Source: Auanema rhodensis
Taxonomy: Eukaryota > Animalia > Nematoda
Length of the DNA stretch: 64,000 nucleotides
Direction: 5' to 3'
Assembly (NCBI GenBank): GCA_964057225.1
Contig: OZ059897.1
Coordinates: 9,114,001-9,178,000 of the forward strand
Part shown: positions 1-64,000 of the stretch, in pieces
Layout of the letters: each line of letters starts with the position of its first letter
Position numbering within the stretch: the first letter of the stretch is position 1
Translations under genes and position numbers: made by a program
Notes under the pieces: generated by a model
Databases searched by the model: none
The model's input: only the letters and a program-made list of their open reading frames with translations
What the model was told of the DNA's origin: nothing

Positions 1-3000
1 AAGACAGACACTTGTTTCTTGTTCGACGTAGCTATCTTCATCAGTGTCACCGCCAAGACAATCATCCTCATCGACGTTGTCGTGCTGATGCAGCTTGTCA
101 TCGTCATCAGTGTAGTCACAACTCTTTATCGTTCAGAGTCGAAGTGGAATCAGACAACAAAACGAAACTAAAAGTACCAAGTTCATACTTTCATATGAAC
201 TGTTAAACCACAATCATCAAGAGTTTTCGTAATACAATTTTGATTGGCAAATGTTGGTATTACAAAGGAATTTGATAGCTATCTCTATAATCCGACGAAA
301 CAAAAGTTTTATGAAGCACGGAGATGGAAGTAACTTTTTGCAGTCCAAAATTGACAGCAAGTTTTCTTTAGACATTGACAACGAAGTGCCACTTTTCGTC
401 TTTTTTTTGACATTTTCTAAGCTTGAAAAGTACAAAGTTTGAATCAAAAATAGACGATATTAATTGTATCTCGTTAATTTGAAGAGGAAGATTCTTGAAT
501 TTCGAGAATCTTTTTTTTTCTCAACGACATGACATCATCAGGATATGCTCATGAATACACATGTACTTGTCAATGTTTCAAGTGGTATAAGACGATAGAG
601 AATATATGGATATCTTCTTTTACATAATTTAATCTTCTTTATCTTTAAATCACTTTCCTTAAAATATCAAATTGGTATTGAGAGAGAGAGGAGAGAGAGA
701 GAGAGAAAGAGAAATAGAGGGAGAGATGGAGAGATAGCGAGATTGTATGTACTATACATGTTCAGATTCACGTGATAAACACATGAAAAGGGAGAAGAAG
801 TTTCAAGCTGATATACTCATAAATCATTTTTATAATAATGCATTTTGAAGAAAAAAAATAAAAAAATGACTATCGAATTGTGACCATAAAGCTTAGAAAG
901 CAGAAACAGTGTAATAAGCATTAGATATTGCTGTTTAAGGTTTGATGAAAAGACTACTAGGCAGGGATAACTTTAAAACTTGAACAAGTTTCTCACCTTA
1001 AACTCTGTGACTTTGCTAGAAAACTTGACTTCCGAGTACATTTTGGACGTGGCCTAAATCCAATTACGGCAGTATAGAAGAATGTGTAGAAAAGGTAAAT
1101 GTACAGCAAGATGTGATAGCGTTTTTTTTGTTTTTTTTTGTTTTTTTAAATAAAAAAAATTGAGAAATAAAACTTTTATGTTTAAATTAGTTTGAAATTT
1201 CATTGATGCTGCTGTCTACTAACCGATTTGTTGGATATGTTTGTTGCCGAGAAAATACCTGATTCGGTAGGCGAGTTGGTTGTGATGAAAGCCGACATAA
1301 AACTGTGGCAGGCATCTATTTAGAGTTTAGAAAAAATTGAAAAAAATGTATTTTTTTTCTAGGAACGTATGAAAAAAAAACGAAAAATTACGGAGACAAA
1401 TCAGAAATCATGTAAATATATAAGATTTAAGTAAAGTTTGAGAAATTACGTAGCGGGCTTGACTCGATGGCTAATGAGCAAGTGAGTTATGTTTGGGTTT
1501 CAAAAAGACAGAAAGTGTGAAAGAGTGAGAGAGAGAGAGAGATAGAGAGAGAGGGGGGGGAATAAGAGAGAATTCGTAGAGCTTAGTCGTATTTCTAGTT
1601 TAAGAAATCGATCTGATTTTTGGGATTATTGCTGCCAAAACAACAATGAAACCGTTTTAATTGTTTTTCCATAGCAGATAATTTGATAGTATACTATATG
1701 TAAAGAAAAATACATATAGTATATACATCTGAAGATGATGGAAATGGAAACATGACTTCATCATAAGAATGGCAAAAATTTAGAAAAATAATCTTTTCAA
1801 TAGAGATTATTAATAAAAATAATATTAATCTATATCTAATGTAAGATTAACATAGAAAAAAATATTTTAAAGACTGAAAATGATCAGAAAAAAATAAAAT
1901 TGGTGGATAGTAATGAGCAATAAAGAAAACAAACAACAACATCAACATGGAAAATAGAACTTATGTATATATGAATGCTTAAGAAATTGAGATGATAGTT
2001 TGTAATTAAATATAAATTATTAATGTTGAAATCAAATAATGCTGCAAAGCTATTCCTTTCTTCTCTTTTTTATGCTTTGAGCTTTGTTTTTATACAACTT
2101 TTTTGAATAGAAAGATAAAATGTAATATGAATAGATATTGTTAGATGAGAGGTCGGAGAGGACATACTGAAGATGTATGTAGAAGAATTTGTGATTTTCA
2201 AATATAATGCTGGAAAGCATGAACAGAGAGAGAGCCAAGCCAGAGACAGACAAGTTGTTCTTCTTCTGTTTCTCTTATGTCAATGAATCGAGCAAGCAGC
2301 AAAGGCAATGCGATTTGGGTTTTCGACGATGACAAATTCGGAAGATGGAGGACGTCATCGAGCTAGTATGTTCATGGCCAATGTGCTGGCTGGGAGAGCG
2401 TGAAGAATCATCCGATAACGGACACATCCATATGCAACTTCTCAAGTTTCTAAACCATTTTCTGCTTTTGAGTTCAAGCAAAAGAGAAGCATGTCTTACA
2501 TATGTATATGAATGTATGTATATGTTCAAACGTGCCCCCAACCTTTAAACGACATGAAAGTAAATGACCAGAAATTTAGGAATTTCTTTTCATTTTTTTT
2601 CTTCGAAAAAGGAAAGTAGAAAATTAATTCAATAAACCGTTAAATGTGATGAAAAAGTAATATATGTGGATGTAAATAGAAAAGTATTTTAGTAAAAAGA
2701 ACATTTTGAAGAAAAGAAGAAAAAAAACTTGGAGAAAAGGTCAAAAGTTCATAAGAACTTGTATATACACACATACATACATACATATAAGTTTAAGTTT
2801 TACTATACATATAATAATAAATCAATTCAAATATGTATATGAAAAATAGTTTTCAAACTTTTATAAAACTTATATACATCAATCTATCTATATGTACATA
2901 TATACAGCCACATATTTATGATTTTGTAGATGAAAAAAGAAGAACAAAACGCGAATTTTTGACTTTGAAATCAAAAAAAATAAGAAAGAAAAAGAATATG

Positions 3001-6000
3001 AGACTCTTCCATTCTTCTTGCTCTTCTGCTATCTGAATGTGGAGAAAAAGGAATTGTTTTAATTAACTATGCGTTTATCTTTCAGTATAATAAAGAAAAA
3101 GATGAAGAAGAAGAAGAGTTTTCTGGAGAAAATAAAACGAAAATTTCTAATTTTATGGTTTTTCAGATTGTTGAGTGGACACAATATACAAGCGAAATGA
3201 GACGAATCAAGTATACTCATCCCCAGCTTATTTCAACATTTTTTTTTGTCCAAAATAAGAATATTCTTTGCTTAAGAAGTTACAGAAAAATTAGAAAAAT
3301 TATCAGAACAAATATTTGAATCTAAACTATACATATAGATTGTATATACTATATATAGTTATATGTACTCTTACATTCATAATATTATTAATTATTTAAT
3401 TATAATGAAATAGTAATGTTTTTCAAATTACATGCTTTCAAGTTGTAATTTTTCTTTTTCAACCTGATTTTAAACTCAAAAAATAAAACAAAACAGTGGA
3501 AAGATGAAGCTTTTTAGCTTTTGAAAAACCCAAGAAAACTACAAATCATCTGGAAGAATTGCTTTTTCTTGAAGTTCAAAGGTTTATTTACGTAATATAC
3601 ATCAGATATCTGATGAAAAAGTACTATAGTCCTATATGTTGAATGAAGATGGAATTAAAAGAAGAAGAAGAAACAAAGAAAAAAGTTGCAACAAAGCTGT
3701 TGGAAAGGTTCATGGCATTAACTTATGAGTTAGTTCATCTGAACTTGATCAGTAATAACTTGTCAATCTCAGTCAAAATCAATTTGAATGTATATACATA
3801 CATACATACTACAGTCAATGATCAGTTTTTGACTAAAACATAGATATTTATTTCTTTTAAAACTGAATAAAATTGGCTGCGATTTAGTGAATTCAATTTG
3901 AAGAACTCAATTCGTCGTTGATGATGATGATGATGATTTCAAATAGTTGATATATCAATGTTATATTCGTTTTAGAAGAAGCGGAAAAGGTCAAAATCCT
4001 TTTTTTTTTAAATTTCATTCCTCTCAAGATTTTCAATAAATTTCATGAAAGAAGGAAGTGAGTTTTGAGGTTCCGGACAGATCATAGCGGAAATGCTTAG
4101 TCAGATGTTCTTTAGCCAAGCAAGAAAAAAGACGTCTTGTTGGCTTAAACTAACCTTCTCTCCCCCCCCCCCGCTTCTTCCAATCTGAGAAGATATAAAA
4201 GAATTCTATATGATATAGTATATATTGAGAAAAATCAGGAATATTCTATTGAAATATTATAATAAGTAAAATATAATCGTTTTAATAGATAATTATTTAG
4301 ATGAATGATGAGATATATGAGTTTAATTTCATTAAAAATCAAAATGTTGGCAGTGCGTTCAGAATGCGAGTTTGGTAATAACGATGATTTGAAATTTGGA
4401 ACAACTGGAAGAAGATGCCTTTGTTGACGTGAAGGGTCTACGAGAAGAAAGACACCGGTATAGCTCTGAATACAATCAAAGATTGCAAACCTATTGTGAT
4501 TTACGTAAATAGATGCTCGTATATACTAGTCCACATATGTATATTTCAATTGTTTTTATTTATGAGAAGTTATTGACTATATATAACTGGATGTATATTC
4601 CTTTTCATCAATTTTTCTTGTAACTTGTGTGTGAAATGTAAACTAATTCAATGCAAACCCTCAAAAAATATATTGAAAATGTATTGTGTAAAGCAATAGA
4701 GAATAATTAGTTTAGTGAAATTAGTCCTTAAGCTTAGTTTAAATATCTCATAATTAGGTTAATCAACTAGGCTTTAATAGATTTTCTTATTGATCTTATT
4801 CTGAAGCTTAAATCAGCTTCTTCAATTGATTTTGGAAAATTACAACGTATGCACAGACACACAGAGCACAGCGTAGAATCTTTCCCTCCACTTCCACGTT
4901 CTCTCCCTTCATCTACTTGGCCTCCTCCTTCTTCTTCTTCTCCTTCTCCTCCTCCTCTTCCCTCCCCCCAGCAATGATGAAAATAGCAAATTGTAGAGAG
5001 GAAAACTTCTTTTCGTTGAGTTTTTTTTTACTTTCGCTTGTATTAAGATGTGAGACAAGCCGTTTGGAGCAATATTCATCATGTGGAGCTCGTGTATGCC
5101 CCTGGGAGGGAATGAAAAGAAATTGCTCACTGGGTGGTAATCTTTCAGTTGATTTCATTTCTACTTTTTTCTTTTCAACAATTATTTCAATCATATGAAA
5201 TAAATAAGAAAAAGTATTTGAACTATATTATTTGTTCTTATTAAATAAAATAAATATTTTAATATTATTATCTTAATTTATACGACAGAAAATGAAAAAA
5301 AAAGTTGTATAACTAGTTAAAGCTACTTACAACTCGATTTGTGTGAAATGAAATTAAAGAATTATTTTTTTCTTCTAATTTCCAATAATTATATTATAAG
5401 ATCTCAATTTCTTCATATATATATATATATATATATAATATTTTTGAATAACAACGAGAAAAGGCTAAATTACTTAGTAAGATATACTTCTCTAGGCTTT
5501 CTTCCAATCATATTTCTTCTTTTTTTTCTTTTGATTATTACTTCTTTTCTATATACTATGTACATAGTATGTCCTATGACATAACATAATCTGTGACAAA
5601 GTTATATCTTTTCCATCAATTTTCTCTCTTTATCTTCAATACTTTTAAAGATTTAACAAACAAAAAATGCTCTTTTTCTATTATATTCATATAGTTAAAT
5701 GCATATATGTATATGGAGTTTTGAGAGAAAGACAAGATGCTTATAGTTAAACTATGATTTACATATGAAAATTGAAAATAATACTGCATTGGCTATATTT
5801 TCTCAGACAGTTGGCGATTTTCGTTCCCTCTGTTTTCAATTCTCTAATTTCCCCATTTGATAAGTTAGACCGAAATGATTGCAAAACAGTAAAAACGGAT
5901 CAGACACAACAGCATGTGACCATAATATTCTTGAAAATATCTGAATTGTCTTCTATTTTGAAGGGAAAAATGACATTTTCCCTCTTTTTTTTCTTGGTGG

Positions 6001-9000
6001 AAATCTTGTTTTATCACAAATACGTGCATGGAGAAAGCTAGATAGATAGAAATAGAAAGAGACCACCCTAAGCAAATCTGTGCTCTCTCTCTAACTTCTA
6101 ATGTTGACGAGATACATTGAGCTCTAGGGATCAGTCAAATCATTCAAACTGAAGCAGTTCCAATAGCAATTAAAAGCCTTCTGTCACTATCTACTCAAAT
6201 TTTCGTTTTCGCCATCATAAGGAATCTTTTTCAATACTTCATCTTCAACCTACTGACTTTGAACATGTAGCCTGTTGAATGGATGAAGCATAGCTATCTC
6301 ACAGCACAGAGCACAGCTCTTGAGCACAGAGCATAGAGCAGCATAGATACAGATGTATATACATCTCTACTCATAATATTTGAAAAAAAAATCTTTTTTT
6401 TTCTTGCTCAAATTACAAAGTATAGCTAAAGTTAGAAGAACAAGCTTAAACGAGACACAAAAAAATACATTTATTGATTTTCATGTTTAAGCCCTGCTTA
6501 GTGTGAAATACGGATGAAATTCAGAAAAATAGAACTTCTTCGTTGTATGTATTGACACCAAACCAAAAGACACAAAGAAAAAGATAAAAGAGAGCATAGA
6601 ATATTGAAGAATGTGTTTAAGAGATCTTTTAACCTACATACATACATACATATGTATATATCTTTATCGATATTTCTTTTTTTTTTAGTTTTCTTCTCAT
6701 CCCATCTCATCATTTGCAGCTGCTGTCAGCATGTCCTATATCTGATGTTCTCATGGAACATACGTATATACATATATAGTTAAACCAAGTGCAGATATTT
6801 AAGATAACCTTGATTATATTATAAAAAAGAAGAAGAAGATAATAAAACCCTTAAGAGAAAGAGAAAGAGAGAGAGAGAGAGTCAAGGAGAAAGAGAGAGC
6901 CGAGTAATTGTCATCAGACGTACATGCATATATTCAAATTTAAACATAGAGCTCCCTTTACTATGTCTCAGCTGGTGTACATATTATGAAGAATTCAGTC
7001 CCTCTGGTATATAAGTGAATAAAGACATTTACTACGGCTGCTTGAGCTTCCAGTTACGGACCATCTTATTGGGGGTATGATGAAAACAAACAACTAAAGC
7101 AGAATTTATAAGAACGTCCTTTATGCAGCTAATCCATAAAAAGTTCTTTTTGAAGAAGTAGATCAGATGAAGAGTACCATTTGTGACTTTTTTTTCCATT
7201 TCTGACGTATCAAATCAAAATTCTGAGTTTATCTGCATTCGCTCACAGAATACAACTTACAGCTTGCTCATAAGCAATATACTCTTATTTCAGATAAAAT
7301 TTCATATCAACATTAACATTTCCAATTAAATCTTCGCTTCAATGTGATATGATGGCAAAATAATTTGTTAAAATTGAGAAAATGAACTTTTTCTTGATAA
7401 AACTGAAATATCGAATGATGTAATTAGTCGTGAAGTAAAGAAGATGACATGTAGACGTCGTGGAGTATATTGAGATGTAAGCCCTTGTCAGATTTTGCTC
7501 ATTTTCCTCAAGTTGAAAATTCTCGTATTATGAAATTCCTTTGAGAATATTTTCAGCTCATTATACGTATAATATTATAATTAATGTTATGCCAATATTT
7601 TTCGTTTGTAACTGAAAATCTTGAGATCTTTGGGAGTTTTCTGATCAAATTGTATGTGAAAAACAAACATCTATAGAGCATAAGCTAATATTATATGTAT
7701 TTATGAAATGTTAATATGATATAGTAAAGTGGATGTGCATTTGCTACTGTCTGACCAGTCGTATTTGAAGAGAAAAAGGTTTTTTTGTCAAACTTGATAG
7801 TAGTGAAGGTTAGAGCTTTTCTGAGAAAATGCTGCTTCGTCTTATGTCGACGTCACCGACACAAGCATCGAGGATGAAGAGAGGCCCACATATGTATGTA
7901 TGTAATTCTCAGTGATCCAATATACAAAGAGGAAGAAGAAAAAGAAGAAGAAGAATGATCCAGCATAGCTTGAGAATAAGCTTTAAAGCAAAAAGAATAG
8001 AAAAGAATTGTATCTTTCAAGCTTTCAAACGGAAAAAATCCCTTTGTCCTCTCTTTATTCCTTTAATTTTACGAACTTCGCTTGTGCTTTCACCTTTCTG
8101 TGGTTTCCACCACTACAAGTCAGAGAGAAAAAACCTTTCGTCGTTCTCAAACAGAATTCAGAATTTTTGAATTGAGCACAGATGTTGCTAAGCATATCTT
8201 TTTAGTATCTCGGAATGTCTGGATGATCTTTGACCAGTTGGTCAACGTCTCGTATTCAACGCTTCTCTCTCTCTCTTTCTCTTTTTAACTTTTTTTTCGT
8301 TGTTGAGTTTCATATAGAGAAAAGCATATACACATAGGTATGTATACATATATGTTAAAAGATCCCGCCATCTGCATCAGCCATCTTTCCCGTTGTCTTC
8401 ATCCTTCGCCTCATTTTGGAGCTTTCGTTTTGATGTTCCGCTTCTTCAGTCACTCAGCTCTATGATTCAGAGAATAAATAGCCATATGTGCATTACTTCA
8501 TCTAGCGTCAGCGATATAACCTCATATGCTTTTATATTGCTCTCTCAATAGGACCAGCAGCACAAATCTTGTATGCTCCGCTTGAATCAGTCGACGGTCA
8601 CAAGCATACTTAATAGCATTGAATTCAAATTTCATTCAGGGTGGGCATTTTCCATCTCATCATTATGCTTTTTTCGGAATATCCAATCATTCAAACAGGT
8701 CAGACGAAAACCAAAAGAAGAGTTAAAGAAGATTCCAAGAAAAAAAAAAGCGAAAAAACTCGAAATCATTCAGCATTGTAGTAGATGAAGCTGTTGGCAT
8801 CGTGAATAAACTCGTATCGGAAGTGCTAATGATGACAAATAGATGAATCGTCATTTAGAAAGAGAGAAATTCTTTGAATTTTAATGCCATTTTCAAGCTG
8901 CTTAGACAACAAACCAAATTGAAAATTGCATATAGTCTGATGATAGGTTATGGATGAAAAACTGCTGCATCCTATACTCTGTATGAACAGCTAGCTATAT

Positions 9001-10036
9001 ATGTGAATAATCGATTTGGAAAATTAATTTGCTGTGAACAAGTTGTAGTCGAAAAACCGGAAATGGTTAGCAACGTAATCTGCTTTAGAGGTAGAATACA
9101 ATGATGTGCCAGTGGGGGAAAGGAAACAACTGGCTCTCTACTTCAAACCTAAGCAGGCCTCTTAAGGTAAAGTTCTAACCTTCTAAGAGGAACTTCAGAT
9201 ATATGGCTAGAAAATGTGAACCAACCTATACACACACATATGAGTTTCAACGTTTCGTGCGTTTCGTATTCCTTTCCCCTCTTCTTTCCCTTTCTCTTTC
9301 TCTCATTTCCAGACTTTATGATTAACATTGATTACCAAATTAGACGAAACTTAGAAACAACTAACGTATTATGTTGATGTATGTCGAGAGTCAAATCGAT
9401 TTACTTGGCTGATTAAACGGGTCACATCTTCTTTCCGACCGCTTGTGAAGCTTAACAACGAAGCTCTGTGTATTTCTTTTCTTTTTCTCTCTTCGATTCA
9501 TCCACTCTGTCACTGCTTTTTAGTCTGATTTTCTTTTACCCATAGACTCATCTGATTCCACGACGGACATGATTCACAACGTCATCAGACTCTTCGAAAC
9601 CGATTTGTGTTATATAAGAGAGAAAGACTGCAGCATATGCAGAAGAAGACGACATACATGTACTTGTCCAAAAGCTATGGATATGAGTAATGTATGAACA
9701 TGGAACGTTCACAGCCATGTGTCACATTCAGACTCTTCTCGTTTCACATAGATTAAGCTTTATGATGTGCGTAACGTGGCGTTTTTGGTCATTTGAATAG
9801 GCTGAAACCCATTACAAACGACAGTCAAGTAGCCTGTGTAGTATTCTATGTGTGTCACGGACGAGCAGCTTTTCGTTCACGAAAAACTAAGATCGTAAAG
9901 AGGTCGTAAACGAGGTGAGAATAGAAGAATCATCAAGTGAAAAGTTGGAGGGGAGGAGAGAAAGAGATTGGAAAAGAAGAGGTGAAATAGGTGGGAGACG
10001 ATGGACAAGCAAGATGGATTAGCTTCCGAGAGAACA

Positions 10037-10075
10037 AGCAGCAGCAGCAGCAGCAGCAGCAGTAGCAGCAGTAGC
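10037..10075. repeat. (AGC)n trinucleotide microsatellite
   Basis: Visible tandem agc run. Confidence 0.9.
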
Positions 10076-11080
10076 GGCTTCAGTAGTAGTAAAGAAAGAA
10101 TGAGTAAAAGAAAATGGATCAGAGGCATTAATAGTATGATGACGTTCAAGAGCTTTAACTCACATGATAGTCAAACCATTTAAAGCACAAACAGCTAGCC
10201 TAACAGACAGCAACGACTTCCATTCCACAACATGATAGCCTTAAGGCTATGTGAGTGTATGGATGTTTGTGTGTGGTATCTCTGCTCTTCTTCTTCATTA
10301 CCCCTCCGGTTTCAAGATAAATATCTCGTCCGATAACGTACTGGAGTCGAAAAAAGAAAAAACTTTCGAAGAATAATGCTGAATCTCCTCGAAAATCTTT
10401 TGATTTTTTTTCTTCAAATAAATTTCAATTTCATTCATTTCTGCTCTCGTTTTTCTGGCTTTTCATCATTACATGTGGTAGCATCAGCTGCCAAGTTTTC
10501 ATGAGGTGAAAAGATAAGAGAAGACAGGCGTAAAAGATGAAAATGTTCTTTCAGGATATTCTTAACTCTCTAAAGCATAGGAGAGCCAAGTCTACCACAA
10601 TTTTTTGGAAGGAAATCACGAAAATAATCAGAAATATGTAATCAAAACGACGGAGATAGAAAAAAGTTGCATTAAAAAATGGAAGGAAGCGTAGTAGAAT
10701 CAATAAAAAAATTACTTAAATATATATATGTGTATGTGTGTGTGTGTGGTGTCTGTCTGTGTGGAGTCCAAAGAAAAATAAATAAGTAGAATAATAAGCT
10801 TTTGATATACTATATAGATATAGTTAACCATAAATAGTCTAATACTGCTTGTAAAGCAGCTATCGTTTGATGAAATAATGATTTTGAAAATACACGCGCA
10901 AGACACTAGTTTACACGCCAAATGCACACAATAAATCACAGACACACTAACTATATGAATATTATATATAATTCAAACAAAAAGACATAATTAATGCGAA
11001 ATTTTAAATTTTAAAATGAAACCTGCGTTCAAGAAAAGCGATGACGTACAATAATAAAGTTCAAGAAGTTCATGACTTAC

Positions 11081-11278
11081 CCGTGATCGTTCGATGCTAT
11101 GGAGCTGGCCCGACTGACTGGTCTCAGTACCTCGCGATCGTCGGCCGTTGGTCGGTACAGGAAGGATTCACGTCTCGCATGTACGGTGTGTGGCTGTTGC
11201 TGGAGCATCTGCTGATGCTGCGACGGCACCAGATGACCGGCTCCAATCGGCGAGGCTGACGACGAGTGCTGCTCCGAG
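11081..11278 (-). CDS. pde-4: pde-4 common UCR1 exon, reached through an internal splice acceptor
   Basis: TTGTTCAG|C acceptor at 11280-11279 inside the proximal exon gives a 198-nt phase 2-2 exon (SEQHSS...RRESFLY...NDHG) compatible with all upstream phase-2 donors. Confidence 0.7.
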
Positions 11279-11769
11279 CTGAACAACGGATGGACTCGCA
11301 AGCTATGCGTGGCTGAGCCGCTGCTAGTGCAGCTCGTGGAACGGGAACAACCCAATGCTGATGCGTTCGTCGCAGATGACGCTGTAGGACCAGGCGGAAC
11401 TGCTGACGACTTTGTTAAGGTGGTCAACAAGCCGCCTGGTTTTTTCATGTGCTTAGCAGCGCCAATCGACGACGACGCAGGCAATGGTTTGGTGTGAGCA
11501 ACAGTAGAAGGAATAGAAGTAGTTGGTTGATTAGTGTTAGTACAATTTTCAGATGAATCACAAGTTGGAGGACAATTGCTGCTGGGAGTGTTAGTATTCG
11601 TGGCGGCCGCTGCAGCCGTGGACCGTCTGAATAGATTGTGCAAATGCAGCTCACGCCGCAGGCCGGAAAAGCCGAATCCGGAACTGCTAGTGGATACCGG
11701 ATGATGTTGACCCGAAGACGAGCCAGACCCGGTACCAGCAGCTGCACCGCCGTTGCGCCGGCGCGCCAT
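11081..11769 (-). CDS. pde-4: cAMP-specific phosphodiesterase 4, proximal first coding exon (N-terminus plus UCR1 PKA site); the gene continues left of this exon
   Basis: ATG at 11769 begins MARRRNGG...GFGFSGLRRELHLHNLFR...VHARRESFLYR...LRPVSRASSIASNDHG, closely matching the recalled C. elegans PDE-4 N-terminus (GFGFSSLRRELHLHNFFR; HARRESFLYR; RPVSRASSIASNEHG). Phase-2 donor GG|GTAAGT at 11080. GC-rich exon. The expected next exon (HGDDLIVTPFAQ) was not seen in 1-11080. Confidence 0.93.
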
Positions 11770-12860
11770 CTGAAGCTTCTGCCCCTCTATGCCATGGGGT
11801 GCGGCTGTCAGTTGACGGCCCGCGGAGTGTGGGGGGAGTGGAGAGGCCAGCCTCAAACCCTTTCTTTCTCTCTCTCTTCACTTTCTGCTCTCTTGGGCCC
11901 AGTAGCTTTGGTTTGAAGCACTGAAGCTGATGGAGACGCAGGGAAGACACTACTTGTCTGGTTCTCGTTACGCCTTCTCCATAGTCTCCGGGATTTGGTC
12001 GTTTTCTCTTTTCTCTATCAACCCTTCCTCCTCTTTCCCTCTGTTTCCTCTTCTTTTTAACACTGTCTACCCTACTATTTTTTCTTGCATCTCAATTTCG
12101 CATTCATCCTCTCGGGTTTTCTCTTTGTACGCCTCTTTCTTTCTCCTCCCCCTTCTTTCTCTCTTTCTTTCTATTATTCTCTCCCTGTTTTGATTTACTC
12201 TCTTTATCTTTTCCTCCCTTTTAGTTACAGAAAATTTCATAACTATTTCCTAGTTCAGCTCAAAATTCTTTCTCTCTTAACACACACACACACCTTCCAT
12301 TTTTCATATTTTCAAGTTCTCATATACGCTTTCATTCATTTGTTTAGGCAATAATTACCATAGTATTCGATCATAATCGTCCCCTATGTACCAGTAATCA
12401 ACGTTTCATACTCTCAATACTCAATATGAGAATCTTTCAATTCACCAGACACTCATATCAGTTTTTTCTTAATCAGTTAACTGTAACCAAAAATATTTTG
12501 TTTGAAGCACAATCTTATTAATTTAAATGTTTAAAACAAGTCCTTAACTTAGATGTTCTAATTTAACAGAAAGAAGTATCAATATCCTAGCTATTCATCA
12601 TCTATTTTTTCAAAAAATACAGTTAAAAAATTCTATTTAATCATCATATAGCTAATAATATTTGAAATTCAAAAAAAACAAAACAAATAAAATCGCTATA
12701 TTTGTATTTTTGTTATTTTTCTGTCTATTTCAGAATACTCAAGAGGTTAATATTGTGGATTTTCGATTTTTTGTTTTGTTGTGAATTCTTTAATGCAATA
12801 AGGGATTAAAGCAGGACAAGACGGATTTGAAAAGACGTAACTACTACTACAACGACTTAC

Positions 12861-12907
12861 CGTCTAGACCCTGGCACGAACCAAACTGTGTGCCGTCGAG
12901 TAGTCAT
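12861..12907 (-). CDS. pde-4: pde-4 alternative first coding exon (MTTRRHTVWFVPGSR)
   Basis: ATG at 12907, 47 nt, strong donor CG|GTAAGT at 12860 in phase 2, which fits the 11278 acceptor. Contains RRHT, a PKA-type motif. Confidence 0.55.
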
Positions 12908-15580
12908 CGTGTTGGGTCTCAGAGTATTAGACTTCTTCTTATTTTGCTGATTGTCGCCAAATACGTGTAGAAATGAGTTAAAAGCTTTAGAAAAGACTTC
13001 TTTTTCCAAATAATTTTGGAGGACGTCTCACACGGCAATACGTAATCAACTTCAGAAGGATAATCTGATAGTTGACAAAGACGAGTAAGAGAAAAAAATG
13101 CCTAGAGAGAAAGATTTAAGCAATTTTTTAAATTAAAATAATCAAGAATTTCACATACGAATAATGATTAATAAGTATATTGGAATACAAATATATTTGA
13201 AAGAAAATACAAAATGAAACAAAGTAAAAAAAGGAAAAAGAATAAATCTTTTTATAGTTGAAAGGAGGAAATAAGTGTAAGTTACATATATATTATATGT
13301 CAACTCAAACGTTAATATTGAAACTCAACTCACAAATCAAAAATTTTTCAAGAATTTAGCAATCAGATTCTCGCATGAAAACACCAACTTTTAACCTAAT
13401 TTGCCAAGTTGCAAAATCGAAAAACTAACAAACTATGCTTAGCTCAACAGAAGCAGTATGAAGTAGACATTTTCAGTTTTTGAGCCGGAACGTCGCAGTT
13501 TGGTTTAGTTTTTCTTTTTTTTCTGATTTCCTTAGAACAATTTAACAGCAACTATGTTTCCTCGAAAACAGAATCAAGAATGAGAGAAAAAACTTTTTTC
13601 TTCAATTTTGAATAGGAAAAAAAATAATATTCTACTTATTCTAAACTATTTCTATTCTTAGTTTGGGGTTTCACTTTTTTCTTCTTCTCATTTTCAAAGA
13701 ATATTCTAGAAAAGCATTGTTTCTCAAAAGTTGCAACCTGACATGAACAAGTAGGTCAGGTGCAGCACGATGTGAAATATGAGCAGAGAATTCAATTATA
13801 GAATTGTAACACTAATATAGTTGATGTGGAATATGAATATAGTTTTCTTCTGCTAATTATTCACAAAAAAAATAAGTAAAATTTCGAGAAAAAGTAGAAA
13901 ATTCACAGTTTGAAGTAATGATTTCATCAAAATTAGAGTAATAATTATCAATTTGCTCTTGAAATTTGTATATACAAACTGAATTTTCTAGGAAATATCT
14001 AAATAGCAGAACAGAAATAAAGATAGAAGAAAGGACAACCAATGCTTAATTTGAGAGAAAAAGACAGAAAGATATGAAGAAAATGAAAGTATCAAAATCA
14101 TATATTTTATTATTATAGATGTTATAATATTATAATTAGTGAAATCAAAATATATAAAAATAAGTAAAACTGAATGAAATTTATATACAAAAGTTCAAAA
14201 GATTTTACGATTATTCTAAAGAATTTCATCCTTTTTAAGAAAATAAATACTTTTGTAACTATATAAAGCTTTAGACGATTAAATAGAATCAAATAGATAT
14301 TATATGTAAATACATAAATGAAAAACAAAAGTAAAAATGAAATATAAGAAGCAATATTGTAAAAAATGGTAAAAGAAGCAACCGTGCTTCTTCAAATAAA
14401 ATTTGAATATGAAGTGCAACTTGCACGTGAATTTCCTTCCGAAACAATGCGGAAGGCGGGAAAAATCAAATATGAACCTTTGAATAAAAATGTATTTTGT
14501 CATAAGAATAGTAAAAGAATTTAATTTGGAAACATTCCGAGGAATTGATGATAATGACGGAGAAACGTTCGAAATCTTTTCTCATATGTAAATCTATTAA
14601 CTCGTAAAGATATGTGAGAACATAATGTTCTTCAAAATTAGAGCGAAAGTTTATTTTAAAAAAAAACTTTTTCAATTTAATAAATGCTAATAATAACAAA
14701 AAAACTGAGAAAAATAACATGTTTACAATGAATGTATATTCTGATGGGTTCAGAATTGAAGAAATAGATTCAAATATGAGAAAAGATGGAAAATTTCGAA
14801 TTTAAGAGCAAAAACTAATGGTTAGATTTGTACAAGCTATCATCAAAAACATGGAATTAGTTGTATCGATCAGTCGTATATTTGGAAAAAAAGCACAAAA
14901 TTAGAACAGTTTCTTGGTGATGAAATGAATGCGAGAGAGATAAAAAAGCTTAAAAGATGAAAAATGGGGCGGAGGGAATCGGAAATTTTGAAGAAGGAAA
15001 AGCAGAAGAAAAGCTAAAAGCTGAATAAGGAGAGAGAATGGGGGATAAGGAAACGATGAGTGATGAGAAAAGAAAAACGAAATGAAACGTTCAAGAGGTA
15101 TATACTAAAGGATGTAATGACTTCATATAAACAAGTAATAATGCCATCTGATCGCTGACATACAACCATCAAGCTGCACTGCTTTCAATGGTCAGATACA
15201 CAAATCGCAATATGTTTTCAGAGATTAAGCAACAACATTGAAGAGGAGCAGGAAATTGAAGATCAGAATATGGGTACAAAGAAGTGGCAGAATGACCGGA
15301 TATTGAGACAATGACAACATCATTCTGGAAGAAATATTTGGGTTTATGGTGGACTGAGATGGATTACATACGATTGACCTTAAAGTTCGTTCAACTGCTG
15401 TGAAGAGGGATTGAAGAAATACTAAATCTTTCTTACAAATAGGAGGTTGCATCATCGAATTTCCATTTTTTCTAGATGTCATGATTGTCAACTTCAGAAA
15501 CATTTTACAGCTTCAGACATCTTTGGTTAAACCATAGAGATCAACATGTACACCAAGAGACAAAGTGAGAGAGGGAGAGA

Positions 15581-15628
<48 letters not shown>

Positions 15629-17542
15629 GAGACAGACAGAAAGAAAGTTATGCCAAAAATGGAAAAAGAGGGATGTGAACAAGCACAAATCTCAAAATCT
15701 ACTTGATTTTTTGCTTTTGGTCAATAGGAGATAATAAGAAAATGGAAGAAAAATTAGGAAATCTTTAAGAATATACAGTTATATGTATATTTGCTAATAA
15801 ATTGCACAATTAAATCAAAATATAAGAAGAAATGCAAAAATAGAAGGAGAAGGTGAAAAAGAAATTGAGAATTAAACATATATGTATATTCAAAACAAAT
15901 TAAATATTTTATATAAAAATGAGGAAGTTTTTAAGCATTTTTTTCGAAAAAAATAAATCAAAATGCATAAAATATAAATTAAATATGTAATCAAATTGTT
16001 TTGAATGTATGAAACAGATAAAGCACCTGTTGTTAATATTTATTTAAAAGAAAATTTGCAATAGAAGTTAATCAATGAAATCAGAAATGAAATTTATTAA
16101 ACAGAAAATAATATTATTCTCCTTTATATACTAACTATATGCTATATAGTTAGTGAAAAAAAAACATTTTTTGATCATAAAATGTCGTTTATATGTAGTC
16201 CATCAATCTATTAGACAAGTAGAGACAACTGATTGTACTTGAAATGAAGCAGAAACTTTTTTTTTCAAATTGGCAAAAGTCGAAGTATGCAGATTGCAAA
16301 TAGATGTTTCGTTTAAATTATATATTTTATAAGAAGATGATGTGCAGATTGCATACATTTGGTGAAAGATTATATTAGAGAATAAGCATAAGTTTCAAAT
16401 TGAATATGAGCAACTTCAAATGAAAAGGGTATCAGTTGCAAATATTCGTCTTCTTATTCGTGTTCTTCTTGTTCTTTTTTGATTCTTTTATATAACTTTT
16501 TGGTGTTAAAACAATTTCAATAAAGCTGAGAGAAAATTGCTCATAGGAAATTCATAATTCAGAACAATAAATTCAGAGCAAAAGTCTCAATTGAGATAGA
16601 AACAACAGATAAACCCTTCTGCCTGACTGATTTCAAGATGATTTCATATGTAGAAATAGTAGCCAAATTGAAAAAAAAATGAATCGAAAATGGATGTTAA
16701 AAGCTTATGCTGTTCCTTTTCTCTTTATATATACATAGGAAAAGCAATAGCAACGATAGCTGTCTGCTTCAAAGTGGAAATATTATATATGTGAATGAAA
16801 CGATTGGCTATGTGTGATTATCAAAGCAACTTCACATACAGAGTTCAATAAGTTGATCTCGTGTGAGGTTTCTTTCTGAATTAATTAGTTTGGAAATATC
16901 CTACAAGAAGATAAAGTAGACAATTTTCAAAAAAAAAAACTCTTGGTGGCTGAGGAAGATGATGAAGAAGAAGATGAGGACAATAGCAAAAAAACACAAA
17001 TGCTCGTTAGTTATCACTGAAAATAATATAAAACTGATGGAAGTAAATAGGAGATACGTAAAGTTCATTGACGAAAGAACTTGAGAAACATAAAAGTTGA
17101 AGAACATGATACACACGCAGATTTTCGTCTGTGTCCTTCGTTCGTTATTCAAAGCAGCATGAGGAGAACAATTGAAAATTTGTCATGTGGGATGGTCTAG
17201 TCCTACGAATCAGAGCAGTAAAGTGGGATGGATTAGGTAAAGCAGTATTCTGAATAATTCTTTTTATTTCATCTTTGCATCATCTTTGTGGCCCGTCATC
17301 ACAATGCTAGTCGTTGACGACGATGTGCTTGTTCTTGAGGGACCAAGATGATTTCAGTTTGGGAATGTCTCTTCAGACGTTTTACGATTAGGGTTTGTTT
17401 GTGATTAGTTGGATTGATTCGAGTATGAGCAAATGGACGATGATTCATTACAACGTTTTTTTTTCAAATTTGTGGCATTTTAGACGATGAAAGAGGTATT
17501 GGACCACCAAATATGAGAGACAAATTGTAAAAAAAGAAAGAA

Positions 17543-17543
<1 letters not shown>

Positions 17544-17608
<65 letters not shown>
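17544..17608. repeat. (GA)n microsatellite
   Basis: Visible run. Similar runs occur near 680, 1525, 15567, 51265 and 58821. Confidence 0.9.
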
Positions 17609-17611
<3 letters not shown>

Positions 17612-19214
17612 AGAGGAAGACGGAATACGATTCATTCTTTTTTGAAATAAAATTCATCTGATCAGACATAGGTGTTGACAAGGAAATATTAATGTGAAAT
17701 CATAAAATAGTATGTTACTGATGAAGTATATGAATACTAAAAGTACTTAAATTCGAAAAGAGGATAAGTATGAAAGTGAGCAACATGGTCCAATGAAATG
17801 AGCACGGACGACAAGCAAAAGATAGAAATGATGTAAGGAGGTGAAGATGCAGAGGAAAAGAAGCAATAGCCTCATTGAGAAATATATCAAAGAAAATTTA
17901 AAAAAGGAAGAAAAAGATGGACGTCGCTCTTGAGTATAGCAACGTGTTGCTGGAAAATGGACGAAGTAATCCTCTTTAGAGTGAGAAAGGACTAGGCTGA
18001 AACAGGGAGACATGATGAGACGATGCTGGAAGGCGGACCTCAGCTGCTCGAATCGTGTTAGTTAGATGTTTCACGGATGTGACGAGCATTGTCGTTATGT
18101 GGCTGAGCAATGAAAGTACATCTGGATTCTGTTCTTTATTTAAGAAAGTAAGGGATAATCAACAGCATTATGGTGCAAAAGTAACTGTGACAAGAAATCT
18201 GAATTGATGAAACAAGGAGAGAAGGGAAAGTAGTAGGTAATGACAAAGAGGAGGGCTTAGATGAAAATAGCCCAAGAGTTCATGAAAGGAAGAGAAACAT
18301 GCAGCAGCATTGGAACAGTGAATCTGTGTAGTTCGATGATTAGTTAAGCATAAGAAACATCATAAGTGCATTCTGAATTTAATAATTTTACACAAAAAAA
18401 ATAAATTTAGAAAGCAAAAAACACTAATTGTATGTCAATCAGATAGCTGCTGTCCTTAGTTCGACATCGATGAATAAACAAAAACAAAAGAAAGCTTGCT
18501 GAATTATGAGGAAGTTAAAGCATGAGTATTAAGCTCTATGAACTTATGCTTAAAAGCAAAAGAAAAAATTGGCCAAAGCCGTGTGCTATGCAACAGGAAA
18601 TGAATCTTAGACGACGATTCATTCATTTGGTTACAGACGCATTGCCTCAAGCTAAAATATATTTGAGAAGACATATTTATTAGAATTCCAAATATATATA
18701 TATATACATAGTATATACATCATATTATGAAGTTGAATTAAAGAAATAATTGCAGAAAAGGACTGATGACCTCAATCATTAATGATTATAAGATCATTCA
18801 TAATAAGTGACATGATGCTGATGATGATGATGATGATGATGAAAAGCATTTAGATATGAATACACGCAAAAAATAAAATGTTTTATCATCTATTACTTAT
18901 TATATTTAAATATAATTATTATAATTATATATTTTAATTCAATAATAAGAAAGAAAAAAGAAAGAACTGGGCGCCTGAAGTCATAAAGTTCAGGCGTCAA
19001 AATGTTCATTTCCCAGCTAGGACGACCACGTGTAGCACACGTGAAATTTGATATTTTTGGAAAAAAAAGGAAAAGTACGTTGAAGAAAGGAAATGCACGT
19101 GATGATTCATGATCATCCATGAATTCATGAATGGCTGGAAGAGCTCATACATCCGTATGCGGAGATTCGACTCCTCTGACCTTTCTCCAGTTACTATATC
19201 TATCTTTATTTCTT

Positions 19215-19335
19215 TCTTACTCCCTCTCTCTTCATAACTCTCTTACTCTCTCTCTCTCTCTCTCTTCATAACTCTCTCTTACTATCTCTCTTCATAACTC
19301 TCTCTTACTCTCTCTCTCTCTTTCTCTCTCTCTTT
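19215..19335. repeat. CT-rich minisatellite, about 3 copies of TTACTC(TC)nTTCATAACTCTC
   Basis: The ttcataactctc and ttactc units recur between CT tracts. Confidence 0.7.
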
Positions 19336-20683
19336 ATTAAACTACTCTGTACTTCCTTCTTTCGTACATTCTATTCTCTATGTCATCATTCATATCTCAA
19401 CTCCACTCATATTTCCTCGTTTTCTACTTTTTTTCTTATTCAGATCAACTTTCAAGCTCCTTTTGAAGAAGCTTCCAAGCTGATTCTAGATCATTTTCAA
19501 GAATTTCGAATTCAAACTTGAAATTTAAGGATCCCGATTTAAGTTTAAAATCAAATCGATTCGTCATTATTCATGTTTTCTTCCGGGATAATACCAATGT
19601 AAGAATATAATTTTTAAAACAAAATATTATTTCTAAGTGTGAAAATTAGTTTACCAAAGTAATTTATATAAATAAAGTAAAAAGTCTAAAACTGGAAAAA
19701 AGGAGGAAAGAAGCATTGGATGTTTGAGTTAAACTAAACATTTGACCAGCTTTTCAAATAAAAAAAAAAGAAAGAAAGATGGGTATGTATTACATGAAAA
19801 GCTAAAAAAATTTTTTTTAAATTTAAAACAGAAGACAAACTGTCAATATATCCAGAAAGATCATTTTTTACTATTTTTTAGTCCTTTTATGAATGAAATA
19901 AATCAATTTATGAGAAGATGATGAAAATTTGAGTATTATTTCAAAACTGAATGATTTAAGCCAAAATTAAAAAAATTACTTTTCAGATTAAAGCAATGTC
20001 TGGTAAATTAAGTAGAATGCTATTAGAAATATTTGAAGTAAACAACAACTTTTAGTGATATTGCTCAAAGAAATTTATGTTCAAAAGACTGAAAATCATC
20101 AACAATGACCAGAGAAAATTCAAAAAAAAACTGAACAAAACACATAAAAATGAACTAAAAAACCTCTAAGCTTACCAATGTTAATCAAATAGTTATGTTA
20201 TGCTTTATATAAGATTGTGCTTCAAACATTTTTGTTGTCTGGCTAGATGCCAATAACTCAAAGTAAGTAAACTGTATCTTTATATTTTGTTAAATTACTA
20301 TAAAATTTTGAATTTTTTTCGAAAAAATCAATGCAATCACCTAATATTTACTCTCTCAAATGGACAATAGGTTATAACTAAGAAATAGGATTGAATTATT
20401 ATTTCTTATTTTTCTAAATTTTTTAACCAAATATATCAATATTATATGATATAGTTAAGTTAATTCTTATTTAAATTTAAGCTATATCTCATGTTAATAT
20501 TGATATTTTTATAGTTTTACGTCTTTAACAAACACCATAATTCTTCTTTTGGAATAATTTTTTTTTCAAATAAATCATAACCAATGAAATCACCAACTAC
20601 TTCTTATTCTATTTTTCCTTACTACTGTCACTATATATTCTTCCCTTTTTTTTCCACAAAAATAAAAGAAAAATGAAACATAC

Positions 20684-20776
20684 CATTCTGGCAGTGGTGT
20701 AGCTGTACTAGCCCACGGACGAGTTTTCCACTGCTTACGACGTGACGTCAACCCATTCATTGGCCGCCCATCAGAC
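20684..20776 (-). CDS. pde-4: pde-4 distal-isoform internal exon (SDGRPMNGLTSRRKQWKTRPWASTATPLPE)
   Basis: 93-nt GC-richer block between acceptor TGTTTAG| and donor TG|GTATGT. Phase 2-2, joining in frame to the 35960 donor and the 11278 acceptor. Confidence 0.72.
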
Positions 20777-23433
20777 CTAAACATTTCAAATAATATTTTA
20801 GGATAAAATAAAAAAAACATTAAATAATTAGTTAAAATATCACAATTATTCTAACTATATATACATATATATTTTTTTATATAAATAATAGATATACTAG
20901 TTAGAGAATACTTGGATTGTGTGATTAATGTGGTTTAAAATATGAAATGAGACTGCATTTGATGATACAAACTACAAAAACATTCTCAAAATGCTTATTG
21001 TTCTCACGAAAAAAGCAAAAAAAAAAGAAGAAGCAGCATTTTTCCAATAACTATATGATATAAATAAATAAAAATAACGATGAGTTTGTTCATTTTTTGA
21101 ACCAAATTTTAATGTTTTCAATATGGTTTATGAATACTTAGACACATGAGTTGACAAATCAATTTACATGTCATGTAACGTATTCCAAAACGTTTGGCAC
21201 AAAGCAGAAATAAGAAAACTTTCAGCTTTTTTCCGTATTTGATATACGAAGTTTCTGCTTTTCAACATTTAATTATTTAAATATTTTCATTTAAAATTTA
21301 TTTATTCCAAATAAAAAAAAAAGAAGAAAAGATTACGAAAACGGAAGAAAATTTTTTTTGAGGAAAAAAAAGAAAAATGTAAAATATCGTTTAGTCGGAA
21401 TACTATGTATAGAAATAAAAGTATATCAATATCAAATTTAAAGAAAATTGTATAGATTAATTTTCTTATTAGCTTATTATAAATTTTTTCAAAAAAAAAA
21501 GAGTGAAAAAATCATTAAAATGAAGTAAAAAACAAGAAGAAACCGGAAAATTAATGATAAGCCAAGGTGATGTGACGATAAATAACTGGAAAAAATATAT
21601 TTTTTGTGCCATTTAGTTTAAAAATTTGTTTGGGAAAAGCTTAAAATTTGTTGAAAAAAAAGTAAACAGAATATCTAATTCAATACATTTAAGGTTAAGT
21701 ATGAAGATGAAGAATTATTTTTCAAATATCATGAATTTTCTATTTTTCTAAAATTTAATTTCACTGATTCCTTTTTTGATATTATAGTATTCGTTGTGAG
21801 ACGGAAAAAAAAAGATTTAAAGATTCAAGCGAGACTATTTACGGATGACATCAAAACAAAGGAAGGATCGAAAAGGATGAGTTTTAAAAAGCAAGGAAAA
21901 ACATGAAAACAAAAGAAAAAACCCTCAGGTTTAGTTTGGCTAAAAATCATTAGCTGAATACTGAATGGTAGATGTTTCAAGTTTTGTTGGAAATGAAAAG
22001 GAGACGTAGCTTGCTGCATCTTTGCAAGCTGGAAGAAGAAGAACATAGGCAACCAAACTCTTAGAAGTATTCTCCTTTTCAGAAATAGTAAGTATTAAGT
22101 TTCAAACAGAGCATTTGAAATGTTCCTTCTAAGTGTTAATTCGAAAGCATGAGTGTCATATGGATGGAGATAGATATGGAAAAGAAACATGAGAGCTATA
22201 GATTCGCATTGCTTCAGGGAAATTCGTAGAATTGCACTTAATCTTACAGAATATGATTTGATAGAACACAATTTATAAAAAGAATACAAAACTACTTGTA
22301 GATAACTATAAGATTTTAGAATAAATGAGCATTTTGTGGAATAAAATATACGAAAAAGCAATGAAAAATACAACCCTTCAATGTAAGCTCTTTTAACTAA
22401 AATGACCTTTTTTTGCTACAAATCGTGTGTCACGTGTAAATTCTTGCGTGAAAATTAGCAAAATATCCGTGAAAAATCAATTAAACCACCTAGGTTTCCT
22501 TAGTTAGAGTTTCAAAAGCTTAGTTAAAGCAAGTTATATATATATATATATATGTATATATATCGTTGAGAAACCAATGTAAGAAATAAGAAAACAGATT
22601 CTAAGTTTATCATGAATGTTTCCTAGAGATTTGATTAATATGTTCGTAGTTAGAGAACATCAACGAAGCCGAAACGAGAAGGATGTTCTTCAATAAACAT
22701 AAATACTGAATAGTTTAGAAAGACAAAGTGCAAGAAAACTTTTTTTTGTGTTGAATATTAATGAAATCAAATGAAAAATATTATAATTATATATGTAAAA
22801 TAAATATTTAATAATATTATTATTCCATAAAAGAATATCAGTTGTACAAGTTTTGACAAGAAAAAAAACAAAACTAGCTGCTTCACAAGCTTGCACATTG
22901 CATCATTCGAATGCTAAGATAAAATAAACTTATTTTTTTCCCTTCATTCTGCCAGCAGAAAAAAAAAATGAAAGAAGAGAAATAAAGAGGGAGAGATCGA
23001 GAGTGAGAGAGAGAAAGAGAGAAATATGTGTGAGTGTGAGTGTGTGTGTGTGTATATATACAGGGAAGGAGGAGTAAAGAAAGACAGACAGGTAGAGAAA
23101 TAATTGAACGCTGCAGCAATATTGCGGATTAGATATGGGATTATCTTGATTTTGACCATATTTATCAGATAAAATACAAAATTTTTACTTAAAATCATCG
23201 ACATTTATAGTGTGTATGTATGTGCTCGTATAGAATTTTATGGTCTCTCTCTTACTAGATAGCTATAGAACAATTATGGAAATTGGTTGGAAAGTAATTT
23301 AAAAAGTAGAAAAGACATCAAAACGATCAGAAAGTAAATGTCAGAATTGTCCACATGAAAATAAAGAAAAATAAAACAAAATGTATGAAAAGTAAAATGA
23401 TAGTTCAAATAACATTGAATGTCATCGATTCAA

Positions 23434-23464
<31 letters not shown>

Positions 23465-26400
23465 GATATACGTATAATACATATAGTATTAATGATAATA
23501 TTATAATAATATAATTCAAATTAATATATTTCAATAAATAATTTTTATAATAAAATTATATAAAAAATTATTTATTTATGTATAAATAGATAGTATATAC
23601 TATATACTATATATGTACATTCATTTAGATATTTATGTTTTTGGCTTCAAGTAATTCAGTTGATTTAAACCATTAGCTGATTCATTACTTAATTCTGAGT
23701 ATGTTTCAGATTTTAAAGAAGAAGAAAAAAAGATTAGAATGGTGATGAAGAAATAGGTTTAGCATTCAATTGTATTTCAACAATTAGTTTAGAGGATGAA
23801 AAATTAGCTGATGATTATCTAAAATTATAGTTTTGAATTTGAAATTCAATCAATTTTTTGAAAAAGTTTTTATAGACATATAAAGTACAAAAATTTCATT
23901 TTTAGTTAATAATGAAAATTTAAAAACTTCAAAAGCAATAGTTTGAAATTTGAATGAAGAGCTGTTATTCATTCTGAAAAATGTTCATCTACATATACAT
24001 CCTGTATATCTGGCTTTCAATAATGAAAATCAAAAAAGAAACATCATGTGGAGACATATACGATGATGATGATGGCGGTAGTGGTGGTGATGATGATGTT
24101 GAACAAGGACATGTGCTATTGCTTGTAAGTAAGATGATAAGAAGCCAAGAGTGATAATCTGATGAAGGAATCAGCTTTACATATGATATTTCTATTTTAT
24201 CTTCAATAGGAACACGTGCTTTATAGATGTTACGAATAAACAAATAATTTAAATTTGAACAAGAAATCTATTAGAAAGAGACAAAAATGGAATTTATTAT
24301 AAATATTTTATAAGATTATTTTTAAAATTTTAATTTAATTAATTAGTTCAAATATAATTTTTAAAAAATATGAAATAAATTAATATAATGATATTTGAAA
24401 TTGAATTGTTTCTCCCAAAAAATGTTGAGGATGATTAGAAATAAATGTGCATACATTGTAGTAGTCAAGGCCCATTCTATTGTTTATTTTTAATTTTTTT
24501 ATGTAATTTATAACTTATTTATATAATATTATTTATAAACTATATATTCTATATATACTTAGAGATGTATATGTATCTCTTTAGAGTTTGTATATGAATA
24601 GATAACACATACATATAGTATATTCTAGACAAGCCATGATGCCATGTTTCATAATGTAACTAGAACAACATTGTCATTTTTGATTTCTTTATAATTTGTT
24701 TGTTATAAATAAAATTTTAAAGTTTTTTCATGCAAACTTGTCGTCTTAGGCTTGTGAACAAAGCTGAAAGACTCCAAAAATTGTTTTTTTTTCTTTTGCA
24801 AAACAATATTCGTATTTTATGCTGTAGCACTATAAACTTGATGCTTGTGTAAGCTTGGGGGTCTTGAATAAAGCTAGCCAGTGCAGCTTAGATGCTTTCG
24901 ATTGTCCAAGCTGTACCTATGCATGTCTCTTTTCCTTTCCAGTTCCCTGTTTCATATGTTTTGTTGCTCTCTATTATTCCTCAATCTCTCGTTTTCCATT
25001 GTCTAACCCCTCGTTTTCTCTTGCTCTGTCCATATCTCTAGATACCTTTCTCTCACTTTTGGATTTTCCATATGCTAATTTCTCAATGCTCCATTATAAA
25101 CAACAAGTTGAGCTTGATGTTCAGGCTAAATCATCACCAAAAAATGAACATAATAGATATGAAAGCGCTATATTTGGCAATATACTAATAGGAAAGGTAT
25201 TCTTAGAAATTCTTAAAGATATTCAATATTCAGATGCTTTTGGGCCTTTTTCGGCAAGCTACTTCAACATGTATAAACTGTGATGAGTTTATTATCAACA
25301 TATGAAACTGTTAACCAGGACGAAACCTCCCTGCACCTTATACATTTCCTAAACCCCCTCCCCCTTCCCTATATAACCAGAAGGTAGTATGAACTTCTAG
25401 ACAGATATTGACCCTGGGTATTGGCGACTTGTTGAGGATGAAAAGAAAGAGCAAAGCTCGAAAGTTGAACATTTCTCAAACTTGCAGTAAATACACAAAA
25501 AAGGCTTTCATGACCAACAAACTACTTTACTAAGTAAGAAAGTTTCAACAAAGAAATCAAAGAAAAAGTGAAAATACAACTGTTTACTATTCTTTAAATA
25601 ATAAAAAAGTAGAAAAACTAATTAAGCAAATTACGTGTACATGTTGACCTCATGTGAATGTTACGTCAAATTGTTTTGCGATTTTAATTAGAAATTTTGA
25701 GAGAATCATGATATTTTTCAATATATTTGCACTTTTTGAATATTTTCTTTTCTTCTGACATACACTACTTTAAATAAATTTTTGTTCTTCTGTTTCATTT
25801 AGCACTTTGCTGTGAAAAGTGAAAAATCCATAATTTCACCGATATAGACAGATACATATTCATACATATGTATTCAGATGTATAGATATGTATGTATACA
25901 AAGTGTAAATTGTCGTCAATATCATCACCATATACGGCAAAATGGCTTTTGAGATGCTCAGATGACGATGACAACGAAGAGCATGATGATATTCCGGGCA
26001 TTCGAAAGTATCTCGTTTTAAGGCGTTTTAAGACTAAAAAATGAATTCAATTCAATCGCTGAACTTTCAGCTATGAAAACTATTTGTCAAGTTTAAGTAT
26101 GCTTCCTATTAACTTGAAAAGCCTTGGAATATATCGTTATAAATTTCTTATGCATTAGTTAAAGAATATAGTTTGAAAATCCAACAAAAAATTATTTCAG
26201 CATGTTCTTTAAACTTTTTTTTTAAATAAAACAATGGATCATACACTTGTCTCTAAGCCTCTCTAACCGATCACGGGGATGGTGGGGGGGGGGAGGGAAT
26301 TGTAGAGGATGGGTGGTGGTTGGTGGTAGTGGTGGTGGAATGTGGAAAAGACAAAAACTGCTAGATAGAAGTTCATATAGAGAGAATATAAAGAAAGTGA

Positions 26401-26891
26401 AACAGATAGAAAAATGGAATGGAAGAGCACATGTCCGAATCTTTGGGTTACATCTCTCTCTATCTTCTTCTTCTTCAAATTTTTCAACTTCATCATCAAC
26501 TTTTGTCTTCTGTGTTCCGAACCAAAAACTTGGAAGCAATCAATTAAATGTCGACTGACAGCAAAATATTTGTTTCGTTTGTCTAATTGAACAAAAATAT
26601 ATGAAAGTAATTGAATAAAAATTGAAAATGAATGCTACATTCACAAATTGATTGGCATTACTCTTCTTTTTTTTGGTGTTCTGTGTATTGTGTGTGATGG
26701 CGGTATTGGAATTGTAAGACATATATGAAAATTGGGATGAGTTCTATGGAAATAATTGTCTGACAACTTGAATTACTAATGAACACCAACGCAAATTTGA
26801 ATGAGAGCAATCTCAAATAATCTGATGAACTACATTGGTTCTACAAGAGAAATGCATGATGAATATTCCAAGGTATTCTTCTTACAAGTTT

Positions 26892-26953
26892 AGAGAGAGA
26901 GAGATAGATCGGGGGGGGGGGGGAGAAAGAGGGAATAAGATGGAGAAAGAGGG

Positions 26954-27012
<59 letters not shown>

Positions 27013-27050
27013 AAGAAAGAAAGAAAGAAAGAGAGAGGGAAAGAAAGAGA
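26892..27050. repeat. Compound (GA)n/(GAAA)n/poly-G tract
   Basis: Visible. Confidence 0.85.
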
Positions 27051-29401
27051 ATGATAGATGATCATGAATTTTTGACATATTATCTAACATATGATAACTA
27101 CGCAATGTTAGGCTGATAATTAACAATAATAAGACGAGAAACATAAAGCTACCTGTGGGAGGAATTGGAGAGATGGGCTCCAATTTTGGCAAAGAGTAAC
27201 TGTAGCTGTTGGCTAGACGGATTAGAAAATATAGGTGAGTTTTCGTGTTCAGACGAATACAGAAGGTGGTTGTCGTCAGTCGCGACGGCCATCAATTCAT
27301 GACACCAAACGCGATGACGACTTGATGAACGTCAACTCGTAATTATTGTCTTCGACTCTTTCGTTTCAGGTGTGTGAGTGTGTGTATAGTATAGACAGAG
27401 ATATGTCTTTGTGAGCACACTGAATCAACTTCTCTCCTGGATTTTGGATAGTTCAGCTGGTCGTCCGAATGGATTTGTGTCGACAGATGGATGAACAGAT
27501 TTAACAGAGTTCGTTATGATCTCTTGTTTAGAAGAAATACTTAGTTTAAGAGAAGAAATATGAGAACACGTACGTGCTATGACGTTTGTGTTAAAGGTCT
27601 AGTTTTAGCTCAGAATAATTGTCCAGGAAAGGCGATAATATGCCGTATATGAGGTTAACTTACGGAGGGAAAAGCTGATGACGACAGCACCAAATCCAAG
27701 GAGAGACCCGATAAACTGCAAAGAAATACGAAGAGGGAGAAGAAGGAAGGAGAGAAGTTGCAGGGAGTAGATAGAAAACGAACTAGGAGGAGGGGTAGGA
27801 GGAGGGGGAGAATTTGACAACAGGAGAATATCTGGGGTTGGCTCAGACGAGGAGAGAAAAAGAGCGAGATGTTGAGCACTGGGTCAAACCAAGCTCTATG
27901 GATAGGCTGTTTCAGGCAGCCTTTCCAATGCTCTCTCTTTCAGTTATCTATCTCTCACTCTCTCCGTCATTTCAAGTTTCATGTGGATCTATTTCATGTT
28001 TTCTGAGTGTATACTCTCTTTTGCAAAAGAACATGAAGAGAAAAAAAAGATAGATAGACAGAAAGATAGAGGAAGTTATGAGTGAAATAGAATAAAGAAA
28101 AGAGGAGAGTTAAAATAGAGTAAGAACACTGAAGAGTGGAAGAGAGAGTTAGAGGAAAATATAAGGAGAAAGAGAGAGAGAGAAAAAAAAGAGATGAAGA
28201 GTCAGTTGAAGGATTTTTTTTTTCAAAAAGAGAAAATGAGGAACGAGAGATGAGACATTGTATAGAGAGAGTGGAGATGAACAGAAAGATAGAGAGTGGA
28301 TGAACGATATACACCAAAGTGTGTTATGCTAGTTCTTAGAGCTTGGTATAAGTGTGAGGAAGAGATAAATCTTTTTTATCTTTTTTTTCTTTTCTTCCTT
28401 CTTTCAATTTGAAATCGAATACAATACACATTGGGTTTTTTTCTACAAATTATGGGATCAGATGCACTTTGAGAGTTCAATGTTCAGTAGTTGAAGCTGA
28501 AAATCATCTGAGTTATTCAAACATTTTAAAAATTCATTAAGATATCTTTACATTTGAACTATCTTCATATATCAGCTAAAGAATGAGAAAATTTTGCTGT
28601 TGTGGCAGCTGAAGAAGAATGATAAATCCACTTGTTTCCAACTTTGTGCTGCAAGCTTTTGCATCTACTTTTTGTCTTTTTCTGGCGTCTTTTCCATGTA
28701 AACTTTGAAAAGATGTCAGCCTGTTTAGATTTATCTTTTCAGTTCTCTGATCCATATAAGGAAGATAAATCGTTCTCAACAGCTCATGATTTTCCAAATG
28801 TGTGTATGCATGTGTATGTGCATGTTCTGGAGATTCAGTAACGAAAGATGAACATAAGCAGAAGAAGAGGAAGAAGAGGAAGATGATGACGAAGAAGAAG
28901 TAGAAGAAGAGGACGACGAAGACGTATAAGTATAAGAAGAACAAGACGAAACAAGTAGCTGTGTAGCATGAGCATCATATACAAGAACATCATCCCAAGC
29001 TTCAAGTTTCTCTCGTCAAACCTAAGGGTTTGAAGAAAAAAACATTTGAAAATGAAAAGACAGAAAAACTAGTCGCTAAAACAGAAGTATATCCGAATAT
29101 GTAAATACATATATAGTATATATATCTTATTTTTTCTATTTTTTCTACTTAATTTATATAAATATATTGATTAATTTAATATTATGTATACTATATAGTA
29201 TATATTATATAGTAATATAGTAATATATATAGATATATTAGACACATCAATTTATATTTTTTTTTTCTGAATGAAGAGCCAGTTTTTCTTGTATGAATAA
29301 AAAAATTATAATTAACAGAAATTATGGCCTCACAAACGAAAGGATAGAATAATAAGATGATGAAAAAGACATTTTTTTTCATTCAGGAAATCTGATTATA
29401 G

Positions 29402-29565
29402 TTCTCTCTTTTTCATTCCCTCTTTATTTCTCTCTCTCCCTCTTTTTTTCTCTCTCTCTATCTCCCTCTCTCCCTCTCTTTCTCTCTCTCTCTCTATCTC
29501 TCTCTATCTCCCTCTCTCCCTCTCTTTCTCTCTCTCTCTCTCTATCTCTCTCTATCTCCCTCTCT
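29402..29565. repeat. Compound (CT)n tract with an internal duplicated unit
   Basis: Visible. Confidence 0.85.
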
Positions 29566-32500
29566 ACTTGTTCCTTATTTGAAGCATCATACTTGATATA
29601 AAATAATAGTATAAATAAAAATTCATAATATTCTTAATGGCATAACCTTATTTAAGATCCAAAAAAAGCCAATAAATCTTATACGAAATATAGAGATAAA
29701 CATGACTATTAATTTCAAATATGATGCAATAAAGTCATTTTCTACGCAAAAAATAGTAATTTTAATCTTTTAAAGAGGGAAAATATATATATGAAAACTA
29801 ACTGAATGTTAATGCTATGATTTTTTTTCAGCTGGGCTTGCAAAAGGCTTTTCTATAACAGATTTTCCTGAACAATAAAGAAGATAAGAAAAGAGATTCG
29901 GGAGAAAAAGCGAGTAAAGAGCCAAAATAATAGAAAAAGCTTGAAATTTGCTTAAAATGGTTGAAAATGAGGATGTATTATACATATTGTGATACGAGAG
30001 TGATTTTCATGTAAAGAAATACAAACTTTAAAGAAAATACGCTTTATGTTCTCATCTTTGCTCTTCTGAAGTCAGAACTCTCTGAGAACGTCATTTGATG
30101 GAGGCCTAGCTTTAACTTGACTTGTAGACCAGATTATGCAAATGAGCATGAAGTCGTTTCTTTCATATGCTAATCAATTGGCCGTATGCTTCTAACCGGA
30201 AAAGCTAGATATATATGATTTAAGATACATTATTATATGCTAATTATAATTACAATTCACGTGATGACGTGACGACGTGATCATTCTCACATAGTCAATG
30301 ATATATTGATTATTTCATTATTTTCATTTCATATAATAAGTTATAAGAAAGTTTAAAGAAAGATATTTGAATAAAGCAGATATGTGAAAACGGTTGTGTG
30401 TTCATCTCATTCAAAGAACAGTCTCATTTATCATCATTTTTGTATAATAATTATAGTTAAATATTCGAAATAATTAAAATTTATAGAAAATTACAATTTA
30501 ATAATTAACTAATCATATATTTAACTATAAAATAAGAAAAAATATATGTATAATCTGAATCTGTTTGTTTAATGTTAATCAAATGAAAAAGTCTATTTTT
30601 GGGAACATAAAATTAGATGAAAAGCTACAACAATTGATAAAAAATATACAAAGATATACATATAAGATTAGAAGAGATAACTAGTTGGAGAAAAATTGAG
30701 AGATTGAGTTAGTAAATGGAAAATACATGGATGCATGCTCATATCTACTATCTAATAGTTCATACCGTGTTGATAGTTTGAACATGAAGCTTTTACGAAA
30801 TCAGTGAAAATGAAGATACTTCTCGAAATCTATGAATAAGATATTGATGAAAATAGAGTAAAAAAAGAATTAAATTAGCAAATAATATAGTTTACATAAT
30901 AGAATTAGAAACAAATGACAATGTTATCTATGTATAGTTTCAGTAAAATAATCTAAATTTACTTATTTTAAGAAATGAAAATTATTATTATATATATCTA
31001 TATCTATATATTATAATAATAATAATTTAAATATTTAAATTTATATTTAAATTGGTCAAAAGCCTCAAAGTTCAATTGATTTGTCACAGAACATCAAATA
31101 CTTGAATGCTCAACAACTCAGGAAGAACAGGGAGTGACCCATGTTGATGGGTCTGTCTGCTCTTCGTAGCTTAATTCAGTTACAGTTCTTAGATTTCGTG
31201 AGAAAAGGAGGATCTTAGAAAATAATATATGCTTCGTTCATCAATAACTGGAAGAATAAGCTATGAAGGACGGTGCAGCTGACACATTAGAATACGAGCG
31301 ATCGGCTCTTCAATGTGTTGACAGAATATTCATATAGTTCACGGTGCTACAGATGAATAATAGCTTTTTGCGGTTATATAGTTAGAAAATAAAAATAAGT
31401 TCATGCAGAATCAAGCTTGATGCTGTAAATGCTTGATCAATACATGAATCAAATTTAGTAGAAACTTTAAAAATTGTGGTTGTATATCAAGTATATCTAA
31501 TCAGCTACAAATAGATTTTTCGTCATGTCTAATCCAAAAGAATTTATTTACATCGTTTCATACAGCATGAATTACAAGTTCAACTTGAGATTGGTCTATG
31601 TTCATTCAGAAATTCCTCATTCACAACAGAGTAAAAGAGTGAGATATTTGGAAGATTTCAAGTAAAATGTCTTTGACAAGAATAAAAGACCACCAATGCC
31701 GAGGTGCTTCAAAAGTGTTTTTCCATGAAATATGAAGATGCAATTTCTCATGGATGTAGTAGAATGTATTCCCACACAAGTCTTAAGGATGTAACTGGTT
31801 TGGTGTTCTTGAAGATGAATATTTTAAGCTCAGAATGTATAAGAATATTAAATATATTTAGATATTTTCTATTTTCATTCACATAAATAAGAAAAATGAA
31901 AAATTTGTTTTTTGAAATTGTTGAAACAACTGGCAAGGTACGACTATCTGGATTCCTCTGACCATCCAGATAATATGAATTTCATTTTTTTTTTGAAATA
32001 ATTATAATAAATAATAATTTACTATATTAAATGAACATTCAAGTAAAAAATATTCTCCAAAAGTCCGAAAGCATTATAGCTCTAGGTCAATTTTCATAAC
32101 AAAATTGCGAAAAAAAAAATGAAATTTTCAAAAAAGTATGAATAGAATTTAAGAAATAATCAATTAACTTCCTCATTTTACACTATTTTTTTTAATATTT
32201 TAGACTTAGCTGTTAATGTTCTCAGTTAAAAATTGTCATTAATCTCTTGATAATTCAGGATGAAAAATGGATTTTCAGCATCAAATTGTCATGTAGTAGG
32301 CTTTTTTTACACAAATGCTGATAAAAATCAGAAAGAAGCAGCTTTTTTTTTACCAAAATTTCATATTCTCTAAACATTTTTTCAAAAAAAAAAATCTTAA
32401 TAACATGAACAACTGTTTTTAAGCAAAAAGAAATGAGAAAATGGTAGTACCTTTAAGCTGTAAAAGAATAAAAGTTTACGAAACGGAAAGCAAAAAAAAA

Positions 32501-33988
32501 AAAAGAATTTGGAGGAAAAACATTAAAATTAAGAATGTTTCAGTGGAAAAATTAGAAAATTGTAAAATATCGTTCTAAACAATGAGCTTTTGAAGGATAA
32601 AATATTTAAAAACAATAATTATTGTAATGAGCTAAGAAAGGACAAGTTCATCAAGTACATGCATTACTAGCATGTGTTTCAGAAGAAAAGAAGTGAAATT
32701 CATGAAACTACTTGTATAGCAAATGAATTAATACATTAGGAATTGGTGAAAAATCAAAATGTTACACCGATTTTTTGTTTTTTTTTAAATTTATTTGATG
32801 TATAGAAACATTCGTTATTCGCAAAAATGGAAATGATTTGAACGAACAAATTGGTGACTGAGAAGTAAGATGTGAAACGATTGGTATGAAAGCATGTAAC
32901 AACTCGAATCGGCTGCAACGACAGAAGCCGTTTTCTTAGGTTTTTTTTGAGATACAAAACAAAACGACATGTAAAAGCAGGTGTTAAAAACAATTTTAAG
33001 TGAAAAACTGACGAAACACATGAAATCTTGAATGAGGATGATCAATAAGAAAGCGAATTCGGTAACGAAATGCAGACATGAATTTAAGGTGAAGACACAA
33101 CAGAGTATGCATATGTGCATATAGCTAATGAACAACGCCAACAAAAAAAAATGTTTAAACATTTTGAATAAAGCTGGTGCGCTAAAATGAAAACTTTGAG
33201 TTGCAACATGAAGCTTCGAATAGTGTGCTGGAAGCAATTTAAAGAAATTACGTAATCAAGTGCATATGCGAATGAAGAGGAAAATAAATTGGTATAGCAC
33301 AGAATTATTATGTGACTTGAAATAAGCAAAAAAGAGAAAATAAAAAAAAACGAAGGTTTTTCATTGTTGAAAATGTGTCCGCTGTGTATACTATTCATTT
33401 GAATTTATTCATTTATCGTCTTCATCTATAGCATTAACGCATAATATTCTTCATGTTGATAAATTGCTATTTCAGGTTAAAAGTAAAACAACAATTCACA
33501 TTTTGCCCTTTATTAACATTGGAGGTGGCAGGTTTTCTTTTATTTTTTGAAGTAAATATTCAATGGAGGTTTAAGGTAAGAAGGTTGTTAGGTTTTTGGT
33601 GTCAATTTAATTGAGTGCAGAACATGATTTAGCGCATAAACCCCCCCCCCCCTCTCCTCCCTTCAAATGGCGAAACGCTTATATACCACCAAACTATTAT
33701 GTATTCATACATGTGCATATTGAACTGAAGGAAAATTATCCAACAAAAGAAATGCGAAAATTCTTCCACATAGATCGCTTCGCTGATCAAAATGTTTCTT
33801 CTTCAAGTTTTTTTCATTTTAGAGTTTGGGTGGTAAGCAGCATTTGGAAAAAAATCCTTAAGTTGTAGACAGCCGATGAAGAAAAATTGATGAGAATGAC
33901 TGAGAAGCTGATTGAAACGATATAGGGTGAGAAAGCCAGAAGAACAGTGCACAAGGGAGAAAACGAAAGCATAAGCAAGAGAGGGTAA

Positions 33989-34038
33989 GAGAGAGAGAGA
34001 GAGAGAAAGAGGGAAGAAGAGAAGGAGAGAAAGAGAGC

Positions 34039-34086
<48 letters not shown>
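33989..34086. repeat. (GA)n microsatellite
   Basis: Visible. Confidence 0.9.
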
Positions 34087-34088
<2 letters not shown>

Positions 34089-35959
34089 ATGATAGAAGAA
34101 AAGAGAGATAATGATGATGATGAAATGAAGATAGCATAGAGGAGGCAAAAATTTACAAATTTAGCTAACAAGTAGAATTAGTTTCATGAGAAGAAAGCTT
34201 GTCGTTGTCGATAGAAAACCAGTGAACGAAGGGAGACTGACTCCTGGAAGCCAAAAAATAGAATTTTTGAACAGATGAAGAGGATGGGAAACAAGGAAAT
34301 GTGAACAACTTCACAGTGGGCCTAACGACAGGAAAACTGCCTGATTTTGCTGTTTCCGTTTAAAGTCTTTCAAAACTTAACAGCATGTGAATATTCAGAG
34401 AGAGAAAGAGTTAGAACCGAAACATTAAAAGCTTTAAAGTATCATCAAGTGTGGCTTTTAATTCTTCATTTCAGCTTATTTCTTCGTCTTTTTCAGCGGT
34501 GATTAACTTAAAATGAGATGAGCGAAAGAGAATTGCAGCTCAAGCACATGACTTGTATCTATTTATCGTCTTGAGTTTCGTTTTTTTCTAAACTAATATC
34601 CGCAAAGTTAAGTTTTAGCCTTTAAAGACATTGTTAACTCCTACTCAATAGTAATGTTATTCTTTTTTATATTTCCAGCAAACTTAATCAGAAAAAAACA
34701 TGAAGAACTTGAATAAGTCAAGCTGAAACACAATATTTTATTAATTTTTAATTCTTACTCAAAGAAAACACTAAGAATACGAAAAGGTTTGTTTGATCAC
34801 GAACATTCATATACATCAAATGTGTTTAGAAATGTTAATTTGCCTTTTTGATGTTTTTAGTCTAATCCAGGCTAACCTGCCTATCTTAACCAGAAATAGA
34901 ATAATTTACTCATTCGCTACAACTGTTTCCTCGAATTGAAAATGAATTCTTTTAATTTTGATATTATCAAAAAGCTCTATGTATATATACGTAGACATGT
35001 ATACATACTACAGGTGTAACTGAAGTTAATTGTGACTGATACTGTGATAAGAGCCGAATGATTTTGAGTTGCACTCAGTTCAATAAGTTTCTACAGTTCT
35101 TTTCAGTTCTTTTAATTTATTATATTATTATAATTATATATAAATATTATTTTTTTTCAAATTAATGATAGTTTGAAGACAAATCATTTTTCAATTATCA
35201 TTGTTTTATTGAGCAGAAAATGTTTTCTACACAAATGAACACAACCGCACATCCGCTATTTACTAGATGAAATGATAAACTTTGTTGACGTTTTTTTCAC
35301 GTGGAAAGTTGCGTCATTGCATGCGCCTAAGGTCTACGTGGATAAATGAAGCAACATTGATGCAATTCCTATCTTTTCTCTCGAAATAAAAGTTGTAAAA
35401 GGAATCTTTGACCGTCTGCTCAAACTTTAATTATGACCCAAATTTAACTATATATTATAACCAAATCATTAAAGTATCACCATACAGAATGACATGACTT
35501 TAAAAAGCATGATAAGATTATACTCAATGTATATATCTGATAAAGATTCGTGTCTAGATCATAGAAAGAAAAGAAGAATGATCCGATTATATAGTATACT
35601 AAGCTAGTGAATGACTCTATCGATAAAGCAAACTTTGGAAACTAAGATTTGAAATTAGAGCATAGATCATAACATGGGCAGCATGATATTGAACTTGTTT
35701 AACAATAAAATATAACTGTATGAAAGGAAATAAAAATAGATAAGTATTGAAGACGAATAATAGTATGATTGGTAGGTAGATTGAGAATTCGTATAGAATT
35801 TCGTTTATGAGTTCATTTTGAAGATTGTATTGTATTTTTTTGTGTTTTTGATACAAAAAAAAGTAAAAAGCACATCATAATATAGTATATATTGGTATAT
35901 ATAACATATAATAGATAGTGTAAGATAGTTAAGAAAAAAAATGTTTTGAATGAACTAAC

Positions 35960-36177
35960 CTATATTGAAATACATCTGATTGACGACGAAGAATTTTGAA
36001 ACGATTCTTAGGTACTACGTCTACACTTTCCCGTGTAGCAGTGATTGGACTTGCAGCTTCACATGGAGATGAAGAAATAATTGGAGATGATGGTGGAGAA
36101 GAACAGTCAAATGAACTTGTAATTGAATCTTGTTGTTGAAGTCTCATCTTATTCGGTAATGTATAATAATCTTGCAT
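35960..36177 (-). CDS. pde-4: pde-4 distal first coding exon (MQDYYTLPNK...KILRRQSDVFQYR)
   Basis: ATG at 36177, 218 nt, donor AG|GTTAGT in phase 2. Splicing to 20776 gives RRQSDVFQYRSDG. Ser/Pro-rich regulatory-type N-terminus. Confidence 0.65.
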
Positions 36178-39100
36178 TATATGTCCTAATGTCGTCAGTC
36201 AATGAAGCTGATGAAGATGATGACAACAGATATGTGAGAATAAATCTGTAATATTATGCGAATATATACTAAAGAAATTAATGATTTTAAGTAATAAATG
36301 ATGGAAAAAAGAATAAATCATTAAAACTTGAAACAAAGATTAAGGATATAGTAGTTTAGAAGCATTGATCACTGTGTTAAAACGAATAGTATGGCAAAGC
36401 ACTCAACAACTCCGCCCTTCTTCTCACCTTATCAGCAATCAGTGAAATTAAAAATCAGTTTTAAGCTACGGTTTTAAAGAAACATGAGAAACAAAAACAA
36501 TGAAGAAAAAGATAAAAATGTTGCAGAAAACTATAAGAATACAGAAATATGATTAGATTTAGTTATTGTATATTATAATTTGTTGGTTTAAAAATTAAAA
36601 AAAAAAGATTTTTTATATATATATGTATTTATATAAATAATTGAAATAAAAATCTAAATTCTAATTGATATTATAGGAAAATTTAATAGTTTATCACAAA
36701 CTATTTCAAAAATTTTAATTTTATTTGTGAACTAATGAACATTCTTTTTAAAATATTTGCATGTTTTCCATGATTGATGTCGAAAAAAAAAGTGGTAAAA
36801 TCGTCTTTTTCATCAAACGATAACGTCTTAACCATCTTTGGAAATCAAAAATGTTGTCATGAAAATTGTAATTATAATAGAAATAAATATATTTGATTAG
36901 ATATCTAATCATCTATCTTTATCCTCTTTTCATTTAAAAAATTGTTAAATTTTTGATTTAATATTGATTATTACTATAAAGAAAATGAAAGAGAATATAT
37001 TCTAATATACTGTATTAAAATGATAAAACAAAATGATTTTAGCACTAAATAAAATAAAAAAAATAGTTTTATTAACTATAAAATATATAAAATTTTAATA
37101 TATGCATCACGTTTATTGATTTATAGAATTCTAATCCTATTTCTGTATGTATAAGTCTGTCCTTTTTTGAATATATGAGAATGGGATGAGCTATGATGTT
37201 TTAAATTTTTTAAATATATAAAAAAAAATTTATAAAGAATATATGTATATTATATATAATATTATGTTTTATATACATACATATCTGCATATATTTGGGT
37301 ATTTCCTTGAAAATTTCATGAAAAACTACAAACTTTACGAAACACTGATCATAAGACAATATGATTTGAAATGTATTCTATGCTTACATGTGTACTTGTT
37401 TGGGAATATCAGATGTAACTAACTACTAGTATAGGAGATTAGTACGCATAAAATATCTATTAATATGTCAATTTTACATAATTTATTCCCAAAAAAACAA
37501 CAAAAAGAATATTTGTTTTGATTTAAATTAATTATACATATAGTTAGTTGTTATGTGTATGTGTGCTGACCTTTAGCTCAAAATATGACGACCAAAAAAA
37601 GTTTAGTTTAGGACATTTTCTAAAACGAGATTGCTGAACTATGAAAACTATGTCAGTTGAGAAAAATTAAAAAATATCGGAAAACAGAGAGAAATAGCAG
37701 ATTTTTGAACATAAAGAGAGGATTGAGAATAAAAAATTTGTCGCTGCTTTGCATAATAAACGTTAAAATAATGTATCGGAAGGTCAAGTTTCAAAGTATT
37801 ACAAAGTGAATTAATATACTCCGACTTCACAAAAAATTCATTTTCTTGTTGAAACCTTTTTTTTGCTCGAAAATGTGAATTTTATATGAAATTGCTGTAG
37901 GCAAAACCAGGATTGAAGTTAGAATTAGATCAGATGAAAGCTATCAAACATATCTTTTGGAAAAATAGAACCATATGGCTGAGAAACGAATACTTCTGGT
38001 TGCAAGTTACACTTGTAAACGATTTGAAGCGAAAACATTCGAACTGAAAAGAGGCTTGAAAAGCCTATTGAAAGACAAAAAAAAAGATTTTCTGATAATT
38101 ACGTAATCGGACTAGAAGTTTGATGGTACTTCATGCGATTGTGAAGTACAAAAGTATGATGAAACTGTATATGAACAGAGGTCATACTAACAATTCTTCT
38201 ATTTGAAATCTATTTATAAATATTTTCTTTCAAAATAAATGAAATGAAATAATTAATTTGACACGCATTTGATGTAGTTAAAGCAATAAAAGGGTAAAAT
38301 AATAAGAGTATGATATAGAGAGTAAAATGAAGAGATTAAAAGAGAAATAGAGAGGTAAAAGAAGATGAAAGAAGACGACAAAATTGAGAAAAGACCATAT
38401 GAAGTGAGAAAGAGAGAGACGTGTTAAAAGAGAAAGAGCGAGGGTGCACAGCGAACGAAGCGTTTATAACAAGAGCTAGCCAACTCAATACTGTGATAGA
38501 TTCAACGAGCATAAGAAGCAGAGATAAAGCGCGAATTCCTACCTCCAGTTTCTCCTTCATTGTCTGGTTCCTCCGCTTTATTTTCTTCTCATTCTCATGA
38601 AAAGTACTCCTTTGAGAATTCAGATGAAACAACGTTTTTATGGATAATATTGAGAAACAATAGAAAAATTATACATATAGAAAGTCAAAAACTGAAGATA
38701 ATTTATTGAAAATATAATGAATGTAGTTTATATTTTTCAGAATAATTAGATGTTGAAAGATGATTCAATCAATAACTGTTTGTTTTTTAAATAATATGCA
38801 TAGTATAAACAGGATACTATACTCATCGCTTTATAAGTAAATAATCTCTAAAGAAAAATTAAACTTATTCATGATAATATGTATGAGACAAGAGAAATGA
38901 TTAACTATTTGAAAAAAAATGTTTTCAAACGACACAAAGCAGTAGCTTTGACATGTCATGGTCATGTCATGGATTTGAGATATCCTCAATAGGAGGCTAT
39001 AACAAACTGATATTTCAGTATCAATATAGAGAATATATTAAACTATATAGTAATTCTAAAGAGAGAAAAAATCTTTGTGGAATAGAAAGTATAACGAGAG

Positions 39101-40207
39101 AAAGCGAGAGAGAGAGAGAGAGGAAAGGGGAAAAGAAATAACGTTGAACACTAGTAAGATTGAGCTTTGAAATGGAAAATGAAGATGAGAAGAAAACGAA
39201 AACGAGAGATAAAGGGAAATAAAAAAGGAGCAAAATAGGTTGAACCGCCGATAAAGAACTAAAAGTTGGATAAAACAGAGGAAAGAAGCACAACCGTCCG
39301 GATTATCAAATTTCAAAAACGAAAATGACGCAAGAAAACGTGAACAACATGAAAAAATTTGTTCAAATGAGATAATACGTGAAGATGAGTCACGTATGAT
39401 GTAACCTGATTGTAAATATGCTAATTCGAATAAACTTTTATGATTGTTATCGTCGGTTCATTTGTTTGTTGAACTAGTTCATAAACAGCGAATAACGAAC
39501 AACAACAGGAGTGTGGTGAAAGCAGTAGCATTTACAAAGCAACATGCTCATCGTCCTCGTGTTCTTCAATCTTGAGTTGTCGTTTATAATGAGATTCTTC
39601 GTGATTTCTATGCATCAGAATATGTACCTGACAATCTTTCTATATGTATTCGTTACTTACATACATGCATCTCTCTTTTGCTTCTGGCTCTTTTACCCAA
39701 ATTGAACCGATAATTATCAGATAGCTAGCAATTGTAGTTGAATGCGAAAAAGAAAATAATAGGAATGCGACATTAGCTTTGAATATAAAATCAAAAACGA
39801 AATAGGAATACTATATATACATAGTATAATGCATATTGTATAGTTTATAGTTAAACAACTCTTTATATAACAATTAGAAGAACTTATAATGTACTTACAT
39901 TGGCTATTCTTTCATTATATATGACACATCTCTTGATGTGCTTTCGTTTTTCATGAAAACAAAAACCATTCTTGTCATCCATCATAATCTGAGATTCAGA
40001 ATATGTCCTCATTCTGTCTCATAAGCCATCTCTGCCTAGCTATTTTCCATCAAATATTTCTCGAAAAGCCAAAGCATAATGTTGAAACATGTTCATAAAT
40101 AGGATATTTCTCGTTTTAGGAATTATGATAATATACATAAATGCGTAATTTTAATATAATGTTATTACCTCATTATCATTATCTATAGTTTTCTTTCTCC
40201 ATTCTAC

Positions 40208-40228
40208 CTCTCTCTTTCTCTCTCTCTA

Positions 40229-40282
<54 letters not shown>

Positions 40283-40290
40283 TCTCTCTC
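40208..40290. repeat. (CT)n microsatellite at the left edge of the mobile-element island
   Basis: Visible. Confidence 0.9.
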
Positions 40291-40493
40291 AAGGTAGTAT
40301 ATAAAATGTTGTTACTAGACCACCTTTTTGCCCAATCTTCAATGTCTACACTTTTTGGTCATTTTTCAGGCTTTATTTTACCAAAAATGTGTTTACTTCG
40401 AACAAAAACATAACATGCTTGAAAAAACCACTTTTTGGACCATTTTGCTCATTTCACAATTTTTGATCATTTCAAACGATTTTAAGGTAATAA

Positions 40494-40720
40494 ATGACAA
40501 AATTGAGAAAAGAGCTTGAAGCTCTAACAAACTTCGAACTCTTAGATTAGTAGACACATTAGAAATAAAAAATTTCCGTGAAATATTTATAAGAGACCCT
40601 TTGCCACCACAAGGAATTAAAGAAAAAGAAGTCGGAATTGTAAATTTAGATTCTTCAAATAATCAAGAAACTCACTGGTGTTATTCCAAAAAGAAAGATA
40701 ACATTTATTACCATAAATAA
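40494..40720 (+). pseudogene. Adenain-like (Polinton PRO) cysteine protease fragment
   Basis: MTKLRKELEALTNFELLD / frameshift / VDTLEIKNFREIFIRDPLPPQGIKEKEVGIVNLDSSNNQETHWCY matches the Polinton protease pattern L.NF....NFRGVF.RD.LP....E.GIVNLD......THW. Truncated after the catalytic His region. Confidence 0.8.
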
Positions 40721-40765
40721 TTATATAGCGAACAAGAGAATCCCATAATAAACGTACAAGAACAT

Positions 40766-41480
40766 TCATTGTTTAACAAGCTTGAAGTTCTTATTGCGCC
40801 AGTCGACGATGATTGATAGCTCCAAATGTTGCATTGCATCCGCGCCAAGGATGTTGACTTCTGCGAAATGGGCTTTGGAGACTTCACATTCGATCTCAGT
40901 CGTGTGATCCTGAACATTTTAAATTACTCATAAAACTCCAAACAAAAGAGAAAACAAACCTGGACGGCCACATCGAAGCAAGAATGAGTTACATTGCCTT
41001 AACCATAGTGACTTTTCAGCGACTTGACGCTAAGGCAGGTGAAGGGCAAACCCGTATCCACCAAGAACAAGATAAATACGGAGTTCGGCTTGCCTGGATG
41101 AGGAACCAAAAGATCATGGCTGTGGAATTTCGCTTACCGGCGCCTGAAAATTAGAGGGACCATGTATCGAAGGTTATTGCCGTGAACCGTCCTCATTGCG
41201 GGAAAAGCGGAAGAAGGAAAAGTTCCGGAGCTGAGGTGTTTAATACTTTTGCTGAGCCCACTCTGAAGAACAAAGCTTTTCAAAAATTTTATTAGATGCA
41301 ATAGTAAAAATTCATCCTACCTCAACAAGTTCTTCATTGTTAATATCCGAGACTAAAACATCAAATTCATCGTATGGTAGAGCGAGCTTGTGCCAAAACT
41401 CATCTGACGACAAACTTTAATAAAAGAAATATCAATTTAGAAACACATAAATGTATTCCTACCTTGTTGTGTTCACTCAT
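40766..41480 (-). pseudogene. Five-exon retropepsin-like (DTG) aspartic-protease-family gene, probably pseudogenised, located inside the Maverick remnant
   Basis: Exons: 41480-41463 (MSEHNK); about 41416-41321 (LSSDEFW...YDEFDVLVSDINNEELVE); 41262-41138 (...HGNNLRYMVPLIF); 41093-40960 (KPNSVFILFLVDTGLPFTCLSVKSL...FDVAVQ, one in-frame TAA); 40909-40766 (DHTTEIECEVSKAHFAEVNILGADAMQHLELSIIVDWRNKNFKLVKQ*). GT-AG introns of 44-58 nt. FLVDTG and NILG motifs are retropepsin hallmarks. One phase mismatch and a weak exon-2 acceptor. Confidence 0.75.
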
Positions 41481-41598
41481 GCTGACCAACTAATCCTCGA
41501 ATAGAGAGAGAATGTGATGCAGGCAGTCTCTCGTCTTCTTCTGAAACTCTGCTCAAAAAGTAACCTAAACAACTTCTAAAATAGATCATTTAAACTCG

Positions 41599-43430
41599 AT
41601 GTTAAGAGATGATCTTTGTAAAGAAGTCATCAGTATTCTTGATATCCTGAGTAACAATATTAAAAGTCAACAAATTCTCAATTCTCAAGAGCTAAAAGAA
41701 ATGAAAAAGCAAGATCTTTTAACATTTTTAAAAAATCATTTGCAAGTTCAAAAAGCTAAGCTAATTGATCTCAAGGATGTTTTTCCTTTCGAAGATCTCA
41801 TTTTTCAGTGATTATAAAGAAACTAAGAAAGGAGTCGTAAGAACAACAACTTTTCGAAACAAAGGAAAAGATATAAATTTCGAAAAATATTTTGACATTT
41901 TTGATAAAAGAGTGTTTCGTATATATACGAAAAAATAAGTAATTAATCAGTAAACTAAGTAAAAATTAAGGAAATTGGTTTTAAATAGAAAATGAGTAAA
42001 TTCATTTTAAAGTTTATTTCTGCTGTGAGCGGACGTATACAGTTAACGTCATATTTACGTGAACTGATGTATGCCGAATGCTTCACTTTAAATCAGTTCA
42101 CCATTGTGTTCTCATAGCGATCAGTCGCATTTATTAATATTGTATTGCCATTTATTATAAAGTAAATAAATCATATTCTGTATCTTTTTGGAATAAAGAG
42201 GAATAGACTATTTTAAGATCATCATTGCAAAAATTTTGTACTCAATGACATCCGGAGTGATACAACAGTCAAAATATATTTGAAGCTAGAGTTCAAACAA
42301 ATGACGAACTCCATAGAAGAAAAATTTGCTGTAAGATCGGAAACTAAAGAACTGTGCATTGGTGAAGATCGAGAAAAGTGATATCAACATGCATGTCAAG
42401 AATTACGAATGAATATGGATAATTTACAAAAAAAATTCTAAAATTTGTATACATTCTCCTGACAGTAATAAATTGAAATATGATAGCCAAATCGAAGATT
42501 GTGGTAGAAACAAGCCCTGCATGATCCATCTAATTCACGGACCGCTGATGTTGGTTTTTTTCCACAATTTGAAAGTTTATGATTCACATCTGATTGTTGG
42601 TTGTCATTATAGTACTGAAAATTTGAAACAAAAAGGAATTGAATTGGAAAAAAATTCTAGTAATACAGAAAAAGGTATTAGTTTCAGTTATAAGTTACCT
42701 TCTGACAAGGAGGGTGAAAAATATTTTTACAAAAAAGAAATTAGATTTCTTGATTCTTTCTCTTTCATGTCTTCCTCATTGGATAAACTAGTTGAAAACT
42801 TGAGTGATAAAAATCTTCGCCTCAGTAGAAATTATTAGATCTCCCAACAATTCCAATTGATGAGAAAGAAAGGTATCTATCCATATGAATATATAGATTC
42901 TTTCAAAAGATTTGATAAAGCAAAACTCCCAAATAGAGACAAATTTGATGACAAGCTCAATAATAAAAAATGTAAAAGAAAGGATTATCGGTATGTAGTA
43001 AAAGTTTGGAAAAAAATGAAGAGTACTAGTTTAGAAGGCTACACCAGAATTTATATGATCAACGATGTTCTTCGTATAGCAGATGTTTTTGAAAATTTTA
43101 AAAAATTGAGTCTAACTGTTTATGAACTCGATCCTTGTTGGTACTTTACTTCTCCAAGATTATCTTAGGACGTCTTGTAAAAAAAGACTAAAATACAATT
43201 AACAGTTCTCTATGATATAGAGGTCAATCTCGTAATTGAGAAAGGCATTCGAAACGGGATAGTTAATGCTGTGAAAAGATATGCCAAAGTTAACAATAAG
43301 TATATTAAAGGTTTCGGTTTATCAATACTTTCAAATTATCTAATGTACTTGAATGCTAATAATTTAAATGATTGGGCTATATGTCAATTGCTACCTACTG
43401 GAGACTTTCAATTGGAAAATGATTACTTTA
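41599..43430 (+). pseudogene. Protein-primed family B DNA polymerase (Maverick/Polinton pPolB), fragmented and 3'-truncated
   Basis: Motifs FFHNLKVYDSHLI (Exo II), IRFLDSFSFMSSSLDKLV, KGIYPYEY, YMINDV...ADVFENF (Exo III), LDPCWYFTSP, RYAKVNNKY and YLNANNL.DWA.CQ.LPTGDF (Pol motif A) run across ORFs 42473-42838, 42857-43168 and 43271 onward, with stops and frameshifts. The N-terminal part (41.6-42.45 kb) is less certain. Confidence 0.9.
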
Positions 43431-43544
43431 GAAATACAGCACTTATCTTGAAAACTACCTCTCTTTATCAAATAAGGCATTACATACACAATTTCTTAAC
43501 ATTAGGATACTCTAAATCTACTTCGAAAATATATTCTCTTCTAG

Positions 43545-43546
<2 letters not shown>

Positions 43547-43632
<86 letters not shown>
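43547..43632. repeat. (CT)n microsatellite abutting LTR A
   Basis: Visible. Confidence 0.9.
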
Positions 43633-43637
<5 letters not shown>

Positions 43638-44050
43638 AATAAATTTCTTTGCTTTATTCGTAGTCGGTGAGATTCGTAGAATTTACTGTATCGTTGACGT
43701 TCTCTATACCGTTGGTTGGTAGTTACGTTTGTGCGTCTCTTCTCGTCTATGTCAGAAGAGTGATGTGTCTCCGAGTCTGACGGAATCTTAAGAAGTCTGC
43801 AGTCTATCTAACTGCCACGAGCCTCTGAGTCTCTTTATCGACTAGAATTCGTCGAGTCGTGTTCCGTAACAACGATCTTGGACTAACGGATCTCTTATAA
43901 GAAGCCGCCCTTTACTAATACGTGAGTATCAGAACACACAGAAAAGATCACCCCAACTACTTCGCCATTCGGATTTTATATACGTTTACTTGGCGGTAGT
44001 AGTTTGCAAATTTGGTTTCTTTTTACTTGATCTCGTTCCTAAGATCGACA
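43633..44050 (-). mobile_element. LTR A of a Bel/Pao retrotransposon (418 bp)
   Basis: Terminal inverted TGTCGA...TCGACA. On the minus strand it is preceded by CCGCCCCCAG (Bel-type pre-LTR tract) and has AATAAA near its 3' end. Its 3' portion is homologous to LTRs B and C. Abuts (CT)n. Confidence 0.8.
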
Positions 44051-44170
44051 CTGGGGGCGGACAAAAGATAAAGCTGAAAAAGGTAAGATTTTTACTAAAT
44101 GATTATAGAAAAACAAACAAAAACAAATAACTAAAAAACAAAACCCACAAACACAAAGAAACAACAAGAT

Positions 44171-44718
44171 CTATTGGCCGTCTTCCACCTTTCTTTTGAG
44201 CCTATTTCTTCTCATCATGCTTTCAAGTCCGGCTACATGACCAGGGCAGCAGCATAAAGCGTGAGCCCATACTCCAGAATTGCAATGTCTGCACGGCGTT
44301 GGTTTCCGACATTGCCCTGTCTCGTGGTTGGTTTTTTAGCATTATAAACACCTTTTTGTTTCATGAGCGAAGTGGAGCCTCTGGGAGATTGTATTGACTA
44401 TTCTGCATTGATCCGCTGGATGACATTCTTCGCAGAATGGGCAGAATCTTCTTTCCTCCTCCTTCTCTAAATACGTCCATAGCCTCTTGTCGTTTCTTCT
44501 TATCGTGTGAATAATATCTTCGAGCATTCTTTTGATTTGCTTCATCTCGATTTGATCAACGTTCACGTCCTTTTGCTTTGTTTCTACGCGGTGCTTGTGG
44601 TTAACTGCTACCGTCGGACCTTTCGATATCTTTGGTATCTTTGTTATCTTCGGGAATTTGTCATAGTGTTGTCTAGATCATCTAGAATGGCATCGTAATC
44701 CAGATCGATTGACTCCAT
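44171..44718 (-). pseudogene. Bel/Pao 3' accessory ORF with Cys/His zinc knuckles (copy 1, frameshifted, with stops)
   Basis: MESIDLDYDAILDDLD...CPFCEECHPADQC...RCL*C*KTNHETGQC...CRHCNSG...HALCCCPGH. Lies between the pol end and the LTR. Confidence 0.75.
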
Positions 44719-44800
44719 TCTTAAATAGTTATTTTTAACAAAGTTGAACAAGAAAAAACTGTACAAGATAACAAACAATCGCATCTATGAACTGCTGATA

Positions 44801-44982
44801 CTATTGTTGTATCTCTAATGGTACGATGGTATGTACGGATCTCCGAAGGATCCTCCCGCCAGAATGTAAAAGATCTACCGTGCGTGGAGATCGTTCATCC
44901 GGATGCATTTTCATGATCTTGGCTAAGTGCCATCTTGTTTTATCAGTTTTTTGATCAGTGCAAAAAACTATTTCTCCTATTC
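44801..44982 (-). pseudogene. Bel/Pao pol C-terminus (integrase-adjacent DUF5641-like domain), left arm
   Basis: Reverse-complement homologue of 45014-45194, ending ...PLEIQQ*. Confidence 0.7.
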
Positions 44983-45194
44983 GCGGACTTTGACTGGACC
45001 CTTACGGTTCCAAGAATAGGAGATATAGTTTTTTGCACAGATCAAAAAACTGATAGAACAAGATGGCACTTAGCCCAGATCATGAAAATGCACCCCGATG
45101 AGCAATCTCCACGCGCGGTAGATCTACTACATTCTGCCGGGAGGTCCTTCGGAGATCCATTCATACGATCATTCCATTAGAGATACAGCAATAG
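44983..45194 (+). pseudogene. Bel/Pao pol C-terminus (DUF5641-like), right arm
   Basis: PRIGDIVFCTDQKTDRTRWHLAQIMKMHPDEQSPRAVDLLHSAG / frameshift / RRSIHTIIPLEIQQ* fits the P..GD.V...R..W.L.RI...RS...L.PLE pattern that ends Bel/Pao Pol. Confidence 0.75.
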
Positions 45195-45259
45195 GATTAG
45201 AATGAAGATGAGTTCATTGTATTGTACCATTACTGTTCTAAACCTAATTATGTTAAGAA

Positions 45260-45676
45260 ATGGAATCAATAGATCTTGACTACGATGCCATATTAGACGA
45301 CCTGGATCAAACAATCATGAATACCACCAACCTAAGAATTCAAGTTCCCACAAAGCCTATTCCGAAGGTGTCAAAGATCCCGAAAATTCATCAAAACCAG
45401 GCGACAAGGACTAATCAAACTAACCGAGAAGATTACAAACGACGGGAAGTACCAAATGACAACTTGGAAATGAAACAGATTAATAGAATGCTAGAAGACA
45501 TCATCCACACAATCCGAAGAAACGATAAGAAATTGTGGGCATATCTCGAGAAAGAGGAGGAGAGAAGATATTGCCCATTCTGCGAAGAAGCCCATCAAGC
45601 TGACCAATGCCGGATAGTAAATACTATCTCGCAGGGACTGCACAGGGTCATTCTCTATAGATCTCTGTTGTCTTAA
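45260..45676 (+). pseudogene. Bel/Pao 3' accessory zinc-knuckle ORF (copy 2, diverged, internally deleted)
   Basis: 138-aa ORF MESIDLDYDAILDDLD...MLEDIIHTIRRNDK...CPFCEEAHQADQC. Similarity to copy 1 is lost after NTISQ, so the later knuckles are deleted. Confidence 0.75.
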
Positions 45677-45737
45677 CGTGTTACATTCTTTCATATATTT
45701 TCATATTGTTTGTCGTTAAAAAAACTTATTTGTTGTG

Positions 45738-46172
45738 TGTCGTTGTTGATTCCGAAGTAACAGACATCGTAATCAGCAAGAACCCGAAGGCGTAGGAATA
45801 GTTCACGCACTTGTCTAGGAACAGTTAGAAAGCCTGTTTTCCTAGAGACTAATCGCAAAGGCCGTTAGTAGGTTCATAAGGGCGGATCTGTATCAGAGGT
45901 CCGTTTGTCCGAGATCGTTGTGGTAGAACACGAACTCGACGAGCTCTAGTCAAGAAAGATTATTCTTTCCGAGGCTCGTGGCAGTTAGAAAGACTGCAGA
46001 CACCCTAAGATTCCGTCAGACACGGAGACACATCACTCTTTTTCCATAAATAAAAAGAGTAGTGCGAACACACTCGCCAACAATCGAGATACTCGACATA
46101 GTGAACGTACAAGATACAGTAAATTCTACGTATCACATAAATTACGAATAAACAAAAGTAACTTATTCGACA
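45738..46172 (+). mobile_element. LTR B (435 bp)
   Basis: TGTCG...TCGACA termini, AATAAA near the end, direct repeat of 46835-47269, followed by ACA(CT)n. Confidence 0.8.
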
Positions 46173-46238
46173 ACACTCTCTCTCACTCTCTCTCTCTCTC
46201 TCTCTCTATTCTGTCAAATAAAAAACAAACATAAAAAC

Positions 46239-46821
46239 ATCGAAAGGTCCGACGGTAGCAGTTAACCACAAGCATCGCGTAGAAACAAAGCAAAAGGACG
46301 TGAACGTTGATCAAATCGAGATGAAACAAATCAAAAGAATGCTCGAAGATATTATTCACACGATAAGAAGAAACGACAAGAGGCTATGGACGTATTTAGA
46401 GAAGGAGGAGGAAAGAAGATTCTGCCCATTCTGCGAAGAATGTCATCCAGCGGATCAATGCAGAATAGTCAATACAATCTCCCAGAGGCTCCACTTCGCT
46501 CATGAAACAAAAAGGTGTTTATAATGCTAAAAAACCAACCACGAGACAGGGCAATGTCGGAAACCAACGCCGTGCAGACATTGTAATTCTGGAGTGTGGG
46601 CTCACGCCTTATGCTGCTGCCCGGGTCATGTAGCCGGACTTGAAAGCATGATGAGAAGAAATAAGCTCAAAAGAAAGATGGAAGATGGCCAATAGATCTT
46701 GTTGTTTTTTTGTGTTTGTGGTTTTTTTGGTTTTTAGTTATTAGTTTTTGTTTGTTTTGTTTGTTTTTCTATACTCGTTAGTAAAAATCTTACCTTTTTT
46801 AGCTTTATCTTTTTTCCGCCC
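46239..46821 (+). repeat. Near-identical inverted copy of 44055-44627 (zinc-knuckle ORF fragment plus 3' UTR)
   Basis: ORF 46300-46524 encodes the same 74 aa as 44342-44566 on the opposite strand, and both share the TAA-TGC-TAA stops. Confidence 0.9.
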
Positions 46822-46834
46822 TTTTTTTTTTCCG

Positions 46835-47269
46835 TGTCTTTGTTGATTCCGAAATATTAAACATCGTAATCAGCAAGAACCCGAGGGCGTTGGAATAGAT
46901 CACGCACTCGTCAAGGAACAGTTAGAAAGCCTGTCTTCCTTGAGACTAATCGCAAAGGCCGTTAGTAGGTTCATAAGGGCGGATCTGTATCAGAGGTCCG
47001 TTTGTCCGAGATCGTTGTGGTAGAACACGAACTCGACGAGCTCTAGTCAAGAAAGATTATTCTTTCCGAGGCTCGTGGCAGTTAGAAAGACTGCAGACAC
47101 CCTAAGATTCCGTCAGACACGGAGACACAACACTCTTTTAACACAGATAAAAAGAGTAGTGCGAATACATTCGCCAACAATCGAGATTCTCGACATCGAG
47201 AACGTCTAAGATACAGTAAACTCTACGTATCACATAGATTACGAATAACGAGAAGTAACTTATTCGACA
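46835..47269 (+). mobile_element. LTR C (435 bp)
   Basis: Same length as LTR B and highly similar with scattered substitutions. Ends TTATTCGACA, followed by ACA(CT)n...TATTCTGTCAA as after LTR B. Confidence 0.8.
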
Positions 47270-47272
47270 ACA

Positions 47273-47303
<31 letters not shown>

Positions 47304-47308
47304 TCTCA

Positions 47309-47380
<72 letters not shown>
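47273..47380. repeat. (CT)n microsatellite abutting LTR C
   Basis: Visible. Confidence 0.9.
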
Positions 47381-47382
<2 letters not shown>

Positions 47383-48187
47383 ATTCTGTCAATAAAAAAC
47401 AAACAAAAAAACAAAATGTTTTATAAACGTTTCAAACGAATATATACATATACATATTTAATAATAATACAATCATCTATAAAACATTAAATTAATTTAC
47501 AATAATAATTATTATAAAATTATATTTATGCATGTCGTTGATAATCATTGACAGTAGTGAAAACGATATTATTATAATAAATGTTTGCTATATCACATTT
47601 CAGAAAAAGAAAAAGTTTGAAGATGAAGGACAATATTTCCAAAAAAAAAAAGAAAAAAAAAGAAAAAAATTGAAATTCATAAAGCAAGACAACAGACATG
47701 TAATACACTAATTTAGTGAAAAAAGACTTTAAAATCATGTTTTGATCATCATGAATTGCTTCAATATTTCATTTTTTCTTTTTTTTAAAATCATATCGTT
47801 TAACTACATGCGTTTTCTATAAAGTTGTTTTTATATGAGAAAAAAAAGGGAAGAAAATTTCAAAAAATAGAAATCTCGTCAAATCCAAAAAAAAACTTTT
47901 TTGAAAATAGTAAAAAAATAAAAAGAAGAAGCCTATACGTGTAGGCAAAATACATACGTAGATGAGTAACCGTGACAGCAATACTTTTTGTGAATGAGAA
48001 GATGTACACGAATAAGTAGAATACTGTAGAATCTCGTCGGAACTATATTTGGAATATAAAAAATATTTGAAGAATAGAAATATGAATACGATGAATACGA
48101 AGATATACAGGTAAAACAATACAAAATCGCTGAGCAAGGAAAGGAGTTGGTTTTGTGTTTTGATGATCCTGGATAGTGAAGAAGAGT

Positions 48188-51100
48188 TTAGACATCACTG
48201 AAATGAAAAGATCGTTAACTATATGGTTTTTTTGTGTTTATTAATTATATATGTACATATATTGTTATTAAAGTTTTGGAATGATTCAAAACTCAAAATT
48301 CTTCAAAAAAAAAACCATTTTTTCTAATTTGAATTCTCAAAAAAAAATAGTTAAAATGACATTGTGCTACAGTGAAATTCTTGTAAAAACATGGACAAAA
48401 CTGAATTATGTGTTTGAAGTTATAATTATTAAAATTCTAATATATTATATAAAATAATTATACAAATAAAAATGATTTCATAACTTCAAAGGACGAATCA
48501 GGTAGAAGAACATATAGGATGTGCTATGACACGTCACCAAGAGCTTTGGTTCATATGTTTGGCCATGTTGTTACAAGAATTTGGCATTTGTTAAGTATAT
48601 ATATTTAATTTTTTTATATGTTGAAACTCATTTTATCAGTAATTAATTGGTAAAATAAGGAAATGGATTAGCAATATTCTCAATTGAAGCTATTTATTTT
48701 TCAATCGAAATATATGTAACTAGTAGGTAGTGTAAGCTTGGGTGAGATTATGACATAAATAAGATTACATACATAGAGTATAATAGTTTTTTTGAAGACA
48801 TATTAGACAGGCATATGGATATTTTACACATGTAACATGTTTATGAATGAGCATATGATGTCATATATGACTTGCGTCTTCTGATTTCACGTCATAATTC
48901 ACTTTGAAGCTTGCTCATTCGAACTTAATTGAAACTTAAATGGCGAATAGCTTGATCCACAATCATTTTCCTTATTCAACTCAATTCATTAACTGATCAA
49001 ATGAGATATCAGCATAATAAGATGAGCAAGTTAACTGACGATGTCTCCAGCTGATTCTCAAGTATGAACTTGAGCAGTTCCTGCTGCTTACAGCTGGCCG
49101 TTGATGCTGTCTGGCAGATTATCGGCGGAGGTGTTGGTGGTGGCGGAGCATCCGGTAGTGGTGGAGCCGGCGGTGATCGATTTTCCGAGCATATAGACTG
49201 AAGCCAAAAGCTGATAAGGATGATTGAAGAATAATGATTATTAGATTTGAAAGCAGATGATTGATTAGGAGGGGAAAGAAAAGGAAAACTGAGAAGAAGA
49301 TGTAGAAGATGAATGGGAAAAGTCATAGAAATCAAAGATGCTTTTAGAAAGAAGGTTATTAGATTGAATCTGAAAAAGTTAACCAAAAATCTGTAACTTG
49401 TATCGAACTGTGCAGACAAATTCTATTGGACAATTAAGACAAAAAACTTGAATTTTGCTTGAATTTTGTTAAAAAATTCGTGTAATTTGTGAATTATAAA
49501 AGTTAATTTGATAAAAAAATGTGAAAAATAAGTTTGAAAAAAGAAAACAAAAATAAAAGAAAAACACAAAAAAACCATAACCAAACGAAATGTCTAGTTA
49601 GTCTAATTTGAAGATATTAGAAAACCCAAAATTATGAATTAATAATTAAAAAAAAGAAAAAGAAAAAGGACAGAAAACTATATATTAGAACTAGAAAATT
49701 ATTAGTACCTGATCTGATTCTTCGGGTAAATCAAGACTGATGTTAATAGTAGATTCGCTCGGACTTTCATTGACAGCTATAGTAGAGATATGGGTCCTAT
49801 TCATCTAAAGTTAAGCCAAGCAACGTAAGAGCACAAATAGAAACTTGTTTGGTTAAAATTAAACTTCTTTTTCCTTTTTTGTTGTAAAAATAATGAAAAC
49901 AATCTCTAACACTACCCCAACAGATTAGAAAGAAAGTCACAAAAAACATGCAAAGATTCACTATAGTTAAGGATATTTTGTGTAGAAATTTCTTCAAAAA
50001 ATATTGGAAAAATTTAAGAAAATACGAAGAAATTTTGAATTCGAGAGAATAAACTATGTTATACTTACATCTAATGGACAGCCATCAGAAGCAGAGGAGA
50101 TTCCTGATGTTGAGCTTCCGAAAGACTCTGATGAGGCGGCTACAGAGTGAATAGATGTCTGCGAAGCTTGAGAATGACGTCGATTATGCTGAATCTAAAT
50201 GATGATATACGCTACGTTCAACTTCGAACAAATACTCACTTCTCCAAGTTTTGCTGTGATTCGTCGGCTGCTGGCACCCATGGCAGAACTAACGTGATTC
50301 CATGAGAATCTTTTCAAGATTCCGCCCTGAACTACAGCAGCACCCTTTGGCTTCATATCAATAGCATCAGCTGTGTGATAGCGTTTTTCGAATCGTCGTC
50401 CTTGAAGTGGAGGATCTTCGTCTGCGGTGACAAGCAGAGTCGGGGAGCTATGGTTATCCTCTAGACCGTTAACAGGAGTGTTAATTTCTCTACAAAAGAC
50501 AAGTATAAAGACAGAAAGCTCAAAAGCCTGTTACCTGGTATCACCACGTCGAGATGGTGATGGGCTTCGTGAAACACTTTTGCCTCCCTCGATTTCAGGT
50601 CCTGAAGAATTCGACCTAGATCGTGGCCTATCTTCGGTAAAAGTGACAGTTTGAGCTTCAGCTCCAAGAGCCATATGAAGATCAACTGAGCTTCTACTAG
50701 TGCTTAATGGATTAGCAATACAGCTAGCCACACTAAGTTTATGAAGAGGTGGTAGTCGCTGAGGTGAATCCAAACGATCGTTATAACGATTTAATTGTTC
50801 AGTAGATGATACTGTTCCCATTCTATGCATATCTGAAACCAAATGATATAGGTTCATTAATATATGAAATGATCATACGATTCATATGCGCGTGAGCATG
50901 AGCAATAGCAACTGTCTGTGAGTCCATGCTACTGCTCTTACGATGAACTATTGACATGTTTGCCAGATTCTGAGCAACACCAGTGAATGGTCTGAAAAAA
51001 GATAATAAAATACTATTCATATCAATAGATATGATACATACCCTCGAGTAGCATCATCAATAGGGCTATCATGAGGAAGAGTATAAGCTCTGTGCAAATG

Positions 51101-51265
51101 CCGGAACTCATCTCGAGCCATTCCCAACAGTTCTGTCCATTTTCGAGTTTCTTCCACACCACCCGTATGCATCATGTAAAGCTGAGAGCATGTATGGAAC
51201 ACATTCATATGTAACAAGTAGAAACCAGCTGAAACAATGATATGTTAAATCATAAGTTCATGAAT

Positions 51266-51317
<52 letters not shown>

Positions 51318-54259
51318 TAAATCTAGAGAAAAAGAGAGAGCAAGAGTTTTCAAAAAAAAAGAATTGTATTCAATTAAAATATCTTTTTGTATTTCCTTTT
51401 AACTGAATTTAATTATAAAAATATTTCATTTCTATTAATTTGTTTTTGAGAATTATTAAGATATTTGAAAAGTGAACTTACTTCCATCTGGAAATGGATG
51501 ACATATCAGACTTGTAAGATGCATTGGAGGTCTGGCTATACGAAGACGATCAGCCTTCTTACGGCAAATCAAAAACATATCAGTGAAAACCAAACAATAC
51601 ATTTCCATCTAAAAAGATTTATTGAAAAACAGTTGAGAAAGAGATTGATATATACCTTTGGTCCTTGTTTTCCTTCACGCACTTTCAATTCACCTCGATG
51701 GAATAGACGACGATAAACTTGAACATTGGGAGGAAAGTATGGCATTGGATGAACTAAATCTAAACAACATCGTTGACCATAGAAAATCTGTAAAAAATGG
51801 ATTATGATATAAGCTGTATTAATGATAGAAACCTTCTCAAATTCATCTTGATCAACACAATCATAACTATCAATTTGGGATCGAATTTCTTCCAATTGAT
51901 GTCGGAGATCATTGTTATTCATCTCGAGATTAAGCATATGTGTTGCTTCTTCAACTTGATCAATTAAACTTTGAACAAGCTCTTTCTCTTGTGCTTCAGT
52001 TGATGATCGAAGAATAGCCTAAAAAGACAAATGTTATAAAGAATTCCTCATAAACAAAACAGATGATTTACCTTTAATAGCAAGCTATATCTGGTTAATC
52101 TTTGCATGGGCATTGTTAAAGTATCCGACAATTTCTGTCGTCTCATGCTATCTTGAGACTCAGACCACTGAAATAAGACAATTTTTGAATTCGAAGACTG
52201 TTTTGAAGGCAGCTTACTGAGACAAATTCAGCAAATAGATGAGTATCTTTTTGCTTTTTCTGAAGATACAAAAGAGAATCATTGTGAGATGAAGTGAATG
52301 CTGTATAGTAGTGAGCCCATGTCATAATGGATGAGAACATTGGTTTCAGATACGTCAGATTCAATGGACATCCCTTAGATCGCGATTGTTCAAGCATGGG
52401 CAATATATTCTTTTCCCAAAATCTTCTATGTTTATCAAATAATTCATCATAATTAAGAAAAACTTTTTCCACAAGAATATCTCTGAAATAGAAAATATTA
52501 ATTAAACGATTAGAACATTGCAAATTGTACTTTAAGAACCCGCTTCGTTGTAATTCTTTTAAATAATCTTTCAAATCGGCCATGTTCTTCAATACCTGGA
52601 AGAGATTTACAGCTTATTTAAGTTGCACGAATGATATTCGTTTACCTGAATATATCTACATTCTGTTGTGACTAGTTCCCATATAGCTTCTTGTTGTTCA
52701 ATACATCTACGAGATAAATCTTGATGATTTGATACAATCATCTTCCAATGTTCTTCTAATTCTAAAAACGGAAGACACGTATTTGTGTTTTCTTTCATTG
52801 TAGCCAGCCGATTGATCAGATCATTCTTTTCCTGAAAAAAAGCAAATAGAATATATGAATTTTTGAACATTATGTCTGATATACTTTGCCAAAAAACAAG
52901 CTGATACGACTTGATGCAAGTGAGCGAGCACGTCGAGTGCCACCATCATCTGGATACATATCGGAGCATGATGCTCCATCATCCAACATATTAATTTCTC
53001 TGAAACAAATAAACAAATTGATATCAGATATTTTCATATATCTAGAATATAAAATTAAAAATATGTAAACTATAATCTATAAAGCAAATATCTACATACA
53101 TGCAAGACATGTATGTATGAAAAGTCATGTGCTCTTGTTCTCAGACATTCGCTACATGATCTCACACAAATTCTTAGATCAAAAACTGCAGTCAGAACAG
53201 ATTATAATTCCGTATCTTGTATTATTTGAACAAAAATTTATTTTAATAGATTGATCATGTGAATGTTTGATGAAAGTAACTTACTTTGTTGAACTATCAT
53301 TACTTCTTCCTTCAGAAAAGTCGTCACTACCATTCAGCTTATTCTCAGAATGCTGTCGTGATTTGGATAGCTGAAGATAGTAAAGTTATGAAAAGAAACA
53401 AGAGAAATGTTTGAAAAATAAATAAATAATCAATAGAAATGCTTTTTTTCTTTGTAGAAATCAAAAAAATATTTATGCTCATCATGCTCATCATGCTCAT
53501 GAACATTTTTCTTAGCATTACATATTTACTTTTCAAAAATTTACTTCTTTTCCTAAAAAGCCAAAACGTACTAAACTTAACTTACCAATCGACTGTTAAC
53601 AAAGGAGGATTTACGACTGATAGCTTCTGCACTCATTTTTCGGCTTGGACGGTCTCCCGGCGACTCATCCATTGAGTGCGTGTTACGACTATGATAGCCC
53701 ACTCGCATCACGCTACGTCCTGAAAATACAAGAAAGTTAGAAAAAAAGAAGTTGTTTGAAAAAACAAAGGCAAATAGTTGTAATTATTTTGGATACTTTT
53801 CAATTTTTTTTAAGATTTCAAGAGAGGGAGGGACAGAGATAGAGAGAATGCTCCAAATATCATTAGCTATATGTATGTCGTGTAGAACTCGAAGATGAGC
53901 TTAACAACATTTGCTCAGAAGAACAGCCATTTTTGAGCATTTTTCGTGTGGACATAGGAAAAGTGAATGTTTGGATGAAAATGAAGTTTAATATAATTAT
54001 ATAATTGAATACATGTGTGGGCGATAGACATGTTTGAATTTTCGAAGAAAGACAATTAAATAAAAATTAATAGAAACCAATTAAAATGGTAAATGTATAA
54101 GTACATAGCATATCGTATATAGTATCTATGCATTATATAGAATAAAGAGAGATATTCTATTTGAAAAGTTGACTTCAATCATAGCCATTTGATGAATTAA
54201 TATTATTTTTTATTATTATAATTATTATTTTATTAATTATATAGAAAATAGAAAATAAA

Positions 54260-54319
<60 letters not shown>

Positions 54320-57300
54320 GAGATAATACATACTCTAATCTAAAATTGTAATAATACAAATAAGACTGAAGATAATAATAGAAATGTAAAATCAAATTTA
54401 CAGCAAGATGCAGAAAAGATGTTTAACTAGTAAGCTAACAAGCAAATAATCAAAGTAGATTTGAATTTTTCTCCCAAATTCAGATATAGTTGAAGAGGAT
54501 GAGGAGAAAAGTGATGTGAGAAATTGAAGCTAGAGAGAGAAAAAGAGTGAGGGAGAAGAGAGGATGAGAATGGGTAGGGGGGCGGAAAGAGGGAGAAGTT
54601 AGAACTTTAAGTTGAAATGTAGCTTCTTTTTTTCTTTTTTTCAATGATTATATGATATTAATAGGTTTACATATAATATATATTATGATATATACATATA
54701 AGAAAAGCTGGAAAAAAGAAGTGTTGTGTTATGCTTATTTCAATTTTTTTATTTGTTTTCCATTAATGCTTATAGTCCAGCATTGAGCGATATTATTTAC
54801 AAATTTGTTGATGAATATGAGATACATGAGAGAAAGCATTGAGGAATGATCTGATCCAAATAAACTAAATGACCAATAATTGAAATTTTATTTTATTTTT
54901 TTCAAAAAAAATAGGAACAGATTGTAGAAGAAACAAAGGAGAATATATGTGTGAGAGGAAGTAAGAACAAGCGAGGGGGCTTGTTCGGAAAATTAAAATT
55001 TGAAATGAGCAAGCGTTCAGTGATGTTTAGAGCAAATGAAATGAATGTTCCACGTGAAAATCACGTAGTAATCATATGCTAATTAGTGTGAAAATTCAAG
55101 TGATTGTCAGACTTCTCAGGATGAATATATGCTCATAATCATAAATGGAAAAGAAAAAGAAAGACCGGCAAAACCACTTTTTGAGCTTGAGCTAATCCAA
55201 ATTGCCTGGAGGAAAAATTAAGCACAATCAAACGGACAAATAACGAGAAGCTGATTGGTAGTTACTTATGAAACCTGAGAAGTATGGGCGGCATGAACAC
55301 TTCAGCTTGATAATGTATGTGAGGAAGTGCCGAGAAGAACACAACCTTCTAACAGCAAACATTTGGTATAAACATAAATTGTTTTTTATAAAGTGCGACT
55401 TATAATCAGATGAATTGAAAGTAAAAATATTTGATAAAGAACTACCGATTTGTACATGTTTGAATTACAACTATCATGTAGTTTTGAGTTTGTCTTCATC
55501 AAGAGGGAGGCAGAGTTAAGCTAAAGTGTGAAAGTAATCGAATGTAAGAGTTGATGCCAAAAAATCTGACAAATATGGAAAGAGATGATGCAGTAGATGA
55601 AGACAGAAGACTGGAAAAATGGAAGCAACTGAAGAAATTCGAATTATCCCTCATGGGAGACAATGCGATAGAGATACGAGAATAAGCACACACGAAGACC
55701 TTAAAGAGGAATATACCGAAGGATAAAAGAATATTGAGCCTAAGATCTAATGCTATTTTCTGTTGAGAGAGAGAGAGAGGCAGGGGGGGGAGGAAGATGG
55801 AGATATAAGGATGAAGATAAGAAGGAAAAAAGAAGCAAGATTGGGATTATAATTGAAAGCCTCAAATCATCATATACATAAACATAGAGGTAAATATAGA
55901 GAGATTGAGAACAAATAAGAATTTAAGAGAGAGAGAAAGCGAAAGAGAGAGAGAGGTTGAAGGAAAGAACAAGAGATTTTTCACGTGTTGAAGCACACAA
56001 ATTGAAAACAAGAAGAACAAAAAATGCTGAATACAATCAATATCTTGAGTCTTCAATATACGTAGATACTTTTATGGCATTTTTTAAAGAAAAAACATAT
56101 GTTAAGGAGAGAAAATAAAAAACAAACAATTGAATTTGACGAGTAAAGTAAGATTCTTTTCATTTTTATTCTACTTTGACATCAAAGAATATGAAAGTTG
56201 CTCTCGTAAAGATCAAATTTCGTTCGAACTATACTCGAAGAGTTCAAGTTTAGGAAATCAGAACAACAAGTACAATTCGCATATTTCTAATCTTCCTACA
56301 AATACCCGAACCTGATAACTTGAATTGATAAATAGTATAGATAATAAGAAAATCAATTGAAACAGTTCAATAGAACTGAGGTTCATAACTGGAAAATAAA
56401 GACAACGTCAGTTGTGGGTGGCTTAATTAGCAAGTTCAATAATAGGATATTATTGTTTTCATTTGGAATTATATGATTTTGAAGAATTATAGTTAGTTCA
56501 TTGTATAATATGTGATGTTCATATATAATTCTGGGATTCTTCTTGAACATTTTCGGAACATAAGAGTAGCTCTGAAGATTAGGGAATACCTAATAATCGT
56601 TGAGTAAATTATTGGAAAGCAGAATATCTGGCGAGGTTTTTCGTATTTTGTTCGGAGACGACGGGAAAAAAGTTTTAAAGAAGAAATAGATCAAGGAGTA
56701 TTTGACTTTTTGTGTTACGATTAATTCATAGAATATTCTATAAATAATTTCTTGACGATTTTCTGTTGAAGCAATGAGTTGATGCAGTAGATGAGATGGA
56801 TGAAGGAGAAATAAGACGGGTGAAAGATGAAGTAAACGAAGGAGAAGAAGAAGATTTCGAATGATGCAAGATCAAGTAAAGTGGGAATTTTGATGTTAGA
56901 TCAGAAGCAGAAAAGGTCTTCTTCCGAAGTACGGAATCGTGTGTCTGCATCTGATTACTTGACTAAGTAAAATGACATCAGCTAAGTACTAAAGATAGAA
57001 AAAATTCTAAATATATACCAGAAAAATAGAAGAAATTTCCGGGAAACACAATTTGAAAATGATTAATGAAAAATTTGATATCAAATTTTTGTATAAACTA
57101 ATAAGTTGTGTAGATGTATGCAGTTATTATTAGAATTATAAATATATAATTATAATAAAATAAAATATAATAATATAGGTCAAATTGATAAGAAAATATC
57201 TTTATCTATACATATACATATACATATATATATGAATATATTATATGATATAGTACTTATAACTACTAAAAATATTATTGAGAGTATTGACGAGGATGTA

Positions 57301-59496
57301 ACACAAACATGAAATCATAAATAGGAAACATCGTTAAGATCTGAAATGGAAAATTTCTTTCACGGAAATTCGTGAGAAACAACAGATTGAAATTCGTCGT
57401 GCGAAATAAGGTTCAAGATGCTCAATGTAGCTCAAACAACCAGCTAAATGCTGTCAAAAAACTTAGACGATTGGCAACAGAATGTCTTCACATCCTCGCA
57501 TGCTTTCTTGCTACTGTGCCGACAATGTGGCTGTTCTGATGGCTGCAGCAGCAACTGCAGCAACGACAACGACGTCGTTGTCTTTCATACAATACCAAAG
57601 CAATTTTTGGATCCTACTAACCCAACACAAGGATTATGGAAGCATTGATGTTGTTGATGACGATGATGCGACACGTGAAAACGACGTCTGTTGAGAACAG
57701 CTGAGCTGTCCGGTTGGTCTGAACGAACGGCTCCTTACAACATTCATGATGATGTGTCTGACGAAGACGAAGATGAAAGACAATGCTACCATGTAGCGGG
57801 ATTATGACGAGAGGAAGAAGAAGAAGTATACAACGACTGACAATTATCAGAGTTTAAAGAACCGGAACGCTTTAAGTATGATGATGAATTGAGTGTAAAA
57901 CAATTTTCATTGCAATTCAGTAGTAGACTTCGTTCTAGAGCTATCTTCGCAAAAAAAAGGAAATTCAAGACAACAACTGATCGTTGATGTCTCTGAAATA
58001 GCTTTCAATGTGTACAATTAAGGTTTGAGGATATGTTATGTGAGAGTATGTAAAGCAAGAAAAGTTAAAAGTTGCTAAATGTATAAATAAAAAGAAGAAA
58101 AAACGTCAAAACAAATAAGAAAAAAATAAGTTGGTTGCATATTTTTCTTAGTTACGGCCTGATATCTGAGAAAAATATGAACGGAGAGAGAGTGAGAGAT
58201 AGCTCTAGAAAACTAAGAGAAACGATGACAATTTATAGAGAAAAAACTATTTTTTAGTATTTTGTTCGTTAAAATTCAAAAGAAAACTATCACAAATAGA
58301 TTTTCTCACGAACTTGGAAACTATTAGATCTCCAATATGAATATCTATGAAGAAATAAAAGGAGCAAGAGCTAATCATCATCACAAAGAAGCAAAAATTG
58401 TTAGCAAGGAAGCCTAACTATAGATGAATTCATTTATTTTCTCCTAAATTCTTTATCTCTCATCAAACTTTATATAATAGATATCATCTTAATAAGAGAG
58501 AAATTCTCTCTGTTTCCAGCCAATAATACAAAAGGGAATTTTGAGGAATTACAGGATTAGATGACTCTATTCAATTGGCAGTTTTTCTGATTAAAATAAA
58601 GAGAGGGAGATGAAAAAAAAACAAAAAAAAACATATACGATTATAGGAAAAACCGGATTGATATTTCATGACATAATCTGTTTTCAAACTCTTTTATTAT
58701 TTATTTCAATGAATCATATGTAATTTATTATTTTTTTATTTTGAAATATGAGCAAAACGAGAGCAAAGAGGTAAAGAGCAAAAAAAAACGAGAAAGAAAG
58801 ATAGATGAAGAGTGAGCTAAAGAGAGAGAGAGAGAGATGAAGAGAGAGAGAGAGAGAGAGAGATTTGGATTTTTAGCTCATATTAATTCAATTTTAAAAA
58901 CAGATCATGAATTGAATCTTCTAACTTCAACTTATTCTGTCGACCTGTTCAAGAATATAAAAGTAATCCATGAATATTCCCGCTGCTGGAAGTTTTTTTA
59001 GTTGAACAACTTCATTTTTTAAATTTTTTTCTTAATATATACAAAGAATATTCGTGTAGGCGTCTCAAACAGACAAGGAAGTATCCATGAGGAGATGGTC
59101 ATGTGGATGAAAATGGAGACGTTCTCTTTCTCGACAACTCTGCTATGCTTTTCCATTTTTTCCTTATTCGTCTTCGCCTACATACACTCAATTTTGAAAA
59201 TCAGAAAGAGACGAAGATTTGATCAGAAAAAGTTTTTCATAAAAAAAATTAATATAATTTGTACTCGAAAGTTCAAAAATTCTTCAAAAAAAAAATCAAC
59301 GAAGTGAAAAGACGAATTGTGGATGGCGTAGTAGGGAATATTCTGAAGAATAAAAGAAAGTTTCAAGAGAGAGAGAGAAAGAAAAAATAGAGAGAGAGAG
59401 AGAAACGGGAGAGTGAATTAGTGCCAAGTTTCAAATACGGAACTTGTGTGACTTACCCAGTTTCCGTTTGAACAGTAGAACCTCGTCGTCACACAT
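48188..59496 (-). CDS. rhgf-2: PLEKHG5/Syx-type DH-PH Rho guanine nucleotide exchange factor (889 aa, 19 exons) with C-terminal PDZ-binding motif
   Basis: Exons 59496-59457, 53719-53586, 53370-53285, 52999-52885, 52831-52646, 52595-52531, 52482-52218, 52167-52072, 52018-51833, 51787-51656, 51608-51482, 51228-51042, 50991-50879, 50832-50535, 50489-50240, 50194-50069, 49804-49709, 49197-49040, 48197-48188. All are GT-AG and phase-consistent (2670 nt). DH motifs [16 protein letters not shown] and [13 protein letters not shown]; PH motifs [13 protein letters not shown] and [11 protein letters not shown]; [19 protein letters not shown]; ends LETSDV*. Confidence 0.88.
51042..51787 (-). CDS. rhgf-2: rhgf-2 exons encoding the PH domain
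   Basis: [19 protein letters not shown]|[18 protein letters not shown]...|GFYLLHMN...RKWTELL. Confidence 0.88.
51833..52831 (-). CDS. rhgf-2: rhgf-2 exons encoding the DH (RhoGEF) domain
   Basis: [17 protein letters not shown]...[16 protein letters not shown]...[36 protein letters not shown]. Confidence 0.9.
54263..54312. repeat. (AT)n microsatellite
   Basis: Visible. Confidence 0.9.
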
Positions 59497-62400
59497 TACT
59501 GATGGACGTCAATGAAATTCAGAAGAAGGGGGAGGAGGAGAAGGAAGGAGAAGACGGAAGAGAATAAATACGGAAAAGAAATAAATATGTAGCTCAGCGG
59601 AAAAGGATAAAATCCTGGTTATGTCTTCGAGCAATTTTCCGATTCTGAAGAACTTTGACGATTGATAGTTAAATTGAAGACAGTGTTGAGGGGTAGAGAT
59701 GAAACTAGCAGTTTTGCCTGTCTTCTTCTCACTTCTGATATCTGCGACGGCGAAAAGTATAGAATGAAGATTCGGACTGAACAACTAATTAGTCAACCAG
59801 AACGACTGCCTTGAGATGAAGATGTTCCAATAGAAATTCGAAGAAACAATTCCAAGTTGAAAAAAGCTGAGCAGTTTCTTGAAGTCTGAGTTGTAGAGAT
59901 TGATGAATAAACGTTTCCAGAATCGGATTATTAGATGAAGTGAATAAGATGAATACTATAGAAAGTTCAAAGCTTTTGAATGCCGTTAATAGAGACAGAT
60001 GAACACAGCTTATTTTTCTATCGTCGTAGATTTCATGGAATCATAAAGATTCAAAATAGATGAATCTGAGGCTAGAAACGATCACCTTATGTTGATGAAC
60101 AAAGAGATAATGATGCTCTTTTGGTAGAGAACGTCTATCAGTAAGCTAAGAGATTTGACGAAGACGACGGCGATGATGACGACGACGACGACGATGATGA
60201 AATTAGAAAGATTCAGAGCAATTGGAGTTGGGCGGAGTATAGGTGAGGGAATAGAATCTTTCATGAGTCGATGTCTTTTCAAGCGTTTATATTTTTATTT
60301 GGAGGCATTTTCTCCGACGTCGTCGTCTTCCAGAATTCTTTAACTATGATATGAAAATATAAGTTTTATATAAATAATAAAGAATTAACTGAATGAATAT
60401 GAATAATACTAAGTTTGAATAGCGTAGTAGAAAGTAAGTTAATAGAAACGCAACAAGAATGAAGCTATTGAACGTTACACTCAGAGATAAAGATCATTCA
60501 GTCATAGAAAAAGGTGAGTGTAGTCAAAGGCTTAAATCATCGATGGTTGTCGGTTCTGACAGGAGGAACAGTCGTTTTGAAAATGAAAATATGAAAAGAG
60601 ACCTATTAGATGTCTAAGGAAGATAAGATGAAGATGTTAGAGAATGAGGAAATGATAGTTTCCGAGATTCGTTGCCATGGTTACATCCCTAATCGTGACG
60701 AGAAGAAGAGGTGCAATGTATCAGATGCAGGAAAAAAGGAAGAAGAAGAAGGAAAAAATATGAAAACTGCTAAGATACATACATACGTCAAGAAAGGCAA
60801 AATGAAAGAGAGATAGAGAGGGAGTCAGATAGAAAAGGGATAGATATAGGAAGATTTGTGTGAATGAGAAGGATATACGGGAATGTGAGAGGAAAATTGA
60901 GATAATTAATTGTCTCGAAGCATAAAGTACCAGAATATTTGACATAGAACTTTGCCCTGAGGGATAAAAGTAAAAGAGCAAAAAAAAGCTGTTGAATCAT
61001 TAATTAAACATCTGTTGAAAGCAGATTGAATTAAGCACTTGGTATTACATTACAATTTTTAATTTCAAATCGTCTCAGATCTCTACCAAACTAAACTAAA
61101 CTAGCCAATGATTTTCCAAAAAAAAAAAATTAATTGTCAGTTCTTTAGCTAAATTATGTATTATATGTTTAGTAAGAGAGTTAAGCCAAAGCTGATTTGA
61201 AAAATAATATTTTTGGTTTTAAATGTTTTAAAAGGAACCAAGTACTATTTGTTTTTATTGGACAAACGACTAAATTCTTTAATAATCTAGATATAAGTAT
61301 ATCTTTCGAAAAGAAAGACAAGAAACAACAAAATTCAGAATTTTACATATGAAACGTATGCTGGCGATAAAAGAGGAAGTAATACAATTTGAAGGAGAGA
61401 GAGAGAGAACACAAAAAAAAGAAAAAACTGAGAAAAGATACTATATCTAATGACTTTCACCTCCAATTATTCAAAGATTAATACTGAGGAGTAACTCACT
61501 AGTTAAAACATGAAGAAAGTGCCAAAGTATAATGGACTTGTTGAATATTGCAATCTGACAAGCAGCGACTACATGATAATGAAAAATTTTGTGAAAAAAA
61601 GGAGTAAAAAGAGAAAAAGAGAAATGGAAGAAGGAAGCAAAAAAGGAATATGAATGAAAGCACTTTGTGCAAACCTTCTGAAATATGAATGAAAGTAGTG
61701 TTTCACGTAATTTACGTGGTAAATAGACATTCAAGTAATCCGTAAGTAAATGAAAGCAAAATTAATTTCAGTTCAGTGATGAATGAAAAACAAAAAGTGG
61801 AAAAGAGGATAGTCCTCTGGCTTCGCCTTTTTAAATATTTGTTGCAAAAAAGGATAACGGATAAAGGTTGAAAGGCAAAAGGTGGAAAAACTATTTTGAA
61901 AAGAGGTGGAGACAACGAAGCAGAAGTGGGATGATTTACTTTTGAGCTTGAACAGGAGACAATGGGAAAAATAAGCAGATGATGTCAGCTTATCAACGTC
62001 ACTCAGCAGCATGTGAACTTTTAGTTAAAACATCTCAAGAACAATAAATAATAAATCGCTTTAAATCTCTTTGTTCATAGTAGAAAAAGGCTTCTAGTCT
62101 CTATATAGTGTAGTATTACGTGTATAAATATATTCTTATAATAATTATTATAAGAAAAATATGTATTTATATATAGAATTACAAGAGATGAAAAGTAAAA
62201 TGAAAATGAGGAAAATCGCATCATGTTCGATAGCAAAAAGCTTAGAATAGATGGCAGAAGCATGTGCATAACATTCAGATTCAGAAATACATAAATATGT
62301 AGTAATCATAGTTTTGAGAATATATATTTTTTCTTTTTTTAAAACTTGAAATGAAGAGTTAGATTTAGAAAAAAAATGAGTTGAGTTCTTCTTTCTAATC

Positions 62401-63054
62401 TTCTTTCTCGACCATGTTCAAAAGTCCAAAAACCGAAAAAAAATAAGAGAGAGAGAGAGAGAATGAGAGAGAGAGATTCGTTTTCCAGACAACTATGAGT
62501 AGACTGCATAATATAGAAAGCGGGTGGCCTTTTAAAAATAATTGCTAGTTAATGATATGGCTTGTATGCAGTATAGGTTCGAATTTACACGAAGAAAACT
62601 GCAGAATATCTATCTCTTCAAGTAGATTGGTATTCACACGAAAAGGGAATTAATGAAGCAACCTCAGAATGTGTAGCTGAAGTACAAATGGAGAAGGTAG
62701 CTGAAGCTTGAATTTTCGCCGCAGGGTTTCAAGCTTCTGTTTCTCATCTCTATGTAAGAAAATCATATTAGTCAAGCTCATGTGGATCAGATGCAGAAAG
62801 ATATGTATATGTATGTCCATCAGATCTTAACTTTTGCTTTTTCGCAAAATAAAATGAAAGAAAGTGTAATTAAGAGACCAAGGCGAATTGTCAATGCTTT
62901 TGAGTCATAGTCTATTAACTTCATATTGTCACTTTCGTAGTTAAGCTCGGAGATCTAACTCTAAAAAGGGGCTCTGGCTGTACACAACTCAAAAGCTCAT
63001 TCGATCTTAAAGCCTCCCCCGCTTTTGCTTTAGCTCTGCTCCGCCCTAAGTTAC

Positions 63055-63103
63055 CTTTCTCATGTATTTTCAAGTATTTTTGGTTGATCAGAAATTTTTT
63101 CAT
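63055..63103 (-). CDS. rhgf-2: Possible alternative first exon of rhgf-2 (MKKFLINQKYLKIHEK)
   Basis: ATG plus 49 nt ending AAAG|GTAAC in phase 1, the same phase as the 59457 donor, so it would splice in frame to 53719. No other support. Confidence 0.3.
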
Positions 63104-64000
63104 TCACATAGAATAACGAACACAGTTTTGTGAGTCTATTCAACTCAACTTTTCATTATAATTTGCTCAAATTTTTCCATTTTTTTGAAAATATCAAGAA
63201 ACAGCCGACAAACATTCTAATGCAACCTTCTTTTCTTTTCTTTGTTCTTTTCAAGATAGGAAAAGCAGAAAAGCCAGACAATCGGAAGTGGTTCAAGCGC
63301 AAGCCACACAACATGCAGATGAGTTTTATGAACTTACTTTGATTGAAACATTTAGAAAAAAATGTTTACAAAAGAGAGGAAGGATCAGTGAAACAAACTA
63401 AAGAAAAACATCAAAAAAGAAAGTTGGAAATGTTTTTTTTGAAACATCATAAGAGAGGATTACCAACCTTAAAAAAACGAATATTCATGATACAACTCAA
63501 AATATATTTTGTTCGAAAACTATATTGTTAGTCGATATAATCGATATTTGTTGAAACACAAAACTACTAAATCAGAAAGATATAGAAATTCACTGAATGA
63601 ACAGCTCGTAAATCGAAAATAAATTCAGATAATACACCATACGGAGATGTAGAAGCTAACTGATGACGATGGTAAAGATAAGGACGATGATAACAATGTC
63701 GTTAGATGATGATTACAAGAAACGAAGAGAAGATGTAAGCCTGAGACACGGCAATGAAGTTTAAAACTAGAAACAACCGAGCTTTCTTCCTTTTTTTTTT
63801 TCAAAAAAAAAAAAATAAAATTGAAAATAGAATAAGTAAGTATGAGAGATGAGAAACATAAACAGTTTGTTTCTTGTTCATCTGTTAAAAGAATTTCATT
63901 TTTCAGTACTTCCAAGAAATAGAAAAAATTATTTTCGCGAAAAAAAGTTTTGATGAAGAAGAAGAAGAAGAAGAGTTTGACTTCAAGTTCTTCTTTTTTT

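Follow-up and report, generated by a model that had tools for sequence, protein, structure and literature searches.

A broken retropepsin-fold gene in Auanema rhodensis, a probable passenger of one decayed Maverick element

The stretch of Auanema rhodensis DNA analysed here, referred to as the window, is 64,000 nucleotides long (contig OZ059897.1, positions 9,114,001 to 9,178,000). It holds what is probably the dead copy of a spliced nematode gene of normal appearance, belonging to an undescribed multi-copy family with a retropepsin fold (clan AA). The gene appears to lie inside a Maverick/Polinton relic of about 3.2 kb, packed between an N-terminal protease fragment and a polymerase fragment. 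We infer that it entered the Maverick as genomic DNA and not via an RNA copy, and that it was the passenger of one Maverick copy, gene and block having decayed as a unit. To this joint reading, in which the copy is a dead pseudogene with no present function and the passenger of one decayed Maverick, we give a probability of about 0.6, for this single locus. One copy fits either order of events, that is, capture before the death of the element or insertion later into the dead relic. The features that enter into the argument are the following.

Positions 40149 to 40308, no strand: (CT)n microsatellite of repeat family D1, the left bound of the relic block.
Positions 40520 to 40717, plus strand: fragment similar to the N-terminal third of a cysteine protease of the adenain (Maverick) type, 66 aa, a weak assignment made via the relative P0078.
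Positions 40704 to 40709, minus strand: AATAAA, a possible polyadenylation signal about 60 nt past the stop codon, read from the sequence.
Positions 40766 to 41480, minus strand: broken five-exon gene of the retropepsin-fold family, from start to stop codon, placed by exon-piece alignments and a spliced alignment.
Positions 41541 to 41546, minus strand: TTTCAG, a possible acceptor for 3′ splicing or trans-splicing that precedes the start codon by 61 nt, read from the sequence.
Positions 42413 to 43480, plus strand: N-terminal part of a protein-primed family-B DNA polymerase of the Maverick type, ending at a (CT)n array.
Positions 43487 to 43660, no strand: (CT)n microsatellite of repeat family D1, the right bound of the block, with LTR-retroelement debris beyond.
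Positions 44133 to 44633 and 46233 to 46733: inverted repeat of 501 nt, 97% identical, in the retroelement debris.
Positions 44935 to 45177, plus strand: DUF5641 match in the retroelement debris.
Positions 50198 to 52945, minus strand: exons of a RhoGEF-domain host gene, the Pfam match over 52146–52613 having an E-value of 3.5e-5.

An earlier note on this DNA had proposed a five-exon gene on the minus strand that is missed by lists of open reading frames, and such a gene is recovered here. The minus strand yields four exon pieces free of stops, which, searched singly and not as one joined spliced protein, align in order with a family of nematode proteins from end to end. A protein-to-DNA spliced alignment, from which the score, the counts and the outer bounds (41480–40769) are taken, gives four GT-AG introns and therefore five exons, and in it the window gene covers residues 1–173/174 of five different relatives. 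The gaps that separate the exon pieces measure about 45–58 nt; GT-AG introns of 44–58 nt had been noted before. Identity summed over the exon pieces is 75% to a protein of Caenorhabditis sp. 36 and 73% to C. briggsae CBG15215, and the D-T-G and I-L-G motifs are both kept. Gene models of Diploscapter pachys, together with one open reading frame called from a sequencing run, run on into an intron where the window gene has its last one, so that this intron position is common to the relatives. The four exon pieces gave no match in Pfam because they are too short. A second copy of the gene was found neither by tblastn nor by blastn in the 64-kb window.

The signals around the gene carry little weight. 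The upstream TTTCAG that had been suggested as a trans-splice site is present, but the window shows no enrichment of this hexamer (70 observed versus 81 expected), which is thus no evidence by itself. The AATAAA downstream is a weak polyadenylation signal because such hexamers are common in AT-rich DNA. Within the approximately 174 codons, the spliced alignment counts one in-frame stop and two frameshift events, besides a few small in-frame gaps. The earlier note had reported one stop and a single phase mismatch.

The block around the gene runs from about 40310 to 43480, with a (CT)n array on either side. On the polymerase side, a single frame is held with 3 in-frame stops in 356 codons. Two adjacent pieces match Pfam DNA_pol_B_2 colinearly, at profile positions 12–73 and 74–180 of 468, with E-values of 0.0027 and 0.0005 that are both below the curated cut-off, and a PHROG DNA polymerase model also matches. 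On the other side, P0078, which is 75% identical to the protease-like fragment, has a sub-threshold match to Peptidase_C5 (E 0.069, profile positions 18–56 of 179). The fragment itself matches no protease in Pfam or among PDB sequences, where spurious leucine-rich-repeat matches were all that was returned, and a search against PHROGs gave nothing useful. At best, the fragment would represent the first third of an adenovirus-type protease gene, the rest of which is absent. The placement between a Maverick protease fragment and a protein-primed polymerase thus stands for the polymerase through colinear sub-threshold matches, and has weak backing for the protease through P0078. No Maverick terminal inverted repeats were found in 30–55 kb, where the long inverted repeats are retroelement debris and microsatellites, and no integrase, ATPase or capsid gene was seen in the stop-free stretches of the window. 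With these parts missing, the term Maverick relic rests on the sub-cut-off polymerase fragment and the very weak protease match. The window gene is oriented opposite to both flanking fragments, is separated from each by a very short spacer, and takes up the site at which the bulk of the protease gene would be expected.

Beyond the right bound, from 43660 to 47220, the DNA is GC-richer debris of a BEL/Pao-type LTR retroelement. A zinc-knuckle-like open reading frame occurs there in three copies, two of which are identical (44342–44566 on the minus strand and 46300–46524 on the plus strand). A third (CT)n array at 47222–47397 ends this retroelement block, and the three arrays enclose, in turn, the relic block and the retroelement debris. 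Either a single array was apparently split by insertions, or deletions seem to have come to an end within arrays of this kind.

The composition of the gene differs from that of its neighbours, as had been remarked before. The exon pieces have a GC content of 0.457 and a GC3 of 0.536, against about 0.29 and 0.20–0.28 for the flanks (0.294 and 0.263 in the polymerase-like pieces, 0.288 and 0.197 in the protease-like piece). The gene is compositionally foreign to its surroundings. Since the introns and a GC-rich codon make-up of its own have been retained, its entry as genomic DNA may be deduced. The RhoGEF host gene at 50–53 kb has a GC content of 0.367 and a GC3 of 0.290, the latter being far below that of the retropepsin-like gene. 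Elsewhere in the window, whose GC content is 0.32, a stop-free stretch of 266 codons at 11080–11877 on the minus strand reaches 0.57; it is of low complexity, rich in Ala, Gly, Ser and Arg, and gave no match in Pfam.

The relatives of the gene were collected with its last exon (47 aa), which was searched against 1.84 billion representative proteins. Twenty-four relatives were returned, mostly of 170–260 aa and always matched at their C-terminal end, and a further search with the closest full-length match and then with a family profile enlarged the family to 49 proteins. The family proteins are about 174 aa long and come from at least 17 nematode species and one fungal record. Within Caenorhabditis they occur in briggsae, nigoni, remanei, tropicalis, angaria, auriculariae and sp. 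36; other members are found in Diploscapter, Pristionchus, Mesorhabditis and Auanema, and also in Halicephalobus, Acrobeloides, Aphelenchoides, Ditylenchus and Panagrolaimus. The nearest relatives of the window gene are from Caenorhabditis and Diploscapter. Several species carry many copies, which lie on four large contigs in Caenorhabditis sp. 36 and mostly on tiny contigs in Halicephalobus. The family searches, whose reach is limited, returned no protein of C. elegans.

A few of the records call for comment. P0064, filed under the fungus Tuber indicum, is the sole match of the profile outside nematodes (36% identity, E 1e-11). The record may represent a fungal protein distantly related to the family, or else nematode sequence within the truffle assembly. 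P0001 and P0002, open reading frame calls from Logan/ENA, are the closest matches of the last exon. They run through introns and wrong frames and, where the gene has its stop codon, read W and continue, which suggests gene calling with TGA translated as Trp. They attest homologous DNA and not real proteins. By eye, P0012, P0017, P0018, P0019, P0020 and P0033 have basic N-terminal extensions resembling mitochondrial targeting sequences, and the subfamily of the window gene is without such an extension.

The family has no Pfam model, and the names of its members in databases are "hypothetical protein", with one "DUF1758 domain-containing". The literature yielded nothing on CBG15215 or on retropepsin-like nematode proteins. 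The family is undescribed, while its fold class and this kind of setting are already known and the window copy itself is ordinary.

Evidence for the fold comes from a relative. An AlphaFold model of C. briggsae CBG15215 (P0027), built from the family alignment, reaches a pLDDT of 89.5 and a pTM of 0.83. In a Foldseek search of the PDB with this model, all 50 matches listed are clan AA aspartic proteases, retropepsin-like ones foremost: the APRc protease of Rickettsia is best, followed by DDI1 protease domains, the proteases of HTLV-1 and RSV, and pepsin lobes. Against a library of viral structures, the matches are mostly protease-bearing retroviral or pararetroviral entries or aspartic proteases. 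The best match of the family profile among PDB sequences is FIV protease, over the span from D-T-G to I-L-G (E 0.034). Relatives match Pfam RVP, gag-asp_proteas and Asp_protease_2 below threshold, with best E-values of 0.0007–0.01, and none reaches the curated cut-off of the Pfam retropepsin models. The retropepsin-like motifs that had been read from the letters are borne out; a retropepsin fold is supported as a prediction for the family by the P0027 model and for the window copy by alignment. Ahead of the fold, the family has a conserved extension at the N-terminus, about 60 residues long. The relatives gave no Pfam match to a ubiquitin-like or UBA domain, and in the P0027 model the N-terminal part is one helix with no ubiquitin-like sheet.

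The catalytic motif is not uniformly retained. A canonical D-[TS]-G is present in 22 of 38 family members and in 4 of 9 within the subfamily of the window gene, while the L and G of the I-L-G-type motif are 100% conserved in the family and six other columns are 100% conserved across the nematode members in the motif census. Intact members that keep D-T/S-G are probably homodimeric aspartic endopeptidases, as retropepsins are, judging from sequence and model. In many others the motif is non-canonical, so that many are probably not enzymes, and about half of the members seem to have given up catalysis. Since the motif is lost in many members and residues elsewhere are invariant, the conserved role may be in binding or scaffolding rather than catalysis, and members without D-T/S-G probably keep such a predicted role. 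The suggestion that the family is toxin-like is unsupported: no more than 22 of 38 members have a canonical motif, and no partner gene is visible in the block.

One pair of relatives hints at movement between species. P0019 of C. auriculariae and P0071 of Pristionchus pacificus, from different nematode families, are identical at 203 of 209 positions (97%), whereas the next-best inter-genus pair among named species reaches 77%. Both lie on megabase contigs and both are without the catalytic Asp. The pair looks like the product of a recent horizontal transfer, with contamination as the alternative. C. auriculariae has a second such copy, which is fused to a thyroglobulin/WAP/lustrin gene model. 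In a neighbour-joining tree without support values, the subfamily of the window gene splits roughly by nematode clade, and old paralogues and losses could account for the rest of this tree. Fused gene models were found in three relatives, the partners being Hsp70/Hsp90, an aldehyde dehydrogenase and the thyroglobulin/WAP/lustrin protein, all ordinary host genes; none of the three is fused to a Maverick domain.

These observations bear on a broader proposal, in which the family is a regular third class of Maverick cargo that moves horizontally between distant nematode genera and the window copy is one decayed instance. Two cargo families of nematode Mavericks have been published, the WASP/wosp serine proteases and the KRMA kinases (Widen et al., bioRxiv 10.1101/2022.07.12.499685). 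Their slot is a GC-rich region of 2–5 kb from the left terminal repeat to the integrase, the cargo genes have introns and a higher GC content than the intronless genes of the element, and both families carry an N-terminal ubiquitin-like domain (bioRxiv 10.1101/2022.07.12.499685). For the serine-protease cargo, 47 of 235 are reported to have Maverick core genes close by. Maverick genes with 90–95% identity between genera, a diplogastrid included, are on record, and a literature search found no further cargo families. The embedding of the window gene between Maverick-type fragments, its introns and raised GC content, the patchy and multi-copy distribution with no C. elegans protein returned, the 97% pair, and the high identity of the recorded Maverick genes between genera all speak for regular cargo, and to this extent the earlier note's proposal of a Maverick cargo family is partly supported. 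Nevertheless, linkage to a Maverick is seen at a single relic, the gene lies outside the slot, the ubiquitin-like domain is lacking, the three fusions are to host genes, the motif is canonical in little more than half of the members, and the clade-wise split of the subfamily in the unsupported tree is what vertical descent would give. Such a general role for the family is possible, and we hold it to be doubtful.

Alternatively, a duplicate of host-gene DNA could have landed in a Maverick relic that was already dead, through segmental duplication or transposon capture and with no link to the Maverick. In support of this, the protease gene is truncated exactly at the gene cassette, which would be intolerable for an autonomous element; the position is not that of the cargo slot; and the surroundings are full of other element debris and microsatellites. 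However, the cassette is not framed by terminal repeats or target duplications from some other element, the matches found there being short, of low identity and chance-like. The gene and the polymerase piece have a similar density of breaks, and the spacers on either side of the gene are very short. A later arrival is considered unlikely, and carriage by the Maverick with joint decay remains the preferred reading.

It could also be argued that the gene is alive, its stop and frame problems arising from errors of sequencing or assembly or from a wrong splice model, and that a working member of the family is encoded. The breaks are few, D-T-G is retained, the start, stop and AATAAA signals are plausible, and identity to intact relatives is 73–75%. 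Yet there are three independent disruptions, seen with five different relatives as the guide, and the stop interrupts coding sequence that runs on in the relatives. In principle, the frameshift events could be assembly errors. The adjoining polymerase piece, however, holds one frame over its 356 codons, so indel-type assembly errors seem uncommon here and the breaks in the gene are taken as real. A live gene is accordingly improbable.

Very improbable, and rejected, is a remnant of the protease domain of an LTR retrotransposon such as the BEL/Pao debris 2 kb away: the relatives' weak matches to RVP, gag-asp_proteas and Asp_protease_2, the one DUF1758 name and the nearby DUF5641 point in that direction, but every Pfam match is below cut-off, the gene is a stand-alone one of five exons with its own start and stop, and the relatives, which at about 174 aa are complete in themselves, carry the N-terminal extension specific to the family and lack gag, reverse transcriptase or integrase parts.

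Taken on its own, the window copy is an ordinary pseudogene. Of wider interest, should the cargo link turn out to be general, would be the family, which is nematode-wide, multi-copy and undescribed and has a protease fold of viral type. Maverick cargo families on record number only two. If the cargo reading were true, the 97% pair would be a recent transfer and the window would show a decayed vehicle with its load; if the cargo link were general, a wider set of host genes would be ferried between animal species by virus-like transposons. For horizontal transfer, the 97% pair, whose members belong to two nematode families, would then be a ready case to test by computation alone.

Comparison with known systems places the gene near several of them. 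Like published Maverick cargo, it bears introns, is GC-richer than the genes of the element and stands among Maverick-type gene fragments, and its family is patchy and multi-copy with one near-identical pair across distant genera. Unlike published cargo, it is flanked by a protease fragment on one side and the 5′ part of the polymerase on the other, outside the region from terminal repeat to integrase. The family differs from both cargo classes, as had been claimed, in having another fold and no N-terminal ubiquitin-like domain. The best structural match of the family model is APRc of Rickettsia conorii (PDB 5c9b/5c9f; E 3e-4, TM 0.63 by target, about 120–130 aligned columns), which likewise has a single lobe of the retropepsin type with one D-T-G. 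APRc differs in being bacterial, in its 14–17% identity and in having no counterpart of the extension of about 60 residues, and it is not a relative at the level of sequence. The DDI1/Ddi1 domain (PDB 3s8i, 4rgh, 7efy), matched by the model with Foldseek probabilities of 0.99–1.00, shares a cellular eukaryotic retropepsin fold and a helix after the active-site loop. Unlike DDI1, the family is without ubiquitin-like and UBA domains, is multi-copy and nematode apart from one fungal record, and has often lost the catalytic motif. The proteases of FIV (2hah), HTLV-1 and RSV and the Pfam models RVP and gag-asp_proteas have the same order of motifs, D-T-G and then I-L-G. In contrast to these retroviral and LTR-retrotransposon proteases, to which the E-values are marginal, the family gene stands alone, is spliced and lies outside any polyprotein.
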